In this document: positions 1 to 64,000 of the stretch, piece by piece
Layout of the letters: every line of letters starts with the position of its first letter
Numbering within the stretch: position 1 is the first letter of the stretch
DNA from: Escherichia phage LQ5
Direction: 5' to 3' (one strand)
Length of the DNA stretch: 64,000 bases
Sequence record: OR677401
Made by a program: the position numbers and the translations under genes
The notes under the pieces: model-generated
What the model saw: the letters and a program-made list of their open reading frames with translations, nothing else
Databases searched by the model: none
Told to the model about the DNA's origin: nothing

Positions 1-2
1 CG

Positions 3-479
3 GCTAAATGGTTTACAGAAACATTAAAGAAAGGAATTCGTGGGCACCAGGTATCTAAACCGTCTCCTGGTAAGCTTTATGCTTATATCTATGATGCCAA
101 ACATAAGGATACCCTACCATACTGGGACAAATATCCTTTAATAATTTATCTTGGGTTAGGTAAGCATAATTTAATGTACGGACTGAACTTACACTATATT
201 CCACCTAAAGCACGTCAGCAATTTCTGGAAGAATTGCTGAAGCAATACGCGAGTACGCCTACCATTACGAACTCGACTAAATTAAAAATCGATTGGAGTA
301 AGGTAAAAGGATTCGCTGGTGCAGACGTGATGATTAAGGCTTATATCCCTGGAAATATTAAGGGACCTTTAGTAGAGATAAAACCGTCTGATTGGGCTAA
401 TGTAATAGGATTACCACTTCAGCAATTTGTATCGAAAGGTAAGCGTTACTCAGCTCAGAAAGTTTGGAAGAAGGCATAA
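3..479 (+). CDS. 5'-truncated ORF entering from upstream of the window; by synteny possibly the C-terminal part of a gp2-like DNA end protector
   Basis: Open frame from window edge to TAA at 477-479; no start in window; sits upstream of gp3-like and gp1 homologs. Confidence 0.4.
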
Positions 480-1129
480 TGAATTACCAGAAAATATATT
501 CTTCATTAATTACACGTGCTCAAGGACGAGCACTATCCTGTTATACCGAATCTCATCATATTTTACCTAGATGTATGGGTGGAGGTGATGAATCTACAAA
601 CTTAGTTGATTTAACTCCTGAAGAACATTATTTAGCACATCAACTATTAGTTAAAATGCATCCAGGAAATCCTGGTTTAACTTTTGCAGCTATGACAATG
701 ACTCAAGGCCCTCGTCGTTCTAATAAGCTTTACGGCTGGCTTAAACGTAAGCATTCTGAGAATATCACGGCAACCCAAACAGGAAAGGTTTATTATAATA
801 ATGGCAAGAAGTGTATTAAGCTGTTTCCGGGTGAACCGGTTCCTGAAGGATTTGTAAAGGGCCGAGGATGGAGTCCTACAAAAGGAACCACTCATGATAG
901 GAATAATGGTCATTTTGCCAATAAAGAACTCCAAGCGGAGCTTTCTAAACGGAGATGGGATAAAGCCAGAAAGGAAACTTGTGAACAATTTGGTGTGGAT
1001 ACTATAGAAGAGGCCAAGGATATGGTTCGGGCATTTAAAGCTACATGCCACGAAAGATACTGGATAAAACCAACTATAGCCAAATGGCCTTTTATGACAC
1101 CAGTAAGACTACGTGAATTTATAAAATAA
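479..1129 (+). CDS. HNH homing endonuclease (Mob-like), free-standing
   Basis: ATG at 479 overlaps upstream stop; motif YTESHHILPRCMGGGDESTNLVDLTPEEHYLAH typical of phage HNH endonucleases; paralog of ORF 60287-60943. Confidence 0.8.
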   Translation: MNYQKIYSSLITRAQGRALSCYTESHHILPRCMGGGDESTNLVDLTPEEHYLAHQLLVKMHPGNPGLTFAAMTMTQGPRRSNKLYGWLKRKHSENITATQTGKVYYNNGKKCIKLFPGEPVPEGFVKGRGWSPTKGTTHDRNNGHFANKELQAELSKRRWDKARKETCEQFGVDTIEEAKDMVRAFKATCHERYWIKPTIAKWPFMTPVRLREFIK

Positions 1130-1211
1130 TCTATTATCCCAGCCAGTTATTGAATGGAACAGACCTAGGACCATTATACACTGTCCGGGACTTAAGCAAT
1201 ATAGGAACCCT

Positions 1212-1802
1212 ATGAACGGTTTATTTAACCAAACTAACACTACTAACTTTATCTTAGAGGTTAGTGACGCAGGAATGACGCAGGCATTCAAATTGAACGT
1301 ACAAGATGTAACACTACCGGGTATCCATATTCCGGTCTCAGACGTCCCAGGATCGACCCAGGGCATACATCGTGCTAAGCTGCCAGGTTCTACTGTAGAA
1401 TTCGACCCATTGATTGTGAACTTTCTTGTGGACCGTGAATTGAAATCGTGGCTTGACGTTTATAAGTGGATGTTGTCATTAAACAACTATGTAACCCATG
1501 ATTCAGAAGCCTGGCATCCTAAAGGTCAACCGGAAGCTATCACCCTCCACATCCTTGATAACAACAAACAGAAAATCGTAATGAGCATTCATTACTACGG
1601 CGGTTGGCCATCCGACCTCTCGGAAATCCAGTACTCTTATAAAGAGGATTCTGACCCGGCGATTATCGCCACAGCAACATTCAACTTCAAATCGTTTGCT
1701 GTAGAAATAGATGGTACAATAGTTACAGGTCGTCCACAAATTGATTCGTATGCCGAACAACGAGTGGCTCGTATGTCTATGCATCCATCTATGAGAAAAT
1801 AA
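1212..1802 (+). CDS. tail completion/sheath stabiliser gp3-like (synteny only)
   Basis: 196-aa ORF immediately upstream of gp1 homolog, stop overlaps gp1 start; true start may be internal Met (MTQAFK). Confidence 0.45.
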   Translation: MNGLFNQTNTTNFILEVSDAGMTQAFKLNVQDVTLPGIHIPVSDVPGSTQGIHRAKLPGSTVEFDPLIVNFLVDRELKSWLDVYKWMLSLNNYVTHDSEAWHPKGQPEAITLHILDNNKQKIVMSIHYYGGWPSDLSEIQYSYKEDSDPAIIATATFNFKSFAVEIDGTIVTGRPQIDSYAEQRVARMSMHPSMRK

Positions 1803-2555
1803 TGAAACTAATATCAATTGTAGGAATCAAACGTAGCGGTAAGGATACCGTTGCTAACTATGTAATCGAAAATATGGATTCGGTAAAATTTCAGCTCGCA
1901 GGTCCTATTAAAAAGTATCTGGCTGAAGCCTATGAATACATCTCTGATGACCCTGTATTCGACCGTAGTTACATGCCTAAACTAGATTTTAACTGTTTTG
2001 AAGGTATCGGTTACGACCGTGAAGAAATCATTCCTTTAAAACCATATGATGTGATTGATATCTTTGAAAATGCTATTGTCAAACTGAATAATATCCTTCC
2101 TATTCCAGGAATGGATGTTCGTACCGCATATCATTATGGTCTTACCCCAGTCCAGTATCTGTCTGAAGAAACAAAAGACCAACTGTTTGAAGTAATAAAT
2201 AAAAATAACAATTGGTCAGTACGTCGTCTCATGCAGACCCTTGGGACTGATATTATTGTTAACCAATTTGATAAGATGTATTGGGTTAAGTTGTTCGCTT
2301 TAGACTATTTTGATAAAATATACTCTGATGCGAAATACTATGTCGTACCTGATGTTCGTCAAACACACGAAATTGATTCGCTCAGAGCGATGGGTGCTAC
2401 GATTATTCATGTAGTTCGCGCTGAAACCGGTCAAGTACAAGACTCGCACATCACTGAAGCGGGTCTACCAATTTTACCTGGTGACGTTGTTGTTGAAAAT
2501 AACGGCACTCTTTCTGAACTATACACTACTATTGATAAATTATTAGGAAATAAAA

Positions 2556-2563
<8 letters not shown>
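1802..2563 (+). CDS. 1: deoxynucleoside monophosphate kinase
   Basis: N-terminal P-loop GIKRSGKDT and recalled T4 gp1 blocks (WSVRRLMQ.LGTD, MYWVKLFALDY, HITEAGLPI). Confidence 0.9.
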
Positions 2564-3256
<693 letters not shown>

Positions 3257-3267
3257 TTTAAAAAGGT

Positions 3268-3307
3268 GTTTACAAGGTCTATAGGCATGATACTATAGAC
3301 CTATCAA
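3268..3307 (+). promoter_or_regulatory. early-type promoter cassette: GTTTACA (-35) + conserved TGATACTATAGACCTATCAA box, with inverted repeat GGTCTATAG/CTATAGACC
   Basis: Conserved sequence read directly; repeated at 3835, 12224 with near-identical flanks. Confidence 0.6.
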
Positions 3308-3333
3308 AACAAACTAACCGCACGGAAATCAAA

Positions 3334-3558
3334 ATGAAAACTTATCAAGAATTTATCACCGAAGCTAAAAGACATGAAGATGAACTGCCAATTGTTACAA
3401 AAACCTTTGATGGCACACTGGCTGATTTTAAAAAAGTCCCTAGTGATAAGCTTGCTAAATTGACTGGCTCTATCAATGAAAAAGGTGGCAAGGTCACGTT
3501 TTCTGCTGGCGGCATAGCCAATCTTAAAAAACTTTTGAAAGCCGCTGGCGCTGAATAA
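3334..3558 (+). CDS. internal protein (Ip) with capsid targeting sequence
   Basis: N-terminus MKTYQEFITEA is the conserved T4 internal-protein targeting signal cleaved by the prohead protease. Confidence 0.7.
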   Translation: MKTYQEFITEAKRHEDELPIVTKTFDGTLADFKKVPSDKLAKLTGSINEKGGKVTFSAGGIANLKKLLKAAGAE

Positions 3559-3559
3559 A

Positions 3560-3832
3560 ATGAAATCATACCAAGAATTTATCGCTGAATCTATTCTTAA
3601 TGAAGAAGTAAAAATTAACAAATCTGTTAAGACCATGATTGATAATATAAATCATCTCTATAACATCGATTTGACTAATCACGTAACTTTAGGCAATAAG
3701 CGAAACTTTTTTGTTTTTGATACTTCAGAACTCGACCAGAATCAAATTAACAATATTGAACGTTTTGCTAATGAAAAAGGGCTGCGCCACGAAACAGCTG
3801 GTTATAAAAAGTATGCAATTTATCTAAAATAA
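3560..3832 (+). CDS. internal protein (Ip) with capsid targeting sequence
   Basis: N-terminus MKSYQEFIAES; tandem to previous Ip gene. Confidence 0.65.
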   Translation: MKSYQEFIAESILNEEVKINKSVKTMIDNINHLYNIDLTNHVTLGNKRNFFVFDTSELDQNQINNIERFANEKGLRHETAGYKKYAIYLK

Positions 3833-3834
3833 TT

Positions 3835-3874
3835 GTTTACAAGGTCTATAGGTGTGATACTATAGACCTATCAA
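3835..3874 (+). promoter_or_regulatory. early-type promoter cassette (GTTTACA + TGATACTATAGACCTATCAA)
   Basis: Near-identical copy of cassette at 3268. Confidence 0.6.
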
Positions 3875-3899
3875 AACAAATGAGTGATTGGAGAATAAA

Positions 3900-4085
3900 A
3901 TGAAACGTTGTGAATTAATTAGAAATGTTACTGCACTGGTCGCCGTTACTGCTTTTGGCTTTAGTATGTTTGCAGGATTCATGCTCGATATGCTTTCAAC
4001 TTCCGAGAATATAATCTCTTTAGTAGTGACATTTTTAATTGGTTCAATCTCTTTTGTTATGGATAAAATCTCTAAAGGTGAATAA
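3900..4085 (+). CDS. small hydrophobic membrane protein
   Basis: ATG at 3900 preceded by GGAG; ORF-track start at 3888 is an alternative TTG; hydrophobic 62-aa product. Confidence 0.5.
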   Translation: MKRCELIRNVTALVAVTAFGFSMFAGFMLDMLSTSENIISLVVTFLIGSISFVMDKISKGE

Positions 4086-4486
4086 TGAACGTTGAATATT
4101 ATGTATATGCGGATTATGAAAATAATCCGTCTAAAGATGAAGATAACCGTTTAGGTATTGATGCTTTTGAATCCCCTGCTGCAGCTTGGCAATGGGTTGA
4201 AAGTACTGATATTCCTTACCGTTATATTGAAGTGGTAGACCATGCAGGAAACAAGTATCCTAAGGAAGCATATGTTCCTTCTGGAAAGGTAAATTTCCTT
4301 TTGTTCGCGGGTGATAACTACTATCCACGTGGTGGCTATACCGATTTAATCGCTAAAGCTGCCACTGAAGATGAACTACGTGAAATTGTTAAAGAAAACG
4401 AGAATAAGTTTCTTTACGGCTCCGATCGTTTTGACTGGTGGCAGATTGTTAATGCTAATACCCATACTATTGTAGACGAGGGTTAA
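4085..4486 (+). CDS. hypothetical protein
   Basis: 133-aa ORF, start overlaps upstream stop. Confidence 0.5.
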   Translation: MNVEYYVYADYENNPSKDEDNRLGIDAFESPAAAWQWVESTDIPYRYIEVVDHAGNKYPKEAYVPSGKVNFLLFAGDNYYPRGGYTDLIAKAATEDELREIVKENENKFLYGSDRFDWWQIVNANTHTIVDEG

Positions 4487-4771
4487 ATGCTATACGTTAA
4501 GGTTACTAATCCAGAGAATGGATATAATTCAGACCAGGTTGCAGCAGAGTTACTGATTCGCAACTTTGGCAAAGATGCCGTGCTTGATGTTCAACAGGTT
4601 AATATTGGCCGTAGTTCAAGCGACGTTAAACTCAAAGTTAACGGCCAACGTTATAATTCTGTTAACTTTACTTTTTATACCGCAACTGAAAACGGATTGG
4701 TCGAATACGACATCTTTAAAAATCCTTTGAAGATTGCTTCTATTAAACTTGATTACATTAATATGCTTTAA
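4487..4771 (+). CDS. hypothetical protein
   Basis: 94-aa ORF directly following previous stop. Confidence 0.5.
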   Translation: MLYVKVTNPENGYNSDQVAAELLIRNFGKDAVLDVQQVNIGRSSSDVKLKVNGQRYNSVNFTFYTATENGLVEYDIFKNPLKIASIKLDYINML

Positions 4772-4900
4772 GAATTATGTGATATTATTACTCTATCATT
4801 AATACCCTCTATTACCAAAGGTTCTTCCCTCAAAGAACCTTTCATAATAGACAAGGTCTATTAATTAAACTTACTTTACTTAATTTTATTTGAGGTGTTT

Positions 4901-5167
4901 ATGTTAGTATTAAAATTAGCTTTTTATGACCCTAAAACCAAGACAACAACTACCAAACGTTGTTCTATTTCATATGAATGTCAATTTGGCGAAGTTGAGA
5001 CTGATGGCGAGCCCTTTATGGCAATTGCCGATAGCACATTCGCTAAACCAAAAATAATTCCACTAGTTAACGCTGCGGCTTATCTGGTTGCTCCTGAAGA
5101 AATGACTTATCATACAATTCAGCACATGGCTAAAGATGATAATGCTCCTGCTGGATTTGTAGTTTGA
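4901..5167 (+). CDS. hypothetical protein
   Basis: ATG at 4901 with GAGG 8 nt upstream; ORF-track start 4895 is GTG. Confidence 0.45.
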   Translation: MLVLKLAFYDPKTKTTTTKRCSISYECQFGEVETDGEPFMAIADSTFAKPKIIPLVNAAAYLVAPEEMTYHTIQHMAKDDNAPAGFVV

Positions 5168-5172
5168 TTTAA

Positions 5173-5246
5173 GGCCCTGTAGCTCAATTGGTTAGAGCAT
5201 CCGGCTCATAACTGGCAGGTTTCCGGTTCAAGTCCGGATGGGGCCA
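5173..5246 (+). tRNA. tRNA with CAT anticodon (Met-type gene; probably the AUA-reading Ile tRNA as in T4); no encoded CCA
   Basis: Hand-folded cloverleaf: acceptor GGCCCTG/TGGGGCC, D stem GCTC/GAGC, anticodon loop CTCATAA, T arm TCCGG-TTCAAGT-CCGGA. Confidence 0.75.
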
Positions 5247-5287
5247 TATTTTGAGAACATAAATACTCTTAGAAATAGGAGATATTT

Positions 5288-5953
5288 ATGTTCCATTACA
5301 CTTATAAAATAACAAACAAAATTAATAATAAAATCTATATAGGTGCCCATTCAACCGAAAATTTGAATGATGCATATTTTGGTTCTGGTAAACTCTTAAA
5401 AAAGGCCCAAGCCAAATATGGTATAGAAAATTTCTCTAAAGAAATATTAGAGTTCTTTGACGATAAAACCTCTATGTTTGAGTCAGAAAAGAATATTGTG
5501 ACTGAAGAGTTTTTAAAGCGCCCTGATGTTTATAATTTGAAATTAGGTGGTGAAGGTGGTTGGGACCATTTAAACACTGAAGAATATTTGGATAAAAAGA
5601 AAGAAGCTTCCTTAAAAGGAGTTGCCGCTTTTAAAACCAGATTTGAGAACGACCCAGACCTTAAAGAAAAATATCGTAAAATGGGTTCAGAAAAGTTTAA
5701 ACAACTTTGGGATAATCCTAAGTATAGAGAGAAATTTTCAAATACTAAATCTTTCTTGGGTAAGACCCATTCAGATGAAACCATAAATAAAATGAAAGAA
5801 TCTCACGCCAGAAATAAACATCAACAAGGTGAAAATAATTCCGGATACGGAAAAATGTGGATTCATTCTTTAGAAGAAAAAGTTTCTAAACGTATTAACA
5901 AAACGGATATTATTCCTGAAGGTTGGAATAAAGGCCGTAAAATAAAATTTTGA
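5288..5953 (+). CDS. GIY-YIG homing endonuclease (SegB-like) within the tRNA cluster
   Basis: N-terminal YTYKITNKINNKIYIGAH motif; Lys-rich NUMOD-like C-terminus; lies between the two tRNA genes as T4 segB does. Confidence 0.75.
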   Translation: MFHYTYKITNKINNKIYIGAHSTENLNDAYFGSGKLLKKAQAKYGIENFSKEILEFFDDKTSMFESEKNIVTEEFLKRPDVYNLKLGGEGGWDHLNTEEYLDKKKEASLKGVAAFKTRFENDPDLKEKYRKMGSEKFKQLWDNPKYREKFSNTKSFLGKTHSDETINKMKESHARNKHQQGENNSGYGKMWIHSLEEKVSKRINKTDIIPEGWNKGRKIKF

Positions 5954-5958
5954 ATTAC

Positions 5959-6033
5959 GTCCCGCTGGTGTAATGGATAGCATACGATCCTTCTAAGTTT
6001 GCGGTCCTGGTTCGATCCCAGGGTGGGATACCA
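5959..6033 (+). tRNA. tRNA-Arg (anticodon TCT), CCA encoded
   Basis: Hand-folded: acceptor GTCCCGC/GTGGGAT, anticodon loop CTTCTAA, T arm CCTGG-TTCGATC-CCAGG, 3' ACCA. Confidence 0.8.
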
Positions 6034-6271
6034 AATGAAGACTATTATATAGTCAAGCCGTCGTATGAAGACTGATTACCAGCATTCACCGGCGCAACAA
6101 ACAAGAAACCGGGTCGCTACCGGTAAGTCGTCGGACTGAAGTTCCCTGAATAAGACCCGACTTTAAGGCGTACATGAGTTGACCTCTTAAAGTCCCTTAT
6201 CTCACAGCTGAAACGGCGCACCGAACACTTGCCTAGCAGGTGGAACCCCGACAAGGTTACCCTAGGTTAAA
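6034..6271 (+). ncRNA. candidate stable small RNA(s) downstream of tRNA-Arg (cf. T4 species 1/2 RNAs)
   Basis: ~240 nt with no plausible + strand ORF, several local hairpins (e.g. ACCGG-gtcgcta-CCGGT), ends at an intrinsic terminator. Confidence 0.3.
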
Positions 6272-6299
6272 GGCCCTTCCGAAAGGTTGGGCCTTTTTT
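6272..6299 (+). terminator. intrinsic terminator GGCCC-(12 nt)-GGGCC + T6
   Basis: Hairpin followed by T-run; identical copy at 6897-6925. Confidence 0.7.
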
Positions 6300-6300
6300 G

Positions 6301-6308
6301 TATAAATA
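6301..6308 (+). promoter_or_regulatory. T4-type late promoter TATAAATA
   Basis: Exact TATAAATA about 28 nt upstream of ORF 6337. Confidence 0.45.
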
Positions 6309-6336
6309 TGTAAGTTAAACTAACCTAGGAAATAAT

Positions 6337-6891
6337 ATGAAACTTTTAAAATATTTGAGTTGGGTACTGTTGGTTCCACTGGATTTTATCTCTATGGTTC
6401 TGGCTGTTATCCTTGCACCATTTGTGGTTCCTTTCCACAATAAAAAGACAGGTAAATTACCGTACGGGTTTGATTGGATGATGACATACGATAATCCAAT
6501 TGACGGTGACAAAGGTCATATTAAACGTTGGGCTAAAATCAGGAAAATGCCAGGTGGTGTTTATCTCCAGAGAGTAGCTTGGCTATGGCGAAATAAAGCT
6601 TATAACTTTGCTTATCATAAACTTGGACGCGATTGTAGTTCGGAATTCCATTATCGTGGTAATCCTGACGTAGAATCAGGTTCTCCTGATAAAGCTCATC
6701 ATGGGTGGCTATGGATGTGGAATGACGACGCCTGGGGTGTATTTGCTTCAGTTCCTTATCTTAAGGTTGGTGGAATCACATTTTACCTTCGAGTGTACTG
6801 TGGCTGGAAGCTTAAAAGTCTTTTGTCTCGTAAAATCCCTAAGGCTATGTTAGCCTTCCACATAAACCCATTCCGGTTCTACAAGAACTGA
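6337..6891 (+). CDS. hypothetical protein with N-terminal transmembrane segment
   Basis: 184-aa ORF flanked on both sides by the same 28-nt terminator hairpin. Confidence 0.6.
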   Translation: MKLLKYLSWVLLVPLDFISMVLAVILAPFVVPFHNKKTGKLPYGFDWMMTYDNPIDGDKGHIKRWAKIRKMPGGVYLQRVAWLWRNKAYNFAYHKLGRDCSSEFHYRGNPDVESGSPDKAHHGWLWMWNDDAWGVFASVPYLKVGGITFYLRVYCGWKLKSLLSRKIPKAMLAFHINPFRFYKN

Positions 6892-6896
6892 TTCTA

Positions 6897-6925
6897 GGCC
6901 CTTCCGAAAGGTTGGGCCTTTTTTT
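6897..6925 (+). terminator. intrinsic terminator, duplicate of 6272-6299
   Basis: GGCCC-ttccgaaaggtt-GGGCC + T7. Confidence 0.7.
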
Positions 6926-6949
6926 GTTTCTAAAAAGTTTAAAAAAGAT

Positions 6950-6989
6950 GTTTACTCTTTCGTAGAACATGATACTATAGACCTATCAA
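6950..6989 (+). promoter_or_regulatory. early-type promoter cassette (GTTTACT + TGATACTATAGACCTATCAA)
   Basis: Conserved box read directly. Confidence 0.6.
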
Positions 6990-7013
6990 AACAACAGTGT
7001 GAAGGAGAGTAAA

Positions 7014-7277
7014 ATGGATAATTATGGTGAAGTGTTTAATTTCTTTATGAAATGTGTTCCGGAAGAATTTGGTGCCACAGTTAACGATATTAAGGTTATC
7101 GGTCCTGAACACCCGGTGTATGAAACCTATGCAGTAATGGGTAATGAAGATGGACAGTGGTATACAATTAAAGTTGTGATTAATATGTTCTCAGCTGAAG
7201 GTTACGCCAAATCGTCTACCAAAGTTTACCATGGTAATGATTTTGATGCAGAAAATTATTTCAATAATATGAAATAA
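7014..7277 (+). CDS. hypothetical protein
   Basis: ATG at 7014 after GAAGGAGAG; ORF-track start 6999 is GTG. Confidence 0.55.
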   Translation: MDNYGEVFNFFMKCVPEEFGATVNDIKVIGPEHPVYETYAVMGNEDGQWYTIKVVINMFSAEGYAKSSTKVYHGNDFDAENYFNNMK

Positions 7278-7280
7278 AAC

Positions 7281-7321
7281 GTTTACATGGGCTCATGATT
7301 AAGATATTATGAGCCCATAAT
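7281..7321 (+). promoter_or_regulatory. GTTTACA followed by perfect 10-bp stem-loop ATGGGCTCAT/ATGAGCCCAT enclosing a -10-like TATTAT
   Basis: Inverted repeat read directly; no T-run. Confidence 0.5.
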
Positions 7322-7335
7322 TTGAGGAGAACATA

Positions 7336-7734
7336 ATGAATATCGAAGATAAAGAAATGCAAGAGTTGTATAATTCATTAACACCTGAACAACAAAAATA
7401 TGCCAAAGAACTAGAGAAAGCTCTTACTTTCAACTTGGCAAAAACTGATTGGGCCGCGATGTATGAAGAAAAAACTAGATTAGAAATTGAAGCTGCTGAG
7501 AGAAATGAATGGGTTGTCGAAACCAAGATTTCTGATGGTGGTTGCTCTGTTGAGGTGTCTGCTGTAATTAAAGGTACCCATGGCGAAAAATCATGGGGCT
7601 GGCATAATGAAGCAAACAAACATATTGTTCTCTCAACGTCAAAAACTTATGGCCAAAGGGTTCCTGTATCTAAAGCTATTATTAAGCAAGCTCAATGGGA
7701 AGCCAATGAAATCTGCCTCGCAAAAATGAAATAA
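7336..7734 (+). CDS. hypothetical protein
   Basis: 132-aa ORF with GAGGAGA RBS. Confidence 0.6.
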   Translation: MNIEDKEMQELYNSLTPEQQKYAKELEKALTFNLAKTDWAAMYEEKTRLEIEAAERNEWVVETKISDGGCSVEVSAVIKGTHGEKSWGWHNEANKHIVLSTSKTYGQRVPVSKAIIKQAQWEANEICLAKMK

Positions 7735-7737
7735 AAT

Positions 7738-7773
7738 GTTTACAAACCTCAGAGGACAGGGTATAATGTCCTC
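7738..7773 (+). promoter_or_regulatory. sigma70-like promoter GTTTACA-N17-TATAAT with inverted repeat GAGGACA/TGTCCTC flanking the -10
   Basis: Read directly. Confidence 0.6.
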
Positions 7774-7810
7774 ATGGATTACAAAACGTTAACCAACTGA
7801 AGGAAATACT

Positions 7811-8404
7811 ATGAACACTTTAAAGAAAATCGTTGAATTCATTCGTTCTAAACTGGGCACCGCAATGGCTCAGAACCTGTCAATCGAAGACCAATACACA
7901 AAAGCTGCTTCTACTCTGATTGATAAAATCACTGAACTCCAGACTGCTCATGTTAAGTCTGTGAATGAAGAAAAACGTATTCGTGCATTGGCTAATGAAA
8001 AAGACCAGCTCGCTGCTTCTAAAGAACGTGAAATTCGTAAACTGATTGCCGAAGGCGCTGATGTCCAGGTACATGCTAAACTTGGCCTCCTTTATCGTCG
8101 TACAGCTACCCAGCTTCGTAAGAAAGCCGATGATTATATCGAAATGCGTAATGAAATTAAACTGAAGGTTAAGGAACTTGATGACTCTCGTCAGGAACTA
8201 GCCGTTAAGCTCGAGTACATTCGTGAAACTCGTAATATGGCTGCCCTTGGTATTGCTACTGCCGATGATGTTGTTGAAATCGCTGCACTGACCAAGATTG
8301 ATATTGAAGACACCCTACTGCGTGTAGAAACGTTTAAAGGCCCACAAGTTGGAATGGATACGACTTCTGCTGATATCGAAGACTACATTAATTCACTTAA
8401 GTAA
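7811..8404 (+). CDS. coiled-coil protein, possibly PspA-like
   Basis: 197 aa, heptad-rich charged helices; PspA resemblance is impression only. Confidence 0.55.
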
Positions 8405-8411
8405 TTTTACT

Positions 8412-8434
8412 GGGAGACTTCGGTCTCCCTATTT
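8412..8434 (+). terminator. intrinsic terminator GGGAGAC-TTCG-GTCTCCC
   Basis: UUCG tetraloop hairpin followed by T-rich tract. Confidence 0.6.
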
Positions 8435-8452
8435 GGAGGAGAGGAGAATATT

Positions 8453-8989
8453 ATGGGTTTATATGATAATTTGATATCAAATATTGATTGGTTTAAAAAT
8501 AGTGGTCTTTCCCATGAAACCAATTCAGTTCTTTATAGAATTCGCCAAGACCTAGGCTATTCAAACGATTTCTTAAGCAGAACATCTAGCCGTGGCGATA
8601 CTACCAAATTACCTTTTATTTTTGCTTTAGCTGAAGACCTTTCTTTTGAAGATGCTTTGGAAATTATTGACGTAAATCTGGCTATTCAACGAGTGGAATT
8701 CGCTGGGCTACGCTATTCAGTATACTCTTTAAATGAACCAAGCGATTATAAACAGCTTACTAATGCCGACGATGATTACCATTTAGTATGCTATTTGATG
8801 TTAGAAAATGGTGACCATTTTGGTATGGTCGACCGCCGCCCATCTTACTCTGATATTAAAAATTACGATAAAGACGAGCTTATTATTTTAGCCAATGAGT
8901 ATACATCAGAGATTCGAAAACAACAACGGAAGCTTAATCGTTTTATTGCTGAATGCCGTGAATACGCTAAAGAGGTTCAAAATGTATAA
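8453..8989 (+). CDS. hypothetical protein
   Basis: 178-aa ORF; C-terminal NRFIAECR motif shared with 8982 and 13203 products. Confidence 0.6.
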   Translation: MGLYDNLISNIDWFKNSGLSHETNSVLYRIRQDLGYSNDFLSRTSSRGDTTKLPFIFALAEDLSFEDALEIIDVNLAIQRVEFAGLRYSVYSLNEPSDYKQLTNADDDYHLVCYLMLENGDHFGMVDRRPSYSDIKNYDKDELIILANEYTSEIRKQQRKLNRFIAECREYAKEVQNV

Positions 8990-9332
8990 GCCTAGTAAAA
9001 CCGACCCTGGTTACGCATTAGCAGATTATGATATTGCTATTTCTTTATTCGCTGGACTTGTCACTGGTACGATTGCCGGACTTGTTGGACTAATTGCTGG
9101 TGGAGTCGTTAATGATACGACACAAAACATATTTGAATTGAACCTTGCCTGGATTTGGGTTCCTGCTTTAATAGGGTATTTTATCCCATTGGTCTTTGAT
9201 ATTGCCCAAACCAATAAAATAAACAAGCCACGTAAAAAGAGATATGCTGTATCGATGGCTAATTATAATGAGTATGTAAAACAAACCAAACGTAATGACC
9301 TTGAAACCTTTATTAAGGAATGTAAATCATGA
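8982..9332 (+). CDS. hypothetical membrane protein
   Basis: ATG at 8982 overlaps upstream stop; Gly-rich TM segments; C-terminal ETFIKEC. Confidence 0.55.
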   Translation: MYKPSKTDPGYALADYDIAISLFAGLVTGTIAGLVGLIAGGVVNDTTQNIFELNLAWIWVPALIGYFIPLVFDIAQTNKINKPRKKRYAVSMANYNEYVKQTKRNDLETFIKECKS

Positions 9333-9619
9333 ATAAAATTGAAATCGAAATCCCGGAACACAATGACGAGAAATCTGCAGAAAAGGCTATCTATGCTCTT
9401 CTGAATAAAGTGAATACCATCGAACATGAATGTGAAGCTATTGCCGATAAGTATGGTATCCAATTCGGTACTGGTGATTATGGTTCAGGCCGTACATATT
9501 ATCCTGTCGGTTATGAATGCTCCCAGTGGTTTAAAGATGAAATTGAAAACAACGGTGGTGAAGTTGAAAATGGCGTCGTTACAGTTGGTGCTTGGATCTC
9601 CTCTTCGGCAATGTGCTAA
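9329..9619 (+). CDS. small acidic protein, member 1 of a tandem paralog family (C-terminal W-x-SSS-x-x-C)
   Basis: 96 aa; ends GAWISSSAMC; stop TAA followed by GGA forming the next gene's RBS. Confidence 0.6.
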   Translation: MNKIEIEIPEHNDEKSAEKAIYALLNKVNTIEHECEAIADKYGIQFGTGDYGSGRTYYPVGYECSQWFKDEIENNGGEVENGVVTVGAWISSSAMC

Positions 9620-9628
9620 GGAAACGCT

Positions 9629-9910
9629 ATGATGAATGATTACCATAAAAATAAAGAATTGGCTGAAGCAGTAAATGATATCCATAAAGCTATTCGTCGT
9701 GCCGAGGAAATTGCAAACAAATATGAGACTCATTTTAATATATACCCTGCTCGCGGTATGGGCGGTGACTATTATTCTCCTGGCGCCTTGAAAGCCGACC
9801 TTGCCCACTGGGAAGAATACGGTGAAGCTCAGTACGCTATTGTAAACCAACATGATTACACTACCAGCCTAGAAAATGGTGGTTGGGTGTCCTCTTCTTC
9901 TGAATGTTAA
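9629..9910 (+). CDS. small acidic protein, paralog family member 2
   Basis: 93 aa; ends GGWVSSSSEC. Confidence 0.6.
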   Translation: MMNDYHKNKELAEAVNDIHKAIRRAEEIANKYETHFNIYPARGMGGDYYSPGALKADLAHWEEYGEAQYAIVNQHDYTTSLENGGWVSSSSEC

Positions 9911-9919
9911 GGAAATAAA

Positions 9920-10132
9920 ATGACTATTGATGAAATTGAAAACCAAATCCGTGAATTAGTACGTAAAGGCCAGTCTGTGGCTGACGAAACGGGTGAAGAG
10001 TTCCGTGTTTCTGGTCGTGGAGAATACATTTCTCCAAAGAACCCGGAATATGATGATTACGAATGGGTCCGTGATGACTACGGTATTCCGGAAGGTGAAG
10101 GTTTCTGGTTTACATCCTCTATGTCTTGCTAA
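9920..10132 (+). CDS. small acidic protein, paralog family member 3
   Basis: 70 aa; ends GFWFTSSMSC. Confidence 0.6.
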   Translation: MTIDEIENQIRELVRKGQSVADETGEEFRVSGRGEYISPKNPEYDDYEWVRDDYGIPEGEGFWFTSSMSC

Positions 10133-10143
10133 GGTGATAAAAA

Positions 10144-10368
10144 ATGTCTGATATTAATGAATTAGAAAAAGCTGCACTTGAACTGGCCGCACTGTATAAG
10201 AAAGTAAAAGATATGGCTTCTGCTCAAAGTTTTGGTGTTGAGCTCGACGATTATGACGGTGAAGTTCGTCTCGAAGATTGGCTGAATAGCTCGTGTTATG
10301 GCGAAGAAGCTGGTCGCACCTTCGTTGCTCAGGCCGATGGTAAAATCTGGTATCCGAGCTCATGCTAA
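10144..10368 (+). CDS. small acidic protein, paralog family member 4
   Basis: 74 aa; ends GKIWYPSSC. Confidence 0.6.
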   Translation: MSDINELEKAALELAALYKKVKDMASAQSFGVELDDYDGEVRLEDWLNSSCYGEEAGRTFVAQADGKIWYPSSC

Positions 10369-10589
10369 AATTAAAGAAAAGATACATTCGTAAAATAAAT
10401 GGTCTTCGCGATTATGCCAAAGGTTGGCCGTTAAGTATTATTATGGCTGATAGACACCCGCGTTATAATACTGAGATGACTTATTACAAAAAGTACGATT
10501 CATATTGTCGGTCTAAAGCAGGTCGTTTAGATGGTTCTTATGAAGACTATTTCGGTAAAAAACCTACTCGTATTTCGTTAGGAAAATAA
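10362..10589 (+). CDS. hypothetical basic protein
   Basis: ATG overlaps upstream stop (ATGCTAA). Confidence 0.45.
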   Translation: MLKLKKRYIRKINGLRDYAKGWPLSIIMADRHPRYNTEMTYYKKYDSYCRSKAGRLDGSYEDYFGKKPTRISLGK

Positions 10590-10619
10590 TTTAACCACAT
10601 GGATGTGGTAGGAGGACTT

Positions 10620-10949
10620 ATGCATAAAGATTCAGTATTCAAATATCTTTTGAAAACAAATAAAGAATTCTATATGAATGGACAGGCCTTCTTGTTCGTT
10701 CGTGGTAAACGTGAGATGTTTTACAAATGCGACCTCTCAATGCACCATCATATGTATCACACCCGCGGTGAGCCTATACTGGGGTTCTCTGGTGACGAGA
10801 CTAGACACATAGCTATGTACTACGACCATTTTAAGCTCAATGATTGCGGTGACAACGCTTTGGTCTGGAACCCGTCTTGGCGTCGTTGGGATACAGTAGA
10901 CAATGATAAATTATTTTTAGAATATTGCAGAAGTGATGTACAACTCTAG
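10620..10949 (+). CDS. hypothetical protein
   Basis: Likely start at internal ATG 10620 after AGGAGGA; ORF-track start 10599. Confidence 0.5.
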   Translation: MHKDSVFKYLLKTNKEFYMNGQAFLFVRGKREMFYKCDLSMHHHMYHTRGEPILGFSGDETRHIAMYYDHFKLNDCGDNALVWNPSWRRWDTVDNDKLFLEYCRSDVQL

Positions 10950-10992
10950 AAAATCATGTTACTATTACCCTACACAAACATGAGGAGAACAT

Positions 10993-11232
10993 ATGTGGTA
11001 TTACGCTCCGATGTCCGATAAGTCTAATGAACCGGTACGCATTACTCGCGCCAAGTTTAAAAAGATTTATGGCTTCTCTTATAAGAAGTCTGATTACGGT
11101 GTTCGTTTTGAAGATGCCCACTGTATCAATGACCCTTATGCTGAAGAAATCTCTAATGAGATAATTCCTATCATTAAGAATAATTCTGATGATATGTGGG
11201 AATTGCATAACGATTACGTCGCTGAAATTTAA
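10993..11232 (+). CDS. hypothetical protein
   Basis: 79-aa ORF with GAGGAGAA RBS. Confidence 0.5.
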   Translation: MWYYAPMSDKSNEPVRITRAKFKKIYGFSYKKSDYGVRFEDAHCINDPYAEEISNEIIPIIKNNSDDMWELHNDYVAEI

Positions 11233-11251
11233 GTTTACTGAGGAAAATATT

Positions 11252-12211
11252 ATGATGTTAGTTATTGGTTCTCGTGCACTGCACCACGCTGGTCTGATTG
11301 AAAGTAAGCATATCGAAAATTCTGATTGGGATTTCATTGCCGACCAAGGCTCATGGAATCACTTTAAAGCACGTATGTTCGGCGCCCATGTACACGTTGA
11401 CAATCCTGGTGTCCAGGCTTTCAAATGTATGCATAATGGTAAAGAAACCTATTTTGAAGCTTATATCGTTCGTGCTCTGACTAACGTACGAGAAATTACC
11501 GGTGAGCTTCAAGACGAAGATTTCACTTCAAGCTATCGTCTCCTGAAATATGCTGAAAATCATATTAAAAAGGACCGTCTTACTGGTTTCTATTGGGCCA
11601 CCCCTGATATCTGTCTGGCTATCAAAACCTCTCATCGTTTCCTTAAGAATAATCCGTTCTTCTTGAAAACTATGTCACACATCAAATACCTTCGTAATAA
11701 AGGTATCACCCTTAACGAAGAACTCCAGGAAATTATGCTGCAACGTCAAAAAGAAACGTTGAGCTATTCTCACCCTAAATTGGACGTAAACAAATCATCG
11801 TTCTTTAATGATACCATTTATACGCTGGACCATGACTCTATTCATGAAGCAGTGGCATTGGCAGGGCGCCCTGCATATACCTTTTATATGAAGGAAGGTT
11901 CTGAAGTCATGACCTCTCGTGAGAAGTTCGAGGCTTTGCCTGAAGCTATTAAACTGGCTGGTGTGTATGAAGAAACTTGTGTCCTGGCACTAGAACGTTC
12001 ACAGGTTCCTAATGACTTCAATATTTCACCATCATTAAGTTTCTATATGGCCCTTGAGAAAGTGTGCACCTCAATCACTTCAGGTTGGTTCCGCACTTAT
12101 GCATGGGAAAACTACCAAGCTGTAGTGAATATGTATAAGACTTTAGGTGAAAACGACTACATTGAACGGTTTAAGCGTAACCAACATTTAATTCGTCCTT
12201 TCGAAAAATAA
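11252..12211 (+). CDS. hypothetical protein (~320 aa)
   Basis: ATG at 11252 after GAGGAAA; ORF-track start 11189 lies in upstream gene. Confidence 0.6.
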   Translation: MMLVIGSRALHHAGLIESKHIENSDWDFIADQGSWNHFKARMFGAHVHVDNPGVQAFKCMHNGKETYFEAYIVRALTNVREITGELQDEDFTSSYRLLKYAENHIKKDRLTGFYWATPDICLAIKTSHRFLKNNPFFLKTMSHIKYLRNKGITLNEELQEIMLQRQKETLSYSHPKLDVNKSSFFNDTIYTLDHDSIHEAVALAGRPAYTFYMKEGSEVMTSREKFEALPEAIKLAGVYEETCVLALERSQVPNDFNISPSLSFYMALEKVCTSITSGWFRTYAWENYQAVVNMYKTLGENDYIERFKRNQHLIRPFEK

Positions 12212-12223
12212 TTGCACAAAACA

Positions 12224-12263
12224 GTGTACAAGGTCTATAGGTGTGATACTATAGACCTATCAA
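12224..12263 (+). promoter_or_regulatory. early-type promoter cassette (GTGTACA + TGATACTATAGACCTATCAA)
   Basis: Near-identical to cassettes at 3268 and 3835, including the downstream leader. Confidence 0.6.
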
Positions 12264-12289
12264 AACAACAGAGTGAAATGGAGAATAAA

Positions 12290-12502
12290 ATGAAACTTTC
12301 TAACCAAGCAATCAACATGTTAAACGAAGTTCGTGCAGCTGGTGCTAAATGCCTGATGGTTAACACTCGTGACGGTGACCTTCGTCAAGCATTTGGTGAA
12401 TTGAAATCTGCTGACCTGGTTAAATGTTCAGTTGGTATTGGTAACGCACTTCGTGTATCCTTATCCCCTAAAGGTAAAATGTACTTTTTCAACAAAAAGT
12501 AA
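12290..12502 (+). CDS. hypothetical small protein
   Basis: ATG 12290 after GGAGAATAAA; ORF-track start 12212 lies inside the promoter cassette. Confidence 0.55.
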   Translation: MKLSNQAINMLNEVRAAGAKCLMVNTRDGDLRQAFGELKSADLVKCSVGIGNALRVSLSPKGKMYFFNKK

Positions 12503-12516
12503 GTGAGGAAAATATT

Positions 12517-13203
12517 ATGAATAGTTCTAAAGTGTTTAATAGTCAAGCTCGTGCAGTAGGCGGTTTTGCTCATGCAATTAAAAACGACCAGATTAAAAAC
12601 GAGCCTATGTTCTTTAACTGTGATTTGAATTTTGCTTTTGATAATGGCGGCCCAATTACTCGTAGCTTTATCCAAAATCTTCCTGACGATTGGAAAGACT
12701 CGGATGTAGTATTTGATTCCCGTGTACACATGTTAATGCCTGGCTGGTATCCTGCTATCCCAGGTTATCACCATGATGATGTACCACGTCCGGATATTCC
12801 GGTGGGTCAACACTTTATTACCGCAGGGCAACCTGATTATGATAATCCTCGATACCATTCTGAACATATTCTTGGTCTTGTTAACGCTGATGTGTGTCCT
12901 ACTCATTTTGCAACCGGAACTGCACAGTTCAGTCAGATTCCTGAAGGCGAACTTATCTATCGCCAGTGGCATAAAGAAGTTCTGGAAAAAATTGAGTCCA
13001 ATGAATTAACCAAGTGGGATGCTCCTGACCGCACGTTACTCCAGTTTGATTGGCAAACATGGCATACAGGTTCTCGTGCAGTAAGTAACGGGTGGCGCTG
13101 GTTTGGTCGTGTGTCTCGTAATACAGACCGTGTTAAAAAGATTACAAATGAAATCCGCGTTAATGCTCAAGTATATCTGGAATTCCCTATGGAGGGCTGG
13201 TAA
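12517..13203 (+). CDS. hypothetical protein
   Basis: 228-aa ORF with GAGGAAA RBS. Confidence 0.6.
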   Translation: MNSSKVFNSQARAVGGFAHAIKNDQIKNEPMFFNCDLNFAFDNGGPITRSFIQNLPDDWKDSDVVFDSRVHMLMPGWYPAIPGYHHDDVPRPDIPVGQHFITAGQPDYDNPRYHSEHILGLVNADVCPTHFATGTAQFSQIPEGELIYRQWHKEVLEKIESNELTKWDAPDRTLLQFDWQTWHTGSRAVSNGWRWFGRVSRNTDRVKKITNEIRVNAQVYLEFPMEGW

Positions 13204-13796
13204 TGGCCCTTTATGAACCTGGTTGTATGGGTATTGATACAAACTTCATCCGTCGGTCGGAAAATGCTGGAATTATTATCCCAAGTGGTGAGACTATGAT
13301 TATTAAAAAGTCCTGGCGAAATATTGATGATGGTGATGAAGGAATTTCAGCCAGTACAATAGATTGGTCAGGTTGTACTGCCGAAATGAAACAGCTTTTA
13401 ATTGAGGAATATAAAATGGGCTATATTGTAAACGGCTGGCAACCAGTAAAGAAAATCACTCGCACTGACGATAAGTATATTTGTCTCCAAGATGGAAAGG
13501 CCAGGCTCATTGATACTGAATGGCTTACGTTCGGACGATATGTTGTAGCGTATTTTATTACTTTACTTCCAATGTTAGTGCTGAGTTCATTTTTAATCGA
13601 TGCCAACTGGAATGATGCGCTAGAACGAACTATTATTGGCGCTGGATTAATGAACCTTGCCGCCGCTGGCGCTGCTTTAAGTATTTGGTGCTTGGCTATT
13701 GAAATGCCATGGCGTTTACGTCGTCAACAACGTCTTTACGACGAAGGTAAAATCAAACAGAATTTAAATGAGTTTATTGAGGAATGCCGTAAATGA
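13203..13796 (+). CDS. hypothetical membrane protein
   Basis: Start overlaps upstream stop; hydrophobic segments; C-terminal NEFIEECRK. Confidence 0.55.
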   Translation: MALYEPGCMGIDTNFIRRSENAGIIIPSGETMIIKKSWRNIDDGDEGISASTIDWSGCTAEMKQLLIEEYKMGYIVNGWQPVKKITRTDDKYICLQDGKARLIDTEWLTFGRYVVAYFITLLPMLVLSSFLIDANWNDALERTIIGAGLMNLAAAGAALSIWCLAIEMPWRLRRQQRLYDEGKIKQNLNEFIEECRK

Positions 13797-14029
13797 GTAT
13801 TGCAATTTATATTAAATCTGAGTCATGTGATTCTTACCTGTATTCCTATGATACCGGAACATCAGAAGAGAAAATTAAAGAAGACTTAGAAAGCGATATG
13901 GATATGTTCTGTCCTATTGGTGACTATATGCTTCAAGTGTCTGATAGTGAAAGTCCATCATCAGAAAATAGACTTCAAATTATTATGCAAGATATTTTTA
14001 AACAATCATGGGAACGAGACGATGAGTAA
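13793..14029 (+). CDS. hypothetical acidic protein
   Basis: 78-aa ORF, coupled start. Confidence 0.5.
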   Translation: MSIAIYIKSESCDSYLYSYDTGTSEEKIKEDLESDMDMFCPIGDYMLQVSDSESPSSENRLQIIMQDIFKQSWERDDE

Positions 14030-14471
14030 GAAAGTGAAAGAACTATCTGCCGGTATTTTATTCATGACCGTTGATAAAGAACTGGTCATGGGCCGTGTAA
14101 CAGGCTCTCGTAATCCAGAGAATATGCGTCATAAATGGGACATTCCTAAGGGTCATGTCGAACCAGGCGAAGAGCCTATTCAAGCGGCAATGCGCGAAAC
14201 CGAAGAAGAGATTGGATTCACAGCATACGATCCTGCATTCCTGAAAGACCTAGGTGAGTTCAAATATTCAAGCAATAAGAATCTACATCTGTTCTTATAT
14301 ACAGTGCCTGTGGAACACGAGCAGTTCAAGGATTGCAAATGTACGGCTTACCATACATTCCCTGATGGTCGTACTATTCCTGAATTCGATGCGTTCGCCT
14401 TGATTAAACGTCCGCAATGGGAATATGTCATGGGTAAGTCGATGTTTAAGGTTTTAGATTCGCTCTTTTGA
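14022..14471 (+). CDS. nudE: Nudix hydrolase (NudE-like)
   Basis: Nudix box GHVEPGEEPIQAAMRETEEEIGF; immediately upstream of lysozyme e; start 14022 overlaps upstream stop. Confidence 0.75.
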   Translation: MSKKVKELSAGILFMTVDKELVMGRVTGSRNPENMRHKWDIPKGHVEPGEEPIQAAMRETEEEIGFTAYDPAFLKDLGEFKYSSNKNLHLFLYTVPVEHEQFKDCKCTAYHTFPDGRTIPEFDAFALIKRPQWEYVMGKSMFKVLDSLF

Positions 14472-14499
14472 TATAAATACCTCCTATACTCAGGAGGTA
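14472..14499 (+). promoter_or_regulatory. late promoter TATAAATA followed by hairpin ACCTCCT/AGGAGGT that sequesters the lysozyme RBS
   Basis: Same arrangement as T4 gene e, where early read-through transcripts are translationally silent. Confidence 0.6.
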
Positions 14500-14501
14500 T
14501 T

Positions 14502-14990
14502 ATGGATATTTTTGATATGTTACGTCAAGACGAAGGTCTTGATTTAAATCTTTATAAAGACACTGAAGGTTATTGGACTATTGGTATTGGCCAATTGATT
14601 ACTAAGAACCCTTCTAAAGATGTTGCTCGTGCTGAACTTGATAAGCTTATGGGTCGAGTTTGTAATGGTCGTATTACTATGGCTGAAGCCGAGCAACTCT
14701 TTAATCGATCGGTTGAAAATGCTCGTAGAGCTATTCTGCGTAATCCTAAATTGAAACCTGTTTATGATGTATTGGACGAAGTTCGTCGTTGTGCACTGAT
14801 TAATATGGTATTCCAAATGGGTGAAGCAGGTGTAGCAGGGTTCACTAACTCTTTACGTATGCTCCAACAGAAACGTTGGAACGATGCGGCAGTTAACCTG
14901 GCTCAATCCCGTTGGTATAAACAAACTCCTAATCGTGCTAAGCGTGTTATCGCCACCTTTAAAACCGGCACATGGGCTGCTTATAGATAA
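14502..14990 (+). CDS. e: lysozyme (endolysin)
   Basis: Strong match to recalled T4 lysozyme ([48 protein letters not shown]). Confidence 0.92.
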
Positions 14991-14995
14991 AAGCA

Positions 14996-15035
14996 GTTTA
15001 CATCTCCTAGAATTGTGATAGTATATCTACAGTTA
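14996..15035 (+). promoter_or_regulatory. degenerate early-type promoter cassette
   Basis: GTTTACATCTCC followed by TGATAGTATA box variant. Confidence 0.4.
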
Positions 15036-15077
15036 CTTGAACAGACCAATTAAAATATTTACCTTTAAGGAACCCGT

Positions 15078-15674
15078 ATGAAAACGTATAAAGAATTTAT
15101 CGCCGAAGCTTCTGTAGGAAAGGTCCAAGGCATTAATAAAGATGAGTGGACTTACAAAGGAAACGGCGTTGACAACCCAGGAAATGGTTTTAACGCTAAA
15201 ACAGCTCCTATTGAACGGTACTTGGCTACAAAAGCTTCCGACTTTAAAGCTTTCGCCTGGGAAGGACTTCGCTGGCGTAACGACCTAAATATTGAAGTTG
15301 ACGGACTTAAATTTGCTCATATTGAAGATGTTGTTGCTAGTAACTTAGATGCAGCTTTTGTTAAAGCTGACGGTGACCTTCGTCGCTGGAATTTAAAACT
15401 GTTCTCTAAACGGAAAGGCCCGGTATTTGTACCTAAAGCAGGTAAATGGACTATTGATAATAAATTGGCTAAAGCAGTTAACTTCGCCGGTCTTGAATTT
15501 GCCAAGCACAAATCAACATGGAAAGGTCTTGATGCAATGACTTTCCGTAAAGAATTTGCCGATGTTATGGCTAAAGGCGGCTTTAAGGCAGAAATAGATA
15601 CCTCTAAAGGTACGTTTAAAGACGCTAATATTCAGTACGCTTACGCCGTTGCTAATGCAGCCCGTGGTAATTAA
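15078..15674 (+). CDS. internal protein (IpIII-like) with capsid targeting sequence
   Basis: N-terminus MKTYKEFIAEA; 198 aa. Confidence 0.7.
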   Translation: MKTYKEFIAEASVGKVQGINKDEWTYKGNGVDNPGNGFNAKTAPIERYLATKASDFKAFAWEGLRWRNDLNIEVDGLKFAHIEDVVASNLDAAFVKADGDLRRWNLKLFSKRKGPVFVPKAGKWTIDNKLAKAVNFAGLEFAKHKSTWKGLDAMTFRKEFADVMAKGGFKAEIDTSKGTFKDANIQYAYAVANAARGN

Positions 15675-15698
15675 TAAAGCCGATACTTGATAAAAGTT

Positions 15699-15749
15699 GT
15701 TTACATCTCCTGTAGTCATGATACTATAGACCTATCAACTACAGGAGAT
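15699..15749 (+). promoter_or_regulatory. promoter/stem-loop cassette: GTTTACA, arms ATCTCCTGTAG/CTACAGGAGAT flanking the conserved box; 3' arm holds the RBS
   Basis: Perfect 11-bp inverted repeat read directly. Confidence 0.65.
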
Positions 15750-15754
15750 TAAAA

Positions 15755-16171
15755 ATGACTCGTATCAACCTTACCTTAGTATCTGAATTGGCTGACCAAC
15801 ACTTAATGGCTGAATATCGTGAATTACCACGTGTTTTCGGTGCAGTTCGTAAGCATGTTGCTAATGGTAAACGTGTCCGTGATTTCAAAATCAGTCCTAC
15901 TTTTATCCTTGGCACAGGCCATGTTACATTCTTTTACGATAAGCTTGAATTTTTACGTAAGCGACAAATTGAGCTTATAGCCGAATGTTTAAAACGTGGT
16001 TTTAATATCAAGGATACTACTGTCCAGGACATTAGTGACATTCCTCAGGAATTCCGTGGTGACTATACTCCACACGAAGCTTCTATTGCTATATCTCAGA
16101 CCCGTTTGGATGAAAAAATTGCACAGCGTCCTACCTGGTACAAACATTATGGCAAGGCTATTTACGCTTAA
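15755..16171 (+). CDS. denV: endonuclease V (pyrimidine-dimer DNA glycosylase)
   Basis: 138 aa, near-identical to recalled T4 DenV ([35 protein letters not shown]). Confidence 0.95.
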
Positions 16172-16214
16172 TTAAATCCGTGATAGAATACTTCTATCAA
16201 CTTAAGGAATAACA

Positions 16215-16574
16215 ATGAAAACTTATCAAGAATTTATTACTGAATCTACTCAGCGCATTAACGAAGCTATGTCTCCTGAACAATTGGCTAAGGCTAAAGA
16301 AGGGCTGAACCCATCTGAAGTTTTTAAAGTTACAGGTAAAGACTTTGCTTCCATGGCCACTAACCAAAGTCTGGCTAAAGAACTTAAATCTAAATCTAAC
16401 TTCATTCATGCTACGTGGAATGGTGATTCTCTTACTTCAATAAGTGTGTACAATAAAAAAGGTCTCCTTAAGAGTTCTTATGGCGCGGATGCCATCCGTG
16501 TTTCTAAATCAGATTGGCATAAAAACACTACTAAAGCAGAAAAACCTCATAACCCGGCACTAGACCATCTTTAA
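16215..16574 (+). CDS. internal protein (Ip) with capsid targeting sequence
   Basis: N-terminus MKTYQEFITES. Confidence 0.7.
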   Translation: MKTYQEFITESTQRINEAMSPEQLAKAKEGLNPSEVFKVTGKDFASMATNQSLAKELKSKSNFIHATWNGDSLTSISVYNKKGLLKSSYGADAIRVSKSDWHKNTTKAEKPHNPALDHL

Positions 16575-16582
16575 GGCTTAAT

Positions 16583-16840
16583 ATGAAAACTTACCAAGAA
16601 TTTATTACAGAATCCACTTTAGTTTCTAAACGTTGGAATATGATTGTAAACGTTAAACCTTCCGGCACTGAAGTTTCTATGGCCGACCCTAATGATGACG
16701 AACTTGAGCACGCTTTTAGCTCTAAAGAAACTGACGAGAAAGTGGTTAAGCAACTGGTTGCTGATGCAGATCAACTTCGTAAAGTAGCAGATGTTGTTAA
16801 GCTGTTTACTAAGAAAGGTTTTAAACACGAAGAACGTTAA
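16583..16840 (+). CDS. internal protein (Ip) with capsid targeting sequence
   Basis: N-terminus MKTYQEFITES. Confidence 0.7.
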   Translation: MKTYQEFITESTLVSKRWNMIVNVKPSGTEVSMADPNDDELEHAFSSKETDEKVVKQLVADADQLRKVADVVKLFTKKGFKHEER

Positions 16841-16989
16841 TTAGCATTTTAAATGGGAGCAACCTGGACCTCACAATTCTGTGAGGGACTCCCGCCAACC
16901 TGTAATAAGGTCGAGCCCAAGTGCGGTAATGGGTAAATGCAGAAAGGGACGAATTAATGTGCCAAGGAACGGCCCTCAAAGGAAATACT
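16841..16989 (+). other. structured non-coding leader or small RNA candidate
   Basis: 150 nt without ORF; nested hairpin GGGAG...CCTCACA-attc-TGTGAGG...CTCCC. Confidence 0.35.
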
Positions 16990-17517
16990 ATGAAATTTTT
17001 AACTCCCATTTATCTAACCTTAATGCACGCCTTCGCTGAACGCGCCATTGAACGTTTAGACTCAGACCAATATACCTGGTATGAACCTGCTTCAAGAATG
17101 CAAGAGTTTGGTACTCTTCGACTTGATGGCGGACGCCAAACAGGTAAAACAAGTGCCCTTGCTCAGTTCGCCGCTGATTGGGTTTCCAAGGGTAATGATG
17201 TGATTGTTATGTCGAGTTCTTCGCATCGCTCGCGAGAAATTTGTAATGTAATAAAACAGGTTTCTAAGGCACACCCACATCTCCAAGTCGAAGGTCCTGG
17301 TTTTGTTGTCTATGATACTGTGCGCAGTTTCCTTGATGAAGACAATTTCCATAAGTATCGTGGACTATCTGTTACTCGATTATTGATTATTATCGAAGAG
17401 CCAATGCGCCTTCCAGCGATGGATAAGTTCTATGAAGCTTACCAGGTAATGATTAATAAATTTATGTGCCAAGGCGACAAGCCTTTGCCTCTGTTCTTTG
17501 TGATAGGAATGCAATGA
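16990..17517 (+). CDS. small P-loop NTPase
   Basis: Walker A GGRQTGKTS and Walker B-like LLIIIEEP; ATG 16990 after AAAGGAAA. Confidence 0.6.
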   Translation: MKFLTPIYLTLMHAFAERAIERLDSDQYTWYEPASRMQEFGTLRLDGGRQTGKTSALAQFAADWVSKGNDVIVMSSSSHRSREICNVIKQVSKAHPHLQVEGPGFVVYDTVRSFLDEDNFHKYRGLSVTRLLIIIEEPMRLPAMDKFYEAYQVMINKFMCQGDKPLPLFFVIGMQ

Positions 17518-17810
17518 TGACTGATGAAGAACTTTTTGAGTTCTGTTATTTCTCACGTAAGGTTCGAAGAGAGGACCTTACTGCAAATTTCGAATATGCT
17601 TATTTCTATCCATTAGAATATGTATTCATGACAGGGCCCTTTAAGGGCTCTCGTTTTAGATGTCATGCTCCTAGTATCCGATTAATGAAACAGGTTCCTT
17701 ACTTCACTCTCGAGTTCATCTCAGGGCCTTGTAAGGGTATTATTGCTCGTAGTCTCTTGACTTATGACCAAGAGATTCATATGATTTCTGATTGGAAAAA
17801 ATATGTCTAA
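17514..17810 (+). CDS. hypothetical protein
   Basis: Start overlaps upstream stop (ATGATGA). Confidence 0.5.
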   Translation: MMTDEELFEFCYFSRKVRREDLTANFEYAYFYPLEYVFMTGPFKGSRFRCHAPSIRLMKQVPYFTLEFISGPCKGIIARSLLTYDQEIHMISDWKKYV

Positions 17811-18021
17811 ATTGACAATTGAAGGTTCTGAAGAAGCTCTGAAAAGATTTGTTGAATGGCTTAATGGACCAGGTGAACAAGACTTTCTGGAAGTCTGGGA
17901 TGGCGGTCGGTGGAATGGTAAAGAAATGATTTACCCGACTACCTATATCTCCGTGCAAGGTTGGACTGAAGGCCTTCGTTTGGTAGAATATGATATCGCA
18001 ACTGGCGAGGAAGTGAAATGA
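17803..18021 (+). CDS. hypothetical protein
   Basis: 72-aa coupled ORF. Confidence 0.5.
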   Translation: MSKLTIEGSEEALKRFVEWLNGPGEQDFLEVWDGGRWNGKEMIYPTTYISVQGWTEGLRLVEYDIATGEEVK

Positions 18022-18296
18022 TTGAAGATATCAAGGGTTATAAGCCGCATACCGACGATAAAATCGGTAAAGTAAACGCTATCAAAGATGCTGAAGTTCG
18101 TCTTGGGTTAATGTTTAAAGCTCTGGAAGAAGAACATGTTACTCATTATATGAACTTAGATACCGAAGAGGTTTCTGAACAAGAACTAGACCAGGCTCAT
18201 GAACGCATCACCCAGATTCGTAATGCAATTGACCGTCTGAAAGAAGCAAGCATGTGGGCGTGTCGTTCCGTTTTCCAACCCGAGGAAAAATACTGA
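18018..18296 (+). CDS. hypothetical acidic protein
   Basis: 92-aa coupled ORF. Confidence 0.5.
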   Translation: MIEDIKGYKPHTDDKIGKVNAIKDAEVRLGLMFKALEEEHVTHYMNLDTEEVSEQELDQAHERITQIRNAIDRLKEASMWACRSVFQPEEKY

Positions 18297-18505
18297 TGAA
18301 AATTGAAAGTTTACAAGATTTCCAGCGTATCATCGGTGAAGCCTGTACTGGCTACCACAAATACTTGCTTGATGACCGAATGGCCTGTCTTGAAGAAGGT
18401 GAAGTACAGTATGCAGCCCAACGCCTTGAACAGGTGAAAGAGTTTTACCCTGTACTGGTAGAAATTTGTTCAGCTGCTGGAAAACTTACCCCATTCCAAG
18501 AATAA
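18296..18505 (+). CDS. hypothetical protein
   Basis: ATG 18296 overlaps upstream TGA; ORF-track start 18254. Confidence 0.5.
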   Translation: MKIESLQDFQRIIGEACTGYHKYLLDDRMACLEEGEVQYAAQRLEQVKEFYPVLVEICSAAGKLTPFQE

Positions 18506-18509
18506 AGCA

Positions 18510-18560
18510 GTTTACATCTCCTGTAGACGTGGTACTATAGACCTATCAACTACAGGAGAT
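18510..18560 (+). promoter_or_regulatory. promoter/stem-loop cassette, same arms as 15699
   Basis: GTTTACATCTCCTGTAG ... TGGTACTATAGACCTATCAA ... CTACAGGAGAT. Confidence 0.65.
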
Positions 18561-18566
18561 TACAAA

Positions 18567-19025
18567 ATGTCAGAAATTAATTCAGAAGTATTCATCCGCC
18601 GCAATAAATTACGTCGTCAGTTCGAAACCGAATTCCGTGAACTGAATACGTCCATCAAAAAAGCCGCCATCAAGAGCGGAGTCCCAGCCTTCTTTATTAA
18701 GTACTCTAATCACTTGTTGGACCGTGCTATCCAACGTGAAATCGACGAAAAATACGTTTTTGCTTTATTCAAGCAACTCCATAACCATGTTAAAGAAATT
18801 CATGAATTTTTAATCCAGGAACCTCTACCTGATGTAGAATCCGAAATTGTCCCTGGTAAAGTGTATCGTCCATTGCGTCTCGAAATTACCGATAAAACCT
18901 TATGGCTAGGTATGACAGTAGACCGTAAACATCCTGATAAAGGATATTCCCTTAAATGTCGTATGGCATTTGTTAACTCTAAACGTTTAGAAGGTAAAAC
19001 CAGCACGAAAGTAATCTATCTTTAA
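18567..19025 (+). CDS. regB: RegB-like endoribonuclease (tentative)
   Basis: 152 aa; size and position between denV and tk as in T4; sequence match from memory only. Confidence 0.5.
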   Translation: MSEINSEVFIRRNKLRRQFETEFRELNTSIKKAAIKSGVPAFFIKYSNHLLDRAIQREIDEKYVFALFKQLHNHVKEIHEFLIQEPLPDVESEIVPGKVYRPLRLEITDKTLWLGMTVDRKHPDKGYSLKCRMAFVNSKRLEGKTSTKVIYL

Positions 19026-19037
19026 TAATGAGGTCTC

Positions 19038-19577
19038 ATGAAAAAAGTATTAGCCACTTTACTATTGACAGTTAGTATGTCTGCCCATAGCGTAGAGCCT
19101 ACTTTCAGTAATGAACAACTCGATAATTTACATTATGCGTATGCTTTCGGTGAACAATACCAAAAGTCGGGAAAGTTCAAAGAAAACCCTAATCAAAAAG
19201 GATTAGGATATATTATGGCCGGATTACTATGGCAGGAATCATCTGCCGGAATTAATCAGGGTTTAAATAAAGATAAGCACCATGCTTATGGCATGTTCCA
19301 AAATTACTTGCCTACGTTAAGAAGTCGTGTTCAACAGGTAGGTTGGAAGATGTCTGATAAAGAAATAATCCGTATGGTCCAAAAACGACAGAACAGTGCC
19401 TCTTGGGCCTACATTGAACTGTCTTATTGGATTGATGTTCACAAAGGTGACCTGAGAAAAGCGATTGCTTCTTATAATGCGGGCTGGAACGTCAAAGTAG
19501 GCAGTAAATATGCTTCTGAAGTTCTAGAAAAGGCCAATTATCTAAAATCTAAAAAGATGTTTGAGGCGGTGTATTAA
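19038..19577 (+). CDS. secreted protein with lytic-transglycosylase-like motif
   Basis: Signal peptide MKKVLATLLLTVSMSA; motif ASYNAG. Confidence 0.5.
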   Translation: MKKVLATLLLTVSMSAHSVEPTFSNEQLDNLHYAYAFGEQYQKSGKFKENPNQKGLGYIMAGLLWQESSAGINQGLNKDKHHAYGMFQNYLPTLRSRVQQVGWKMSDKEIIRMVQKRQNSASWAYIELSYWIDVHKGDLRKAIASYNAGWNVKVGSKYASEVLEKANYLKSKKMFEAVY

Positions 19578-19934
19578 ATGATTAAGCAGATGACTATAGC
19601 GCTTATGTTGATTGCTCCGGGAGTATTAGCGTCACAAGTTGGTGATAGTAATAATTCAATTGTCGAGTATGCTACCCGTACAGCAAAAGATTATTGTCAT
19701 CCGAGCAATACTGAATGCATTATCGAATTCAGTTCAAAAATCACAGCTGCTTTTAAAGATGGCCAGAACGACGTAGAGCATCGCCGAATGAAAGAGAAAA
19801 CTCTTTCTAAAAGATACGAGCAACGTCTAAACGTTACTGAATGTATTCCATCTGATAAAAAGTACAAAGAAATGTGCGCGTCTATGGTAGACAGACTCGT
19901 TGACTCATACAACCGAGGATTAAACTCTAAATGA
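19578..19934 (+). CDS. secreted hypothetical protein
   Basis: Signal-peptide-like N-terminus; several Cys. Confidence 0.5.
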   Translation: MIKQMTIALMLIAPGVLASQVGDSNNSIVEYATRTAKDYCHPSNTECIIEFSSKITAAFKDGQNDVEHRRMKEKTLSKRYEQRLNVTECIPSDKKYKEMCASMVDRLVDSYNRGLNSK

Positions 19935-20398
19935 TTATTGATTATATTAAGGGCGATATCGTCGCCCTGTTTCTTCAAGGTAATAATGTTGCACACGGGT
20001 GCAACTGTTTCCACACAATGGGTTCAGGTGTAGCTGGGCAATTGGCTAAGGCTTATCCGCCTATTCTCGCTATCGATAAAACTACTTATTTAGGCAATTT
20101 GGCAAAACTTGGCACGTTTACTCAAGCTACAGGTAATAATGGCCAAATTTGCTATAATTTATATACCCAATACGAACCAGGCCCTAATCTTGATTATGGT
20201 GCTTTAGTAAACTGTATGATAGAATTAAATCAACAAGCAAAAGGTCTTTTGTTTAAACCAAGAATTTATATCCCTCGCATCGGTTGTGGTATTGCTGGTG
20301 GTGATTGGGACAAGGTTTATCAATTGATTAATTTGTTTACTCCTGATATTAATTTAGTGGTGGTAGATTATGAAAGCACATTACCCGCATCCGTTTGA
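19931..20398 (+). CDS. macro-domain protein (ADP-ribose binding/processing)
   Basis: Motifs GDIV...NCFHTMGSGVAGQLAKAYP and IPRIGCGIAGGDWDKV resemble macro-domain signatures. Confidence 0.65.
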   Translation: MIIDYIKGDIVALFLQGNNVAHGCNCFHTMGSGVAGQLAKAYPPILAIDKTTYLGNLAKLGTFTQATGNNGQICYNLYTQYEPGPNLDYGALVNCMIELNQQAKGLLFKPRIYIPRIGCGIAGGDWDKVYQLINLFTPDINLVVVDYESTLPASV

Positions 20399-20582
20399 CC
20401 CTAAAAATAAAGCGGAAATTATTCGACACTGGACTGAAACACGAGTAACTAAATGCCCTATAAAAAGTCAACACAACACCGATAAATGGTATATTGGTGA
20501 ATATGTTGAGTATACTTTTATAGATAAAAATAAACGTAAACAGCATGTAGAAGAATATTGCTTAAAGGTGCAATGGTTATGA
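20370..20582 (+). CDS. hypothetical protein
   Basis: 70-aa ORF overlapping macro gene end. Confidence 0.45.
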   Translation: MKAHYPHPFDPKNKAEIIRHWTETRVTKCPIKSQHNTDKWYIGEYVEYTFIDKNKRKQHVEEYCLKVQWL

Positions 20583-20752
20583 GTCTGAGTAAAGAACAGA
20601 AAGATAAATTGTTTGAGCTTATCCATGAGCTTATGGAACTCAACATAGAATGTGAATTTGATAACTCTCTGGATTGGGATTGGAGAGGTGGTGAAGAGGA
20701 TGAGTTTTCTAAAAAGGAAAATGAATTAATTGCTTATGTAAATAGTCTTTAA
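20573..20752 (+). CDS. hypothetical acidic protein
   Basis: Probable ATG 20573; ORF-track start 20558 is alternative. Confidence 0.4.
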   Translation: MVMSLSKEQKDKLFELIHELMELNIECEFDNSLDWDWRGGEEDEFSKKENELIAYVNSL

Positions 20753-20761
20753 GAAGGTAAT

Positions 20762-21334
20762 ATGGCTCAACTTTATTTTCATTATGCGGCGATGAATTCC
20801 GGGAAAACCGCTTCATTGCTAACGGCAGCTCATAACTACAAAGAACGTGGTATGGGCGTACTCCTTTTAAAGCCTGCGATAGACAATAGAGAATCAAGCC
20901 ATAGCATTTCGTCTCGTATAGGGATTAGTCAAGAGGCTAATGCCGTGACTCCGGATATGGACCTATACGAGTTCTATCGTTGGGCTGAATCTCAAAAAGA
21001 TATCCACTGCGTATTTGTGGATGAAGCACAGTTCTTAGAACCTGCACAGATAAAACAACTGGCAAAGATAGTAGACAATTATAATGTTCCGGTTATGTGC
21101 TATGGGCTAAGAACTGATTTTCAGGGTAAACTGTTTCCTGGCTCTGCTGAATTACTCGCTACGGCAGATAAACTCGTTGAGTACAAAGGTGTGTGCCATT
21201 GTGGCCGTAAAGCTACTATGACTGCTAGGGTCCAGGATGGTATCGCAATTAAGGACGGCGCCCAAGTTTCTATAGGTGGCAACGATTCTTACGTGTCATT
21301 GTGCAGGAAGCACTGGATAGAAATAACGAGTTGA
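20762..21334 (+). CDS. tk: thymidine kinase
   Basis: Match to recalled T4 Tk (YAAMN.GK.ASLL.AAHNYKERGM.VL.LKPAID). Confidence 0.9.
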   Translation: MAQLYFHYAAMNSGKTASLLTAAHNYKERGMGVLLLKPAIDNRESSHSISSRIGISQEANAVTPDMDLYEFYRWAESQKDIHCVFVDEAQFLEPAQIKQLAKIVDNYNVPVMCYGLRTDFQGKLFPGSAELLATADKLVEYKGVCHCGRKATMTARVQDGIAIKDGAQVSIGGNDSYVSLCRKHWIEITS

Positions 21335-21341
21335 GGGTATT

Positions 21342-21620
21342 ATGGACCTAAATTCAAAGATTTTAATTCTAGCGTTCGCTGTGGCTATTTCTTATATTGT
21401 TCTTTCGCCTATCATGGATGATGTGGCTTACAAAAGAGAGATAGAGGTTGTAGCAGCGACGTATAATGCTAATAATAAAGAATGTCCTAATAAAAATGGG
21501 ATGGATTTAATTAAAGCGCATTATATGCTTTCCATTACCTCGCCTATACAGAGGAATTGGGTTGAATATAATTTTAACGACGTGTTCTATTCTTATTGTC
21601 GTAAGCTTAAAAAGCTATAA
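21342..21620 (+). CDS. hypothetical membrane protein
   Basis: 92-aa ORF with N-terminal hydrophobic segment. Confidence 0.5.
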   Translation: MDLNSKILILAFAVAISYIVLSPIMDDVAYKREIEVVAATYNANNKECPNKNGMDLIKAHYMLSITSPIQRNWVEYNFNDVFYSYCRKLKKL

Positions 21621-21623
21621 ATA
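21616..21623 (+). promoter_or_regulatory. T4-type late promoter TATAAATA
   Basis: Exact octamer ~90 nt upstream of rI-like gene. Confidence 0.4.
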
Positions 21624-21712
21624 ATAATACTAACCGTAGAGCTTTAGCTTTTGGTAATCGCTATCGGTTAAGGCCGAAAGGCAAATAGTATAAAACAACA
21701 AAGGACTTTTGT

Positions 21713-22006
21713 ATGGGTATTTTCCGTACAGCGGCTTGTATCCTTATGGCGGGATGTTTAAGCCCTACAGTTTCACTAGCAAATGGTGCCAATGATAAAT
21801 TGATGGATGCATTTGCTAGTAGTGCGATGCCTGTTTATGCGCAAATGAGTAGACCCAGCGTAAAGGCCTCCGAAGACTATTGGGCCTATGTTACGGCTTC
21901 CTGGAAGATTTCAAGTTGTCGGACTATAGAAGCGTGTTCAATTGAAGGTCGGGCCATCGGAGAGCGTTATGTAAAACTAATGAAGGTGGAAGATGAAGTT
22001 CAATGA
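21713..22006 (+). CDS. rI: rI-like lysis-inhibition regulator (periplasmic antiholin)
   Basis: 97 aa as T4 RI; signal-like N-terminus; position after tk. Confidence 0.6.
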   Translation: MGIFRTAACILMAGCLSPTVSLANGANDKLMDAFASSAMPVYAQMSRPSVKASEDYWAYVTASWKISSCRTIEACSIEGRAIGERYVKLMKVEDEVQ

Positions 22007-22376
22007 TTTCGTACCCAGTCGAGGGTCTGAAGTGGATTCTTATATTGGTTGGCTACTGGTTTCTTTAGCCTATTTTAAGTCAGCCCATTTAGAAACCAAA
22101 AGCTATGCAAGACACAAAGCGTATGACTTCTATTATGTAGAAGTTCAAGGACCGCTGGACCAATTTAGTGAGCAATATCTTGGATTCAGTGGCAAAGAAT
22201 ATAAAGCATCATTACCGTCTGCTTCAGACTTGCCTAAGGACCCGGTAGATTTTCTTGACGAGCTTCTTAAAGCATCTGATAAAATCTATGATACCCTTCC
22301 TAAGGCCATCCAGTCGACTTTGGACGATATCACTGGCGTCTTTTACCAGACTAAGTATTTGCTGACGTTAGAATAA
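21993..22376 (+). CDS. hypothetical protein
   Basis: 127-aa coupled ORF. Confidence 0.5.
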   Translation: MKFNDFVPSRGSEVDSYIGWLLVSLAYFKSAHLETKSYARHKAYDFYYVEVQGPLDQFSEQYLGFSGKEYKASLPSASDLPKDPVDFLDELLKASDKIYDTLPKAIQSTLDDITGVFYQTKYLLTLE

Positions 22377-22381
22377 TCAAA

Positions 22382-22407
22382 GGTCTCACTTCGGTGGGAC
22401 CTTTTTT
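22382..22407 (+). terminator. intrinsic terminator GGTCTCAC-TTCG-GTGGGACC + T6
   Basis: Read directly. Confidence 0.7.
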
Positions 22408-22416
22408 CGTTTAGGT

Positions 22417-22456
22417 GTTTACATCCTCTAGGAACATGATACTATAGACCTATCAA
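22417..22456 (+). promoter_or_regulatory. early-type promoter cassette (GTTTACA + TGATACTATAGACCTATCAA)
   Basis: Read directly. Confidence 0.6.
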
Positions 22457-22473
22457 CTAATGAGGAGAACAGT

Positions 22474-22710
22474 ATGAAACTTACAAGTACTACGGTTTCA
22501 TTAGAATATGAAATCAACGGTCGTATCCTTGAGATTAAGATATTCGACGACCGAAGTATCTTCGCTGATTATCGAGGATACAGAATTCGTCTAGAAAAGG
22601 ACGAGCTCAAGGAACCGTGGCTCCTTAAAGACACATTAAAGGGTTGTGGATGTAAACTGAAGACTACCCAAGCCCAAGAATTAATTTCTACTATCAACAA
22701 ATACTGGTGA
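22474..22710 (+). CDS. hypothetical protein
   Basis: 78-aa ORF with GAGGAGAA RBS. Confidence 0.55.
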   Translation: MKLTSTTVSLEYEINGRILEIKIFDDRSIFADYRGYRIRLEKDELKEPWLLKDTLKGCGCKLKTTQAQELISTINKYW

Positions 22711-22714
22711 TATT

Positions 22715-22897
22715 ATGTTAACTACTGAACAGATTGAACAAATCCTTAAACTGGCTACTGCTATTGAACGTGATTCTTATGATAGTGCAGTAGAACATTG
22801 CGAAGGCTATTCATATTCCGCAATAGAGCAGTGTAAACGAGATTTGGATAACTCTAAAGCGGCATTGGTTGAGTATCTTAATGAGTTGAAAGCGTAA
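22715..22897 (+). CDS. hypothetical protein
   Basis: 60-aa ORF. Confidence 0.5.
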   Translation: MLTTEQIEQILKLATAIERDSYDSAVEHCEGYSYSAIEQCKRDLDNSKAALVEYLNELKA

Positions 22898-22922
22898 TGG
22901 CTGATGGCACAGGAGCCTGAAG

Positions 22923-23018
22923 ATGATTTACTATCTTGAACCTTGGGCTTGGTCAACAATGATTATAGGCCCTATTTTAATCGGTTTATTCTTTTCATGG
23001 TTAGTGAGGAAATTGTAA
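22923..23018 (+). CDS. very small hydrophobic peptide (31 aa)
   Basis: ATG 22923 after CAGGAGCC; stop abuts next gene's ATG; below ORF-track cutoff. Confidence 0.4.
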   Translation: MIYYLEPWAWSTMIIGPILIGLFFSWLVRKL

Positions 23019-23216
23019 ATGTTATACGATCCAAATGGTTGTTCTGAAGATGGTGTGATTGCCCTTTTAGCAGATGTTGAAGAATCTGACGATGACGTCT
23101 TTGTTAAAGATTGGGAAGAAAAAGGTGGAATTACGCTCCAACAAGAAAATGATATGATTTGTCTGAATGCAGACCAAGTCGAAGAGCTTTATAGTATTTT
23201 AAAACATAACCGTTGA
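23019..23216 (+). CDS. hypothetical acidic protein
   Basis: 65-aa ORF. Confidence 0.5.
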   Translation: MLYDPNGCSEDGVIALLADVEESDDDVFVKDWEEKGGITLQQENDMICLNADQVEELYSILKHNR

Positions 23217-23226
23217 GGAATAGAAA

Positions 23227-23787
23227 ATGATTATTGAAACAACTGAATTGTTTGGCGAACTGTCCGCTGAAGTAGTTAATAACGCAATTGAGCTTTCACA
23301 AGAAGACGATAAAATCGTACTGACTATCGCTGATATTAAACCGCTTTATGATTTAATGGTTTTAGATAGACACGATTATCTTAACGGTCGGGCTAGTGCT
23401 CCTATCGATATCAATGATGATATGTTTGCCTATATCTATAAAAATGAAACCGGGTTTAATCTGGAAAATGGTATTGAATGTCTGAGCATCAGCGATTCTG
23501 ATAAATTCTTTGATTGTATTTTCAAACTGTTCCAGGAAGAATGCAAGCCGGAAGTTGAATGGAAAGTCCCTGGCCAAGATGCCGTGATTCGTTCTAGTGA
23601 AACCTTTGAAGGTGATGAAGAAGAACTGAATTATGATACTGAATTAACCGTGTATCAACATCAGGGCCGTGATTTGTTATCCTTGACCCAAAGACACGAT
23701 GGTGAAAGTGAAGTGGTATTTACTAAAGACGAACTAAAAGTTTTAGTCTCTTATCTGAACTCTGTTATCCCAACTATGAACTCTTAA
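23227..23787 (+). CDS. hypothetical acidic protein
   Basis: 186-aa ORF. Confidence 0.55.
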   Translation: MIIETTELFGELSAEVVNNAIELSQEDDKIVLTIADIKPLYDLMVLDRHDYLNGRASAPIDINDDMFAYIYKNETGFNLENGIECLSISDSDKFFDCIFKLFQEECKPEVEWKVPGQDAVIRSSETFEGDEEELNYDTELTVYQHQGRDLLSLTQRHDGESEVVFTKDELKVLVSYLNSVIPTMNS

Positions 23788-23797
23788 GGAAAATATT

Positions 23798-24256
23798 ATG
23801 ATTATGATTATCAATGCAAACTCTTGGCACGCTAAACTTCATGACCGTTTTTATGACAGTCATTCTCGACCGCACTCTTTATGTGCTTACTTCTGGAAAA
23901 TGGTTTGGGCTTGTTTTGCTTGTGCTGTTGTTGCAGGTAGTACGCTTTTTGGATTAACTGTTGCAGGTGTTGGTGTATTAGAGCATTTCTTTGTATTAAG
24001 TACCCCTGTTCTGTTGAGTCTAGGGTTTGTTTTAGGATTGGTTGCAATAGCTCTTATTATTGCGCTATCCATTGGTTTGGCATTCGGTGTGATGAATTTA
24101 CACGCATGGTATGATGCCCGTAGAGAAGAAAAGGAATGGCAACGTATTCAAGCTGAGCGTGAAGGCCGAGAAACTAAAGAAAATATCGTTATTCAATACA
24201 TTAAAGCTCGTAAATCTAAGGTCTGTCCGGTAATCCACTTCGAGGACAAAGAATGA
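23798..24256 (+). CDS. membrane protein
   Basis: Long hydrophobic stretches; 152 aa. Confidence 0.55.
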   Translation: MIMIINANSWHAKLHDRFYDSHSRPHSLCAYFWKMVWACFACAVVAGSTLFGLTVAGVGVLEHFFVLSTPVLLSLGFVLGLVAIALIIALSIGLAFGVMNLHAWYDARREEKEWQRIQAEREGRETKENIVIQYIKARKSKVCPVIHFEDKE

Positions 24257-25263
24257 GAACAGTTATGAAAGGCTACTTCGGTAGCCACCTTTATGGAACA
24301 AGTACTCCAGAATCTGATGTTGATTTTAAAGAAATCTTTGTTCCACATCCGCGTGATATTCTGTTAGGTACGGCTATGAACCATACCAACCTGAATACGA
24401 ATAACACTGCTTCCAAAAACACTAAAGATGATGTTGACCACGAGCTTTACAGTCTGAAATATTTCTTTAAACTGGCTGCTGAAGGCGAAACCGTTGCTCT
24501 GGATATGCTCCACACTCCACCTGAAATGGTGGTTAAATCTGATTTACCTGATGTATGGAAATTTATCCAAGACAATCGTTCACGGTTCTATACAACCAAC
24601 ATGAAAGCCTATTTAGGGTACGTCCGTAAGCAAGCTTCTAAATATGGTGTTAAAGGTTCTCGTCTGGCTGCTCTGCGTGGTGTACTGGCAATCGTTAACC
24701 AGATTCCTGAACAGTGGGTTGACTATCAAGAAGGAATCCCTGATAGACTTCGTCGTACTAAGGTAGAAGATATCAAACACAGACTCCCTGAAAATGAGTT
24801 CTGTGAATGGGTATTCCATAACCATGAGAAAACAGGCCCTCAAACGTTCTATACTGTTCTAGGACGTAAGTACCAAACTACTTTGTCTTTAATCGAGCTC
24901 AAGCAATCTCTGAATAAGCTTGATGCTGAATATGGCGAACGTGCTCGTAAGGCTGAAGCTAATGAAGGTATCGATTGGAAAGCTCTGAGCCATGCTTATC
25001 GGGCTGGATATCAATTGTTGGAAATCTACCAAACAGGCGACCTGGTATTCCCATTGCGCGAAGCCTCTATCATTAAGCTGATTAAGGCCGGTGAACTTCC
25101 ATTTAAAGAGGTCCAAGAACTTCTTGAAGACACTGTTGACCTGGTTGAAGTCCTGGCCCTGCAAGCCGCTAAGAACGGTATGCCTGCTAAGGTAGATATG
25201 AAGTTCTGGGACAAGTTTGTTGAAGAGGTATACCTTGACAACCACAACTCTTATTATCGATAA
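24253..25263 (+). CDS. Pol-beta-superfamily nucleotidyltransferase with large C-terminal helical domain
   Basis: N-terminal GS-x3-G-x5-SDVD motif (GSHLYGTSTPESDVDF); 336 aa. Confidence 0.6.
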   Translation: MRTVMKGYFGSHLYGTSTPESDVDFKEIFVPHPRDILLGTAMNHTNLNTNNTASKNTKDDVDHELYSLKYFFKLAAEGETVALDMLHTPPEMVVKSDLPDVWKFIQDNRSRFYTTNMKAYLGYVRKQASKYGVKGSRLAALRGVLAIVNQIPEQWVDYQEGIPDRLRRTKVEDIKHRLPENEFCEWVFHNHEKTGPQTFYTVLGRKYQTTLSLIELKQSLNKLDAEYGERARKAEANEGIDWKALSHAYRAGYQLLEIYQTGDLVFPLREASIIKLIKAGELPFKEVQELLEDTVDLVEVLALQAAKNGMPAKVDMKFWDKFVEEVYLDNHNSYYR

Positions 25264-25270
25264 CGAAGAA

Positions 25271-25459
25271 ATGAAGGTCTTTTTATCATATGGAAGACCC
25301 CATAAAACCCGACGTTGGTATCTTGAAGCTGTCTGTAAAGAAACCGGACGTCGAGTCAATATCAAGTACGTGTGCAAACCTACGCCTAAACAGACAAGAC
25401 AATTTGTTAACTGGGCTATAAATGATATACGCTTCCATAATTTTTGGAGCGCAATTTAG
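25271..25459 (+). CDS. small basic protein
   Basis: ATG 25271 right after NTase stop; 62 aa, Lys/Arg-rich. Confidence 0.35.
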   Translation: MKVFLSYGRPHKTRRWYLEAVCKETGRRVNIKYVCKPTPKQTRQFVNWAINDIRFHNFWSAI

Positions 25460-25480
25460 GAACCTTCGGGTTCCTTTTTT
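25459..25480 (+). terminator. intrinsic terminator GGAACC-TTCG-GGTTCC + T6
   Basis: Identical hairpin at 61751-61772. Confidence 0.75.
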
Positions 25481-25499
25481 GGGTTTAGTGCAAAAAAGA

Positions 25500-25539
25500 G
25501 TTTACACCTTCGTAGAGCATGTTATTATGGACCTATCAA
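25500..25539 (+). promoter_or_regulatory. early-type promoter cassette (GTTTACA + TGTTATTATGGACCTATCAA variant)
   Basis: Read directly. Confidence 0.55.
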
Positions 25540-25565
25540 ATCTACTGAGTGAAATGGAGAATATA

Positions 25566-26546
25566 ATGTTAACTATCAAAATCAACAAAGGTATCTATCG
25601 CGGTAATGTAATCTCTGGTACGTTCATGAGTTCAGGTAAAACCTGGTTCCCTAATAAAATTCATGAATCCGAAGCTCACCTCGGTGATGGCAAGGTATTC
25701 GTACAGATTGATGGTGTTGAACGTGGTGTATGGGTATTCAAATGTGATATCGAAACCGAAGGCGCACCAGCTCCTGCAATGGTTACTGAATCCGCTGAAG
25801 AAATGAAACACCGTATCAACAAACGTTTTAAAGTAATGAACATGATGACTAACGGAATCATCGATGGTAAAATTCGTTCCCTTATAATCTCTGGTGCCGC
25901 AGGTATTGGTAAAACATATTCTTTGGATAAAGCATTACAGAATGCCCACGAAAATGAAACTATCGAATATAAATCAATCAACGGAAAGATTAGTGGAATC
26001 GGTCTTTACGAGCAGCTTTGGAATAACCGCGGCCCTAATAGTGTTCTTCTTATTGATGATGTTGATGTATTCTCTGATATGGATATCCTGAACCTGTTAA
26101 AAGCAGCATTGGATACTGGTGAAAAACGTAAGGTGTGCTGGAGCACTTCAAGTTCTTATCTTGATGATAAAAATATCGATAAAGAATTTGAGTATGAAGG
26201 CACCATCGTGTTCATCACCAACGTTGATATTGACCGTGAATTAGAGCGTGGAACTAAACTTGCTCCACACCTCCAGGCTTTAGTATCGCGTTCAGTTTAC
26301 TTAGACCTCGGAGTTCACTCGAACGAAGAGATTATGGTTCGTGTTGAAGACGTTATCCTGTCCACTGATATGATGCAAAACCGTGGTCTGACTGATGCCG
26401 AGACTTACCAAGCTTTAGCATGGATGAAGGCTAATGTATCTCGTCTTCGTAACGTATCATTACGTACAGCTCTTTATCTGGCGGACTTCATTGCCACCGA
26501 TAAAAATGACTGGAGCGAAATCGCTGAAGTTACACTTCTGAAATAA
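25566..26546 (+). CDS. AAA/P-loop ATPase with ~130-aa N-terminal domain
   Basis: Walker A ISGAAGIGKT, Walker B VLLIDDVD; ATG 25566 after GGAGAATATA. Confidence 0.6.
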   Translation: MLTIKINKGIYRGNVISGTFMSSGKTWFPNKIHESEAHLGDGKVFVQIDGVERGVWVFKCDIETEGAPAPAMVTESAEEMKHRINKRFKVMNMMTNGIIDGKIRSLIISGAAGIGKTYSLDKALQNAHENETIEYKSINGKISGIGLYEQLWNNRGPNSVLLIDDVDVFSDMDILNLLKAALDTGEKRKVCWSTSSSYLDDKNIDKEFEYEGTIVFITNVDIDRELERGTKLAPHLQALVSRSVYLDLGVHSNEEIMVRVEDVILSTDMMQNRGLTDAETYQALAWMKANVSRLRNVSLRTALYLADFIATDKNDWSEIAEVTLLK

Positions 26547-26555
26547 GGGTGAATT

Positions 26556-26897
26556 ATGTTTGAACAATTTATTTACAATCTTTATAACGCAGGTCAGACT
26601 TTTTCCAAAGCTATGAAACAGTCTGTTGAAGACTATACTAATGAATGTAGTACTAAGTTTTCTGAGAAATTCTATAAAAATCCGTGTAGTGGAGGAGACT
26701 TCAGGAGACTGCGCTTGGCCGTTAACACCCAGGCCTTAATAAATCTAGACCGCAAGCAGGTAAAGTTGGCAGGCGACTTCCGAGATGAACTCTGCGCCAT
26801 CAGGAATGAATATCGCATTCGTATTGAACACCAACGGAAAGAGAACACTCAATCCGCATGGTTTAGTGGTCAAGCCGGTGAAAAAAGTTTCTATTAG
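26556..26897 (+). CDS. hypothetical protein
   Basis: 113-aa ORF. Confidence 0.5.
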   Translation: MFEQFIYNLYNAGQTFSKAMKQSVEDYTNECSTKFSEKFYKNPCSGGDFRRLRLAVNTQALINLDRKQVKLAGDFRDELCAIRNEYRIRIEHQRKENTQSAWFSGQAGEKSFY

Positions 26898-26899
26898 TT

Positions 26900-26950
26900 G
26901 TTTACATCTCCGGTAGAAATGATACTATAGACCTATCAACTACTGGAGGT
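26900..26950 (+). promoter_or_regulatory. promoter/stem-loop cassette with arms ATCTCCGGTAG/CTACTGGAGGT
   Basis: Inverted repeat around conserved box; one G-T position relative to 15699 copy. Confidence 0.6.
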
Positions 26951-26954
26951 TATC

Positions 26955-27479
26955 ATGAACGCTAAAGATATTTTTTCACTGATTAATTTTAATAATGGTA
27001 ATTTCAAATCTGAAAAACAAAGCAAGTTCTTTAACGACGTTGCTTGCGGTAATGAGATTACCGTATCTGGAGGAGAGATTTACAAAAGCCGTTGGAACTG
27101 GATTGCTGTCATCGATTCAGTCGGTATTGTAGAGCTCTATAAAAACACTAACAAAAAACGTACTCTTCACTGGAGTCGTGAAACCAACCAAGCTTATCAA
27201 GCTGAACGTAACAAACGTTTAATGCCTACCGAATCCGACCTGGCAAACGTTAAATCTGATATCGCTTATTTCGATAATCTGATTGCTGAACAACAAGCTG
27301 TTATTGATAAGTTTGACGAAATCAAAGCTTGTAAAGAGATTCCTGAATTCATGCGGGAATCAGTAAACGAACAGTACGCCCTCACTTCAGGTCGTATCGA
27401 GCAGTACAAATCACAACGAGCTGAACGCCAAGCTCTGCTTCAGAAATTTGAAGAGCGTTTAAAGACGGTTCTCGCATAA
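26955..27479 (+). CDS. hypothetical protein with C-terminal coiled coil
   Basis: 174 aa; C-terminal segment similar to that of 27543 product. Confidence 0.6.
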   Translation: MNAKDIFSLINFNNGNFKSEKQSKFFNDVACGNEITVSGGEIYKSRWNWIAVIDSVGIVELYKNTNKKRTLHWSRETNQAYQAERNKRLMPTESDLANVKSDIAYFDNLIAEQQAVIDKFDEIKACKEIPEFMRESVNEQYALTSGRIEQYKSQRAERQALLQKFEERLKTVLA

Positions 27480-27482
27480 ACG

Positions 27483-27505
27483 CTTTATACCAAGGATGGT
27501 ATAAT
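27483..27505 (+). promoter_or_regulatory. sigma70-like promoter (CTTTATA ... GGTATAAT)
   Basis: Read directly; downstream leader ACTGAGGAAATTATTATG shared with gene at 35356. Confidence 0.5.
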
Positions 27506-27542
27506 GGTTCTAGGTTCTTAATTACTTACTGAGGAAATTATT

Positions 27543-28385
27543 ATGTCACAGGCAATTAATCAAATTCGTTCTGAAGTTAAAAAAGTTGTTAAATTTGGTC
27601 GTATTCCGAGTTCTAAAGAAGTGGTTGAAAAGGTTCTATATATGATGTGGGACAAGTTCAACGTTTGTACTGTTAAAGATGACTTCACTAAAATCTTTGA
27701 CAAGACCAGGTCGTTTACCTTAGAAGACCGGGTCATGAAAACTCTTCGTAAAACAGGTATGTTGTCTCGTGCTAATGCCAAAATTATTCTTAAAAATTAT
27801 AACAAAGGCTACGACCTCTATGGTCGTTTAATCCAGGCGATGTCATTTGACGAAGTGGTTCAAGACCTTCATGCCAACCAACGACGTCTACTAGCACTAG
27901 GTGCTCGCCTTGCAAAAGGTCAAGATAAACAAATGACCTTTAAGACCAATGGTTCAGGCGATTGGATTATCTTTAATATTGTTAACCACCCCGGAAATGA
28001 AAATGAGTATACCATTTCAACTTTTAGTGGTTGTCAATATGACAACTGGAAGTTCCATCTCCGATTAGCCTTGTCCGAATTAGAACAGCACGGTGTTCTT
28101 AGTTTTGGTGATGCCGAAACTGGGGTGGGTCAGCGTATTAAACTTTATAAAATTAAAGACCTGGCTGAAGAGCATTCAGAACAAGCTCCTAAACCGGAAC
28201 CTGTGCCAGTGCGCAGCAATGAGAAGCATCAAGCCCAGATTGAGTATTTTAGCAATTTGCTTACTTGCTTGAATGTTACAATTCAACAACAAGATGATGA
28301 GATTTTCCGACTCTCTGGTCTGAATGCCAAAGCCAAGGCTGAACGTCAAAAATATATCGATATCCTAAATCTTCTTAAGGATTAA
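27543..28385 (+). CDS. hypothetical protein with C-terminal coiled coil
   Basis: 280 aa; N-terminus MSQAI shared with 35356 ORF. Confidence 0.6.
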   Translation: MSQAINQIRSEVKKVVKFGRIPSSKEVVEKVLYMMWDKFNVCTVKDDFTKIFDKTRSFTLEDRVMKTLRKTGMLSRANAKIILKNYNKGYDLYGRLIQAMSFDEVVQDLHANQRRLLALGARLAKGQDKQMTFKTNGSGDWIIFNIVNHPGNENEYTISTFSGCQYDNWKFHLRLALSELEQHGVLSFGDAETGVGQRIKLYKIKDLAEEHSEQAPKPEPVPVRSNEKHQAQIEYFSNLLTCLNVTIQQQDDEIFRLSGLNAKAKAERQKYIDILNLLKD

Positions 28386-28387
28386 TT

Positions 28388-28603
28388 ATGGAAATTATTG
28401 GTTTTATTCTTGCTTATCTTGTGATAGGATTTATTACTGCTTTGATTGCGCATAAAACAGGCGCGTGGAACCCGGTTAAAATTGAATCAAGCTATGATGC
28501 GGTATTCATTACATTTGTATGGCCAGTATTTTGCTTTGCCTGGTTATGTATGCTAATTCTGTGGCCTATCGCTAAACTCTATGAAAAATTATTTGGACTC
28601 TGA
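28388..28603 (+). CDS. small membrane protein
   Basis: 71 aa, two hydrophobic helices. Confidence 0.5.
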   Translation: MEIIGFILAYLVIGFITALIAHKTGAWNPVKIESSYDAVFITFVWPVFCFAWLCMLILWPIAKLYEKLFGL

Positions 28604-28604
28604 T

Positions 28605-29474
28605 ATGAACATTAAAACACGTAAAGAATATTCCATCTATGACCATGACACGACTCGTCGTATCGCTATCGATCGGCTGGCAGACTTTGGCCATATTTGT
28701 AATGGTAATTATACTTATGGTGTAGGTCGTAAAGGGACTTATATTAGTTCTTTGAACGATTATTGCCGTTGCCCTGCTCATTTATTTGGTGCAACACTGC
28801 GAGCTAATATCAAAGACCTCTTGGCTACCGCAGGACGTATTTCTACGGTTCCTGTCAATATCAAGAATATTAATTTTACGGCTCGTAACCTAGTCATTAA
28901 TATTCTGCCTGACGGTATTCAAGTTCGTTTCCGTCCTACCTCAAAAGGTAATAAGGCCCTTCGTGAAGCATTCGAAACCTTATTCAGAGAGGCAATGACC
29001 CGTATTAAGGCAGTAGAATCATATAAAGTTACAACCGATGAATATGCTGATTGTTTTGAGCGGGCTGATGCAGTGTATTTTAATGTTAAACTAACTCGTG
29101 AATATCTTTTGTCTTATGCCCCTTATCAATCCCAACAAAAGGACCCACAAATGGAACGTCGTATCTCTGCAGTATCATGTGACAGTGTAGGCCAGTATGC
29201 GGCCTATGACAAATTCAAAACCACTGCTGTACCAAGCCCATTCAATTCCGAACCGTATCATTGGAAAATTAAACCCGAGAATTCTTTGGTGGTTACTAAC
29301 CCTACGATGAAACCTATCGAGAAGTATCATGAGGACCACCTCCAGGAATCAATCCACCGTTTAAACGGCCAGATCGAAGATGAGAAAAAGAGTATCCAAG
29401 ACGTATTGATTCGCATCAAGAACATGGAACTCCAGCGTGACAAGCTCCGCGCGGCAGTATTAGCTCTAAAATAA
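28605..29474 (+). CDS. hypothetical protein with C-terminal coiled coil
   Basis: ATG 28605 just after upstream TGA; ORF-track start 28581. Confidence 0.55.
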   Translation: MNIKTRKEYSIYDHDTTRRIAIDRLADFGHICNGNYTYGVGRKGTYISSLNDYCRCPAHLFGATLRANIKDLLATAGRISTVPVNIKNINFTARNLVINILPDGIQVRFRPTSKGNKALREAFETLFREAMTRIKAVESYKVTTDEYADCFERADAVYFNVKLTREYLLSYAPYQSQQKDPQMERRISAVSCDSVGQYAAYDKFKTTAVPSPFNSEPYHWKIKPENSLVVTNPTMKPIEKYHEDHLQESIHRLNGQIEDEKKSIQDVLIRIKNMELQRDKLRAAVLALK

Positions 29475-29475
29475 T

Positions 29476-29505
29476 GTTTACATCCAAGGATGGATGGAGT
29501 ATAAT
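29476..29505 (+). promoter_or_regulatory. sigma70-like promoter GTTTACA-N17-TATAAT
   Basis: Read directly. Confidence 0.55.
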
Positions 29506-29531
29506 CTTTTAAATCTACTGAGGAGAATATC

Positions 29532-30542
29532 ATGACTCGTACTGAATACATCAATGCCTTTACTACGTATATCACTACCAACACCCCTCCGTTAACCCCA
29601 TACGAGGTAATAGTTTCTAATATCAATAAATGGGTCGACCAAATTGATGATGCATTATCGCGCTGTTTCAAAGCTGAAATCGAAAAGATTGCAGGCCGTT
29701 TGTGCATTCATGATATCATTAAAACATTTAAAGGTTCTCGACTGCTTTCGCGCCTGGTCAATAAGGACATCCTTTCTGAGTTCGGTAAAGAGAAATACCC
29801 AGGTTCCAACCGTGTTGTTAACTACAAATGGTTTGGTGATACCATAAAAGGTTATATCAAAATTAAAGGTATGGACCCTAATAGTTTATTTCCGCAACGT
29901 TGGGTTAGCGAATTCAAGGCTAACTCTGCATTAATTCTCAAAGCGGCCTCTAAAACTATAGTTTCCGGTGATTGTCGTACTATTCACCCGATGGCTAATT
30001 GCATGATTAAAACAAATAGTTATAAAGGAAAAGCTATTATTTCTGTTATTTGGTCACCTAATAGGAAACCTAAAGATGATGCGGAAGTTGTAAAGTATCA
30101 AGATATTGCTTACGATACCTTGAATACTATCGAACAAGCTTTAGCTCTGATGGATACCGTAGAGAAATATGAGACCCAAGAAGTTAAACACCACTTAGGC
30201 TGGAAAGGATATGAAGTCTTAGTAACAGTCCGTGAAATCAAATGTACCGTTCCAAAAACTGATGCTGAAATTTACCAAGAAAAATGTGAGGAAATTGTGA
30301 ACACTGATAAAGAGCCTGCTACATTAGAAGATTTGATTAACGACTTGAACAGCCCTATCATGGCCCCTACACCAATTACTAAATCCAAGTTACCAGAAGT
30401 CGTTGCCTTGGAAAAAGCGTATAAAGACGCCCTTGCTATCAACAAAAAACTGACTGGCCAATATACCGCCGCCAAGAAACTTTGGGAAGAGTCTACCAAT
30501 CGTTTAGACCGTCTTGAACAGGCTCTGGAGCTGCTGAAATGA
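29532..30542 (+). CDS. hypothetical protein with C-terminal coiled coil
   Basis: 336-aa ORF with GAGGAGAA RBS. Confidence 0.6.
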   Translation: MTRTEYINAFTTYITTNTPPLTPYEVIVSNINKWVDQIDDALSRCFKAEIEKIAGRLCIHDIIKTFKGSRLLSRLVNKDILSEFGKEKYPGSNRVVNYKWFGDTIKGYIKIKGMDPNSLFPQRWVSEFKANSALILKAASKTIVSGDCRTIHPMANCMIKTNSYKGKAIISVIWSPNRKPKDDAEVVKYQDIAYDTLNTIEQALALMDTVEKYETQEVKHHLGWKGYEVLVTVREIKCTVPKTDAEIYQEKCEEIVNTDKEPATLEDLINDLNSPIMAPTPITKSKLPEVVALEKAYKDALAINKKLTGQYTAAKKLWEESTNRLDRLEQALELLK

Positions 30543-30760
30543 AATACCAATTAGCTGAAGATATTGACCAAACTATTCCTGATTGGAATGCCATTATTAA
30601 AATTGTCGAACGTCGTGAAAAAGCTTCTAAGAACGTTCCGAACTGTCCGGAATGTGGAACTGAACAGGTTCAATTGGTCCATTGGCAGACTAGTAATCTT
30701 CGTTACAAATGCCGCCATTGTAAACATAAATTTGAGCGAGAAGAAAATGGCAAAGCGTAA
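30539..30760 (+). CDS. small zinc-ribbon protein
   Basis: CPECG ... CRHCKHKF cysteine pairs; 73 aa. Confidence 0.5.
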
Positions 30761-30983
30761 AGAATATGTAGAGGCTGCCGATAAGGCAGTCCGCGAACTT
30801 ACTCTAGCTTATTATAAAGAGCACGGTAAATTTCCGGACAGTTATTCAGTATTGAAATCTGCTTTAACTCGCTCGTATAATAATATACTATCTGATGTGT
30901 ATAATTTAAAATATGAGCACATGGAAAAATACGGAACAGAACTCGACCGTTCTGAAGCATTCAAACAAATATTAGGAATTTAA
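30747..30983 (+). CDS. hypothetical protein
   Basis: ATG 30747; overlaps upstream gene end by 14 nt. Confidence 0.45.
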
Positions 30984-30984
30984 A

Positions 30985-31248
30985 ATGTTTAAAGTTTATG
31001 GTTATGATTCAAATATTCACCGTTGTGTTTTCTGTGATAATGCCAAACGACTGCTTGAGGTTAAGAAACAACCTTACGAATTCATTAACGTGATGCCTGA
31101 AAAAGGTGTGTTTGATGATGAGAAGATTGCCGAACTCCTGGCTGCTCTTGGACGCGAATCTCAGGTAGGTTTGACTATGCCTCAGGTATTTGCTCCGGAC
31201 GGAACTTCTATTGGTGGCTTTGACCAACTGCGAGCTTATTTCAAATGA
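30985..31248 (+). CDS. nrdC: thioredoxin/glutaredoxin NrdC
   Basis: 87 aa, near-identical to recalled T4 NrdC (MFKVYGYDSNIH.CV.CDNAKRLL). Confidence 0.92.
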   Translation: MFKVYGYDSNIHRCVFCDNAKRLLEVKKQPYEFINVMPEKGVFDDEKIAELLAALGRESQVGLTMPQVFAPDGTSIGGFDQLRAYFK

Positions 31249-31406
31249 TTGAATTAATGTTGGTTGTTTTGTATCTTATCATCGGTATTGGTTATGCTAA
31301 GACCCTAGCTAAATTAGATGATTCAGGTGACTTTTGTTCATGGCTGACGTCTATGATTTGTTGGCCTTTATTTCTGGTTGGTGCTTCATTCTGGAACTTC
31401 AAATGA
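31245..31406 (+). CDS. small hydrophobic peptide (53 aa)
   Basis: ATG overlaps nrdC stop (ATGA); below ORF-track cutoff. Confidence 0.4.
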   Translation: MIELMLVVLYLIIGIGYAKTLAKLDDSGDFCSWLTSMICWPLFLVGASFWNFK

Positions 31407-31591
31407 CTGAATTTGATACAGCTTATGGAACCTGCGCAAGAGAGTTTACAAGTGAGTTTGATACTCCTGCGCCTAGTAAAGAAACCGTATTGGCAAATCT
31501 CCCGGATTGGTTAAAAGAAGAAGCCAACGAATGGGGCTGGACTGATACTTGTGTACGTGACCAGCTATTTGAATTTATGGTGGAATTATGA
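31403..31591 (+). CDS. hypothetical acidic protein
   Basis: ATG 31403 overlaps previous TGA; ORF-track start 31334. Confidence 0.4.
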   Translation: MTEFDTAYGTCAREFTSEFDTPAPSKETVLANLPDWLKEEANEWGWTDTCVRDQLFEFMVEL

Positions 31592-31896
31592 TTGAATTAA
31601 ACGAACAAACCATTTTTCTAGGTGATGGTACCGAAGATGACCTAGAGTATAAACTATACGAATATATGGTTTGGCTGGCTAAAGCAGAAGGTGTAGACTT
31701 TGCTGTAGCTCATCCATATGGCGAGAACACCGTTGTAATCGGTGGCACTGCTTATGAAGTCCAATGGCAATACGTTGGCCTTGAATCTGAAGAATTTGAA
31801 GAAGATGAACACGGTGATTGGCATCCAGTCGGTCCTTGGTACTGGGAACACGGTGAACCTGATTTTGAAGTAAGTAGTTGGTGGTGTGACAGTTAA
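31588..31896 (+). CDS. hypothetical acidic protein
   Basis: 102-aa coupled ORF. Confidence 0.5.
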   Translation: MIELNEQTIFLGDGTEDDLEYKLYEYMVWLAKAEGVDFAVAHPYGENTVVIGGTAYEVQWQYVGLESEEFEEDEHGDWHPVGPWYWEHGEPDFEVSSWWCDS

Positions 31897-31942
31897 GCCA
31901 TGGTATGTCGCTCGGTGGAAAACTACCGAGCCAGAGGAACCT

Positions 31943-31972
31943 GTTTACAACGATTCCGAAATAGAGTATAAT
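31943..31972 (+). promoter_or_regulatory. sigma70-like promoter GTTTACA-N17-TATAAT
   Basis: Read directly. Confidence 0.5.
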
Positions 31973-32018
31973 GAACCTTCAAACAATGATTTAATTGATA
32001 TGGAATATGGGTTTTACT

Positions 32019-32204
32019 ATGAAAACTGAACTGATTTATACTGAAAAGTTAAATGGCGGTAAAGTCTGGAAACTTCTTATTAAAGGAAGTCCTACTGATC
32101 AGTTTATGGCCACTTGTGTAGGGTTATACACCCGTCCTACTAAAAAGATGATTCGTCAATTTAAACGGTTGCATCGCTCGTTTTATAGTACATTTGAAAA
32201 ATAA
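32019..32204 (+). CDS. hypothetical basic protein
   Basis: ORF-track start 31995 is TTG; ATG 32019 preferred but no clear RBS. Confidence 0.35.
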   Translation: MKTELIYTEKLNGGKVWKLLIKGSPTDQFMATCVGLYTRPTKKMIRQFKRLHRSFYSTFEK

Positions 32205-32235
32205 TAAATACCCTTATCTAATAATGGTAAGGGTA
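32203..32235 (+). promoter_or_regulatory. late-promoter-like AATAAATA plus hairpin TACCCTTA/TAAGGGTA over the RBS of the GIY-YIG gene
   Basis: 8-bp inverted repeat read directly. Confidence 0.45.
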
Positions 32236-32241
32236 TAGGTC

Positions 32242-33315
32242 ATGCAAGATTTCGGGCATTGGGCGGTATTTGAAGAAGTTGATATTAAAAATTATATTGG
32301 ATTTGTGTATGTAATCACTTTTGAAGATGGCAAAAAATATGTCGGTGCTAAAAAGATTTGGAAACGAATCAAAGCTGCACCTTGCACATTTAAACGTGGT
32401 CCTAAAAAAGGGTTTGAGGAATCTGATTGGAAAACCTATACCTCATCATCCAATGAATTGAACGCAATGATAGAAAAGGGTATAAGTCCAAAAGAATATC
32501 TTATTGTAGGATGGTACCCTACTTGGGGTAAAACTCTTATGGCAGAAATGGAAATGCAATTAGCCAATGATGTTTTACGAGACCCTATGTGGCTCAATAA
32601 ACAAATTGGCGGGCATTTCAACCCTAACTGCTTTGACGATTTAACAGAGGATGATATTGCAAGATGGATGGAATTTGATAAAGGGAATGAGCATGTTTCT
32701 TGGCCTATGATGTATAAAATTGGCCAGAAAACCAAGTACGTTAAACCTGATGAAGTTAGTGAGTATATTAAATCTGGATGGCAATTTGGTCGTTCTAAAA
32801 TGGAAAAACATTCTGTTACCTATAATTGCTCTAAATTTACTATATGGGACTATGAAGAAAACAAGCCGGTGGAAGTAATAAATCAAAACGAATTCGCTCG
32901 TAATAATGATTTAAGTAGCAACCATTTAACAAGGCTTCTTCAAGGAACCCTCGACCTAATTAAAGACCGATGGGGCCTTCCACCAGATATTGCTCGTCAG
33001 CGTTATAAATTTCAGGACGTTTCTTCAGGAACAAAATTTTTATCCAATTCCGAGTTAGAAGAATTTTACGGTATGACTCGCGGTCAGGCTAACAAAGCTA
33101 TTAAAGATGGAAGAGCTGTTAAATTAGTAGTCGAAAGCAAAGAAGACCATATTAAAAAACTTGGCTCTATCGAATTGGTAAAAACCGAAAAGACAAAAGT
33201 TACGTCTCAAGTAATGCTTAACAGTTTTAAAGATATAGTTAATCCTATGACTACTGCCGAAAAATCAGAAATGATTGAATGGTTGGAAAGTTATATAACT
33301 TATTTGAAATCTTAA
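32242..33315 (+). CDS. GIY-YIG homing endonuclease (Seg-like), free-standing
   Basis: N-terminal YIGFVYVITFEDGKKYVGAKK motif; 357 aa. Confidence 0.7.
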   Translation: MQDFGHWAVFEEVDIKNYIGFVYVITFEDGKKYVGAKKIWKRIKAAPCTFKRGPKKGFEESDWKTYTSSSNELNAMIEKGISPKEYLIVGWYPTWGKTLMAEMEMQLANDVLRDPMWLNKQIGGHFNPNCFDDLTEDDIARWMEFDKGNEHVSWPMMYKIGQKTKYVKPDEVSEYIKSGWQFGRSKMEKHSVTYNCSKFTIWDYEENKPVEVINQNEFARNNDLSSNHLTRLLQGTLDLIKDRWGLPPDIARQRYKFQDVSSGTKFLSNSELEEFYGMTRGQANKAIKDGRAVKLVVESKEDHIKKLGSIELVKTEKTKVTSQVMLNSFKDIVNPMTTAEKSEMIEWLESYITYLKS

Positions 33316-33331
33316 TGAGGAAATCGCTTAA

Positions 33332-33454
33332 ATGATTAATTTTTATGGCTATACATTTTATGCTTTAGCCGAATCTCTGAACGATGCGGTTCGTATTATG
33401 GGTGTTGAGTATCCTGCTCAATGGTTATTTGTTGTAACTAACATGTGGGTTCTT
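33332..33454 (+). CDS. small ORF (40 aa)
   Basis: ATG 33332 after GAGGAAA; fills gap before next gene. Confidence 0.3.
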
Positions 33455-33456
33455 TA

Positions 33457-33672
33457 ATGAACAAATTTCGTAATGCTGTTTCTGATATCCTGGCCAATAT
33501 TACATTAGTTCTGTTTATCGTATGCCTTTTAATCCTGGCTATTCCGTTTGGATTGCTGTTCATGATTATTGGTGCTCTGAGTACTGAAAAAGGTCTTGAA
33601 GGGTCTGAGTTCGAAAAACGAATCCAGGCTGTTCATAGTGTTATTGCAAAAATGATGAAGGTGAAAGAATGA
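33457..33672 (+). CDS. small membrane protein
   Basis: ATG 33457; ORF-track start 33445 is GTG. Confidence 0.45.
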   Translation: MNKFRNAVSDILANITLVLFIVCLLILAIPFGLLFMIIGALSTEKGLEGSEFEKRIQAVHSVIAKMMKVKE

Positions 33673-33980
33673 AACGTTTTGAAGAATATGTAGCTTTGAA
33701 TTGGACCGCTTGGGACAAGTTTGGTGATGATTGGTACTTCCATGACTGTGACCTGAACCCGGAATTCTTTAAAGGTAAGGAAGAAGACCTCAAGGACATC
33801 TACGCTTTATCAGAGATTCATGGTATTAAACCTACTGTCTATTTCTCTTTTGATGATACCGGGTTCCTTGTACAGATTTATGTTCCTTATGAAACTGTTG
33901 ATGACGAAGCTGTTTGTGAAGAAGTTCTAAAAACCTGGGACTACCAAGGAGTTATTTCCTGTGGACCAAAAGTTAACTAA
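33669..33980 (+). CDS. hypothetical acidic protein
   Basis: 103-aa coupled ORF. Confidence 0.5.
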   Translation: MKRFEEYVALNWTAWDKFGDDWYFHDCDLNPEFFKGKEEDLKDIYALSEIHGIKPTVYFSFDDTGFLVQIYVPYETVDDEAVCEEVLKTWDYQGVISCGPKVN

Positions 33981-34278
33981 AATTGAGATTTACGGTATCC
34001 CTGAGACAGTCATGCGCTGTCCAGGGTGCATTGCTGTTCTATCGCTCCTAAATTCCCTTTCTATCCCATATACTTTCTATCCTGTGATTAACCAGACGCC
34101 GTCAGGCGCAGTATATGACAAGCCTCTTATAGTATCATTGGCCAAACGTGCAGGCTTCAAGAGCTTAGCGATACGCTATCCTGTCATATTTGTCGATAAT
34201 AAGAAAATAGAAAATATTCCTGCCTTCAAATCGCTTTTGATTGAACTTGGTTATGACCGAGATTTAATTGAAGATTAG
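33961..34278 (+). CDS. glutaredoxin/NrdH-like redox protein (CPGC)
   Basis: KIEIYG strand followed by CPGC motif; probable GTG start. Confidence 0.45.
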   Translation: MDQKLTKIEIYGIPETVMRCPGCIAVLSLLNSLSIPYTFYPVINQTPSGAVYDKPLIVSLAKRAGFKSLAIRYPVIFVDNKKIENIPAFKSLLIELGYDRDLIED

Positions 34279-34279
34279 T

Positions 34280-34333
34280 GTTTACTTCCTCTCCTCACGT
34301 GTTATAGTCTATCCTATCAACACATGAGGAGAA
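34280..34333 (+). promoter_or_regulatory. promoter/stem-loop cassette variant (GTTTACT; arms CTCCTCACGTG/CACATGAGGAG)
   Basis: Read directly. Confidence 0.5.
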
Positions 34334-34337
34334 CATT

Positions 34338-34520
34338 ATGACTATCCAAGATAAAGAAATTAAAGCCGACCAGTATTATTTGGTAAATGGGCGTGCGGTT
34401 CGTGTAATTGCTGCTAGCGATTCAGACGTATGGTACCGTGTACTAGACCATAGAAATATTCCATTGATGGTATGTGACCGTAGTTTGTTTTGTTCGATAG
34501 CTAAGGAAATTAAATTATGA
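34338..34520 (+). CDS. hypothetical protein
   Basis: 60-aa ORF with GAGGAGAA RBS. Confidence 0.5.
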   Translation: MTIQDKEIKADQYYLVNGRAVRVIAASDSDVWYRVLDHRNIPLMVCDRSLFCSIAKEIKL

Positions 34521-34771
34521 GCCTGAAATTACACTCAATGAAAAATATCATTACCCTTAATCTGGATGATGAGCGCCTGATTTTTCTCACCGTCACTGAT
34601 AAGAATATTGAAATTGCAAATGGTCCTAAGACTTATTGTTGCCCAGTGAAGAATTGGAAACATGTAACCTTTTTGACCCTGTGCGACCGTCTGAAAGATA
34701 TTAAGTTAGATTTGGATGTCAAAGATGTCCAATACATTAAAAATCTTATTGGATACAAACTGCTGAGGTAA
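34517..34771 (+). CDS. hypothetical protein
   Basis: 84-aa coupled ORF. Confidence 0.5.
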   Translation: MSLKLHSMKNIITLNLDDERLIFLTVTDKNIEIANGPKTYCCPVKNWKHVTFLTLCDRLKDIKLDLDVKDVQYIKNLIGYKLLR

Positions 34772-34773
34772 CT

Positions 34774-35067
34774 ATGGGTAAAACTATTCGTCGTAAAGAA
34801 TTGTCTGTAAAAGATTTTTATTATTCCGGACGTCGTAAAGCACCGGACGGCGTAAGTCAGGAACTGGTTGAAGAAAATATCTTCCGTTCTGACAAGTGGA
34901 AACGTATGCGCGGTGTTGATTCTGAAGTTAAGAACGAAATGAACCGCCAGCTTCGTAAAGAAGTGAGAAAGCTGAAAAAAGATGTTTACAATGACGATGA
35001 ACCTGATTACAATACTTCTCATCGAGTTGCAAAACGTAAATCAAACGAGTGTTATCGTTACAGCTGA
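34774..35067 (+). CDS. hypothetical basic protein
   Basis: 97-aa ORF. Confidence 0.5.
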   Translation: MGKTIRRKELSVKDFYYSGRRKAPDGVSQELVEENIFRSDKWKRMRGVDSEVKNEMNRQLRKEVRKLKKDVYNDDEPDYNTSHRVAKRKSNECYRYS

Positions 35068-35074
35068 GGAAAAT

Positions 35075-35287
35075 ATGAATCCACAATCTTTATTGTCACA
35101 ACGTATTGCTGAAGAACGTCGTCAATTCTTTGAAAATATGAGAGCCCAAGGTATTGATGACGAACGTTTTCTAATTTGGTTTTGGGACCACAAGCACTCA
35201 AGCTGCTCCGGTGCTTTGTTACTTTCCGCTGGAATGATGTACGAAGGCTGGAAAGGTGCATTAAAATATAAATTGAAACAGCAATAA
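35075..35287 (+). CDS. hypothetical protein
   Basis: ATG 35075 after GAGGAAAA; ORF-track start 34982. Confidence 0.45.
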   Translation: MNPQSLLSQRIAEERRQFFENMRAQGIDDERFLIWFWDHKHSSCSGALLLSAGMMYEGWKGALKYKLKQQ

Positions 35288-35322
35288 TTTACAAACTCTT
35301 GGGACCAGAGTATAATGGTCCC
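35288..35322 (+). promoter_or_regulatory. sigma70-like promoter TTTACA-N17-TATAAT with inverted repeat GGGACCA/TGGTCCC around the -10
   Basis: Read directly. Confidence 0.55.
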
Positions 35323-35355
35323 ACGGATTATAAATTTTTAACTGAGGAAATTATT

Positions 35356-35685
35356 ATGTCACAAGCTATTAAAAACGTACTGAACTCTTTCGCTTTCGAT
35401 AAAGTAAACGAACTGATGAATACCGGTTTTGTGACTCCTGAAATTCTTGACCAATGGGTTGCTGAACTGCTGCCAATCATGCACTCTAAAGACCAGAAAA
35501 TTGGTAAGAACGGTATTCGTGAAATCCTGGTTCAATATATCCTTGATGAATTCGATGTCGCTGCCTTTGGTGTAGAATCTAAAGCTTGGGCCCCTGGTGA
35601 AATCACGGATAAAACCATCCGTCGTATGAAAAACCAACGTAAGAAAAAATTCGTTGACCTGAAAATTGTTAAGGCAGCGAAATGA
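35356..35685 (+). CDS. hypothetical protein
   Basis: ATG 35356; N-terminus MSQAI and leader shared with 27543 gene. Confidence 0.55.
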   Translation: MSQAIKNVLNSFAFDKVNELMNTGFVTPEILDQWVAELLPIMHSKDQKIGKNGIREILVQYILDEFDVAAFGVESKAWAPGEITDKTIRRMKNQRKKKFVDLKIVKAAK

Positions 35686-35948
35686 TTAAAATAAAACTCT
35701 CTAATTACGATAAAAACTTGGAAATGATTGCTATGAAAGAAGAACTCTTGAATGATGTCCACTTTACAGGTTATGCAGTTCAATTTAATGGTGATGGGAC
35801 TCTCCAGATTGAGGGTGACCACTTTATCATCGAATACGAATTTAAACAGTATTGGCTGTATGCAAAAGATGAGGTTGGCGGTGTTGATTACGTCGACGAG
35901 TTCGATAACCTAGATGATGCCTTGGAAGGAGCTCGATTCCTACAATGA
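35682..35948 (+). CDS. hypothetical acidic protein
   Basis: 88-aa coupled ORF. Confidence 0.5.
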   Translation: MIKIKLSNYDKNLEMIAMKEELLNDVHFTGYAVQFNGDGTLQIEGDHFIIEYEFKQYWLYAKDEVGGVDYVDEFDNLDDALEGARFLQ

Positions 35949-36208
35949 AACCCATATCCACCACCCTCGCCTACGAAGGTCTCGGATTTTTCTTAATAGA
36001 TAACTGTATGGATGTTGAGTTTGTTTGTGGTGAGACTTCTTTAGTATGGAAGTCTCATATTTCCAAATACAACCATCGTGAATATCCAAGTCTTTTTAAA
36101 GAATTTTGTGGATATATGTCTGAACATGGATGTACTGATACAATTTCTTATTCCGAGTTCACACAAATCCTTGAAACCGTATTTCAGGCTTATTGCTTAC
36201 TCCGTTGA
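35945..36208 (+). CDS. hypothetical protein
   Basis: 87-aa coupled ORF. Confidence 0.5.
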   Translation: MKPISTTLAYEGLGFFLIDNCMDVEFVCGETSLVWKSHISKYNHREYPSLFKEFCGYMSEHGCTDTISYSEFTQILETVFQAYCLLR

Positions 36209-36243
36209 TGCTTTAAAAGGGTCTTCAAATACTATGATATAAT
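36209..36243 (+). promoter_or_regulatory. promoter-like region upstream of gene 55 (TGATATAAT)
   Basis: Extended -10 TGATATAAT with box resembling the conserved cassette. Confidence 0.4.
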
Positions 36244-36274
36244 AGACCTATGATTTGAGTTATCTGAGGTAACA

Positions 36275-36832
36275 ATGACCGAAATTAAACTGACTAAAAA
36301 TAACTATGTAAATAATAAGGAGCTTCTGAAAGCTATCACCCAATGGAAAACAGAACTCAGAGAAAATACCGATCCTAATAAAATAGTTCGCCAGAACGAC
36401 GTTATCGGCTTGGCTATTATGCTCATTGCTGAAGGACTAAGTAAACGTTTCAACTTCTCAGGATATACCCAATCTTGGAAGCAAGAAATGATTGCTGATG
36501 GAATCGAAGCTTCGATTAAAGGTCTTCACAACTTCGACGAAACAAAATACGACAACCCACATGCATATATCACTATGGCTTGTTTTAATGCCTTCGTTCA
36601 GCGTATCAAAAAAGAACGTAAAGAAATGGCAAAGAAATATAGCTACTTCGTCCATAATGTCTATGACAGTAATGATGACGACATGGTAGGTATTGCAGAT
36701 GAAACCTTTATCCAAGATATCTACGACAAAATGACTCAGTATGAAACCTCTTTAACTAAAGCACCAGGGTCTGATAAGAGTGCCGAACCTAAAGTTGGTG
36801 AATTGGATTTTTTATATGGAACATCAGATTAA
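36275..36832 (+). CDS. 55: late-transcription sigma factor gp55
   Basis: 185 aa, very strong match to recalled T4 gp55 ([51 protein letters not shown]). Confidence 0.95.
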
Positions 36833-37046
36833 TATCACTCCACTTTTAGATGGAATGGAAGACTTCGAAGCACTCCCTTATTTTATTAAATTGATATTAC
36901 GGGATGTTAAAGGCCTTCCTATTGATATTGACCCACTTAACGTCAGGAATATTGAATTCACTTCTCCTGATAATAACGTAGATTATCGTTATCATGTTGA
37001 GAACGCTAATTTCTACTTCACTATTGAATTGACTCCAAAGGATTAA
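36816..37046 (+). CDS. hypothetical protein
   Basis: ATG 36816 overlapping gp55 end; ORF-track start 36780. Confidence 0.45.
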
Positions 37047-37047
37047 T

Positions 37048-37359
37048 ATGCAAAGCCATGACATTTCTCAATTGACCGATGAGCAAATTGAAGAAGCCCA
37101 GCAACGTTTAGAAGAGCACAATATTAAAGAAGCTAATTCTCAAGCGGCTAAGATTCTTAAGAAGAATGCTCGTGAAATCCGTCGTTTAAATCTCCATGCC
37201 CAAGGCGCTGTACTTGAAAACAACTTTGAAGCATATAAGTACGCTTTAATTAAATTACGCGGTATTTACCGTCAACCTGTTACTGATGAACTTGTTCAAT
37301 TGATGTGGGAATCTACCCGCAAACAAATTTGGGAAATCGTCAATGGCCCTAGTAAATAA
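37048..37359 (+). CDS. hypothetical protein
   Basis: 103-aa ORF. Confidence 0.5.
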   Translation: MQSHDISQLTDEQIEEAQQRLEEHNIKEANSQAAKILKKNAREIRRLNLHAQGAVLENNFEAYKYALIKLRGIYRQPVTDELVQLMWESTRKQIWEIVNGPSK

Positions 37360-37543
37360 ACCCTTTAAACGGCTTCTTATTGGGGCCGCCTTTAGACTTC
37401 GCTCATACAGTAATATCTGTATTAAGCAGTCCGAAACCGAATATAAAATGGTCGGCCAGTATTCCGATGGAATTTTTCGGATTGAGCCTGTAGCCAAGGT
37501 TTGGGTAGATTCTCATCAACTTAAGAAATGGTGGCAACGATGA
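37343..37543 (+). CDS. hypothetical basic protein
   Basis: 66-aa ORF, weak RBS. Confidence 0.35.
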   Translation: MALVNKPFKRLLIGAAFRLRSYSNICIKQSETEYKMVGQYSDGIFRIEPVAKVWVDSHQLKKWWQR

Positions 37544-37601
37544 TAACGTGGACAGGTGGCTAATGAAAGACGAATACGAAAAAGTTTAAGAGGTTGTATG
37601 A

Positions 37602-37775
37602 ATGACGAATTCGATGGATTTTGATAAGATTAAATCTGACAAAAACGAGATGATACTTCAATTTGAAGCCGCTCGTATTAAAGCAGAAAATGAAGGTACT
37701 ATTACCTATAAGCCTATCAAGTTCAGGTCTAATCACGAACCTCTGTACGGTGTATTAGTTGGTAAAGGAGCTTAG
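37602..37775 (+). CDS. small ORF (57 aa)
   Basis: ATG 37602 after AAGAGG; stop inside terminator loop; below ORF-track cutoff. Confidence 0.4.
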   Translation: MTNSMDFDKIKSDKNEMILQFEAARIKAENEGTITYKPIKFRSNHEPLYGVLVGKGA

Positions 37776-37786
37776 GCTCCTTTTTT
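37767..37786 (+). terminator. intrinsic terminator GGAGC-TTAG-GCTCC + T6
   Basis: Read directly. Confidence 0.7.
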
Positions 37787-37809
37787 GCTTTCTAAACGGA
37801 TGATAAAAT
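37786..37809 (+). promoter_or_regulatory. MotA-type middle promoter (TGCTT box, 13 nt, TAAAAT)
   Basis: TGCTT at 37786-37790, -10 TAAAAT at 37804-37809; same spacing as promoter at 60257. Confidence 0.45.
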
Positions 37810-37815
37810 AAATCT

Positions 37816-38670
37816 ATGAAATACATTACATACCTGACAATATATTCCGGGACTAAGCTTCCACCGTTTTATATAGGGTCCACTACTTTAGAGAAGCATT
37901 TAAAAGGATACCATGGGAGCGTCCTTTCTAAAGCATATAAAGAAATCTATAACAAGGAGCTTTTAGAGCATCCTGAATTATTTGACTCATGTATTGTAAG
38001 TGAACACCCTACAAGAGAAGAGGCTTTAGAAGCTGAAAGAATGTACCAGTTAAGAACCGATGCGGCCCAAAATCCTCTATTCTTTAATATGGCTGTCGCA
38101 GCTCCTAAAGGATTCTTTGGGCTTTCGCTACCTAAAGAGCAACACCCTCTTTACGGCTCTCATAATGCTAAAGGATATATTCATTCCTATAATCCTGTTA
38201 CATTAGAACAAACCTTTGCACCTACAGTCCCCGAAGGATACGTAGAAGGTCGTTCTCCTAATTATAAAGCGTCTAGTCATAATAAGGGTAAGAAGTGGTA
38301 TAACAATGGCGTTGATAAAGGATTATTTGTAGAAGGAAAACAACCTGAATCTTGGGTCCTTGGCAGTTTTCTAACCGATGAACATAAGAAAAACTTGAAA
38401 AAGACCGATGGGATATATGACCCTGATATTCAAAAAGAATTAAAAGAGCTTTGGATTTCTACTGGATTTTTGCCACCGTATAAATTTAGAGAAATAGCTT
38501 TAGCTAAAGGTTTTATGGATGGTAATTATCACAATTTGGTTTATAAAATTTTTAAGCCTACAGTTACAATTACTAGACCTAAGAAAATCTGGGCTAATGA
38601 CGGCATAAAAAGCTTTATGATTTCTGAGATAGAATTTAATAGTGAAATACATTATAAAGGTAGATTATGA
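37816..38670 (+). CDS. GIY-YIG homing endonuclease (Seg-like), free-standing
   Basis: N-terminal YITYLTIYSGTKLPPFYIGST motif; Lys-rich C-terminal half. Confidence 0.7.
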   Translation: MKYITYLTIYSGTKLPPFYIGSTTLEKHLKGYHGSVLSKAYKEIYNKELLEHPELFDSCIVSEHPTREEALEAERMYQLRTDAAQNPLFFNMAVAAPKGFFGLSLPKEQHPLYGSHNAKGYIHSYNPVTLEQTFAPTVPEGYVEGRSPNYKASSHNKGKKWYNNGVDKGLFVEGKQPESWVLGSFLTDEHKKNLKKTDGIYDPDIQKELKELWISTGFLPPYKFREIALAKGFMDGNYHNLVYKIFKPTVTITRPKKIWANDGIKSFMISEIEFNSEIHYKGRL

Positions 38671-39689
38671 AAATTTTGAATATAGGTGATTTGCATATCG
38701 GAGTAAAAGCCGATGACCCTTGGATTCAGGAAATCCAGCTTAACGGTATTAAACAGGCTGTAGAATATTCTAAAGCAAACAATATTGATACATGGATTCA
38801 ATATGGTGATTGGTTCGATGTACGCAAGGCTATCACCCATAAATGTATGGAATTTAATCGCGGTCTGGTGGAAATTATCAGCGATGCAGGTATTAAAGTC
38901 CATGTTATAATTGGTAACCATGATGCAACGTTTAAAAATAGCATAACTCCTAATGCGGTTTCTGAACTTCTTACTCAGTATGAAAATTTTACTGTTTACG
39001 AGAAACCTACTACGGTTAACTTTGATGGCACCGAAATTGATTTGATTCCATGGATGTGTGAAGAAAACACGACCGATATCATGGACCATATCAAAAATAC
39101 CACAGCAGATTTCTGTATAGGTCACTGGGAATTAAATGGTTTCTATTTCTATAAAGGAATGAAATCTCATGGTTTAGAACCTGATTTCCTTAAGAAGTAT
39201 AAGCAAGTATGGTCTGGCCACTTCCACACCATTTCTGATGCGGCAAACGTTAAGTATATTGGTACGCCCTGGACCCTAACTGCGGGTGATGAGAACGACC
39301 CTCGTGGCTTCTGGATTTTCGATACAGAAACCCATAAAATGGATTTCATCATCAATGAAACTTGTTGGCACCGTAAGATTCATTACCCGAATGCGACTAT
39401 CGATTACAAAGATTTTACAAATATTGCGGTTCGTGTTATAGTCGATAAAATTGATGACGGGCTTACTAAGTTCGAATCAGAGCTTGAAAAGGTTGTCCAC
39501 TCTTTGCGTATTGTGTCTAAGGTAGATAACAGTGTTGATATCGATGATTCTGAAGAGGAAGATGAAGTTAAGTCCCTCTTGGATATGATGTATGATTATA
39601 TCGATGCCCTCCCTGATGGCCACACTGAAGACGATGTTAAAGCCCTTAAGACTATGGCCGCACAACTTTATAATGAGGTTACACGATGA
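38667..39689 (+). CDS. 47: recombination endonuclease subunit gp47 (Mre11/SbcD-like)
   Basis: 340 aa; strong match to recalled T4 gp47 (GDLHIGVKADD, IQYGDWFDVRKAITHK, GHWELNGFYFYKGMKSHGLEPDFLK). Confidence 0.92.
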   Translation: MKILNIGDLHIGVKADDPWIQEIQLNGIKQAVEYSKANNIDTWIQYGDWFDVRKAITHKCMEFNRGLVEIISDAGIKVHVIIGNHDATFKNSITPNAVSELLTQYENFTVYEKPTTVNFDGTEIDLIPWMCEENTTDIMDHIKNTTADFCIGHWELNGFYFYKGMKSHGLEPDFLKKYKQVWSGHFHTISDAANVKYIGTPWTLTAGDENDPRGFWIFDTETHKMDFIINETCWHRKIHYPNATIDYKDFTNIAVRVIVDKIDDGLTKFESELEKVVHSLRIVSKVDNSVDIDDSEEEDEVKSLLDMMYDYIDALPDGHTEDDVKALKTMAAQLYNEVTR

Positions 39690-39949
39690 CTTTAGATGAA
39701 TTCAAAAAATCAGGCCTTGAACTAGAACACGACTGCATCGTTATTGATGACGATAACCAAACGAATATCATTAAGTTCTGGTTTGAAGCCGTGAGCACTC
39801 GCGATACCAACGAGCTTATTAAAGTTTATGTTGCTACTGATTGGGCTGTGGAATTTAGCTTTAATGTAATGGTAGATGATACTCCAGAAACATTAATTCA
39901 TATGGCTGAATCATGCATCAAGGATGCTTATAATGATGAAAATGTATAA
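39686..39949 (+). CDS. hypothetical acidic protein
   Basis: 87-aa coupled ORF between 47 and 46. Confidence 0.55.
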   Translation: MTLDEFKKSGLELEHDCIVIDDDNQTNIIKFWFEAVSTRDTNELIKVYVATDWAVEFSFNVMVDDTPETLIHMAESCIKDAYNDENV

Positions 39950-40148
39950 ACATGATTTTCATATTGGCGATGGCTGGTTCGGTAATGTAGAATGGGACGT
40001 GGATGGTTCTTGGTATACCGGAACTATGTATGTCACTTCTGAATATTCTGAAGGTGTTTCATGGGCCATGGAACTTGACGACGTGTTTGCTTCTTCCGAA
40101 GAAATGCTAGAATATGCTGAACAAACAATTCGTGAGAACAATACATGA
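39924..40148 (+). CDS. hypothetical acidic protein
   Basis: 74-aa ORF; start uncertain. Confidence 0.4.
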   Translation: MLIMMKMYKHDFHIGDGWFGNVEWDVDGSWYTGTMYVTSEYSEGVSWAMELDDVFASSEEMLEYAEQTIRENNT

Positions 40149-41827
40149 AGACTTTTAAGTTAAAGAAAGTAACGTATAAAAATATTATGTCGGTAGGCCA
40201 GCAACCTATTACAATCCAACTTGACAAGGTCCAAAAGACCTTAGTCACCGGTAAAAATGGTGCTGGGAAATCTACGTTCCTTGAAGCCGTTACATTTGCT
40301 CTGTTCGGTAAGCCTTTTCGTGATGTTAAGAAAGGGCAGTTGATTAACTCAAGTAATAAGAAAGACCTTTTGGTCGAACTGTGGATGGAATATGATGGCA
40401 AAGAATACTACATCAAACGTGGGCAAAAACCGAACGTTTTTGAAATCTCTTGTGGCGGTGAACGTCTTGATGAATCTGCCAGCAGTAAAGACTTCCAAGC
40501 AGAATTTGAACAGCTTATCGGAATGTCCTATGCAAGCTTCAAACAGATTGTCGTACTTGGTACAGCAGGGTATACCCCTTTCATGGGTTTGTCGACCCCT
40601 GCGCGCCGAAAGCTTGTGGAAGACCTCTTAGAGGTTTCTGTATTAGCGGATATGGATAAGTTGAACAAATCTTTGATTCGCGAGACTAATAGCCAAATCC
40701 AAGTAATAGACGTTAAGCAGGATTCTATTACCCAACAGATTAAAATTTATAATGACAACGAAGAACGTCAACGTAAATTATCCGGCGAGAACGCAGCAAG
40801 ACTACAAGTAATGTATGACGAGCTCGTTAAAGAAGCCAGGACTGCGAAGGGCCATATAGAAAAACTAACTGATGAATTACTCAATGTCATTGTCGACGAT
40901 GACCCTAGCAACTCCATGAGTGACCTGAGCAATAAAGGGTTTGCAATCAAGAATGATATGGCAACCTTTACTAAGGTCGTGAAATTATACGAAACCGGTG
41001 GTAGTTGTCCTACATGTATGCAAGGATTGGAAGAGCATGGAAATATCCTTACTAAAATTAAGGATAAGAACTTTGAGCTTCAAAAATCTTTGGATAAGAT
41101 TAACGAGCAATACCAAGAGCTCAAACTTATTAAAGACCAAGTAACTGAGCAACGTAATAAAGCGCTGGCTATTAAATCTCAGATAGCTACTCATAAGCAA
41201 CAAGCTGTTACTGCTGTAGAGAAAGCTAAAAAGGTTAAAGTATTAATCGACCAAGCCGCTGCTGAGTTCGTAAGTAATGCCGAAGAGATTGCAGCGCTTC
41301 AAGCAGAGCTTGATAAAATCGTCTCTACCAAATCGTCCTTGGTAATGGAAAAATACCATCGTGGAATTCTGACAGAAATGTTGAAGGATACAGGTATTAA
41401 AGGTTCCATTATTAAGAAATACATTCCTATCTTTAATAAGCAGATAAATTCTTATTTGAAGATTATGGAAGCCGACTACGTCTTTACACTAGACGAAGAG
41501 TTCAATGAGACGATTAAATCACGTGGGCGTGAAGACTTTAGTTATGCTTCATTTTCACAGGGTGAGAAAGCACGTATTGATATCGCACTACTTTTTACAT
41601 GGCGTGATATTGCTTCTAAGGTATCAGGTGTTAATATCAGCACGTTAATTCTTGATGAGGTATTTGACAGTGCTACTGACGCTGAAGGCGTTAAGACCAT
41701 TGCAACCATCTTGAATAGCCTTGAGGATACGAACGTGTTCATTATCTCTCACCGAGACCATGACCCACAAGCATATGGCCAACATCTTCAAATGAAGAAA
41801 GTTGGACGATTCACGGTGTTGGAATGA
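40145..41827 (+). CDS. 46: recombination endonuclease subunit gp46 (Rad50/SbcC-like ATPase)
   Basis: 560 aa; Walker A GKNGAGKST, coiled-coil middle, signature/Walker B near C-terminus. Confidence 0.92.
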   Translation: MKTFKLKKVTYKNIMSVGQQPITIQLDKVQKTLVTGKNGAGKSTFLEAVTFALFGKPFRDVKKGQLINSSNKKDLLVELWMEYDGKEYYIKRGQKPNVFEISCGGERLDESASSKDFQAEFEQLIGMSYASFKQIVVLGTAGYTPFMGLSTPARRKLVEDLLEVSVLADMDKLNKSLIRETNSQIQVIDVKQDSITQQIKIYNDNEERQRKLSGENAARLQVMYDELVKEARTAKGHIEKLTDELLNVIVDDDPSNSMSDLSNKGFAIKNDMATFTKVVKLYETGGSCPTCMQGLEEHGNILTKIKDKNFELQKSLDKINEQYQELKLIKDQVTEQRNKALAIKSQIATHKQQAVTAVEKAKKVKVLIDQAAAEFVSNAEEIAALQAELDKIVSTKSSLVMEKYHRGILTEMLKDTGIKGSIIKKYIPIFNKQINSYLKIMEADYVFTLDEEFNETIKSRGREDFSYASFSQGEKARIDIALLFTWRDIASKVSGVNISTLILDEVFDSATDAEGVKTIATILNSLEDTNVFIISHRDHDPQAYGQHLQMKKVGRFTVLE

Positions 41828-42015
41828 GTGATTTTATAACAGGCCAGCATTTGTTGGCCGTTCCTGAACTAAAGCGGTATGTTTTAGTTAATAACTTCTC
41901 TGGAGACGAACATCTTGTTACTGAAGATTATCTCCGAAATGCTTTTACGACAGAGTATGATAAAATCATGTCGAACAGGAACCCTGCCTGGTTCGTTTAT
42001 GAATACTTTGATTAA
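41824..42015 (+). CDS. hypothetical protein
   Basis: 63-aa coupled ORF. Confidence 0.5.
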   Translation: MSDFITGQHLLAVPELKRYVLVNNFSGDEHLVTEDYLRNAFTTEYDKIMSNRNPAWFVYEYFD

Positions 42016-42077
42016 ACGTTAAGTGCTTTAAAATATTGATTTATAATACATCTACCAACCAAATGAGAGAAAATATT

Positions 42078-42491
42078 ATGTTTGCTAACGCTATTACTGT
42101 TAAAGATATCCAAGTTAAAACCATTCGTACCGATTCCAACCCGCACAATCAAAATCGTATTCGTAAATCATGGGTACTGAATATTGATACCAACTCTGCA
42201 CGTCGTCTGCAGTCTCTTCCACAAGAAACTAAGTTCATGCTCTACGGTATCATTGATAACGACGTATCTGATAAGTGGGTAGAAATCATGCGTCGTCATT
42301 ATAACGATTCGCTGGCCGCAGGTGCTAAACTGGTTATCGACCGTGATGGTTCTGAACGTCTCGAAGATGATTATTGCGTAGATTTTGACGAACAGTTGCT
42401 TGAAGCCGGTGCTATTGTTGCTTCCCAGATTCCAGAGTATATTGAATCTCTGCCTGAATCCATTCGTAAACAAATGATCGTTATTGCTTAA
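42078..42491 (+). CDS. rpbA: RNA polymerase binding protein RpbA-like
   Basis: 137 aa directly upstream of gene 45 as in T4; ATG 42078 after GAGAGAAAA. Confidence 0.55.
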   Translation: MFANAITVKDIQVKTIRTDSNPHNQNRIRKSWVLNIDTNSARRLQSLPQETKFMLYGIIDNDVSDKWVEIMRRHYNDSLAAGAKLVIDRDGSERLEDDYCVDFDEQLLEAGAIVASQIPEYIESLPESIRKQMIVIA

Positions 42492-42515
42492 TTTTTGACT
42501 TGATAAGGAAACATT

Positions 42516-43214
42516 ATGAAATTCTCTAAAGAAACTCTGAACATTCTGAAAAACTTCTCCAGTATTAACCCAGGTATCATGCTTAAGCCTGGTAACACTA
42601 TTCTAACTCGTTCAGTAACGGGTGCAAGTTATGGTGAAGCTACTGTAAGCGATACCTTTGATATCGAAGCCGCAATCTATGATTTGAACGGCTTCTTAAG
42701 TATTCTGTCATTGGTATCTGATAGTGCTGAAGTTTCGGTAAGTGAAGACCAAACCACCTTAATTATTAAAGACCAACGTTCAACTATTAAATGGCCTATT
42801 GCCGACCCAAGTACAATTGCATTCCCAAGCAAAGCTATTCCATTCCCGGTGGCTGAAGTTATTTTTGACCTTAAAGCCGAAGATTACCAACAGTTGATGC
42901 GTGTGTCCTCTGGATTGAGTATTGATACATTTGCTATCACTGTAGACAACGGTAAAATTGTAATCAATGGCTACAAACAAGTTGATGATAAGGACCTGGC
43001 ACGTCCATTGTATTCCTTAGTGGTTGCAGACCATGATGGTCCTGAATTCAAATTCATTATCAACAAAACCAATATGAAAATGATGCCTGCTGATTACCAT
43101 GTATTGCTATGGGCTCGTGGTGAAGGTCAGGATGCTCGTTTCGCAGCCAAGTTTGAAGGTTCACAAGCTTCTTATGTATTGGCTATGGAAGCAGGCTCAA
43201 GCCACTCGTTCTAA
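42516..43214 (+). CDS. 45: sliding clamp gp45
   Basis: 232 aa; strong match to recalled T4 gp45 (INPGIMLK.G, TIKWPIADPSTIAFP, KFIINKTNMKMMPADY). Confidence 0.95.
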   Translation: MKFSKETLNILKNFSSINPGIMLKPGNTILTRSVTGASYGEATVSDTFDIEAAIYDLNGFLSILSLVSDSAEVSVSEDQTTLIIKDQRSTIKWPIADPSTIAFPSKAIPFPVAEVIFDLKAEDYQQLMRVSSGLSIDTFAITVDNGKIVINGYKQVDDKDLARPLYSLVVADHDGPEFKFIINKTNMKMMPADYHVLLWARGEGQDARFAAKFEGSQASYVLAMEAGSSHSF

Positions 43215-43780
43215 TGTACATTTGCTATCATAATACAATAACAAATACCAAAACTAAGGATGTCTACCATTATTTCGGTAGACACCGTGTTACTCCTGAA
43301 GAATATTATGGTACTGGTAAATTTGTTAAGAAATGCAAACGAGAAAATGCTATAACTCCTGGTGTTTGGGAGTTTAGTATTGAGGTTGTCCACAAAGCGG
43401 ATACATTTAAAGAAGCCAAACTTATTGAAGAGGCACTTGTTAAAGAAGGTATTGCCAAGTATGGTTCACGTTGTGTTAATAAAGCTCCCGGTGGTCCGGG
43501 TGGTGTAGATTTCCACAGTGCTGAATCTAAACGTAAGATGTCTATCAGCCGAACCGGAAAATCAAGAACATTTTCCGAAAGCCATAAGCTTAATTGCTCT
43601 AAATGGCAACGCTCTGAAATATGGCAGAATTATGAAGAGCTCCGTAAGATTTGGATAGAACTTGGTATGCCTAAAAAGGGTAGATTTAGTACGCTTTTAC
43701 AAAATTATGGATATAATTATTCTGCAAACGAATTGAATAAAATTGTTAAACATTTTAATGAGGAAAATAATAATGAGTAA
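43214..43780 (+). CDS. homing-endonuclease-like ORF inserted between genes 45 and 44
   Basis: 188 aa; Lys/Ser-rich NUMOD-like repeats (SAESKRKMSISRTGKSRTFSESHK); no T4 gene at this position; family unassigned. Confidence 0.5.
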   Translation: MYICYHNTITNTKTKDVYHYFGRHRVTPEEYYGTGKFVKKCKRENAITPGVWEFSIEVVHKADTFKEAKLIEEALVKEGIAKYGSRCVNKAPGGPGGVDFHSAESKRKMSISRTGKSRTFSESHKLNCSKWQRSEIWQNYEELRKIWIELGMPKKGRFSTLLQNYGYNYSANELNKIVKHFNEENNNE

Positions 43781-44750
43781 AGTGGTAAATGGTTTAACTA
43801 TTAATGAAAATGACTTCATGTGGGAACAGAAATATCGTCCGGGTACTTTATCTGAATGTATTCTGCCTGCACATGATAAAGAAACTCTCCAAGCCATTGT
43901 TAATAAGGGTCTAATCCCTAACATTATCCTAGTCTCTGCTTCACCAGGCACAGGTAAAACTACCGTAGCTAAAGCATTGTGTGCTGATACAAATTCAGAT
44001 ATGCTTTTTGTTAACGGTTCCGACTGCCGTATTGATTTCGTTCGTAATGAACTTACTCGTTTTGCATCTTCCAAATCTATCGAAGGTAAACGTAAGGTAA
44101 TTGTTATCGACGAATTCGACCGCGCAGGTGTTGCTGAAGCTCAACGTCACCTTCGTTCATTCTTAGAGGCCTATTCCTCAAACTGTTCTGTAATTATTAC
44201 AGCAAACAATATTGATGGTATTATCGGCCCACTTCAATCCCGTTGTCGTGTTATTAAATTTGGTGAAGCCACTCCAGCCGACCAAACATCCATGATGAAA
44301 GAAATGATTCATCGTGCTGTAGCAATCTGTAAAAACGAAAATATCGAAGTCGAAGACCTTAAAGTTATTGCTGCCTTAGTTAAACAAAACTTTCCTGACT
44401 TCCGTAAAACAGTTAACCAACTGGACCGTTACTCATCCGGTGGTAAAATCGATACAGGCATTTTGAGTATTGTAATGAATACCAATTCGCCTATCGATGA
44501 AGTAGTGGCTGCACTTAAAGATAAAAACTTTAAAGAACTCCGTGCATTAGCTCCACGCCATGTCAATGACTATTCCAACTTTATTATGTCGCTGGCTAAC
44601 GAACTCTATGGTAAATTGCCTGGGCCAAGCATTGTTAGAATGTACGAAATTGTCGGTGAAAATAACCAATACCATGGTATTGCGGCCAACCCAGAAATTC
44701 ACATGACTTATCTGTTCATCCAACTTGCTCTGGAGCTCCAATGGCTATAA
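43773..44750 (+). CDS. 44: clamp loader large subunit gp44
   Basis: Strong match to recalled T4 gp44 (EQKYRP, SPGTGKTTVAKALC, RKVIVIDEFDR, YEIVGENNQYHGIAAN); start 43773 overlaps upstream stop. Confidence 0.95.
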   Translation: MSKVVNGLTINENDFMWEQKYRPGTLSECILPAHDKETLQAIVNKGLIPNIILVSASPGTGKTTVAKALCADTNSDMLFVNGSDCRIDFVRNELTRFASSKSIEGKRKVIVIDEFDRAGVAEAQRHLRSFLEAYSSNCSVIITANNIDGIIGPLQSRCRVIKFGEATPADQTSMMKEMIHRAVAICKNENIEVEDLKVIAALVKQNFPDFRKTVNQLDRYSSGGKIDTGILSIVMNTNSPIDEVVAALKDKNFKELRALAPRHVNDYSNFIMSLANELYGKLPGPSIVRMYEIVGENNQYHGIAANPEIHMTYLFIQLALELQWL

Positions 44751-45313
44751 GTCTTTTTGATGATGACGTCGAACTGAACGAACATGAAGTTGCTTGGAAA
44801 TCACGTAATGACGCTGCAATTCAAGCCTTGGCCGATTCATTTAAAGAAAAGGCTGAAAACGAACTGTTCGCTATTATGAACGATATCACGTATGGTAAGA
44901 ACCAACGTAACCTGGCTCAATCGGAAAACTATAATCAATTTTGGCTCGATAATAGTTTGAGCCAACATGTGGATTGCATTATGCAAGCTGCAATGGTTAA
45001 CTGTTTGAAACTTGATGACCAAAGTCATTTCAACTATCTTTTACACGCAGTTCCTAAGGGTAAGAGATTTGGTAAATGGGCTAAGGCCCGTGATGATGAA
45101 GTTAGTGTAGTTTTTATTACTCGTTTATTGATGAAATACCATTCAATTAATAATGATGACGCTTATCGTTATCTCGAGACTTATAAAATTAAAGGACATC
45201 TTCCAGCGGTTCTTAAGAAGATGAAAGGGCTGGTTACTGACGAGTTCCTGAAATCCGTAACCAAAAATGTTAAAGAACAAAAAGACTTGAAAAAGAAAGC
45301 ATTGGAATGGTAA
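44741..45313 (+). CDS. 62: clamp loader small subunit gp62
   Basis: 190 aa, coupled to gp44 end; T4 gene order 44-62-regA. Confidence 0.85.
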   Translation: MAISLFDDDVELNEHEVAWKSRNDAAIQALADSFKEKAENELFAIMNDITYGKNQRNLAQSENYNQFWLDNSLSQHVDCIMQAAMVNCLKLDDQSHFNYLLHAVPKGKRFGKWAKARDDEVSVVFITRLLMKYHSINNDDAYRYLETYKIKGHLPAVLKKMKGLVTDEFLKSVTKNVKEQKDLKKKALEW

Positions 45314-45319
45314 ATTAAA

Positions 45320-45682
45320 ATGATTGAAATTACTCTGAAACAACCTGAAGACTTCTTGAAAGTGAAAGAGACCCTAACTCGTATGGGTATCGCTAATAAT
45401 AAAGAAAAGAAACTATATCAATCCTGCCACATTCTGCAAAAGCAAGGGCTATATTATATCGTCCACTTTAAAGAGATGTTACGTATGGATGGCCGCCAAG
45501 TTGATATCGATGGTGAAGACTATCAACGTCGAGATTCAATTGCCCAGCTTCTTAAGGAGTGGGGACTGATTGATATCGTAGACGACTCTGAGCTGTTCGA
45601 AATCACTAATAATTTCCGTGTCATTTCCTTTAAGCAGAAAAATGACTGGGAACTACTGTCTAAATACACAATCGGTAATTAA
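45320..45682 (+). CDS. regA: translational repressor RegA
   Basis: 120 aa, near-identical to recalled T4 RegA (MIEITLK.PEDFLKVKETLTRMGIANNK). Confidence 0.92.
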   Translation: MIEITLKQPEDFLKVKETLTRMGIANNKEKKLYQSCHILQKQGLYYIVHFKEMLRMDGRQVDIDGEDYQRRDSIAQLLKEWGLIDIVDDSELFEITNNFRVISFKQKNDWELLSKYTIGN

Positions 45683-45692
45683 ATTAAGCAAA

Positions 45693-45712
45693 GGGACTTC
45701 GGTCCCCTTTTT
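45693..45712 (+). terminator. hairpin GGGAC-TTCG-GTCCC + T-run between regA and 43
   Basis: Read directly; may also be part of a gene 43 translational operator. Confidence 0.55.
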
Positions 45713-45770
45713 GGAGTATAATAATTCATCAACAAACAAAAGACAATCACTCGTCTATAAAGGAAATGAA

Positions 45771-48482
45771 ATGCAAGAATTCTATTTGACAGTCGAACAA
45801 ATCGGTGATAATATTCTCGAACGTTACATCGATAAAAATGGTAACGAACGTAGTCGTGAAGTTCCATACAAGCCTACAATGTTTATGCATGCTAATCCAG
45901 AGCAAGCCGTAAAATACATTGATATCTATGGTAAGGGTTGTGTTAAGAAAGAATTCGACTCTATGCGTGATGCATCCCAATGGATGAAACGTATGGATGA
46001 TATGGGCCTCGAAGCCCTGGGTATGGACGACTATAAATTAGCCTATTTGTCTGATACCTATCGTAAAGAAATCAAATATGATTCTTCTAAGATTCGTATT
46101 GCTAACTTCGACATCGAGGTAACATCTCCTGATGGATTCCCTGAACCAGCTCAGGCTAAACATCCTATCGATGCCATTACCCACTACGACTCGATTGACG
46201 ATAAATTCTATGTATTCGACCTTTTAGTTTCGCCTTATGGTACTGTTGAAGAGTGGTCGATTAAAATCGCTGAGAAACTCCAAGACGAAGGTGGTGACGA
46301 AGTTCCACAGGAAATCATTGACAAAATCGTTTATCTTCCGTTTAATTCTGAAGAAGAAATGATGCTTGAGTACTTGAATTTCTGGCAACAGAAAACTCCT
46401 GTGATTTTGACTGGATGGAACGTTGAGTCGTTTGACGTACCGTACGTTTATAACCGTCTGAAAAATCTGTTCGGTGAGAACACTGCTAAGCGATTAAGCC
46501 CACATCGTAAAACTCGTGTTAAAGTTATTGAGAACATGTACGGTGCTCGTGAAATCATTACATTGTTCGGTATCTCTGTTCTGGATTATATCGACCTCTA
46601 TAAAAAATTCAGCTTCACCAACCAGCCTTCTTATTCTCTGGATTATGTTTCTGAATATGAATTGAAAGTGGGTAAGTTGAAATATGATGGTCCAATCTCT
46701 AAGTTACGTGAGACGAACCACCAACGATATATTTCCTATAACATTATCGACGTATATCGTGTAGTGCAGATTGATATGAAGCGTCAGTTCATTCTTCTGA
46801 GTTTGGACATGGGTTATTATGCCAAGATGCAGATTCAGTCGGTGTTCAGTCCAATTAAGACTTGGGACGCTATTATCTTTAATAGCCTTAAAGAGCAAGG
46901 CAAGGTAATTCCACAAGCTCGTTCACACGTGGTTCAACCTTATCCCGGTGCTTTCGTTAAGGAACCTATTCCTAACGCTTACAAATATGTAATGAGTTTC
47001 GACCTTACATCTCTGTACCCGAGTATCATTCGACAAGTGAATATAAGCCCAGAGACCATCGCAGGGACATTCGCTAACGCACCGATACATGAATATATTG
47101 CCGGAACAGCTCCGCGTCCTAGCGACGTCTACAGTTGCTCTCCTAACGGCATGATGTACTATAAAGACCGCGATGGTGTGATTCCTACAGAAATCACCAA
47201 GGTGTTCTTACAACGTAAAGAACATAAAGGTTATATGCTTGCAGCTCAACGTAATGGTGAGTTAATTAAAGAAGCATTAGAAAATCCTAATCTCTCGGTT
47301 GATAGTCCACTGGATATCGATTATCGTTTTGACTTCTCTGACGAAATCAAAGCCAAGATTAAAACGCTGTCAGCACCTTCTTTAAGAGAAATGTTGTTCA
47401 GAGCTGAACGTACCGAAGTTGCAGGTATGACTGCTCAGATTAACCGTAAGTTGCTTATCAACTCCCTTTATGGTGCACTTGGTAACGTATGGTTCCGTTA
47501 TTACGACCTCAGGAACGCAACTGCAATCACATTGTTTGGTCAAATGGCCCTCCAATGGATTGAACGTAAGGTTAACGAATATCTGAATAGCGTGTGTAAG
47601 ACTGAAAACCAGAAGTTCGTGCTCTATGGTGATACTGACTCCATTTATGTTAAGGCGGATGCAATCATCAATAAAGTAGGCGAAGACAAATTCCGTGATA
47701 CTAACCACTGGGTTGACTTCTTAGATAAATTTGCACGTGAACGTATGGAACCGGCTATTGATGCAGGCTTCCGTGAGATGTGCGAGTACATGAACAACAA
47801 ACAGCACTTGATGTTCATGGACCGAGAAGCTATCGCAGGTCCTCCACTTGGTTCTAAAGGTCTTGGTGGATTCTGGACAGGTAAGAAACGTTATGCACTG
47901 AACGTTTGGGACATGGAAGGTACTCGTTATGCCGAACCGCACTTGAAAATCATGGGTCTCGAAACCCAGAAATCAAGTACACCTAAAGCAGTTCAGAAAG
48001 CTCTGAAAGAATGTATCCGTCGTATGCTTCAGGAAGGCGAGGCCTCTTTGCAAGAATATTTCAAACAGTTTAATAAGGAATTTAACGAACTAAACTATGT
48101 AAGCATTGCAGCAGTATCCAGTGCTAACAACATCGAGAAATATAATGAAGGTGGATTCCCGGGTTCTAAATGTCCATACCACATCAAAGGTTGCTTAGCT
48201 TACATGCGTGCTTCTGCAGGTGATTTGACTATGCCTCGTATCGTTGATGGTGAAAAGGTATATGTACTGCCACTTAAAGAAGGCAACCCGTTTGGTGAAG
48301 CTTGTATGGCATGGCCGTCAGGTATTGAACTTCCGGTTCAGATTCGTGACCAAGTCCTCCGTTGGATGGACTACAACGTACTGTTCCAAAAGACCTTTAT
48401 CAAACCTCTGACCGGTTTTACTGAGTCTGCTAAAATCGACTACGAGAAAAAAGCAACATTATTTGATATGTTCGACTTTTAA
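45771..48482 (+). CDS. 43: DNA polymerase gp43 (family B)
   Basis: 903 aa, collinear with recalled T4/RB69 gp43 incl. exonuclease FDIEVT and polymerase YGDTDS motifs; uninterrupted. Confidence 0.97.
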   Translation: MQEFYLTVEQIGDNILERYIDKNGNERSREVPYKPTMFMHANPEQAVKYIDIYGKGCVKKEFDSMRDASQWMKRMDDMGLEALGMDDYKLAYLSDTYRKEIKYDSSKIRIANFDIEVTSPDGFPEPAQAKHPIDAITHYDSIDDKFYVFDLLVSPYGTVEEWSIKIAEKLQDEGGDEVPQEIIDKIVYLPFNSEEEMMLEYLNFWQQKTPVILTGWNVESFDVPYVYNRLKNLFGENTAKRLSPHRKTRVKVIENMYGAREIITLFGISVLDYIDLYKKFSFTNQPSYSLDYVSEYELKVGKLKYDGPISKLRETNHQRYISYNIIDVYRVVQIDMKRQFILLSLDMGYYAKMQIQSVFSPIKTWDAIIFNSLKEQGKVIPQARSHVVQPYPGAFVKEPIPNAYKYVMSFDLTSLYPSIIRQVNISPETIAGTFANAPIHEYIAGTAPRPSDVYSCSPNGMMYYKDRDGVIPTEITKVFLQRKEHKGYMLAAQRNGELIKEALENPNLSVDSPLDIDYRFDFSDEIKAKIKTLSAPSLREMLFRAERTEVAGMTAQINRKLLINSLYGALGNVWFRYYDLRNATAITLFGQMALQWIERKVNEYLNSVCKTENQKFVLYGDTDSIYVKADAIINKVGEDKFRDTNHWVDFLDKFARERMEPAIDAGFREMCEYMNNKQHLMFMDREAIAGPPLGSKGLGGFWTGKKRYALNVWDMEGTRYAEPHLKIMGLETQKSSTPKAVQKALKECIRRMLQEGEASLQEYFKQFNKEFNELNYVSIAAVSSANNIEKYNEGGFPGSKCPYHIKGCLAYMRASAGDLTMPRIVDGEKVYVLPLKEGNPFGEACMAWPSGIELPVQIRDQVLRWMDYNVLFQKTFIKPLTGFTESAKIDYEKKATLFDMFDF

Positions 48483-48484
48483 GT

Positions 48485-48526
48485 GTTTACATACCACAAG
48501 GAACGTGGTAGTATCCTTCCTATCAA
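48485..48526 (+). promoter_or_regulatory. early-type promoter cassette variant
   Basis: GTTTACA + TGGTAGTATCCTTCCTATCAA. Confidence 0.5.
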
Positions 48527-48544
48527 CTACATGAGGAAATTACA

Positions 48545-48781
48545 ATGGAAGCTTTAATCGTTAGTGCTGGTGTTTTAGGATTCGGTTCTCTGGTTATTAT
48601 GTTCATCGGTTACTTTTTACCATGGATTCTGGCTCTTCTGCGAGGCACTCGTAGTAATGTCGGAATTTTCTTCCTTAATCTCCTGTTAGGCTGGACGATG
48701 ATTGGTTGGGTAGTGGCTTTAATCTGGGCTATCGTCGCTGAACGTAAATCAAACGCACAAATCATTATTGTTAAGCAATGA
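48545..48781 (+). CDS. imm: superinfection immunity protein Imm-like
   Basis: 78-aa two-TM protein with LLGWTMIGWVVALIWA motif; position after gene 43. Confidence 0.7.
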   Translation: MEALIVSAGVLGFGSLVIMFIGYFLPWILALLRGTRSNVGIFFLNLLLGWTMIGWVVALIWAIVAERKSNAQIIIVKQ

Positions 48782-48915
48782 AAATAATTATTTTATTTCT
48801 TATAATGACTGCCTTTACCATTTATTGGGCAGTGGCAATTCCGCCAATGATTCCGACACTAATCATCGGATGGATTATTCTTATAGCACAAATTAAGTAT
48901 AACTGTTTTAATTGA
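48778..48915 (+). CDS. small hydrophobic peptide (45 aa)
   Basis: ATG overlaps imm stop; below ORF-track cutoff. Confidence 0.45.
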   Translation: MKIIILFLIMTAFTIYWAVAIPPMIPTLIIGWIILIAQIKYNCFN

Positions 48916-48922
48916 GGATATT

Positions 48923-49423
48923 ATGAAAAAGTTAATTATCGCAATGAGTATGCTCCTATCAGGTTGTGCGGTCCAATATGGTGATGCAGTTTCGGCTGAT
49001 GAAGTTGGTAAAGCTCGTATCGCAGCTGAACAGAAACAATTCGATGGCGAAATGAAATTCCGTGCAGGTTCTGGACTTGTGTACACCCGAGCCAATAATC
49101 AATGTGGTAATAACTGTGCAAAATATGCTCAAAGGGAAATCGAATTCCAACGTGAACAAGAGTCTAAGCGTGAAGCGGTACTAGCCAAACACCAGGCAGA
49201 AATGAAGCGTCAAGATGATTTGTACAAAAAGCAGAAACTGTATGCGATGTGCGTAAACCATATCAATCTACAGATTTCCATCCACGAGGCTCGTTATTAC
49301 GAAATGCTCGAAACCGAGAGCTTCGGTAAAGCTCGTGATTATAAGAAACAAATCGATAAGCTCAAGACCAAAGCACCGGCGGCAATAAAACAGTGTATTG
49401 AAATCGGTAAAGATAAGATTTAA
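48923..49423 (+). CDS. lipoprotein
   Basis: Signal peptide with lipobox LLSGC; 166 aa. Confidence 0.6.
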   Translation: MKKLIIAMSMLLSGCAVQYGDAVSADEVGKARIAAEQKQFDGEMKFRAGSGLVYTRANNQCGNNCAKYAQREIEFQREQESKREAVLAKHQAEMKRQDDLYKKQKLYAMCVNHINLQISIHEARYYEMLETESFGKARDYKKQIDKLKTKAPAAIKQCIEIGKDKI

Positions 49424-49439
49424 GCAATACCAATTTATT

Positions 49440-49470
49440 AAAAATAGTGTATAATGTACCTACATTCACT
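49440..49470 (+). promoter_or_regulatory. promoter (TGTATAAT) overlapping palindrome AATGTA-cc-TACATT
   Basis: Read directly upstream of the sugar-activation operon. Confidence 0.45.
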
Positions 49471-49483
49471 TGAGGAACAGATA

Positions 49484-51157
49484 ATGAAAAAGGTTGTTAT
49501 TTTAGGCGCGGGTCTTGGCTCACGGTTGTATCCAATTACCAACGAAATCCCGAAGGTACTGGTTAACTACAAACAACATACTGTATTAAAACATTTGTAT
49601 GATTTGTATAGTAATCAATCAGATGAAATTATTCTGGTTATTCACAGCAAATTTAACGACCTCGTTAAAGGCTATATTAAATCCATTAACATGATTAATA
49701 GTGATAAGCCCAAATTCACTATTCGTAACGTTGATGTTGCCAATGGTTCGGCTCATGCTATCGATTGCATTGCCGAAGATATCATTGGGCACAATGTCTT
49801 GTTTAACTGGTGTGATATTATTCCTGAAGGTCATAAAGTTGAGTGGGATAACGACTACTGTTATACCTATGGGACTGACTGTCGTTTTACATTTGAAGAA
49901 CCGTACTTGCGTGAAATTGGTACCGGTGGTGGTGTGGTTGGTTTGTATCAGGTTGCTAATTGGACAGGCTTCAACCGTTCTAATTATGGCGAAGACCTTG
50001 CTGATAACCTGGATTCGATGGTCCATTTGACCGAACGTAAGCTGGACTTTGTAGTTGATGTCGGTGACAAATTGAAACTGGCTAAGGCCCATGAAGATTC
50101 TGAAATTAACCGTGAATTTAATAAATTAGAGTTCACTGAGAATCTAGCTATTAAAGTACCTACAAACGAATTAGGTAAAGAAATCCAATCTAAAGAAATC
50201 AATTGGTACAATTCTATTGATTCTGAATTCGTTCCTAGCATTGTAGACTTTGCTCCAGGTGAATTCATTAAAATGGAACGTATCTTTGGTCGAACCATGG
50301 CAGATGCCTACCGGTTTATGTCTAAAGAAACTAAAGTCCTAATGGTTTATAAGGTTATTAGTGCATTACGTTCGTTCGGTGGAACTATCGATAATCCGTC
50401 CGATGAGCAATGGTATTCTGATGTTAAGAAAGAAGTATTGGACAAGGTCCTTATTCGTAATGCTTCTATTGCCGGATTGATTGAAGGCTTTGCTCCACAG
50501 GGTATTACCCATGTTAACGACTTCAAGGTAGGCGACCCAGAAAAACTTCTTCGTCACGCCTTAGAAATTCTGTCTGAACATAAAGAACCGTACCAACTTA
50601 TTCATGGCGACCCGCACTACAGTAATATTATGTTGTCGGACGAAGGTAATATTAAAATCATCGACCCACGTGGTTATTTTGGTAATAGTTCTAAAGGCCC
50701 TGCGATTTATGATGAAGCTAAGGTGCTTTATTCTATCGATGGTTATGACAAATTTAACTCTGACCCTCTATGGGGCGGATTAACTCGTAACGGAACTCGT
50801 GTATTCGTTGATATTGAAAAGGTTATGCCTTTAGATGATATTCCGATGTGTACATTTAAGCACAAGCTCTGGATTGCCGTTATTTGGATGGCATTGGCAG
50901 GTTACTTTAAAAATAACCCTCTGAAAGCTCTGGGCGCTTATTACAATGGGCTATATCAACTGAGTGTGCTGCTGAAGCGGCATCCTCGTAAGCGTAAGCT
51001 TATCACAGGTGAATTCGTTGATGAAGTTCGCGACCCTATCACGGCTCAAATTATCACTCGTTGTCCTGATAAGTGGGTTTTGCTTGACCAAGAAACTGGT
51101 GTAAAATATAAACCTACAGGTTCTACCGAACTCCACAAACAATGGAAGAAAATTTAA
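49484..51157 (+). CDS. bifunctional sugar-1-phosphate nucleotidyltransferase / APH-fold sugar kinase
   Basis: N-terminal ILGAGLGSRLYPIT..PKVLV; C-terminal HGDPHYSNIM ... IIDPRG kinase catalytic loop; ATG 49484. Confidence 0.7.
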   Translation: MKKVVILGAGLGSRLYPITNEIPKVLVNYKQHTVLKHLYDLYSNQSDEIILVIHSKFNDLVKGYIKSINMINSDKPKFTIRNVDVANGSAHAIDCIAEDIIGHNVLFNWCDIIPEGHKVEWDNDYCYTYGTDCRFTFEEPYLREIGTGGGVVGLYQVANWTGFNRSNYGEDLADNLDSMVHLTERKLDFVVDVGDKLKLAKAHEDSEINREFNKLEFTENLAIKVPTNELGKEIQSKEINWYNSIDSEFVPSIVDFAPGEFIKMERIFGRTMADAYRFMSKETKVLMVYKVISALRSFGGTIDNPSDEQWYSDVKKEVLDKVLIRNASIAGLIEGFAPQGITHVNDFKVGDPEKLLRHALEILSEHKEPYQLIHGDPHYSNIMLSDEGNIKIIDPRGYFGNSSKGPAIYDEAKVLYSIDGYDKFNSDPLWGGLTRNGTRVFVDIEKVMPLDDIPMCTFKHKLWIAVIWMALAGYFKNNPLKALGAYYNGLYQLSVLLKRHPRKRKLITGEFVDEVRDPITAQIITRCPDKWVLLDQETGVKYKPTGSTELHKQWKKI

Positions 51158-51516
51158 TGCATCTGTGTTTTGATATCGATAATACCATTACTCACTGGCA
51201 AGATGACCGTGATTACGAAAACTTTAAACCGGACACCGAAATGGTGTCCATGATTAATAAGCTTTATGATGAAGGGTACGAGATTACCTTGTTCACTGCC
51301 CGTGGTATGACTTCATGCGGCCCGGGTCGAATCTTGGTTGAAGTAGTTCCTGCATTAGTTAAGAACCTTGAAAAGATTGGATTGAAATATCACAATCTGC
51401 TTACACATAAGCCGAGTTATACTTTTATCATCGATGACCGAGCAATCCGTCCTGACCACTTTAAAGAAATGGTTCGTGAAGGAACTCTTGAAACCTATAA
51501 GGCATATCATCCGTGA
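51157..51516 (+). CDS. HAD-superfamily phosphatase
   Basis: DxDxT motif FDIDNTIT near N-terminus; ATG 51157 overlaps upstream TAA. Confidence 0.65.
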   Translation: MHLCFDIDNTITHWQDDRDYENFKPDTEMVSMINKLYDEGYEITLFTARGMTSCGPGRILVEVVPALVKNLEKIGLKYHNLLTHKPSYTFIIDDRAIRPDHFKEMVREGTLETYKAYHP

Positions 51517-52049
51517 AACCAAAAATCATTGTTATCGACGGCCCGGATAATTCCGGGAAGTCTACTTTAATTGAATCACTTTTATCTGATAAGAAATATC
51601 GTCTTATCGATTTCCCTAAAAAGATTAACGGCAAATGCATTTCATTAGGGACTGATAATGACAAGGCTTTAGTCGAGACGTTGTATAAGTTTTTAGACCC
51701 TAATTTTGTCTACATCTTAGACCGTGGGTATCCTAGTAATATTGTTTACTCTGGATTCCTTCGTGGTGAAATGGACCCTTATGTAGAATTAGCAGATTGG
51801 ATTGATTTCAAAAAAGAATTCAATATCATTGAGATTATTTTAACCCGTAATCCATTAGATGAAGACTTTGAAGATGACCTTATTAAATTAACCAAAGATG
51901 AGTTCAACCTAACTATCCAGCAATATGAAACATGTTTTGAAAACGTGTTTAAAATCTTAAATCACGACGGCCATAATAACTTGCTTAACGTCGATATGGT
52001 AGAATTAAAACGTCTGAATGAATATATTGAAAATAAGGTGAATAAATGA
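51513..52049 (+). CDS. P-loop nucleotide/nucleoside kinase-like protein
   Basis: Walker A IVIDGPDNSGKST; probable GTG start overlapping upstream stop. Confidence 0.55.
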   Translation: MKPKIIVIDGPDNSGKSTLIESLLSDKKYRLIDFPKKINGKCISLGTDNDKALVETLYKFLDPNFVYILDRGYPSNIVYSGFLRGEMDPYVELADWIDFKKEFNIIEIILTRNPLDEDFEDDLIKLTKDEFNLTIQQYETCFENVFKILNHDGHNNLLNVDMVELKRLNEYIENKVNK

Positions 52050-52744
52050 AACACATTACCGCTGTTAGTTTTGAAAACGCGTTTAAGCAAATGAACGAAG
52101 AAATCCTGGAAGCTCCACAGTTTGCAGTTGATTCTCGTATCGGCCGTTGTTATGAAATTGGTTCTGCTTCGGTAGAAGTACTGGATGCAAGCACCTATAA
52201 ATTCACCGACCCTCGTATTAATCGTATCAACTATGATTATGCCGAATCCTTTTGGAAGTTTATGATTTCTGGTGGTACTGACGCTGCTGAAGCATTTAAG
52301 GAATATCCTAATGTTGCTAAGTTCATTGATAAGCCGAAAAGTGACGTATTGCCTGCAAACTTCAACACTTTCTATGGACCTCGAATTGTGGCCCAACTCC
52401 CGGCCCTACTTAAAGAGCTTAAAGAGAAGCCTAACTCAAGACGAGTTGTGTTCCAAATTCTCCAAGAACAAGACCAGGCCCTCCTTGATTCTGACGAATC
52501 CTTAGAATACCCATGTACCGATTCGGTGACATATTATATTCGTGATGGACGTCTGTATGCACATACTCATATGCGTTCACAGAACTGTGCTATCGTTATG
52601 CAGCTGGATTTCTATCTGCAGGGTAAACTGATGGCCTTTATTGCTGAACAGTGTGGTGTTGGTCTGGGTACGTATTCCCATACTATGGTTAGTGCACACG
52701 TATTTGAACGTGATTTTGACTACGTTCGAGGATTCCTGAAATGA
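52046..52744 (+). CDS. 42: thymidylate-synthase-family pyrimidine hydroxymethylase (gene 42 position; divergent)
   Basis: Core PCTDSVTYYIRDGRLYAHTHMRSQN parallels recalled T4 gp42 FMCTNTVQYLIRD...NMRSND. Confidence 0.6.
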   Translation: MKHITAVSFENAFKQMNEEILEAPQFAVDSRIGRCYEIGSASVEVLDASTYKFTDPRINRINYDYAESFWKFMISGGTDAAEAFKEYPNVAKFIDKPKSDVLPANFNTFYGPRIVAQLPALLKELKEKPNSRRVVFQILQEQDQALLDSDESLEYPCTDSVTYYIRDGRLYAHTHMRSQNCAIVMQLDFYLQGKLMAFIAEQCGVGLGTYSHTMVSAHVFERDFDYVRGFLK

Positions 52745-53634
52745 GTTTGTTTATCGTTCCTATTTTCAGTATGCGTAGTTACGAAACAGGTGAATATGCC
52801 GTCCTTAAGGACGGTAATTTTCAACTCCATTTAAACCGTGCTTGCCCAGGTGATTATCTGGCTTATCCTAGAAATTCGAGCGATATCAAAGAATGCATTG
52901 AATTATTTCCTGAACTGAATTTTGTACCGCTTTGGTATAAAGAAAATGCTTATGAAACTCGTAAACATTTTTGGTCTGAAAACGAGTTCGTTGTTGATTC
53001 GTTAATCGAATACTATGACTGCTCAGGATTGGTAACCGATATCACAGGTTATGATGGCACTCAGACTGTACAATTCAACTTTAACATTACAATGGACCCT
53101 GAAGTTCCTCGTTATTATATCGACGAGTTTATTGATACCGACGTGTCCTCAGTTGAACGTTCGATTTATACCACAGTCCTGAATCAATGTCAGAAAGACG
53201 TCCTGGTGTCACGAGGTGCGTCCTCTGATAAGATTTTTGTAGACCAAAAGGTAATTAATCCGGCAGTAATTGAGCGTTACTCTGAAGGCCTAGCGCCTAT
53301 TAAAATTGATGGTATTTTCCACCCATTCCGTATTTCGGATAAGTGTTATCAATTCGAAAGAGTTGTAGACCAAGCTGCGGCTGAAGGTGCTCGTCTTTAT
53401 ATCACCGACCCGAATGATTCATTTAAGCGTGAAGACTATCGTCCTGATGTAGAGATTATTAAATTCAAACCGAGTAAGGTTGAATATTATCAGATTCTGA
53501 AATCAAGACCTCATATCATTTATCATGAGAATCCCGGTTTAGTATTCCATCCTGGTCTGGCTGAATTCATTTATTTCGGTGCCCATATCCATTCTGAGCA
53601 CGAAATGCCAAGTTATGAGGACGTGGTCCTTTAA
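52741..53634 (+). CDS. uncharacterised protein in the beta-glucosyltransferase position; putative DNA sugar transferase
   Basis: 297 aa, coupled to hydroxymethylase; no similarity to recalled T4 beta-gt. Confidence 0.5.
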   Translation: MSLFIVPIFSMRSYETGEYAVLKDGNFQLHLNRACPGDYLAYPRNSSDIKECIELFPELNFVPLWYKENAYETRKHFWSENEFVVDSLIEYYDCSGLVTDITGYDGTQTVQFNFNITMDPEVPRYYIDEFIDTDVSSVERSIYTTVLNQCQKDVLVSRGASSDKIFVDQKVINPAVIERYSEGLAPIKIDGIFHPFRISDKCYQFERVVDQAAAEGARLYITDPNDSFKREDYRPDVEIIKFKPSKVEYYQILKSRPHIIYHENPGLVFHPGLAEFIYFGAHIHSEHEMPSYEDVVL

Positions 53635-53649
53635 CGCTGTAAATGTGAA

Positions 53650-53660
53650 GTGATATAATT
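53650..53660 (+). promoter_or_regulatory. promoter-like extended -10 (TGATATAAT) upstream of uvsX
   Basis: Read directly. Confidence 0.35.
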
Positions 53661-53711
53661 ACCCTATCTTAAAACGTGAGTAAAATATAATGATGCCTAT
53701 GGAAAAATATA

Positions 53712-54884
53712 ATGTCTGATTTAAAATCCCGTTTGATTAAAGCTTCTACTTCTAAAATGACTGCCGACCTGACCAAATCTAAATTGTTTAATGGTCGTGA
53801 CGAAGTTCCTACTCGTATCCCTATGCTGAATATTGCATTAGGCGGTGCGTTGAATGCAGGCTTACAATCAGGTTTGACAATCTTTGCTGCTCCATCTAAA
53901 CACTTTAAAACGTTGTTTGGACTTACCATGGTTGCGGCATATATGAAGAAATATCCAGACGCAATTTGTTTGTTCTACGACTCTGAGTTTGGTGCTTCAG
54001 AATCTTATTTCCGTTCGATGGGTGTTGATTTAGAACGTGTGGTTCATACACCAATCCAGTCAGTCGAACAGCTTAAAGTTGATATGACCAACCAATTAGA
54101 AGAAATTACTCGTGGCGAAAAGGTTATTATCTTTATCGACTCTATCGGTAACACTGCTTCTAAGAAAGAAACCGAAGATGCTTTGAACGAGAAAGTTGTA
54201 GGTGATATGACTCGTGCTAAATCACTGAAATCTCTGTTCCGTATCGTAACACCTTATCTGACCATCAAAGATATCCCTTGTGTAGCAATTAACCATACGG
54301 CTATGGAAATTGGTGGAATGTACCCTAAAGAGATTATGGGTGGTGGTACTGGTATTCTGTACTCTGCTTCTACCGTGTTCTTTATCTCTAAACGTCAGGT
54401 TAAAGATGGTACTGAGCTCACTGGTTATGACTTCACACTGAAGGCCGAGAAATCTCGTACGGTTAAAGAGAAATCAACGTTCCCGATTACAGTGAACTTC
54501 GAAGGTGGTATCGACCCATTCAGTGGATTGCTTGAAATGGCTACTGATATCGGCTTTGTCGTGAAACCTAAAGCTGGTTGGTATAATCGTGCATTCCTTG
54601 ACGAAACCACAGGTGAAATGGTTCAAGAAGAAAAAGCATGGCGTGCTAAAGCTACCGATTGTGTCGAGTTCTGGGGACCGCTGTTTAAACATGCCCCGTT
54701 CCGTGAAGCAATCGAGAATAAGTATAAGCTCGGTGCAATTAATTCTATTAAAGAAGTTGACGATGCAGTGAACGACCTTATTAACTCTCGTGTCTCTAAG
54801 AACGTTGCTGTTAAATTAGGTGGTAATGCCCAAAGCGCCGCTGATATCGAAAACGATTTAGAAGAGATGGATTTAGATGACTGA
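53712..54884 (+). CDS. uvsX: recombinase UvsX (RecA-like)
   Basis: 390 aa, strong match to recalled T4 UvsX (MSDLKSRLIKASTSK, GEKVIIFIDSIGN, MGGGTG). Confidence 0.95.
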   Translation: MSDLKSRLIKASTSKMTADLTKSKLFNGRDEVPTRIPMLNIALGGALNAGLQSGLTIFAAPSKHFKTLFGLTMVAAYMKKYPDAICLFYDSEFGASESYFRSMGVDLERVVHTPIQSVEQLKVDMTNQLEEITRGEKVIIFIDSIGNTASKKETEDALNEKVVGDMTRAKSLKSLFRIVTPYLTIKDIPCVAINHTAMEIGGMYPKEIMGGGTGILYSASTVFFISKRQVKDGTELTGYDFTLKAEKSRTVKEKSTFPITVNFEGGIDPFSGLLEMATDIGFVVKPKAGWYNRAFLDETTGEMVQEEKAWRAKATDCVEFWGPLFKHAPFREAIENKYKLGAINSIKEVDDAVNDLINSRVSKNVAVKLGGNAQSAADIENDLEEMDLDD

Positions 54885-55206
54885 TTTATCTGATTTAGAT
54901 AATTTTGTTAAAGATACCGAAGAGGGTCCTAGTGACCCTCGTTATTATGAGAAATCATTAGATATAATCCGTAAGTCAATGGGATCGGTTAAGCAGGAAA
55001 TTATGCTTACTTTACCCGATGGCACTGCTCACATCGTTTATGTGATGAATATTGTTATTGAGAAAGATGGAAAAGTGTCGGTTGATTTCGGAACACCTTC
55101 CGAAGACCGAAAAGAAGAGCTGGCGCTTCATGTAGAAAAATGTGTTACAATGCAAATACAAGAAGAACTGGATAAAATTAAATCTAAGAGGTGGTGGAAG
55201 TGGTAG
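54877..55206 (+). CDS. 40: gp40-like head vertex assembly chaperone (synteny)
   Basis: 109-aa ORF between uvsX and 41. Confidence 0.55.
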   Translation: MTDLSDLDNFVKDTEEGPSDPRYYEKSLDIIRKSMGSVKQEIMLTLPDGTAHIVYVMNIVIEKDGKVSVDFGTPSEDRKEELALHVEKCVTMQIQEELDKIKSKRWWKW

Positions 55207-56630
55207 AAACTATTTTGGCTCAACTGCTAGGCAATAGTGATTATTTCACTAAGGTCTGGCCTTATATGAATGATTCTTATTTTGACCAGGGTCCTGCAAA
55301 GACCCTTTTCAAAGAAATTAAAAAACATGTCAATGAATATAATGCAGTGCCTTCTAAGAACGCATTGAGCATTGCATTAGATAACAGTACGCTTTCAGAA
55401 GTTGAACACCAAGGCGCTAAAGAGCTTTTAAGTTCGCTGAATGCCGGACCTGAAGACCAAGAATGGTTGGTTAAAGAGACGGAGAAATACGTTCAGAAAG
55501 CAGCGATGTATAATGCAACTTCAAAAATCATTGAAATCCAAACTAATGCCGACCTTCCGGTTGAGCAACAAAATAGAAAACTTCCAGGTATTGGTGCTAT
55601 TCCGGATATCATGCGTGATGCATTATCGATTTGTTTCGATTCTGAATTAGGTCATGACTGGATGGATGACTATGAAGAACGATTCAAAAGTTATTCCGAT
55701 AAAGCACGTAAGGTTCCATTCCGTCTTAATATTCTGAATAAGATTACCAAGGGTGGTGCTGAGTTTGGTACTGAAAACGTATTGTTGGCAGGAACAAACG
55801 TAGGTAAGTCTCTTGGTCTTTGTTCATTGGCTGCTGATTACCTTCAATCTGGTTACGATGTTCTTTATATCTCCATGGAGATGGCAGAGGAAGTATGTGC
55901 TAAGCGTATCGATGCCAACCTTCTGGACGTGTCGCTGGATGATATCGATGATGGTCACGTCTCGTGGCCTGAATATAAAGCTAAGATGGATAAATGGCGT
56001 TCAACTGCTACTTTAGGTCGTTTAAAGATTAAACAGTATCCTACTGGCGGTGCTAATGCCGATACATTCCGTGCATTATTAAACGAATACAAGCTCAAAC
56101 AAAACTTTGTCCCACAGGTCGTTATCGTTGACTACTTGGCTATCTGTGCATCGTCTCGTACGAAAGTTTTCTCTGAAAACAGTTACGGATTGATTAAGAT
56201 GGTTGCTGAAGAACTACGTGGACTTGCAGTAGAGAAGAAATTACTGTTGTGGACTGCAGCCCAGACTACTCGTGGTGCGAACGTTGCAGCCGAAATCGAT
56301 ATGGCCGATATTGCTGAATCCTTTGGTATTGCACATACTGCAGACTTCATGTTGGGTGTGGTCGAGACAGAAGAGTTCGCTCAGATGGGTATGCAGATGG
56401 TTAAGCAGCTTAAATCTCGTTATGGTGATAAGAGCTACTACAACAAATTTAAGATTGGTGTTAAGAAAGGAAATCAACGTTGGTATGAAGTTGAAGACGA
56501 TTCCAACCCAGGTCCAGTGAACACGGTACGTGAGGCTACAGGTGAGATGAATCGCCAAGCCGAGGTCAATCGACAGACGCGTGTTAATAGAAGTGATTTG
56601 GACGATTTAGCAGCATCTATCAAATTTTAA
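55200..56630 (+). CDS. 41: replicative DNA helicase gp41
   Basis: GTG at 55200 gives MVETILAQL aligning with T4 MVEIILSHL; Walker A GTNVGKSLG; ORF-track start 55191. Confidence 0.93.
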   Translation: MVETILAQLLGNSDYFTKVWPYMNDSYFDQGPAKTLFKEIKKHVNEYNAVPSKNALSIALDNSTLSEVEHQGAKELLSSLNAGPEDQEWLVKETEKYVQKAAMYNATSKIIEIQTNADLPVEQQNRKLPGIGAIPDIMRDALSICFDSELGHDWMDDYEERFKSYSDKARKVPFRLNILNKITKGGAEFGTENVLLAGTNVGKSLGLCSLAADYLQSGYDVLYISMEMAEEVCAKRIDANLLDVSLDDIDDGHVSWPEYKAKMDKWRSTATLGRLKIKQYPTGGANADTFRALLNEYKLKQNFVPQVVIVDYLAICASSRTKVFSENSYGLIKMVAEELRGLAVEKKLLLWTAAQTTRGANVAAEIDMADIAESFGIAHTADFMLGVVETEEFAQMGMQMVKQLKSRYGDKSYYNKFKIGVKKGNQRWYEVEDDSNPGPVNTVREATGEMNRQAEVNRQTRVNRSDLDDLAASIKF

Positions 56631-56650
56631 GGAGCTTCGGCTCCTTTTTT
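56631..56650 (+). terminator. intrinsic terminator GGAGC-TTCG-GCTCC + T6
   Basis: Read directly after gene 41 stop. Confidence 0.75.
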
Positions 56651-56660
56651 GTTTTTAAGG

Positions 56661-56700
56661 GTTTACATCTCCTGTAGGCGTGATACTATAGACCTATCAA
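56661..56700 (+). promoter_or_regulatory. early-type promoter cassette (GTTTACA + TGATACTATAGACCTATCAA)
   Basis: Read directly. Confidence 0.6.
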
Positions 56701-56713
56701 CTTGGAGAACAAA

Positions 56714-57031
56714 ATGAAAACCATCGACTGTAAAGCAGAATATAAAGTGTATTATCACGGAAGTTGTAGTGTTGCTAATATCGGTAATATGCTTTGTCCT
56801 CCTGAGGAGACAGGAGTTCTGTCTGAAACCGGTCGTAAGAAAAACCTAAATCGTGTGTTCTTTACTGAAGATATCGGTTTGGCTAAGATTTATGCTGGAC
56901 GTGCAGCTCGTTCAGTGGGAGGAGAACCCCGTCTTTATCGTGTAATTGCTCCGGTGGATGTGGTTTGTTTAAATGATACTAAAGGCGCTACGGTTTATCA
57001 TGCTGAATGGGCCTTCTGCGAGGAAATCTAA
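56714..57031 (+). CDS. hypothetical protein
   Basis: ATG 56714 after GGAG; ORF-track start 56702. Confidence 0.5.
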   Translation: MKTIDCKAEYKVYYHGSCSVANIGNMLCPPEETGVLSETGRKKNLNRVFFTEDIGLAKIYAGRAARSVGGEPRLYRVIAPVDVVCLNDTKGATVYHAEWAFCEEI

Positions 57032-57226
57032 ATGTCTGAATCAATTAAAGTAAAATTTGTCGGCCATTTCGCCAACGGTGATACCGCTACCAAAGAAGCT
57101 TCAGTGCGTGAAAACGATATCGTGTGGGTGACTACCCAATTCGCTGAAGTCAATAATATTTTGGTTAAGGCGTATGTCGACGACGTAGAAGTTTATGAAC
57201 ATGATGCCCGTATTGAGGAAATCTAA
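57032..57226 (+). CDS. dmd: Dmd-like antitoxin (inhibitor of RnlA/LsoA-type toxins)
   Basis: 64 aa; VKFVGHF ... VWVTTQFAEVNNILVKAYVDD parallels recalled T4 Dmd. Confidence 0.55.
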   Translation: MSESIKVKFVGHFANGDTATKEASVRENDIVWVTTQFAEVNNILVKAYVDDVEVYEHDARIEEI

Positions 57227-57367
57227 ATGGAAGAATTTGAATGTGTAGTATGTGGTTGTTCGGTCTGTGAAGACCAGGCAGTATTTGATGCTTGGGACAA
57301 CGCAACCTGTTTAGACTGTGACAGCGAATTCGAAGAAATTGCTCATAAACATGAAGGCGAGGAATAA
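57227..57367 (+). CDS. small zinc-ribbon peptide (46 aa)
   Basis: CVVCGCSVC ... CLDCD; abuts dmd stop and next gene start; below ORF-track cutoff. Confidence 0.45.
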   Translation: MEEFECVVCGCSVCEDQAVFDAWDNATCLDCDSEFEEIAHKHEGEE

Positions 57368-57607
57368 ATGAATATCGTACTAATGAAACCAACTCCTAGC
57401 TCTTTTTGGAATAAATCTTTCGGTAAGCATAATATGTTTATCCAACGTACCGTAAACAACTGGGAACTAGTTCTTTCAGTGGGCCACAACGATTATGAAC
57501 AAGAATACGTAGAGTTCTTCGAATTTCCTGTGAAGCCCACTAAGCGTCAGATTCGTCAGACAAAACGTAAATTCCGTAAAATTTCTTTGGAAGATTCATT
57601 AAAATAA
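57368..57607 (+). CDS. hypothetical basic protein
   Basis: 79-aa ORF. Confidence 0.5.
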   Translation: MNIVLMKPTPSSFWNKSFGKHNMFIQRTVNNWELVLSVGHNDYEQEYVEFFEFPVKPTKRQIRQTKRKFRKISLEDSLK

Positions 57608-57608
57608 A

Positions 57609-57649
57609 GTTTACAACGGTCTATGGTAGTGATACTATGGACCTATCAA
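57609..57649 (+). promoter_or_regulatory. early-type promoter cassette (GTTTACA + TGATACTATGGACCTATCAA)
   Basis: Read directly. Confidence 0.6.
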
Positions 57650-57666
57650 CTACCGAGGAGAACATT

Positions 57667-57960
57667 ATGAAAAAGTTATTAATCGCAGCAATCCTTACAG
57701 TAGCGTCATGTGGCACGGCTCCAGTTACGGCTGGATTGGATAAAGACCTTTGTGAATGGTCTATGACTGCAGACCAAGAATCGGTTGAACATCAGATTTA
57801 TGCTGATATCATGAACATCACTAAACGCGACCGCCCTGATATGGTTAAAGAAGTGTCAGACCAATTGGCTTCAAGCGGTGTTATGCAATATAACTATGTT
57901 TTGTATTGCGATGCCAATTTCGATAACAAAAATATCGTTAAAGAGGTGACAGGTGAATAA
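57667..57960 (+). CDS. sp: Spackle (Sp) periplasmic superinfection-exclusion protein
   Basis: Signal/lipobox MKKLLIAAILTVASC then GLDKDLCEWSMTADQ ... GVMQYNYVLYCD matching recalled T4 Sp; ATG 57667. Confidence 0.7.
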   Translation: MKKLLIAAILTVASCGTAPVTAGLDKDLCEWSMTADQESVEHQIYADIMNITKRDRPDMVKEVSDQLASSGVMQYNYVLYCDANFDNKNIVKEVTGE

Positions 57961-58393
57961 GATTAACAGAAATTTAGTTATCAAAAAACTTCGTTGTAAA
58001 AATCCAAATGCACAAGCATACAGGATGTTTTGGAGCGACGACCACCAATACCTAGGTTATTTTCTTGTTGATAGCGATGATCGAATTACAATGGCTCATA
58101 AACTTCTTAACAGAGAATTAAACCATTGGCAAGAACTTATTGCGGTGAGGTCTAAATTATTTTCTCGCAATACAATGCACCAATTGGTTTATTTTTTCGC
58201 CGAAGGTATTCCTGACAAGGTTGAGTTTGATGGATTCGAATTTAAAGACATCCTCCCAGACAACGAATTGAACGACCGCGTTAATATGGACATCCCTAGC
58301 AAGTATATCAAAAACAGTCTGTTGAAAATTCTGGAAGCTCCGGTTTATTCAATAGATGACCAGATTTTTAATGCCTTTATGAATCGAGGTTAA
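57953..58393 (+). CDS. hypothetical protein
   Basis: 146-aa ORF. Confidence 0.5.
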   Translation: MNKINRNLVIKKLRCKNPNAQAYRMFWSDDHQYLGYFLVDSDDRITMAHKLLNRELNHWQELIAVRSKLFSRNTMHQLVYFFAEGIPDKVEFDGFEFKDILPDNELNDRVNMDIPSKYIKNSLLKILEAPVYSIDDQIFNAFMNRG

Positions 58394-58394
58394 T

Positions 58395-58616
58395 ATGTTT
58401 GTCTTAACTCAATTCTCTAAAGCCGTGTATAGTTACTCTTGTCAGTGGGAAGTCTTTATCGATTCTCCTTCACCTAAGTATGGTGTTTTTGGACGAGTAA
58501 CTACTCAAGCTTATGTCGCACGGCCGACTAAGCGCCAGCTTCGTAAACTTAAAAAGGCCCATCGCCAACTGATTGAGAGAAGGGAACAATATGAGTGCAA
58601 TGTGTACGGGCTCTAA
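58395..58616 (+). CDS. hypothetical protein
   Basis: 73-aa ORF. Confidence 0.5.
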   Translation: MFVLTQFSKAVYSYSCQWEVFIDSPSPKYGVFGRVTTQAYVARPTKRQLRKLKKAHRQLIERREQYECNVYGL

Positions 58617-58782
58617 GATTTCTGTATTCGAATTATTCGAAGAGTATGAAATCGTATCAAAGGACCAAGAAGCTATCCATATTATTGCCGGTGATGGTGT
58701 GACTTGGATTATTCCACTTTACCACGAAGATACGTACGAAGTCACTGATGCAAATGGTGATAAAGCTATTTTCGTAATATAA
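58591..58782 (+). CDS. hypothetical acidic protein
   Basis: ATG 58591 after GAAGGGAA; ORF-track start 58573 is TTG. Confidence 0.4.
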   Translation: MSAMCTGSKISVFELFEEYEIVSKDQEAIHIIAGDGVTWIIPLYHEDTYEVTDANGDKAIFVI

Positions 58783-58785
58783 ATA
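58778..58785 (+). promoter_or_regulatory. T4-type late promoter TATAAATA
   Basis: Exact octamer 14 nt upstream of small ORF 58799. Confidence 0.45.
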
Positions 58786-58798
58786 AGGCCAGGAGCCT

Positions 58799-58960
58799 AT
58801 GAAATCTTTTAAAGAAGTTATGAACGAAGATATGGTCGCAGGCGATGCAGGTGGAAACCCATCTAATATTGCCTCCGGAACTACCTCAGGCGCAGTCGTC
58901 AACAAAGGGCCTGAACAAATCCCATCTAAAAAGCGTAAAGAAAAATCCGAAAACGAATGA
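58799..58960 (+). CDS. small Gly/Ser-rich basic protein (53 aa)
   Basis: ATG after AGGAGCC; late promoter upstream; below ORF-track cutoff. Confidence 0.45.
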   Translation: MKSFKEVMNEDMVAGDAGGNPSNIASGTTSGAVVNKGPEQIPSKKRKEKSENE

Positions 58961-58986
58961 TATAATGGCTCTATTAATTTAGAGCC
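58961..58986 (+). promoter_or_regulatory. TATAAT followed by stem-loop GGCTCTA/TAGAGCC upstream of gene 61
   Basis: Read directly. Confidence 0.4.
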
Positions 58987-58998
58987 CAAGGAAAAATA

Positions 58999-60027
58999 AT
59001 GTCATATGTCGATAGAGAATTTGCTGTACGTGCCTTGAATTACCAACCTAAATTCAGACAAGTAACCGGTAGTGATTTTAAATTAAACTGCCGTTGTCGT
59101 GTATGTGGCGACTCCCTAAAAGATGAAAACAAAGCTCGTTTTTGGGCCTATCCGGCCAATGACGGCTCCGTAATGCTGCACTGTTTTAACTGTGACTATT
59201 CAGCAGGAATTAAGAAGTATCTATACGAATATGAGCCTGATTTATATCGAGAATATATTCTTGAGAAACATAAAGAGCAATCGTTCGGGAGACAAGCTGC
59301 ACCTAAGGTGGAGATATCAGAAAAGATTAAAGCCAAGATGCCTGTCATCGAAAAGCTTAATTTCTGTGAACGTCTGGATAGAATGCCAAAGGACCATCCT
59401 ATTATCAAATATGTAACACTACGTTGCATTCCTGAAAACAAATGGAATCGCTTATGGTTTACTAAAGAATGGCCGGCATTGGTGAACTCTGTCAATCCAG
59501 GGACCTATTCTAAAGAAATGCCTGAGCCTCGTTTGGTTATTCCAATTTTCAATAAGAATAAACAAATTGAAAGTTTTCAGGGTCGAGCCTTACGTAAAGA
59601 TGCTCCACAAAAATATATTACAATAAAAGCTCATGACCAAGCTACAAAAATATATGGAATGGATACAGTTGACGAACGTCAGTTGGTGTGGGTAATGGAA
59701 GGCCCTATTGACTCTTTGTTTGTTCCGAATGCAATAGCAATTACTGGCGGGTCGTTGGACTTGGCTATGGTTCCATGTAAAGAAACTCGTGCCTGGGTAA
59801 TGGACAATGAACCCCGCCATCCTGACACAATTAAGCGTATGCAACGATTAGTTGATGCTGGCGAAAGGGTTCTATTCTGGGACAAGGCTCCATGGCCTTC
59901 TAAAGATATAAATGATATGATTATGAAAGATAAAGCTGATATAAATGATGTACTGGCATATATGAAAGCTAATATAGCCCAAGGTTTAATGGCAAAAATG
60001 AGACTTTCAAAATATTCTAAAATTTAG
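58999..60027 (+). CDS. 61: DNA primase gp61
   Basis: 342 aa; zinc ribbon CRCRVCGD ... CFNC, and PRLVIPI, EGPIDSLF, DNEPRHPDTIKRM blocks matching recalled T4 gp61. Confidence 0.92.
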   Translation: MSYVDREFAVRALNYQPKFRQVTGSDFKLNCRCRVCGDSLKDENKARFWAYPANDGSVMLHCFNCDYSAGIKKYLYEYEPDLYREYILEKHKEQSFGRQAAPKVEISEKIKAKMPVIEKLNFCERLDRMPKDHPIIKYVTLRCIPENKWNRLWFTKEWPALVNSVNPGTYSKEMPEPRLVIPIFNKNKQIESFQGRALRKDAPQKYITIKAHDQATKIYGMDTVDERQLVWVMEGPIDSLFVPNAIAITGGSLDLAMVPCKETRAWVMDNEPRHPDTIKRMQRLVDAGERVLFWDKAPWPSKDINDMIMKDKADINDVLAYMKANIAQGLMAKMRLSKYSKI

Positions 60028-60224
60028 GCAGGAACTCCGCTAAAGAATCCAATTATGCTTAATACGTGTTCCATTGTAACCGCTGGTAAAATTATCCCTT
60101 GGCTAGCGGCTACAGGGACTACTAGAAGATTCCAAAGGAATACGTCTAGCGCAAGAAAACCTAACATCATTTTCTTGTCTTTCTTTTCGGCCAATTTCCA
60201 GATTTGGTAAAAAATACTGCCCAT
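60024..60224 (-). CDS. antisense small membrane protein (66 aa)
   Basis: Only convincing minus-strand gene: AGGAGG 5 nt before ATG; T4-type late promoter TATAAATA upstream on minus strand. Confidence 0.55.
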   Translation of the reverse strand: MGSIFYQIWKLAEKKDKKMMLGFLALDVFLWNLLVVPVAASQGIILPAVTMEHVLSIIGFFSGVPA

Positions 60225-60245
60225 GTTATCCTCCTGTTAAATTAA

Positions 60246-60253
60246 TATTTATA
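60246..60253 (-). promoter_or_regulatory. T4-type late promoter TATAAATA (minus strand)
   Basis: Reverse complement of TATTTATA at 60246-60253, ~20 nt upstream of minus-strand gene. Confidence 0.5.
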
Positions 60254-60254
60254 A

Positions 60255-60281
60255 CTTGCTTTACAAATTAATGATACAATT
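60255..60281 (+). promoter_or_regulatory. MotA-type middle promoter (TGCTT box, 13 nt, TACAAT)
   Basis: TGCTT at 60257-60261, -10 TACAAT at 60275-60280. Confidence 0.45.
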
Positions 60282-60286
60282 ATCCC

Positions 60287-60943
60287 ATGAATTACGAAAA
60301 AATATACCAGGAATTAATATCTAAAGGAAAATTAAGAGGTTCTAAGCGGTCTTTATCATATTATACGGAAGAACACCATGTTATACCTAGATGTATGAAT
60401 GGTTCTGATGATAAAAACAATTTAGTTGCTTTATTGCCAAGAGAACACTTTGTAGCTCATAGGCTTTTAACAAAAATATATCCCGAAGTAAAAGGTCTAC
60501 ATTATGCTGTTAATTTAATGAGATATAATAAAGGAGTTAAATTAACTAGTAGAACTATAGCCACGTTAAGAGAAAATAACGCTAAAGCATTTTCAGGAAA
60601 AAATAACCCGATGTTTGGTAAACCTTCCTGGATTAGAGGGATGAAAACTCCTGAAGAAACTAAAGCCAAAATGCGCCTGGCTCATAAAGATAAAATTATA
60701 TCTGATGAAGCCAAGGCCAATATGAGTAAAGCTAGAAAAGGAAGATTTAGTGGTAAAGATTCCCCTAGATATGGTTTACCGAATCCTAGGCGTGGAGAAA
60801 TATGGAATAGTTACGATATGCTTTACGAATTATGGGTTTACAATAATAAACCTAAACGCACCAAATTTAATAAAATAGCTGTTGATAATGGATATCCTGA
60901 TATTTGTTATCGACGAATGATAGAAAACTTTAATAGGAAATAA
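60287..60943 (+). CDS. HNH homing endonuclease (Mob-like), free-standing
   Basis: YTEEHHVIPRCMNGSDDKNNLVALLPREHFVAH; paralog of 479-1129. Confidence 0.8.
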   Translation: MNYEKIYQELISKGKLRGSKRSLSYYTEEHHVIPRCMNGSDDKNNLVALLPREHFVAHRLLTKIYPEVKGLHYAVNLMRYNKGVKLTSRTIATLRENNAKAFSGKNNPMFGKPSWIRGMKTPEETKAKMRLAHKDKIISDEAKANMSKARKGRFSGKDSPRYGLPNPRRGEIWNSYDMLYELWVYNNKPKRTKFNKIAVDNGYPDICYRRMIENFNRK

Positions 60944-60947
60944 TATA

Positions 60948-61469
60948 ATGGCATTTTTTAACGAATGTAGTGGTTTGATTTCTGGTGTTGATAAAGCTGA
61001 GGAAGCTTATTTTAATGCTCTGATTCATGAAGATAAAGACCCTCTGCAGGTTATGCTTGATATGCAGAAATCATTACAGGTCCGTTTGGCTACTGAAAAA
61101 TCTGAATTTAACTCTAACCCCGATGAACTGGCTACTGCAGGTCAAGTTGTCGATTGGCTTCGCAACCAGAAAGATTATATTGATGACGAATTCCGTGAAC
61201 TGTTGACTTCTCTTGGTGGCATGAGCAATGGCGAAAAAGATGCATCTGCAGTATGGAAGCCTTGGAAAGCTCAACATGCTGAACGTCGTGAAACCCTGAT
61301 TAACGATTTGTCTCCTGAAGACCAGCTCGAAATTAAATTCGAAATGATTGATATTCTGCACTTTGTTCTGAATATGTTCCAAGGTCTTGGACTGACTGCT
61401 GAAGAAATCTTTAAACTGTATTACCTGAAAAATGCCGAGAACTTTGCTCGCCAGGACCGAGGTTATTAA
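60948..61469 (+). CDS. 56: dCTPase/dUTPase gp56
   Basis: 173 aa, strong match to recalled T4 gp56 (DPLQVMLDMQ, DDEFRELLTSLG, SPEDQLEIKFE, EEIFKLYYLKN). Confidence 0.92.
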   Translation: MAFFNECSGLISGVDKAEEAYFNALIHEDKDPLQVMLDMQKSLQVRLATEKSEFNSNPDELATAGQVVDWLRNQKDYIDDEFRELLTSLGGMSNGEKDASAVWKPWKAQHAERRETLINDLSPEDQLEIKFEMIDILHFVLNMFQGLGLTAEEIFKLYYLKNAENFARQDRGY

Positions 61470-61471
61470 GT

Positions 61472-61479
61472 TATAAATA
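61472..61479 (+). promoter_or_regulatory. T4-type late promoter TATAAATA upstream of soc
   Basis: Exact octamer ~30 nt before soc ATG. Confidence 0.5.
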
Positions 61480-61510
61480 CACCTGTAATTAAACAACAAA
61501 GGAGTTAATT

Positions 61511-61744
61511 ATGGGTGGTTTCGTTAATATTAAAACCTTTACGCATCCGGCTGGTGAAGGTAAAGAAGTTAAAGGTGTTGAAGTATCTGTCCCGTTTGAA
61601 ATCTATTCAAACGAGCATCGTATTGCGAATGCACACTATCAGACATTTCCTTCTGAAAAGGCGGCATACACTACTGTAGTAACTGATGCAGCCGATTGGC
61701 GAACTAAGAACGCGGCGATGTTTACGCCTACCCCAGTAGTTTAA
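61511..61744 (+). CDS. soc: small outer capsid protein Soc
   Basis: 77 aa; VNIKTF ... AHYQTFPSEKAAY matching recalled T4 Soc. Confidence 0.8.
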   Translation: MGGFVNIKTFTHPAGEGKEVKGVEVSVPFEIYSNEHRIANAHYQTFPSEKAAYTTVVTDAADWRTKNAAMFTPTPVV

Positions 61745-61750
61745 TTATAA

Positions 61751-61772
61751 GGAACCTTCGGGTTCCTTTTTT
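61751..61772 (+). terminator. intrinsic terminator GGAACC-TTCG-GGTTCC + T6
   Basis: Identical to 25459-25480. Confidence 0.75.
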
Positions 61773-61782
61773 GGTTTTAAGG

Positions 61783-61815
61783 GTTTACTTTCTAAGAAGG
61801 TTATGTTAAGATGGT
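61783..61815 (+). promoter_or_regulatory. early-type promoter (GTTTACT ... TAAGAT)
   Basis: Read directly; weaker match. Confidence 0.4.
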
Positions 61816-61838
61816 CTTATCTTATAGAGGAGAATGCT

Positions 61839-62048
61839 ATGTTAAATCGTTGGATTAAACCAAATAAAACTTTAGATGAAATTATCGCTAATCATGTATT
61901 GAAAAAGTACTTCTATACGCCTTGGTATACCGAAGTTATTGTCCATTCATTTATGATGCATGAAGACGGTTCTATCGAATTTAATGCCGAAATCCGTCAC
62001 GAGACTGATGATATCGATAAAGTTGAATTTAAACGAGGTTTCCTATGA
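61839..62048 (+). CDS. hypothetical protein
   Basis: ATG 61839 after AGAGGAGAA; ORF-track start 61803. Confidence 0.5.
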   Translation: MLNRWIKPNKTLDEIIANHVLKKYFYTPWYTEVIVHSFMMHEDGSIEFNAEIRHETDDIDKVEFKRGFL

Positions 62049-62362
62049 TTCGTTGGCTTAAGAATTTTTTCAAGACCAAACCTGGTGAAGGGGTGGTTCC
62101 TATCTCAGGTCTGAAGGAATATGTTTATGTGGGCGATGGTATGATGGAAGAAGTTATACGGCAACCTGAAAAAGCAGGTAATGTGGGCCTGGGCACCCTT
62201 CCTTTGAATTCTAAAAAGTTTAAAGAGCATCTAGAAGCTCGTCGCACAAGCCATATTGATACCACTCCTATTATGGTTGCGGCTGCTGTTAGTTCATGGA
62301 CTGGTGATTCTTCTTATTCTGACTCAGGAAGCTGTGGCTCATCGTCCGGCTCGTGTGATTGA
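62045..62362 (+). CDS. hypothetical protein
   Basis: 105-aa coupled ORF. Confidence 0.5.
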   Translation: MIRWLKNFFKTKPGEGVVPISGLKEYVYVGDGMMEEVIRQPEKAGNVGLGTLPLNSKKFKEHLEARRTSHIDTTPIMVAAAVSSWTGDSSYSDSGSCGSSSGSCD

Positions 62363-62562
62363 TGAAACCTTTATCATGGCTTAAAGATTGGCTAGACCGT
62401 CCTGGTGATTATCTTGATGACGGGTGGTTGGACCAAGCTAATGCAGAAATGAAACGCGAGTCCGAAGAATGGATTCTTAAAGGTATCCGTGAAGAACGCG
62501 AAAAGAAATTAGAACGCGAAGCTCTTAGAATTATGCGTGACATCTATGGGGATAAATCATGA
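62359..62562 (+). CDS. hypothetical protein
   Basis: 67-aa coupled ORF. Confidence 0.5.
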
Positions 62563-62726
62563 CTACTGAAGAGGCCGAAAAACAAGCTAAAGAGGCACTG
62601 GATTTGCTTCTTAAAATTGGTAGTAAAATGATGGAAGAAAACGAGAAATACATCCAAGAAAATAAAATTCCGGATGGTCCTTTAGTAGGTAAACTAAAAA
62701 GAGGAAAATATAATGAAAGTCTATGA
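62559..62726 (+). CDS. small ORF (55 aa)
   Basis: ATG overlaps upstream TGA; stop overlaps next ATG; below ORF-track cutoff. Confidence 0.45.
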
Positions 62727-63204
62727 ACTCGAATTCCATGTACGTGATTCTGCCGGACAAACGCGACCTTATGATGCTACGGCATGTCTTATCCTTGTCG
62801 ATAATGGCACGAATTCTATAACCCAGTTAGAAACACGATTAAAAGATATTAAGCTTCCAGAAAATATTATGATGAAGGCGTATCATAATAAAAATGTTGA
62901 TGTTGCTGAAGGTTGTCCTTTTAGCCTGGCTGAAGCATTACATATCAAGGGTTATCGTTATCCGGCGGACCCATACGCCGAAGGAACCATGGATATTTTC
63001 TATAAGGATAGAGATAAAATGGCAAATGAGCGTCTTAAAGGTCGTACATATTTGATTTCCGCTACCGAAGACCTTACTGAAGTCGAACGTCAGATTTGGA
63101 AACACTTTGATATTGGATTGCGCTTTACCATGACTGAAGACGCTATTTGCGATGCTAAGGCGCGAGCTCGTATGTATGGCTACGGTCCTATCGGTGGTTA
63201 CTAA
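62713..63204 (+). CDS. hypothetical protein
   Basis: 163-aa ORF after GAGGAAAATATA. Confidence 0.55.
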
Positions 63205-63392
63205 TGGACTTGTTTGATATGTTCGTCATTCCGGACCCTGAGCCTGAAACAACTCAGGAGCCGCCTGTTGACCTTGTCAACGAACTTGATATGATTATAC
63301 AGAAGCATGGTTTTAAGTTGCCTAAAGATGTTCTTAGTGACCTAGCTTCTTATTACTTAGACCCTCCACCCTGGGCTCCTTGGGTAAAATAA
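63204..63392 (+). CDS. hypothetical acidic protein
   Basis: 62-aa coupled ORF. Confidence 0.5.
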   Translation: MDLFDMFVIPDPEPETTQEPPVDLVNELDMIIQKHGFKLPKDVLSDLASYYLDPPPWAPWVK

Positions 63393-63394
63393 AG

Positions 63395-63445
63395 TTTTAC
63401 ACCTCCTCCCTTCATGTTATAATGACCTCTAAATCACTGGAGGTC
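63395..63445 (+). promoter_or_regulatory. promoter (TTTTACA-N-TATAAT) with downstream hairpin GACCTC/GAGGTC covering the RBS
   Basis: Read directly. Confidence 0.5.
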
Positions 63446-63447
63446 AT

Positions 63448-64000
63448 ATGAACATCGAACAAAAATGTCTTTATCAAGACCGAATCAATTCCAAATTCTC
63501 AAAACACGAACAGAATCTTTTAGAAAAATGTCTGGATGCTAAAAAAGACCCTAACTTCCATTACGACCTTGACAAACTGGTTCGCAAGCATGTTACTTCA
63601 GCGGTTCCAGTAGAGTTGTATCGTGGGATTACCACCAGAGAACTTGAGCAATTAGAGCTCCTTTCAGTAGGGTGTCAATGGTCTCCTGGTCGAGTTACTT
63701 CTTTTAGTACACAATACTCACAGGCTCGTCAGTTCGCAGGGGCATGGGAATATGGAACCAGAACCATTTTAAGTCTCAGGAATGCACCGTTCATTTTCGA
63801 CTACTATAACCATGCTATCGACCTTGTTCTTGCAGGGAATGTAGATGAGCTTGAAATAGATGAAACCCGTATAGACCTCTACGATATGGTCGAAACTGAA
63901 TGTGAGTTCATGGTCTCCAGCCAATCACGATTTGAGATTGTGGAAATCGAAACTATCAAAAGGGACCCGTACGAAATCGAGTACAAAACAATTCATTTAA
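63448..64000 (+). CDS. Mod-type ADP-ribosyltransferase, 3'-truncated by window end
   Basis: R-S-ExE arrangement (YRG ... SFSTQ ... ECEFM); position after soc as T4 modB/modA; no stop in window. Confidence 0.55.
   Translation, partial: MNIEQKCLYQDRINSKFSKHEQNLLEKCLDAKKDPNFHYDLDKLVRKHVTSAVPVELYRGITTRELEQLELLSVGCQWSPGRVTSFSTQYSQARQFAGAWEYGTRTILSLRNAPFIFDYYNHAIDLVLAGNVDELEIDETRIDLYDMVETECEFMVSSQSRFEIVEIETIKRDPYEIEYKTIHL

Follow-up and report, generated by a model that had tools for sequence, protein, structure and literature searches.

The window, by which we mean the whole stretch of 64,000 nucleotides analysed here, belongs to a T4-like genome of the genus Dhakavirus, and at 19931..20398 on its + strand it holds the coding sequence of a 155-aa stand-alone macrodomain, recognized by its open reading frame, by a Pfam Macro match and by similarity to T4 Tk.4. 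The frame read from the sequence opens with an ATG at 19931 and closes with a TGA at 20396-20398 after 155 residues, and both of the motifs that the initial annotation had quoted for an ORF at this place are present, at residues 25-36 and 114-124. The translation start region (19915..19934, + strand) comprises a GAGGA Shine-Dalgarno sequence (19915..19919), which lies 11 nt upstream of the start codon, and an ATGA start/stop overlap with the preceding gene (19931..19934), which suggests that translation of tk.4 may be coupled to that of vs. This upstream gene, vs (19578..19934, + strand), encodes the valyl-tRNA synthetase modifier (PHROG 1256, E=2.7e-34) and is annotated in Bp7, QL01 and T4. 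Downstream lies tk.3 (20370..20582, + strand; Pfam DUF7202, E=7e-37; annotated in Bp7 and QL01), and its first 29 nt coincide with the end of tk.4. The G+C content of the gene is 37.8%, as compared to 39.0% for the window.

The surroundings of the gene are shared with other phages. The 2.5 kb around tk.4 are 99.1% identical to vB_EcoM-E33 and 98.9% identical to QL01. Window and QL01 run in parallel for 40 kb without change of gene order, and in QL01 the gene at the same position is annotated as 'phosphatase'. In Bp7, where the gene order is regB, vs.1, vs, tk.4, tk.3, tk.2, tk, the gene at this position is annotated as tk.4. Seven synonymous and three non-synonymous codon differences separate our gene from that of Bp7, and six and one, respectively, from that of QL01. 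The gene order around tk.4 is also that of T4 (whose Tk.4 is NP_049723), with the difference that tk.1 is missing from the cluster of the window phage, and the neighbourhood recurs, slightly varied, in Gelderlandvirus, Karamvirus and Roskildevirus. Like T4 Tk.4, the window protein has 155 residues and is encoded between vs and tk.3/tk; the two are 53% identical over residues 1-155 (E=4e-63), and a search of the window with T4 Tk.4 returned this single match and no other below E=1, indicating a single copy. On sequence similarity and gene order, we identify the gene as the single-copy syntenic ortholog of T4 tk.4/adfM, a named gene that the initial annotation did not recognize. In all, homologs of Tk.4 occur in 2,733 out of 50,697 phage records. 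Among them are T4-like phages from many hosts, Felixounavirus, and phages that infect Pseudomonas, Vibrio, Campylobacter and others.

Two further observations concern expression. A promoter scan of 17500..22000 did no better than chance (14 sites, 12.7 expected), and because it was uninformative, the placement of the gene in the early region is by synteny with T4. In addition, a terminator-like hairpin lies at 19950..19968, inside codons 7-13 of tk.4. T4 and Bp7 retain this hairpin, Gelderlandvirus, Karamvirus, Roskildevirus and one Acinetobacter phage have lost it, and owing to this patchy conservation, limited to T4 and Dhakavirus, we rejected it as a feature of the tk.4 family.

Macrodomain identity and nearest relatives

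The assignment to the macrodomains proposed in the initial annotation is borne out by a Pfam Macro match (PF01661) of 33.4 bits, above the gathering cut-off of 22 (E=4.9e-8, model positions 2-117 out of 118), and by conservation of the Gly-rich loops on alignment. The protein also matches PHROG 335 (E=8.7e-67). When solved macrodomains were searched with the single sequence, BT1257 came first (1e-8), followed by SCO6735, Poa1p, the DarG of Mycobacterium tuberculosis (Mtb) and TARG1, while a profile of 61 homologs searched against the PDB matched BT1257 (2e-20), SCO6735 (6e-18), TARG1 (4e-17) and Poa1p (6e-15), and more weakly Mtb DarG (1e-10), Thermus DarG (4e-9) and coronavirus Mac1 (2e-3). 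The AlphaFold2 model, with seven strands and five helices, has a mean pLDDT of 94.3 and a pTM of 0.88, and in a Foldseek search against the PDB it matched more than 50 solved macrodomains with a probability of 1.00 (TM 0.66-0.77), TARG1, Poa1p, BT1257 and DarG being at the top (TM ~0.72-0.77). Because the profile, AlphaFold2 and Foldseek results all agree, the protein is a genuine macrodomain of the ALC1/TARG1-like class.

Within this class the relatives resemble the window protein in different ways. The top structural matches, human TARG1/OARD1 (PDB 4J5S; Foldseek E=5e-10) and yeast Poa1p (PDB 6LFQ; E=1e-9), both with TM ~0.77, share with it the PRIGCG loop and a His before the Asn/Ser position of loop 1; Poa1p, however, has a longer chain and acts as a phosphatase on ADP-ribose-1''-phosphate. 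The best solved relatives by sequence, SCO6735 of Streptomyces coelicolor (PDB 5E3B) and BT1257 of Bacteroides (PDB 2FG1/2AFC), are likewise stand-alone macrodomains, although they are cellular rather than phage-encoded and only ~27% identical. The macrodomain of DarG (Mtb 5M3I, Thermus 5M31/5M3E), which is the protein that naturally removes what DarT2 has attached, has the same fold, class and conserved Asn (Foldseek probability 1.00, TM ~0.72), but its identity is ~20% and DarG has in addition a C-terminal DarT-binding domain. Weak but specific matches were obtained with the DarG models of PADLOC (E=2e-6) and NCBIfam. The latter, the equivalog NF048014, has a cut-off of 250 bits, of which the protein reached 20.8, and it aligned over model positions 3-143 out of 338, that is, over the macro part only. 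We rejected the identification as DarG proper, since the protein has neither the catalytic Lys nor a C-terminal domain and falls far short of the NCBIfam cut-off. The gene is flanked by vs and tk.3, not by darT.

A predicted glutamine-type active site

Active-site correspondences were taken from the profile-to-PDB alignments, from an hhalign alignment to Thermus DarG and from an alignment of eight sequences, and invariance was scored over 61 homologs, down to 36% identity. Both Gly-rich loops of the ADP-ribose cleft, the GxG that follows strand 2 and the diphosphate loop that precedes the last helix, are present and align with those of TARG1, DarG and SCO6735. Loop 1 (NCFHTMGSGVAG, residues 25-36; 20003..20038, + strand) contains N25 (20003..20005) and G31-x-G33 and aligns with 'CND..GGWGKG' of SCO6735 and 'VN..GVMGKG' of DarG. 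N25, which belongs to the motif HGCN and stands at the position of SCO6735 Asn27, and G33 are invariant among the 61 homologs, and G31 is nearly so (90% or more). Loop 2 (IPRIGCGIAGG, residues 114-124; 20270..20302, + strand) is the diphosphate-binding loop; its G118 and G120 are invariant in the same set, G120 corresponds to SCO6735 G128, and A122 falls in the column of TARG1 Asp125. Equally invariant is Q80 of the motif LYTQ (codon CAA, 20168..20170, + strand), in the column of which TARG1 has Lys84 (LITK), DarG Lys80 (FPTK), SCO6735 Gln85 and, as aligned, BT1257 the Gln of MIGQ. Thus, the catalytic dyad of TARG1, Lys84/Asp125, is absent, with Gln80 and Ala122 at its two columns, and so is the catalytic Lys80 of DarG, with the Gln of LYTQ in its place. 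T4 Tk.4 has identical LYTQ and HGCN motifs and shares PRIGxG, and it differs in loop 2, which reads GAGIGKG in T4 and GCGIAGG in the window protein, and by three residues in the loop before strand 4.

The window protein has in common with SCO6735 and BT1257 a Gln at the position of the catalytic Lys, the conserved Asn and a GCG(L/I)AGG loop, and the residue set of the SCO6735 subclass (Q85, N27 and G128) is matched by Q80, N25 and G120. In SCO6735 the mutant Q85A is inactive, N27S nearly so, and G128E has reduced activity, and a water-mediated mechanism has been proposed in which the Gln positions the distal ribose (PMC9411070). Because the Tk.4 family has Gln for the catalytic Lys together with the needed Asn and Gly, a mechanism of this kind is to be expected, and we predict that the chemistry of the family is of the SCO6735 type rather than of the DarG/TARG1 type. 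There is one structural difference. A longer mobile loop with basic residues has been linked to the high DNA activity of SCO6735 and BT1257 (PMC9411070), and this loop, about 5 residues longer in the two cellular proteins, is absent from the window protein, in which the segment after Q80 has the length found in DarG and TARG1 (in the alignment SCO6735 and BT1257 insert 5-6 residues).

Another phage macrodomain of the same name is gp104 of PhiKZ, independently called AdfM, which removes DarT2-made ADP-ribose from DNA in vitro and, likewise encoded by a phage and standing alone, protects against DarTG2 (PMC13309987). It resembles DarG, however (E=9e-25 for the match with that of Mtb), keeps the lysine of FPTK, and is imported into the phage nucleus, a structure that T4-like phages do not have. 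Its identity to the Tk.4 profile is 20% (hhalign E=3e-10), and we rejected a close kinship because gp104 belongs to a separate, DarG-like lineage of the Lys type. It would be tempting to regard the T4-type AdfM as mechanistically a third sort among the hydrolases of thymidine-linked ADP-ribose, of the Gln type as in SCO6735 but with a short loop like that of DarG and TARG1, and with an evolutionary origin independent of the Lys-type AdfM of PhiKZ; we hold the chances that this is so to be about even. No earlier comparison of active sites for the T4 family was found in the literature consulted.

Probable counter-defence against DarTG2

An indication of function comes from T4. When a transposon library of T4 was grown on E. 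coli carrying DarTG2 (HIDEN-SEQ), tk.4 was the single significant hit, and a clean knockout of tk.4 sensitized T4 to DarTG2, after which the gene was renamed adfM, for anti-DarT factor Macrodomain (10.1101/2025.11.20.689424). DNA de-ADP-ribosylation by T4 Tk.4 was inferred in that study from structural similarity to Mtb DarG without an enzyme assay, and the knockout evidence comes from one preprint and from special conditions, namely M9 glucose at 30 C (10.1101/2025.11.20.689424). Biochemical data exist for one of the nearest solved relatives: SCO6735 outpaces DarG and TARG1 in clearing thymidine-linked ADP-ribose from DNA and makes cells resistant to DarT, and thymidine de-ADP-ribosylation has been proposed as the unifying activity of the SCO6735/BT1257 class (PMC9411070). 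The suggestion of the initial annotation that the protein could reverse DarT-like DNA ADP-ribosylation gains support from this orthology, since the syntenic ortholog in T4 protects against DarTG2. We consider that the Dhakavirus ortholog of tk.4/adfM probably serves as counter-defence against DarTG2, by SCO6735-type hydrolysis of ADP-ribosylated thymidine in DNA; the weak matches to the DarG models also speak for this. Several points weigh against this role, namely that the identity to T4 Tk.4 is only 53%, that loop 2 differs and that the mobile loop is short.

In the mechanism that we propose, the gene would be expressed before or during replication from the same-strand prereplicative block regB, vs.1, vs, tk.4, tk.3, tk.2, tk, a timing deduced from synteny with T4. 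DarT2 of the host would put ADP-ribose on thymidine of single-stranded phage DNA, thereby blocking replication. The macrodomain, with this ADP-ribose bound in the cleft that the two Gly-rich loops line, might then cut the bond between thymidine and ribose, which would free the ADP-ribose and leave a template that can be replicated. Q80, held by N25, would orient the distal ribose so that water can attack it, with neither a catalytic Lys nor a catalytic Asp involved. We infer all three elements of this proposal, that is, a role like that of the T4 gene, enzymatic action on ADP-ribosylated thymidine in DNA and the water-mediated mechanism.

It could be argued that the substrate is not DNA, and that the macrodomain processes soluble derivatives of ADP-ribose, such as ADP-ribose-1''-phosphate, O-acetyl-ADP-ribose or immune signals derived from ADP-ribose. 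Orthologs of Tk.4, including that of T4, are labelled 'phosphatase; contains A1pp phosphatase motif' in RefSeq, PHROG 335 is labelled phosphatase, and some homologs are named O-acetyl-ADP-ribose deacetylase by JGI; Poa1p is among the best matches of both sequence and fold. Moreover, a survey by comparative genomics argued that phage macrodomains are more often aimed at soluble derivatives, favouring such targets for the ADP-ribose-targeting domains of phages (PMC9503650). These labels, however, are inherited from an old domain name and are not measurements, the T4 ortholog was needed specifically on a host with DarTG2, which modifies DNA (10.1101/2025.11.20.689424), and the nearest solved relatives, SCO6735 and BT1257, form the class proposed for thymidine de-ADP-ribosylation (PMC9411070). 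We regard soluble targets as unlikely.

A related possibility is that the protein is a broader eraser of nucleic-acid ADP-ribosylation, acting on RNA or DNA ends or on bases modified by other host toxins, with DarT2 as one target among several. This would fit with the wide spread of the Tk.4 family among phages of many hosts and with the activity of TARG1-class enzymes on several nucleic-acid substrates (PMC11833690). On the other hand, SCO6735 was inactive on 5'-phosphate-linked and 2'-OH-linked ADP-ribosylation of RNA and DNA according to the Results of the same paper, the Discussion of which nevertheless credits SCO6735 with activity on RNA phosphate ends (PMC11833690), and DarTG2 sensitivity is the one phenotype reported for T4 tk.4 (10.1101/2025.11.20.689424). 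Such breadth appears quite improbable to us.

Phages can also defeat DarT by means other than a macrodomain. The factor of T4 against DarTG1 is the NADAR protein AdfN (PMC11825919), and AdfB of ICP1 is a mimic that binds DarT (PMC11481870); as a binding mimic and not a macrodomain, AdfB was rejected as a relative of the window protein (PMC11481870). Its mode of action raises the question of whether the macrodomain, too, might neutralize DarT2 mainly without catalysis, by binding the toxin and so blocking it, or by covering up sites that carry ADP-ribose, and the catalytically dead Q85A mutant of SCO6735 does still inhibit DarT in vitro, more so than dead DarG or TARG1 (PMC9411070). Nevertheless, the 155-aa protein has no counterpart of the C-terminal DarT-binding domain of DarG, and because the residues that SCO6735 needs for hydrolysis are invariant across the phage family, selection appears to have acted on catalysis. 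We find it very unlikely that the protein works mainly in this way, and retain hydrolysis of the DarT2 mark as the preferred reading.

Other ADP-ribosylation genes of the window and significance

The ORF of a Mod-type ADP-ribosyltransferase begins at 63448 and is cut off by the end of the window, with 184 residues inside it, as compared to 207 aa for T4 ModB. It matches PHROG 832 (RNA polymerase ADP-ribosylase, E=6e-37) and is 35% identical to T4 ModB (E=5e-21), and it has no Pfam match. The initial annotation was right in placing a Mod-type transferase in the window, although it spoke of the start of one when in fact most of the gene lies inside. The same annotation had raised the possibility that the macro protein edits phage-made ADP-ribosylation, which would mean that it erases or tunes the marks set on host proteins by Alt, ModA and ModB, or the RNAylation by ModB. 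Both genes lie in same-strand blocks that match the prereplicative region of T4, and the window encodes the ModB-like transferase as well as the macrodomain. However, Mod and Alt are R-S-E transferases that act specifically on arginine, and Arg-linked ADP-ribose is reversed by hydrolases of the ARH/DraG type, not by TARG1-class macrodomains, for which these marks are not substrates. Furthermore, the two genes are 43 kb apart and no operon or other link was found between them, Tk.4 homologs occur in more than 2,700 phage records, including Felixounavirus and Pseudomonas phages, and DarTG2 alone accounts for the phenotype of the T4 knockout (10.1101/2025.11.20.689424). This use of the macrodomain strikes us as extremely unlikely, and the proposal found no support.

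Two smaller ORFs deserve mention. The first, of 146 aa (57953..58393; PHROG 8539), lies after spackle and before 61.1, in the slot of adfA. When canonical AdfA (T4 61.2), the product of the other known anti-DarT gene, was sought, the window proved to have no more of it than the final 14 codons: the ORF and T4 gp61.2/AdfA have only their last 14 residues in common, at 100% identity, and the Pfam AdfA score of 16.3 bits is below the cut-off of 27. The Dhakavirus phage seems to be without canonical AdfA; by the look of the slot, one cassette has been exchanged for another at a 3' junction that is conserved.

The second ORF, of 105 aa (56714..57031; PHROG 2110, of unknown function), lies between gene 41 and dmd and resembles a mini ADP-ribosyltransferase of the Arr kind. 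By sequence it has no match in the PDB and a sub-threshold match to Pfam Arr-ms (E=0.029), and it was the fold search alone that pointed to Arr and KptA: its AlphaFold model (pLDDT 84.8) has the rifampin ADP-ribosyltransferase Arr as the best Foldseek match (E=0.019, probability 1.00), followed by KptA, tankyrase, pertussis toxin S1 and ParT, all of them ADP-ribosyltransferase folds. It was found in 609 phage records, nearly all at 60-100% identity (10 below 60%), which range from Escherichia phages to those of Aeromonas and Acinetobacter. T4 is not among the 40 of these 609 matches that were listed, which does not imply its absence from T4, as the annotated stretch of T4 that was examined ends within dmd. 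Because relatives of the Arr/KptA-like branch modify small molecules and nucleic acids, not arginine, one could imagine that the tk.4 macrodomain is also an eraser for a phage writer, paired with this Arr/KptA-like enzyme acting on nucleic acid; this idea is speculative, and we think it highly improbable.

The gene itself is already known: it is the named T4 gene tk.4/adfM, and near-identical copies are present in public Dhakavirus genomes. What the analysis adds is that the active site is predicted to be of the Gln type with a short loop, together with the side observations on the adfA slot and the Arr-like ORF. The Gln-type active site (Q80, N25) offers a concrete mutational handle on the mechanism of the T4-type AdfM, on which no measurement was found in the literature. 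For annotation, the labels 'phosphatase' and 'hypothetical protein' that the Tk.4 family carries can be replaced by 'anti-DarT2 macrodomain (AdfM-like)'. Finally, the presence of a homolog in more than 2,700 out of 50,697 phage records suggests that large virulent phages may widely be under pressure from thymidine ADP-ribosylation.

A probable exchange at the adfA slot

The gene 61.2 of T4 encodes anti-DarT factor A (AdfA). In LQ5 its slot, which lies between spackle (57637..57960) and 61.1 (58799..58960), is occupied by a 146-aa ORF assigned to PHROG 8539 (57953..58393, +). What this ORF has in common with T4 AdfA is confined to the last 14 residues, SIDDQIFNAFMNRG, which are 100% identical, and the Pfam AdfA profile scores it at 16.3 bits, below the cut-off of 27. 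The slot looks like a cassette swap in which the 3' junction has been conserved, and the phage therefore seems to lack a canonical AdfA. Two paralogous DUF7279 genes (57368..57607 and 58395..58616, both +; each at about E=4e-19) flank the pair formed by spackle and the adfA slot, one on each side. It might be that these paralogs act as repeats that mediate exchange of the enclosed cassette.

The interval from gene 61 (primase) to gene 56 (dCTPase) contains an ORF for a 218-aa protein (60287..60943, +), which carries an HNH-like motif (HHVIPR...) and looks like a homing endonuclease. At roughly this position T4 carries dam between 61 and 56, with segF just past 56.

Candidate ADP-ribosyltransferases

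An ORF encoding 105 aa (56714..57031, +; a longer call at this locus begins upstream, at TTG 56702), situated between gene 41 and dmd, belongs to PHROG 2110, labelled as of unknown function. The AlphaFold model of its product (pLDDT 84.8) has the ADP-ribosyltransferase Arr as its best PDB match (E=0.019, probability 1.00), and KptA, tankyrase, pertussis S1 and ParT are among the other best matches; the Pfam Arr-ms profile gives a sub-threshold E=0.029. H15 and Y60 are invariant and E103 nearly so. Homologs occur in 609 phage records, almost all at 60-100% identity, in T4-like phages that are very distant from one another; T4 is absent among the matches listed, which does not establish its absence from T4. 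A few GenBank records name these homologs "ADP-ribosyl transferase", and our literature search found no study of the family. On the modelled fold, the product looks like a minimal ADP-ribosyltransferase of the Arr/KptA type.

A ModB-like ADP-ribosyltransferase gene begins at 63448 (63448..64000, +) and continues past the window end, leaving 184 residues within it. The ORF matches PHROG 832 (E=6e-37) and is 35% identical to T4 ModB; a Pfam search of it returned no match. LYRG, SFST and ECEF can be read in its translation, and these motifs look like an R-S-E signature.

The macrodomain gene and a possible route of ADP-ribose turnover

Within codons 7-13 of the macrodomain gene tk.4 lies a terminator-like hairpin (19950..19968, +) with an 8-bp stem (-13 kcal/mol), followed by a T-rich run. 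T4 and the Dhakavirus relative Bp7 keep the stem, at synonymous sites; it is missing in Gelderlandvirus, Karamvirus, Roskildevirus and one Acinetobacter phage.

Collinearity with the related phage QL01 places a NudE-type Nudix hydrolase gene at about 13950..14400 (+). Because ADP-ribose hydrolysis is reported for T4 NudE (cited in PMC9503650), we speculate that, by analogy, the NudE-type hydrolase of LQ5 may clear the ADP-ribose freed by the macrodomain.

Follow-up and report, generated by a model that had tools for sequence, protein, structure and literature searches.

Within the nrdC region of T-even phages, targets have been assigned for three accessory proteins only: T4 NrdC.5 restores growth of T4 on the SIR2 defence protein Dsr1, as concluded from genetic evidence (Srikant et al. 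2022, PMC9391042), NrdC.1 inhibits Septu (bioRxiv 10.1101/2025.11.20.689424) and gp49.2 inhibits OLD (PMC13096335), so that this neighbourhood may be regarded as an emerging anti-defence island. A phage accessory protein described from elsewhere, DSAD1, neutralises a SIR2-type NADase defence by direct binding to DSR2 (Garb et al. 2022; for structures see, for example, PMC11087589), which is the kind of mechanism we propose for the heads of the proteins discussed below; however, no relation to it in sequence or fold was found, DSAD1 does not have the head-linker-coiled-coil layout, and its target is DSR2, not Dsr1. The tail terminator or tail completion fold (lambda gpU, SPP1 gp17, T5 p142) also belongs to the closest known systems, as do the promoter-early stem-loop (PeSL) cassettes, which mediate gene shuffling in a comparable genomic setting, the hyperplastic regions of T4-type phages (PMC2839356, PMC4122927).

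The window, that is the whole stretch of 64,000 nucleotides analysed here, belongs to a JS10/QL01-like Dhakavirus, a T-even phage, and the region in question shares 98.7% DNA identity with phage QL01. Four open reading frames lie on the plus strand exactly where the original prediction had placed them: 26955-27479 (174 aa), 27543-28385 (280 aa), 28605-29474 (289 aa, or 297 aa from an alternative ATG at 28581) and 29532-30542 (336 aa). By blastp they are the orthologues of T4 nrdC.8, nrdC.6, nrdC.5 (Pfam DUF7235) and nrdC.4, and nrdC.8, nrdC.6 and nrdC.4 are also the names given to these genes in the JS10 annotation. NrdC.8 is 68% identical to its T4 counterpart over the full length (phrog_2274, E=1e-101), while NrdC.6 and NrdC.4 share 49% and 44% identity, respectively, with T4 or RB7 proteins (44% for T4 NrdC.4). 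As in T4, the orthologues of nrdC.6 and nrdC.4 keep their gene order and each has a promoter of its own; in contrast to T4, Dhakavirus has neither nrdC.3 nor nrdC.7, and its NrdC.6 departs from that of Tequatrovirus over the N-terminal ~58 residues. In the T4 reference sequence, nrdC.6 and nrdC.10 carry putative frameshifts. The NrdC.5-like protein occupies the same position as in T4, between nrdC.6 and nrdC.4, and matches PF23882 in full length (profile positions 9-307) with 391.8 bits (E=3e-117); membership in DUF7235 calls for a full-length match above a gathering score of 30 bits, and it is therefore a member, as is T4 NrdC.5 (420.6 bits, E=5e-126). Both also share the tail ending QR.KL..A..ALK/N. 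The window protein belongs, however, to the Dhakavirus/Gaprivervirus subfamily and its identity to T4 NrdC.5 is only 23-26% (26% over 301 aa in blastp, E=2e-17); anti-Dsr1 activity, the only function known within DUF7235 and demonstrated solely for the T4 protein, is therefore not simply transferable to it. A small hydrophobic ORF of 71 aa (28388-28603, plus strand) is tightly packed between the nrdC.6 and nrdC.5-like genes and lacks its own promoter; VR26 and PSD2001 have an annotated ORF in the syntenic position.

Matches in PHROGs are restricted to families of 'unknown function', and a local copy of Pfam, which does not include the PF26897 and PF26899 models, returned no match for NrdC.4, NrdC.6 or NrdC.8. 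Precomputed hits to PF26897 (Phage_T4_Y04OP, the NrdC.3/NrdC.4 family) are on record for each of the 68 homologues obtained with the NrdC.3/4 profile, including one (P0074) 98% identical to the NrdC.4 of the window, and all 108 homologues of NrdC.6 carry PF26899, including one (P0121) with 100% identity. In a search of 1.84 billion representatives, the NrdC.3/4 alignment profile retrieved 11 matches, all of them phage-like and none bacterial, which indicates a very narrow family; the search of IMG/VR for related loci yielded only six close relatives. No relatives of NrdC.5, of the NrdC.3/4 and NrdC.6 profiles or of NrdC.8 were detected in the PDB, every match having E > 0.02.

The four proteins had been predicted to possess distinct N-terminal domains. 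For the products of 27543, 28605 and 29532 this does not hold, since their heads are collinear, share structural neighbours and are connected by weak profile links. The AlphaFold2 model of NrdC.6 (mean pLDDT 79) comprises a head (residues 1-205), a disordered linker (207-226) and the tail helices 227-256 and 262-279 (nt 28221-28382); that of NrdC.4 (mean pLDDT 82) consists of an alpha/beta head (1-240), two short helices, a disordered linker (257-285) and a tail formed by the single helix 288-335 (nt 30393-30539). In both linkers pLDDT falls below 50. The secondary-structure topologies of the two models are collinear, with a score reached by none of 1000 shuffles of the element order; in Foldseek, they have four BFVD neighbours in common and the NrdC.4 model matches an NrdC.6 protein (E=2e-4), with TM-scores kept low (0.3-0.5) by the flexible tails. 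The corresponding comparison of sequence profiles (hhalign P=0.055) is not significant on its own. NrdC.4 and T4 NrdC.3 fall within one Pfam family, PF26897 (hhalign 97%), the similarity of NrdC.4 to NrdC.5/DUF7235 is weak but collinear (hhalign 34-58%, P = 1e-4 to 4e-4), and a metagenomic protein, P0231, bridges both families, matching the NrdC.3/4 profile in full length and the NrdC.5 profile with its tail. Taking collinear head similarity as the mark of a paralogous superfamily, the evidence is good for NrdC.3/4/5 and moderate for NrdC.6. The simpler reading of these sequence comparisons and models is that NrdC.6, the NrdC.5-like protein and NrdC.4 (in T4 also NrdC.3) are diverged tandem paralogues. 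NrdC.8, which is shorter and has a similar tail, may be a truncated relative; its similarity to the C-terminal halves of NrdC.4 and NrdC.6 is collinear but marginal (hhalign P ~0.05), and the Foldseek match between the NrdC.6 model and a 175-aa T4-like protein is likewise marginal (E=0.08).

The charged heptad tails claimed for all four proteins were recovered as an amphipathic C-terminal helix, whose heptad periodicity is conserved within each family. Using a home-made heptad score in windows of 28 residues, the best window was C-terminal in every one of the four: residues 147-174 in NrdC.8, 230-257 in NrdC.6, 261-288 in the NrdC.5-like protein and 305-332 in NrdC.4, the observed score being equalled or exceeded by 5, 33, 1 and 40 out of 300 shuffles per protein, respectively. 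Scored over their last 45 residues, they rank 4th, 10th, 1st and 6th among the 94 plus-strand ORFs. When each family is aligned, the conserved hydrophobic columns are concentrated at the a/d positions of one continuous register (fraction 0.63-0.73 at a/d vs 0.13-0.19 elsewhere, equalled by 0-9 of 2000 column permutations). Hydrophobic a/d periodicity over at least four heptads within a helix, by which we define a coiled coil, was thus found in the tails with the home-made score and the AlphaFold2 helices taken together. The tail of the NrdC.5-like protein spans residues 238-289 (nt 29316-29471); in NrdC.8, the C-terminal half (residues ~98-174, nt 27246-27476) contains two heptad-patterned segments with a proline between them. 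No other part of the proteins is as well conserved as the tail: tail and head identities are 67-80% vs 40-42% in NrdC.4, 59-61% vs 28-42% in NrdC.6 and, in comparison with VR26, 71% vs 49% in the NrdC.5-like protein.

Such conservation would also suit the idea of modular fusion, in which a mobile coiled-coil module, possibly able to hetero-oligomerise, has been recombined onto unrelated effector heads. Natural chimeras show that exchange of tails does occur: in gene 094 of phage Manna, NrdC.6(1-258) is joined in frame to NrdC.4(251-333) at a 10-nt microhomology, P0231 combines an NrdC.3/4-like head with an NrdC.5-like tail, and P0048 carries an unrelated N-terminus of 200 aa on the C-terminal half of DUF7235, although the latter, whose metagenomic contig is 1.9 kb long, may be a chimeric artefact of assembly. 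Smith-Waterman alignment of the last 60 residues, however, left five of the six tail pairs at the background of shuffled sequences; only the NrdC.5-like and NrdC.4 tails exceeded it (z=3.9, 4/1000). The blocks said to be common to the C-termini of NrdC.8 and NrdC.6 turned out to be marginal (z=0.3 for the last 60 residues); extending the NrdC.8 segment to 85 C-terminal residues, so as to take in the IAYF block, raises z to ~2 (108/2000 shuffles), and hhalign of the tails only gave E=0.016 over 21 columns. Cross-family tails at background argue against one recently shared module, a candidate we consequently dropped, and collinear, structurally similar heads in NrdC.3, NrdC.4, NrdC.5 and NrdC.6 combined with poorly aligning tails point mainly to diverged tandem paralogues. 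Fusion to unrelated heads hence appears unlikely; what stands of the original prediction is a family with a common coiled-coil-like tail, not its unrelated 'effector heads'.

Alternatively, the tails could be docking helices for one common partner of host or phage origin, with a C-terminal hydrophobic-hydrophobic-Lys (hhK-COOH) end in the recognition site and without self-association. NrdC.4 and NrdC.6 vary least in their last 10-20 residues, the in-frame deletions which remove most of the tail helix from NrdC.8 and NrdC.4 in phage vB_EcoM_005 spare the last 8-11 residues, and an hhK(x) end is also found on the neighbouring AAA protein NrdC.10. Of 150 ORFs, five have this ending, four of them within 25.4-30.5 kb, but the motif was defined post hoc, the partner is hypothetical, and an a/d pattern that runs unbroken for ~50 residues fits a coiled coil better than it fits a short docking peptide; we consider docking distinctly improbable.

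Our preferred reading, which we hold with modest confidence, is that of diverged head-linker-tail paralogues, oligomeric via their tails, whose heads act against antiphage proteins. The nrdC.8-nrdC.4 segment forms part of the accessory (hyperplastic) region of a Dhakavirus, in which one ancestral head-linker-tail gene was presumably duplicated in tandem and diverged. Each paralogue comprises an alpha/beta head of ~200-250 aa, a linker of 20-45 aa that is disordered and either acidic or rich in proline, and an amphipathic heptad helix of 45-55 aa with a conserved hydrophobic-hydrophobic-Lys C-terminus. The tails would self-associate as coiled coils, bringing two or more heads together in one assembly on flexible tethers; the fast-diverging heads would have host proteins as their targets, antiphage sensors or effectors being the likeliest, as the genetics of T4 NrdC.5 and Dsr1 show for that protein, and the slowly evolving tails would provide oligomerisation and avidity. 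Oligomeric anti-defence proteins with diversifying heads are thus the most likely function we can infer, and an anti-defence role would extend to NrdC.4, NrdC.6 and NrdC.8. If the proteins do form one paralogous family, NrdC.3, NrdC.4, NrdC.6 and perhaps NrdC.8 are nominated as candidate inhibitors of other defence systems, the tail becomes a functional element that can be tested, and the frequent breaking and re-joining of the locus is accounted for. This is a useful lead for mapping phage counter-defence rather than a new kind of system. An extension of this reading, by which the tails of NrdC.3/4/5/6(/8) co-assemble as mixed coiled-coil oligomers into a combinatorial, multi-headed anti-defence complex and the frequent deletions and chimeras reshuffle its repertoire of heads, is in our opinion very unlikely; as a related option, a tail-terminator-like head might mimic a structural protein and thereby decoy host sensors. 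Mere coincidence, that is four unrelated tails of a kind common in small phage proteins, would agree with the five tail pairs at background and with other ORFs of the window, 18018-18296 and 8453-8989 among them, that reach equally high heptad scores, but it is disfavoured and scarcely credible with four adjacent genes in the top 10 of 94, the top heptad window C-terminal in each, the pattern conserved across families and the heads collinear too.

Promoter-like elements had been claimed upstream of 26955, 27543 and 29532, and all three are present on the plus strand, the one at 27543 being apparently of the middle type. Upstream of nrdC.8, an early-promoter-like site (26901-26928, TTTACA-16-TACTAT, 9/12) shares 73% identity over 40 nt with another promoter-like site, which precedes nrdC.10 (25500-25539); that of nrdC.4 (29477-29505, TTTACA-17-TATAAT) reaches 11/12. 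Upstream of nrdC.6, the sigma-70 scan found no -35/-10 pair and no -35 hexamer; TATAAT lies at 27500-27505, and 12 nt upstream of it ends a GCTTTA, which we take to be MotA-box-like, so that the site (27478-27505; AAACGCTTTA, 12 nt, TATAAT) resembles a T4 middle promoter. Transcription of nrdC.8-nrdC.4 from these early- and middle-type promoters would precede replication. Early promoters of their own, together with recurring intergenic and leader sequences, make the window genes similar to PeSL cassettes; no terminator-like stem-loop was found at 26898-26954, 27480-27542 or 29475-29531, and without it the definition of PeSL does not apply, which rules out these cassettes as the source of the promoters. 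The leader and first five codons of nrdC.6 (27515-27559, plus strand) are repeated at 35328-35372, upstream of the gp55.2 homologue starting at 35356, with 84% identity over 45 nt and an exact run of 23 nt, in agreement with the shared leader and MSQAI noticed originally. A deeper relation between NrdC.6 and gp55.2 was rejected: past residue five the proteins are unalike by eye, and the repeat is limited to the 45 nt, part of which represents a recurrent ribosome-binding context with five occurrences against 0.17 expected.

The window derives from a T-even phage, a member of the genus Dhakavirus: between 26500 and 31000 its DNA is 98.7% identical to that of QL01 and 91.7% identical to that of JS10, in which the four genes are annotated as nrdC.8, nrdC.6, 'hypothetical' and nrdC.4, with nrdC.2, nrdC.1 and nrdC coming next. 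The four are T-even accessory genes already catalogued. In blastp searches against the T4 proteins, the product of the first gene (26955-27479) matches NrdC.8 (68% identity), that of the second (27543-28385) NrdC.6 (49% over 181 aa), that of the third (28605-29474) NrdC.5 (26% over 301 aa, E=2e-17) and that of the fourth (29532-30542) NrdC.4 (44%), with NrdC.3 as its second match (E=9e-7). Like T4 NrdC.5, the 28605 protein is a full-length member of Pfam DUF7235; homologues of the 29532 protein carry PF26897 (Phage_T4_Y04OP, which takes in NrdC.3 and NrdC.4) and those of the 27543 protein PF26899. These families were all found in enterobacterial Tevenvirinae only (Tequatrovirus, Dhakavirus, Gaprivervirus, Mosigvirus), and a profile search across 1.84 billion representative proteins returned only 11 matches.

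The original prediction that each protein ends in a charged heptad segment was borne out. Using a home-made heptad score on 28-residue windows with shuffles as control, the top-scoring window was the C-terminal end in all four proteins; the excess is clear for the nrdC.5-like and nrdC.8 tails (matched by 1/300 and 5/300 shuffles) and only modest for those of nrdC.6 and nrdC.4 (33/300 and 40/300), the C-terminal ranks among 94 plus-strand ORFs being 1, 4, 10 and 6, respectively. Family alignments gave a stronger result: one unbroken a/d register of conserved hydrophobic columns runs through 47-54 residues per family, and 0-9 of 2000 column permutations equal its contrast. The AlphaFold2 model of NrdC.4 (pLDDT 82) consists of a confident head (1-240), a disordered linker (257-285) and a single helix (288-335), that of NrdC.6 (pLDDT 79) of a head (1-205), a disordered linker (207-226) and two helices (227-256 and 262-279). 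Based on score, register and modelled helices, the heptad tails are therefore real. The likeness among them, judged from sequence, is weak: only the nrdC.5-like and nrdC.4 pair rises above shuffles (z=3.9), and the IAYF...DEI block quoted as common to the first two genes is only marginal (z ~2; tail-only hhalign E=0.016). What recurs is a short terminus, hydrophobic-hydrophobic-Lys plus or minus one residue (…ELLK, …LALK, …NLLKD), found in 5 of 150 window ORFs, four of which lie between nrdC.10 and nrdC.4.

The heads, expected to be distinct N-terminal domains, mostly are not. Profiles of NrdC.4 and NrdC.3 match with 97% probability over 211 columns, and NrdC.3/4 match DUF7235 collinearly (P = 1e-4 to 4e-4); a metagenomic protein (P0231) that fits the NrdC.3/4 profile from end to end carries a NrdC.5-type tail, ending …TQRGKLLRAIQALK. 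The sequence signal of NrdC.6 is not significant (P=0.055), yet it is collinear across 259 columns, and the NrdC.6 and NrdC.4 models have an identical order of secondary-structure elements (five N-terminal helices, two helices, beta-hairpin, helix, beta-hairpin, linker, tail), a score equalled by none of 1000 element-order shuffles for whole proteins as well as for heads alone. In Foldseek searches against BFVD both models have uncharacterised neighbours from T4-like phages in common (Pectobacterium PM2, Acinetobacter fHyAci03 and Acj61, Serratia PS2; E = 1e-7 to 1e-2), and the NrdC.4 model matches the NrdC.6 protein of phage Sf25, a pure NrdC.6 carrying an internal duplication, at 2e-4. From these links we conclude that NrdC.3, NrdC.4, NrdC.5 and NrdC.6 arose as tandem paralogues and have diverged, their head-linker-tail layout being inherited; NrdC.8 is tied to their C-terminal halves only by signals that are marginal, if collinear. 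The observation is confirmed in part, and so is the proposed modular family with a common coiled coil on different heads: the heptad tails hold, the distinct heads mostly do not. In the Sf25 protein (Shigella phage, 378 aa) 83 residues (176-258) are duplicated in tandem, immediately ahead of the tail.

Evolution is slower in the tails than in the heads: tail and head identities are 67-80% and 40-42% for NrdC.4 (window versus T4 and VR26), 59-61% and 28-42% for NrdC.6 (versus RB7 and APCEc01), and 71% and 49% for the NrdC.5-like protein (versus VR26, a Gaprivervirus). The paralogue set varies by genus, with NrdC.3,.4,.5 and.6 in T4,.3,.5 and.6 in Mosigvirus, and.4,.5 and.6 in Dhakavirus and Gaprivervirus. 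In APCEc01 (Mosigvirus; 5776-6771) the NrdC.6 linker contains an insert of about 40 residues (…ALKDLIDELNQD…) similar to the motif TLEDLINDLNS of the NrdC.4 linker, a hint that paralogues exchange linker segments.

T4 nrdC.5 expressed alone allows a T4 deletion mutant to plate again on cells carrying Dsr1 (PMC9391042), which is reported to sense the major capsid protein via a TPR sensor (PMC12803255); the neighbouring nrdC.1 inhibits Septu (bioRxiv 10.1101/2025.11.20.689424) and the neighbouring 49.2 inhibits OLD (PMC13096335). Fast-changing heads on conserved tails, together with early expression, dispensability and this anti-defence neighbourhood, make a family of oligomeric anti-defence proteins the best fit for NrdC.4, NrdC.5, NrdC.6 and NrdC.8; that they oligomerise, and that NrdC.4, NrdC.6 and NrdC.8 have such targets, is inferred. 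The new point is modest: three or four of these genes make up a single paralogous family with a head-linker-coiled-coil layout, to which the anti-Dsr1 protein NrdC.5 is related.

Promoter-like elements predicted before three of the genes were recovered, as sigma-70-type sites at 26901 and 29477 and, upstream of 27543, as a perfect TATAAT without a -35 hexamer but with a MotA-box-like GCTTTA 12 nt upstream, which we take to be a middle promoter. No promoter precedes the 28605 gene, which is packed behind a hydrophobic 71-aa ORF (28388-28603). The leader common to 27543 and 35356 is a genuine repeat of 45 nt, a portion of which is a recurrent ribosome-binding context, ACTGAGGAAATTATTATG (5 found versus 0.17 expected); past their first five residues the two translations, compared by eye, have no likeness. 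The promoter-like sites before nrdC.10 (25500-25539) and nrdC.8 (26900-26939) are 73% identical over 40 nt, a repeat taking in the downstream GACCTATCAA, and its -10 part is seen again before gene 55 (36234-36251).

The nrdC.8-nrdC.4 locus breaks often. Salmonella phage Manna (6215-7252) carries a natural in-frame chimera of NrdC.6 1-258 and NrdC.4 251-333, whose junction is a 10-nt microhomology (TGATGAAATT), and has lost nrdC.5; deletion scars leave ACG-C40 (3302-3713) with only a nrdC.5 stub and, after it, a nrdC.3 tail that is out of frame, and Pinarejo (3001-3135) with only an unannotated nrdC.6 tail remnant. In vB_EcoM_005 (4606-5031 and 6941-7912) in-frame internal deletions take out most of the tail helix in both NrdC.8 and NrdC.4 and spare the last 8-11 residues (…EFM joined to ERLKTVLA, and …PEVVA joined to 11 residues); since this genome measures only 155 kb, the deletions are either real or assembly artefacts. 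A 336-aa protein from an ENA metagenome contig (P0048) aligns to the window nrdC.5-like protein by blastp over its C-terminal 136 residues including the tail, its DUF7235 match spanning 187-336; its N-terminal 200 residues, which have no Pfam match, bear no relation to the usual head, and either the head has been replaced or the assembly is chimeric. At the gene 49 (endonuclease VII) position of JS10 and T4, the window has a 357-aa SegE-like GIY-YIG homing endonuclease (32242-33315; PF19835, E=5e-34), and tblastn with T4 and JS10 gp49 found no gene 49 across the 64 kb.

The T4 reference nrdC.6 (NC_000866, 12067-12130, minus strand) has one A fewer than that of RB7 (6500-6670), GCTGAATAT becoming GCTG-ATAT, and its last ~37 codons are frameshifted; in the next frame, within what is annotated as an 'intergenic' gap before nrdC.5, the intact tail (…FRLSGLSSKAKSEREKLIKIVDLLKS*) can still be read. 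The missing A is either a sequencing error or a mutation of the laboratory strain. A second C-terminal frameshift in this reference region concerns nrdC.10 (~14344-14370, minus strand), which has one G too many near its end in comparison to Manna (4680-4765), and the protein therefore ends …ATGYSSEINS versus …ATVTLLK in Manna; the LLK ending is kept in RB7 (…ETVLLK) as well as in the window and other phages (…EVTLLK).

Follow-up and report, generated by a model that had tools for sequence, protein, structure and literature searches.

The predicted outer membrane lipoprotein of phage LQ5 and a Dhakavirus counterpart of the T4 imm.1-imm-42.1 cassette

The block of three small genes that follows gene 43 in Escherichia phage LQ5, namely imm, a 45-aa micro-ORF and a gene for a 166-aa lipoprotein, appears with good support from sequence and gene order to be the Dhakavirus version of the T4 early envelope cassette imm.1-imm-42.1, which lies between the polymerase and the cytosine-modification genes. 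The window, by which we mean the whole analyzed stretch of 64,000 nucleotides from record OR677401, comes from a Dhakavirus and shares 99.8% identity with phage QL01. The block itself is at present an ordinary, previously sequenced accessory cassette. Superinfection exclusion in T4 has so far been ascribed to two proteins, Imm and Spackle, and the mechanism of Imm was published only in 2026. An early outer membrane (OM) lipoprotein next to imm is carried by most enterobacterial T-even phages. As the best explanation of this lipoprotein we tentatively propose, with low confidence, that it is anchored in the OM, works independently of Imm and acts in the periplasm in exclusion or envelope protection.

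The cassette after gene 43

The open reading frame upstream of the block is gene 43, which according to the QL01 annotation encodes 903 aa and has its true start at approximately 45771. All three genes of the block were found on the plus strand where the preliminary description of this DNA, made by a model from the letters, had placed them. Comparison with other Dhakaviruses gave dN/dS values of 0-0.07 for imm, 0.08-0.30 for the micro-ORF and 0.05-0.12 for the lipoprotein gene. These are real genes under purifying selection and not chance open reading frames.

A consensus scan and reading of the sequence identified a candidate early-type sigma-70 promoter on the plus strand, 4 nt past the stop codon of gene 43 (48486-48514; (G)TTTACA-17 nt-TAGTAT, with TG upstream); the candidate is defined by its consensus match alone. 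The equivalent T4 site, TTTACA-17-TACTAT, lies upstream of imm.1. From this promoter imm, 42.1 and the lipoprotein gene would probably be transcribed as a single early unit.

T4 Imm binds the tape measure protein gp29 of the superinfecting phage, and DNA entry is stopped in this way. The product of imm (48545-48781, plus strand, 78 aa) had been described as Imm-like, which was borne out by its match to Pfam Imm_superinfect PF14373 (65.1 bits, cut-off 27.9, E=5e-18) and to phrog_1039, "immunity to superinfection" (E=3e-32). It contains two hydrophobic stretches (residues 2-33 and 39-67). It shares only 43% identity with T4 Imm (E=2e-22) but belongs to the same family and retains R33 and W50, which align without gaps; these are the tested residues that are required for activity of T4 Imm (preprint 10.64898/2026.03.06.709160). 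As judged from these matches, the window protein is a clear PF14373 member and an inner-membrane superinfection immunity protein.

The micro-ORF (48778-48915, plus strand, 45 aa) begins within the end of imm, its ATG overlapping the imm TGA as ATGA, and its product is hydrophobic over residues 1-41 of 45 (GRAVY 1.59), as the preliminary description had it. The product matched phrog_3610 (E=1.4e-21), and Pfam PF26865 was precomputed on homologs of 96% and 78% identity. Using tblastn, we detected a T4 open reading frame of 49 aa (L008:4228-4377(-), E~1e-12), which is without annotation in the T4 RefSeq record and is annotated by name as 42.1 in T4T and VR7. By sequence similarity the micro-ORF is thus a homolog of T4 gene 42.1, an identification that is new here. 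Homologs were present in 45-765 phage records (765 with the T4 ORF as query) and share the motif IYW..PxMIPTL..W..Q.KY.CFN. Like the window, all 10 other genomes that were read show the ATGA overlap with the upstream gene; in CHI14, PEi20, CIP9 and Mosigvirus this upstream gene is an isomerase gene and not imm. It is well supported by this pattern that 42.1 encodes a predicted small membrane protein which would be translationally coupled to any gene that lies upstream. We also considered 42.1 as a partner of Imm. This idea was weakened, because in these four genera the coupled neighbour is the isomerase gene.

The comparison with T4 shows how the block corresponds to the known cassette. The T4 order is gene 43, imm.1 (a lipoprotein with LAGC lipobox), imm, 42.1 with its ATGA overlap, and gene 42. 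Both phages have an OM lipoprotein, Imm and a micro-protein of approximately 45-49 aa overlapping the imm stop codon, and they share the slot after gene 43 as well as the position of the early-type promoter. They differ in gene order, which is lipoprotein-imm-42.1 in T4 and imm-42.1-lipoprotein in the window, and the two lipoproteins match only in the leader and in a motif of approximately 13 residues.

Outside the block, the window encodes a Spackle (sp) homolog (57667-57960, plus strand), which the preliminary description had reported at this site. It matched PF25676 T4_Spackle (144.5 bits, cut-off 27, E=1.6e-42) and is 74% identical to Mosigvirus Sp. The window sp is a separate exclusion gene that does not belong to the imm block.

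The lipoprotein family and its predicted structure

The lipoprotein gene (48923-49423, plus strand) is preceded by a GAGGA Shine-Dalgarno sequence 4 nt upstream. The N-terminus of the product, MKKLIIAMSMLLSGC, contains a lipobox (L-S-G-C, Ala at +2), in agreement with the earlier account of a 166-aa lipoprotein; a signal peptide (residues 1-14) and a lipid-modified Cys15 are predicted from sequence at 48923-48967 (plus strand). Among 24 aligned family members, 22 have the lipobox and none has Asp at +2. According to the "+2 rule", the residue at +2 decides Lol sorting of lipoproteins; Ala at this position would therefore direct the protein to the outer membrane. Most likely it is anchored in the inner leaflet of the OM and faces the periplasm. 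The products of imm, 42.1 and the lipoprotein gene would thus all be targeted to the cell envelope, and on this point the preliminary description holds as well.

We wanted to relate the lipoprotein to known families. It matched phrog_1754 with E=1e-51, residues 1-163 aligning with profile positions 2-147 of 148, and T4 Imm.1 matched the same profile with E=6e-43. The lipoprotein by this measure shares phrog_1754 with T4 Imm.1, which is new here; joint membership is a family assignment by the PHROG authors and no independent proof of homology. No Pfam family matched the lipoprotein, and it did not match DUF5481 (PF17578) even at E<=1, while T4 Imm.1 gave 239 bits with PF17578. Its homologs occur in 127 phage records, all of them Tevenvirinae infecting Enterobacterales, and make up only 18 representative clusters among 1.84 billion proteins.

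Direct comparison located the resemblance to T4 Imm.1 at the N-terminus. BLASTP of the two proteins gave E=7.4, and the mature domains were not alignable. With hhalign, we obtained 96% probability over 31 columns when the signal peptide was included, and a match of 13 columns without it (E=0.004, probability 8%). The mature parts reached less than 1% probability outside this 13-column motif, and with full, trimmed and sub-family alignments BLASTP and hhalign likewise matched nothing but the leader and this motif. BLASTP of T4 Imm.1 with the CIP9 homolog gave 15/31 identical residues (E=3e-7). T4 Imm.1 and the window lipoprotein both have an OM-type lipobox, a place beside imm, the N-terminal motif G-x-V-V-x-x-x-[DE]-V-G-K, and mature cysteines (four in T4), the last of them in N-x-C-[VIM] context near the C-terminus. 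The window lipoprotein is 40 residues longer, and Imm.1 is without its G-S/T-G-L-x-Y...QCGNNC core. The Tequatrovirus and Mosigvirus lineages on one side and the remaining genera on the other thus carry mature domains too divergent to align. A literature search found no published experiments on members of phrog_1754 or DUF5481, and nothing relevant on imm.1, DUF5481 or T-even lipoproteins, the hits for the term "imm.1" being mostly noise.

The architecture was taken from an AlphaFold2 model (mc8fb50e19733) and one earlier model. The mean pLDDT was 80, with residues 90-160 at 90-97; the N-terminal third is of low to moderate confidence. In the mature protein, alignment first identified the motif G-[DEP]-x-V-x-x-x-[DE]-[VI]-G-[KQ] (48980-49015, plus strand), which is common to T4 and Mosigvirus Imm.1 and is missing in short family members. 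The most conserved part, defined by alignment and model, comprises a beta-hairpin (residues 42-56) and a Q-C-G-N-N-C loop (60-65) at 49046-49117 (plus strand), with modelled strands at 42-47 and 51-56. G49, G51 and Y54 are invariant in the family, and Q60, C61, G62, N64, C65 and A69 are near-invariant. C61 and C65 may form a disulfide. In the model, this hairpin and loop sit at the OM-proximal end of the protein. A LysM-kinase match over this knob region was non-significant (E=0.34), had another topology and was discarded.

The rest of the model is a long helical hairpin (49106-49408, plus strand), in which helix 62-131, of approximately 70 residues and 10 nm, is followed by a return helix (134-162). 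Its sequence is variable apart from C110 and C158, which are invariant in the family and placed to staple both helices. Considering their conservation and the periplasmic location, we infer a C110-C158 disulfide. A heptad scan found no clear coiled-coil register in the long helix. The protein would thus consist of a short flexible tether, a knob of beta-hairpin and Cys-x3-Cys near the membrane, and a helical hairpin pointing toward the cell wall. The four cysteines are conserved in the family, and the mature lipoprotein has a pI of approximately 9. Its sole hydrophobic stretch is residues 3-18. We dropped the idea of an Lpp mimic cross-linked through a C-terminal Lys, because the C-termini vary across the family.

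Gene neighbourhoods across Tevenvirinae

We compared the surroundings of the lipoprotein gene in other genera. Gene 43 is immediately followed by a member of the family in Dhaka-, Gapriver-, Gelderland-, Moon-, Jiaoda-, Kanagawa- and Winklervirus, and imm adjoins it in five of these seven. In at least eight genera of Tevenvirinae the lipoprotein occupies the position that corresponds to Imm.1. In Mosigvirus both the lipoprotein and imm are missing from the slot after gene 43. In this genus imm.1 and imm were relocated together, directly upstream of sp, and 42.1 was left with the sugar genes. In Serratia phage CHI14 a search of the whole genome gave no Imm homolog (best hmmsearch E-value 0.16), while the lipoprotein, 42.1 and sp were retained and the lipoprotein was translationally coupled to the gene for arabinose-5-phosphate isomerase. 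In Melville, KM16 and KP1 the lipoprotein and Imm are present, and the locus has no 42.1. Accordingly, the lipoprotein accompanies imm in one genus and persists without it in another. Evidence from synteny on the link between lipoprotein and imm is mixed, as they move together in Mosigvirus and CHI14 lacks imm. A correlation of the N-terminal motif with the occurrence of imm was rejected, because in Melville imm adjoins a motif-less lipoprotein.

These arrangements bear on whether the three products could form an obligate trans-envelope exclusion complex, in which the lipoprotein in the OM and Imm and 42.1 in the inner membrane would depend on one another. Adjacency of the genes, their shared probable promoter, the overlap of imm and 42.1 and the presence of the same trio in T4 would be expected of such a complex. 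Still, we consider it very improbable, as CHI14 has the lipoprotein and 42.1 without Imm, Melville, KM16 and KP1 have the reverse combination without 42.1 in the locus, 42.1 stayed behind in Mosigvirus when the other two moved, and it is coupled to the isomerase gene in CHI14, PEi20, CIP9 and Mosigvirus. Further, Imm expressed alone from a plasmid is enough to exclude T4 (preprint 10.64898/2026.03.06.709160). As far as can be read from the CHI14 genome, imm, 42.1 and the lipoprotein gene do not constitute an obligate unit. The sufficiency of Imm alone and the imm-less CHI14 also suggest, with low confidence, that the lipoprotein is independent of Imm. The preliminary description had noticed neither the correspondence of the block with imm.1-imm-42.1 nor that the trio can lack imm, as in CHI14.

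Retention of the lipoprotein in CHI14 without imm and its coupling to the isomerase gene would fit a role unrelated to exclusion equally well. It is possible, though rather unlikely, that the protein serves the takeover of the host envelope, binding a conserved periplasmic or OM component of the host, so that during the latent period the infected cell would stay intact or fail to respond. The target might, for example, be the link to the cell wall, a lytic enzyme, a sensor of envelope stress or a defence system located in the envelope. Besides the situation in CHI14, where the coupled gene is metabolic, this reading is favoured by the confinement of the family to phages of Enterobacterales, by the invariant knob, which suggests a conserved target, and by the basic character of the mature protein. 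It is weakened by the lack of similarity to known inhibitors of envelope enzymes and by Mosigvirus, in which the Imm.1 lipoprotein was relocated with imm beside sp, pointing to exclusion genes. If the lipoprotein does act on the host envelope, it would be a new tool for probing the biology of the outer membrane or the cell wall.

Possible roles of the lipoprotein

For the lipoprotein, comparisons of sequence and fold yielded neither a homolog nor a structural analog with a known function. Therefore the proposals on its role are drawn from its location, timing and synteny only. The preliminary description had suggested a superinfection-exclusion or receptor-masking factor, analogous in concept to T5 Llp. 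The exclusion part is a reasonable hypothesis from context, since imm has an OM lipoprotein of the same PHROG as its neighbour in T4 and at least five further genera, and the two have moved together to a place beside sp in Mosigvirus. Masking of a receptor was unsupported. In the explanation that we prefer, the lipoprotein would add another early factor to the envelope, working at the inner face of the OM. Its invariant knob would engage a conserved partner in the periplasm, which could belong to the tail of an incoming T-even phage or be a conserved component of the host envelope. As a result, secondary phages would enter less or do less damage, which amounts to genetic exclusion or lysis-from-without resistance and involves no masking of a specific receptor.

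A more specific form of this explanation extends it to all lipoproteins of phrog_1754, including T4 Imm.1. They would form a third layer of exclusion or lysis-from-without resistance, in which the knob intercepts the tail tip, the tail tube or the ejected hub or tape measure proteins of secondary phages under the OM, upstream of Spackle at the cell wall and Imm at the inner membrane and independently of both. We regard this form as doubtful. Spackle inhibits the gp5 tail lysozyme in the periplasm. The lipoprotein may resemble it as a small early periplasmic disulfide protein directed against secondary phages, and Imm.1, imm and sp are neighbours in Mosigvirus. The two differ in that their sequences are unrelated and Sp is soluble and encoded 8 kb away at 57667. 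If the lipoprotein does act on secondary phages, it would add a layer to a textbook system and be relevant to the design of phage cocktails.

The comparison with Llp and Cor leads to the reading in which the lipoprotein binds the periplasmic face of the phage's own OM receptor and so blocks further adsorption or loss of progeny on debris. Like T5 Llp and Cor of lambdoid phages and T1, the window protein is a phage-encoded OM lipoprotein; like Llp, which is reported to be made soon after infection, it would be early. As the knob is OM-proximal in the model, it could in geometric terms reach the periplasmic face of an OM protein. We find this reading quite improbable nonetheless. The lipoprotein showed no similarity in sequence or fold to Llp, Cor or any solved structure, its match to the Cor family phrog_1119 was confined to the signal peptide (residues 1-18, E=0.014), and its helical architecture is far larger.

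Further, the llp and cor genes adjoin receptor-binding genes. The window lipoprotein has neither such linkage nor co-variation with the adhesin. In QL01 its gene (25969-26469) is approximately 130 kb from gp37/gp38 (157315-161467). The N-domain of QL01 gp38, compared over the N-terminal 176 aa only, is 96.6% identical to that of Gapriverviruses, whose lipoprotein is only 48% identical, and just 82-85% identical to that of Dhakaviruses, whose lipoprotein is 97-98% identical. The relatedness of gp38 cuts across genera and is uncoupled from that of the lipoprotein. Receptor-binding determinants differ between WG01 and QL01 (review PMC13517834), yet their lipoproteins are each 99.4% identical to that of the window. 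The knob is invariant in phages of E. coli, Salmonella, Klebsiella, Serratia, Edwardsiella and Enterobacter.

The window also encodes a homolog of rI, a lysis-inhibition gene. Lysis inhibition relies on ongoing secondary adsorption, and this, too, speaks against receptor masking; the analogy to T5 Llp is unsupported. The same homolog would fit a role of the lipoprotein as an accessory of lysis inhibition, in which the basic protein captures or stabilises a periplasmic signal of excluded phages and prolongs the latent period. The lipoprotein gene also lies beside imm, whose action, according to the T4 annotation, leaves secondary DNA outside the cytoplasm, and most mature members of the family carry a net charge of +4 to +7. 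This reading is improbable, since the charge is not conserved (several members are at 0), the lipoprotein has no DNA-binding or RI/T-like domain, and in all genomes read it is unlinked to rI, rIII and t.

Finally, a lipoprotein of the OM whose periplasmic part is long and helical, and whose gene comes just after that of a small membrane protein, recalls a lysis component, either the o-spanin subunit or a u-spanin. We consider this extremely unlikely. The lipoprotein has no C-terminal membrane anchor, because its only hydrophobic stretch is the signal peptide, and 42.1 is without a periplasmic domain. The early-type promoter and early-gene neighbourhood also speak against a spanin, and CHI14 separately encodes Rz-like spanins in the pseT region.

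Coding status and genomic setting of the imm block

We found three open reading frames on the plus strand exactly where the preliminary description had placed them: imm (48545-48781), a micro-ORF (48778-48915) and the gene of a 166-aa lipoprotein (48923-49423). The imm product matched PF14373 (65 bits, cut-off 27.9) and the PHROG "immunity to superinfection", and was 43% identical to T4 Imm. A candidate early promoter, GTTTACA-17-TAGTAT with an upstream TG (48486-48514), sits just 3' of the gene 43 stop and matches the T4 early promoter pattern. No terminator-like site was detected between the three genes, and their early co-expression is well supported by prediction. Further, we compared the window with five other Dhakaviruses and one Gaprivervirus. 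In these comparisons dN/dS spanned 0-0.14 (imm), 0.08-0.30 (micro-ORF) and 0.05-0.23 (lipoprotein); since these values are low, all three have been kept as coding genes. The flanking enzymes gave 0.01-0.07, so that the lipoprotein evolves several-fold faster.

The micro-ORF product is extremely hydrophobic and matched phrog_3610 (E=1.4e-21); its ATG overlaps the imm TGA. The T4 counterpart is a 49-aa ORF between imm and gene 42 (L008:4228-4377 in our T4 segment, minus strand; NC_000866.4 26227-26376), with an ATGA overlap with the imm stop codon. The two matched in tblastn (E about 1e-12) and share the pattern IY[WY]..[VI].P.M[IV]PT[LI]..[GA]W....Q.[KR][YF].C[FI]N. T4 RefSeq NC_000866 carries no feature for this conserved ORF, named '42.1' in T4T and VR7, and the micro-ORF is likewise omitted from the QL01, VR5 and IME281 records. 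The T4 ORF matched 765 phage records, many without annotation of 42.1. In every genome read, the 42.1 ATG overlapped the preceding gene's stop codon, that gene being imm in T4, Dhakavirus and Gaprivervirus and the arabinose-5-phosphate isomerase gene in CHI14, PEi20, CIP9 and Mosigvirus. The Melville, KM16, KP1 and MHG19 loci that were read have no 42.1. Therefore we conclude that 42.1 is a conserved, translationally coupled membrane micro-protein without a fixed link to Imm.

Over 48400-49600, identity to Escherichia phage QL01 was 99.8%, and approximately 40 further Dhakavirus genomes (Straboviridae, Tevenvirinae) gave 95-99%. Gene order in QL01 and Bp7 was 45, 44, 62, regA, 43, imm, micro-ORF, hypothetical 166-aa protein and 567-aa protein, then HAD-like, dNMP-kinase-like, gene 42 homolog, 297-aa protein, uvsX, 40 and 41. 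Directly 3' of the block lies an RB69-type cytosine hypermodification cluster (49454-53634), with a 567-aa nucleotidyltransferase/kinase fusion (PF00483 and PF01636; labelled 'RB69 orf052c-like' in the JS98 record), a HAD-like 124-aa protein, a dNMP-kinase-like protein, a thymidylate-synthase-like gene 42 homolog and a 297-aa protein (phrog_3891). According to a 2026 NAR paper (PMC13326640), such RB69-type enzymes produce 5-hydroxy-dCMP, and Dhakaviruses have conserved the pathway. In VR7 (Gaprivervirus; L003 3110-5424) imm, 42.1 and the lipoprotein gene are followed directly by uvsX, with gene 42 and the sugar genes absent between, in agreement with the report that Gapriverviruses are without known base-modification enzymes (PMC8056088). 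In the gap that separates the lipoprotein gene from the 567-aa gene (49424-49453) we observed an extended -10-like element, TGTATAAT, which the promoter scan did not score as a full promoter. A separate transcript for the modification genes could begin there.

The lipoprotein family and its relation to T4 Imm.1

The lipoprotein gene has a GAGGA ribosome-binding site, and its product matched phrog_1754 (E=1e-51). The N-terminus, MKKLIIAMSMLLSGC, is a signal peptide with a canonical lipobox and Ala at +2. By established rules the protein would be anchored in the outer membrane. The P0023 and MHG19 proteins have an ordinary signal peptide in place of the lipobox, so anchoring is usual, not universal. 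Most mature family proteins are basic (pI about 9).

The family has few members: only 18 clusters were retrieved when 1.84 billion representative proteins were searched with a profile, and tblastn found the lipoprotein in 127 phage records, all of T4-like phages of Enterobacterales. The gene lies directly 3' of gene 43 in Dhaka-, Gapriver-, Gelderland-, Moon-, Jiaoda-, Kanagawa- and Winklervirus; of these, Gelderland-, Moon- and Jiaodavirus share with T4 the order 43, lipoprotein, imm, 42. In T4 the slot immediately after gene 43 likewise holds a lipoprotein, Imm.1 (126 aa, LAGC lipobox, Pfam DUF5481), which also matches phrog_1754 (E=6e-43). Direct comparison of the two proteins revealed only the signal peptide and G-x-V-V-x-x-x-[DE]-V-G-K after the lipid-bearing Cys. 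The hhalign probability was 96% with the leader included, 8% for the mature portions of the two and <1% for the remainder. On this evidence we regard the window lipoprotein as equivalent to Imm.1 in position and as a member of the same PHROG. We do not call it a DUF5481 member, because the Pfam profile did not match it.

An AlphaFold2 model built from a 26-sequence alignment (mean pLDDT 80) predicted a flexible tether after Cys15, a short helix (residues 27-39), a beta-hairpin (42-56), a Q-C-G-N-N-C loop (60-65), a 70-residue helix (62-131) and a return helix (134-162). This architecture is well supported by prediction. G49, G51, Y54, C110 and C158 are invariant in the family, and Q60, C61, G62, N64, C65 and A69 nearly so. 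Since the protein is periplasmic and has four Cys, established rules suggest two disulfides, one shutting the loop and the other stapling the helical hairpin. In the model, the conserved beta-hairpin and loop (the knob) would lie at the membrane-proximal end; the helical hairpin, which is variable and approximately 10 nm long, would extend toward the cell wall. Among solved and predicted structures of known function, none resembled the model. A spanin role was rejected because of the missing C-terminal anchor, the early context and the separate spanins of CHI14.

Synteny of the lipoprotein gene with imm

In Mosigvirus, the slot after gene 43 is taken up by the isomerase gene, 42.1 and sugar genes alone; 42.1 remains after the isomerase gene, next to gene 43. 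The genes imm.1 and imm have left this slot and are neighbours immediately upstream of sp. This arrangement indicates that the Imm.1 lipoprotein relocated in company with imm and came to lie next to the other exclusion gene. In Mosigvirus mogra (L009 3495-4530) and Mosigvirus mobillu (L021), imm.1 and imm sit between dmd and sp, forming an imm.1-imm-sp cluster.

The complete genome of Serratia phage CHI14 encodes the lipoprotein, 42.1, sp, rI and rIII, and its lipoprotein gene overlaps the isomerase gene start. No Imm homolog was found in the whole CHI14 genome, either by tblastn or by hmmsearch of all six-frame ORFs with a T-even Imm profile (best E 0.16). In a preprint (10.64898/2026.03.06.709160), Imm was sufficient by itself to exclude T4 and was found to bind the tape measure protein gp29. 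As CHI14 is imm-less and Imm alone suffices, the lipoprotein is not an obligatory partner of Imm. Mosigvirus and CHI14 synteny pull opposite ways on a functional link between the lipoprotein and imm.

Within Dhakavirus, the VR5 imm-42.1-lipoprotein block (L010 818-1701) gave dS of 0.8-1.2 against the window, while its flanks (gene 43 and the 567-aa gene) gave 0.3-0.46; the two 42.1 products were only 59% identical. Because block dS is far above flank dS, these sequences indicate that the VR5 block was replaced by recombination and suggest that the three genes are exchangeable together.

Possible role in the envelope

Receptor-blocking lipoproteins are encoded by genes, such as T5 llp and cor, that adjoin receptor-binding genes and vary with them. 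The preliminary description had compared the lipoprotein with T5 Llp, and we found neither such linkage nor such covariation to support the analogy. The model puts the knob close to the inner face of the outer membrane, where Llp acts, but receptor masking is unlikely on several grounds. Unlike llp and cor, the gene lies approximately 130 kb from gp37/gp38. Relatedness of the gp38 N-domain (the first 176 residues, the sole part aligned) does not follow that of the lipoprotein: in this domain QL01 shares 96.6% identity with Gapriverviruses but only 82-85% with other Dhakaviruses, and the lipoproteins of these two groups are, respectively, only 48% and 97-98% identical to that of the window. The receptor-binding proteins of WG01 and QL01 differ in host-range determinants (review PMC13517834), yet each of these phages has a lipoprotein 99.4% identical to that of the window. 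Phages of many host genera share the invariant knob, and the Cor PHROG matches the lipoprotein at the signal peptide only. Finally, the window encodes a 97-aa rI homolog (21713-22006, plus strand; phrog_1246, E=1.5e-29), and lysis inhibition needs continued adsorption of secondary phages. This homolog (MGIFRTAACILMAGC...) was found via the lipobox scan; its lipobox-like string is within the N-terminal hydrophobic region.

Genomic context tentatively points to an early, Imm-independent envelope factor, whose knob would bind a conserved periplasmic target and might thereby help the infected cell to withstand or exclude secondary T-even phages. We consider this reading possible rather than probable, and a host-directed envelope role unrelated to exclusion almost as likely.

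Block sequences had been deposited in GenBank before, most of them labelled 'hypothetical protein', the micro-ORF often without annotation. Imm belongs to a known family, and 42.1 and the lipoprotein to existing families without assigned function; we found no literature on Imm.1 or DUF5481. New here are the equivalence of the block to T4 imm.1-imm-42.1, the anatomy described across the family, and the synteny data that speak for and against a functional link to imm. The finding is real and ordinary; the role of T4 Imm.1-type lipoproteins is a question modest in scope and easily testable.

The separate Sp homolog, previously noted at 57667, was borne out as a Spackle homolog (57667-57960, plus strand; PF25676, E=1.6e-42). 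Its signal peptide has a lipobox-like V-A-S-C, where T4 Sp has L-A-S-C.
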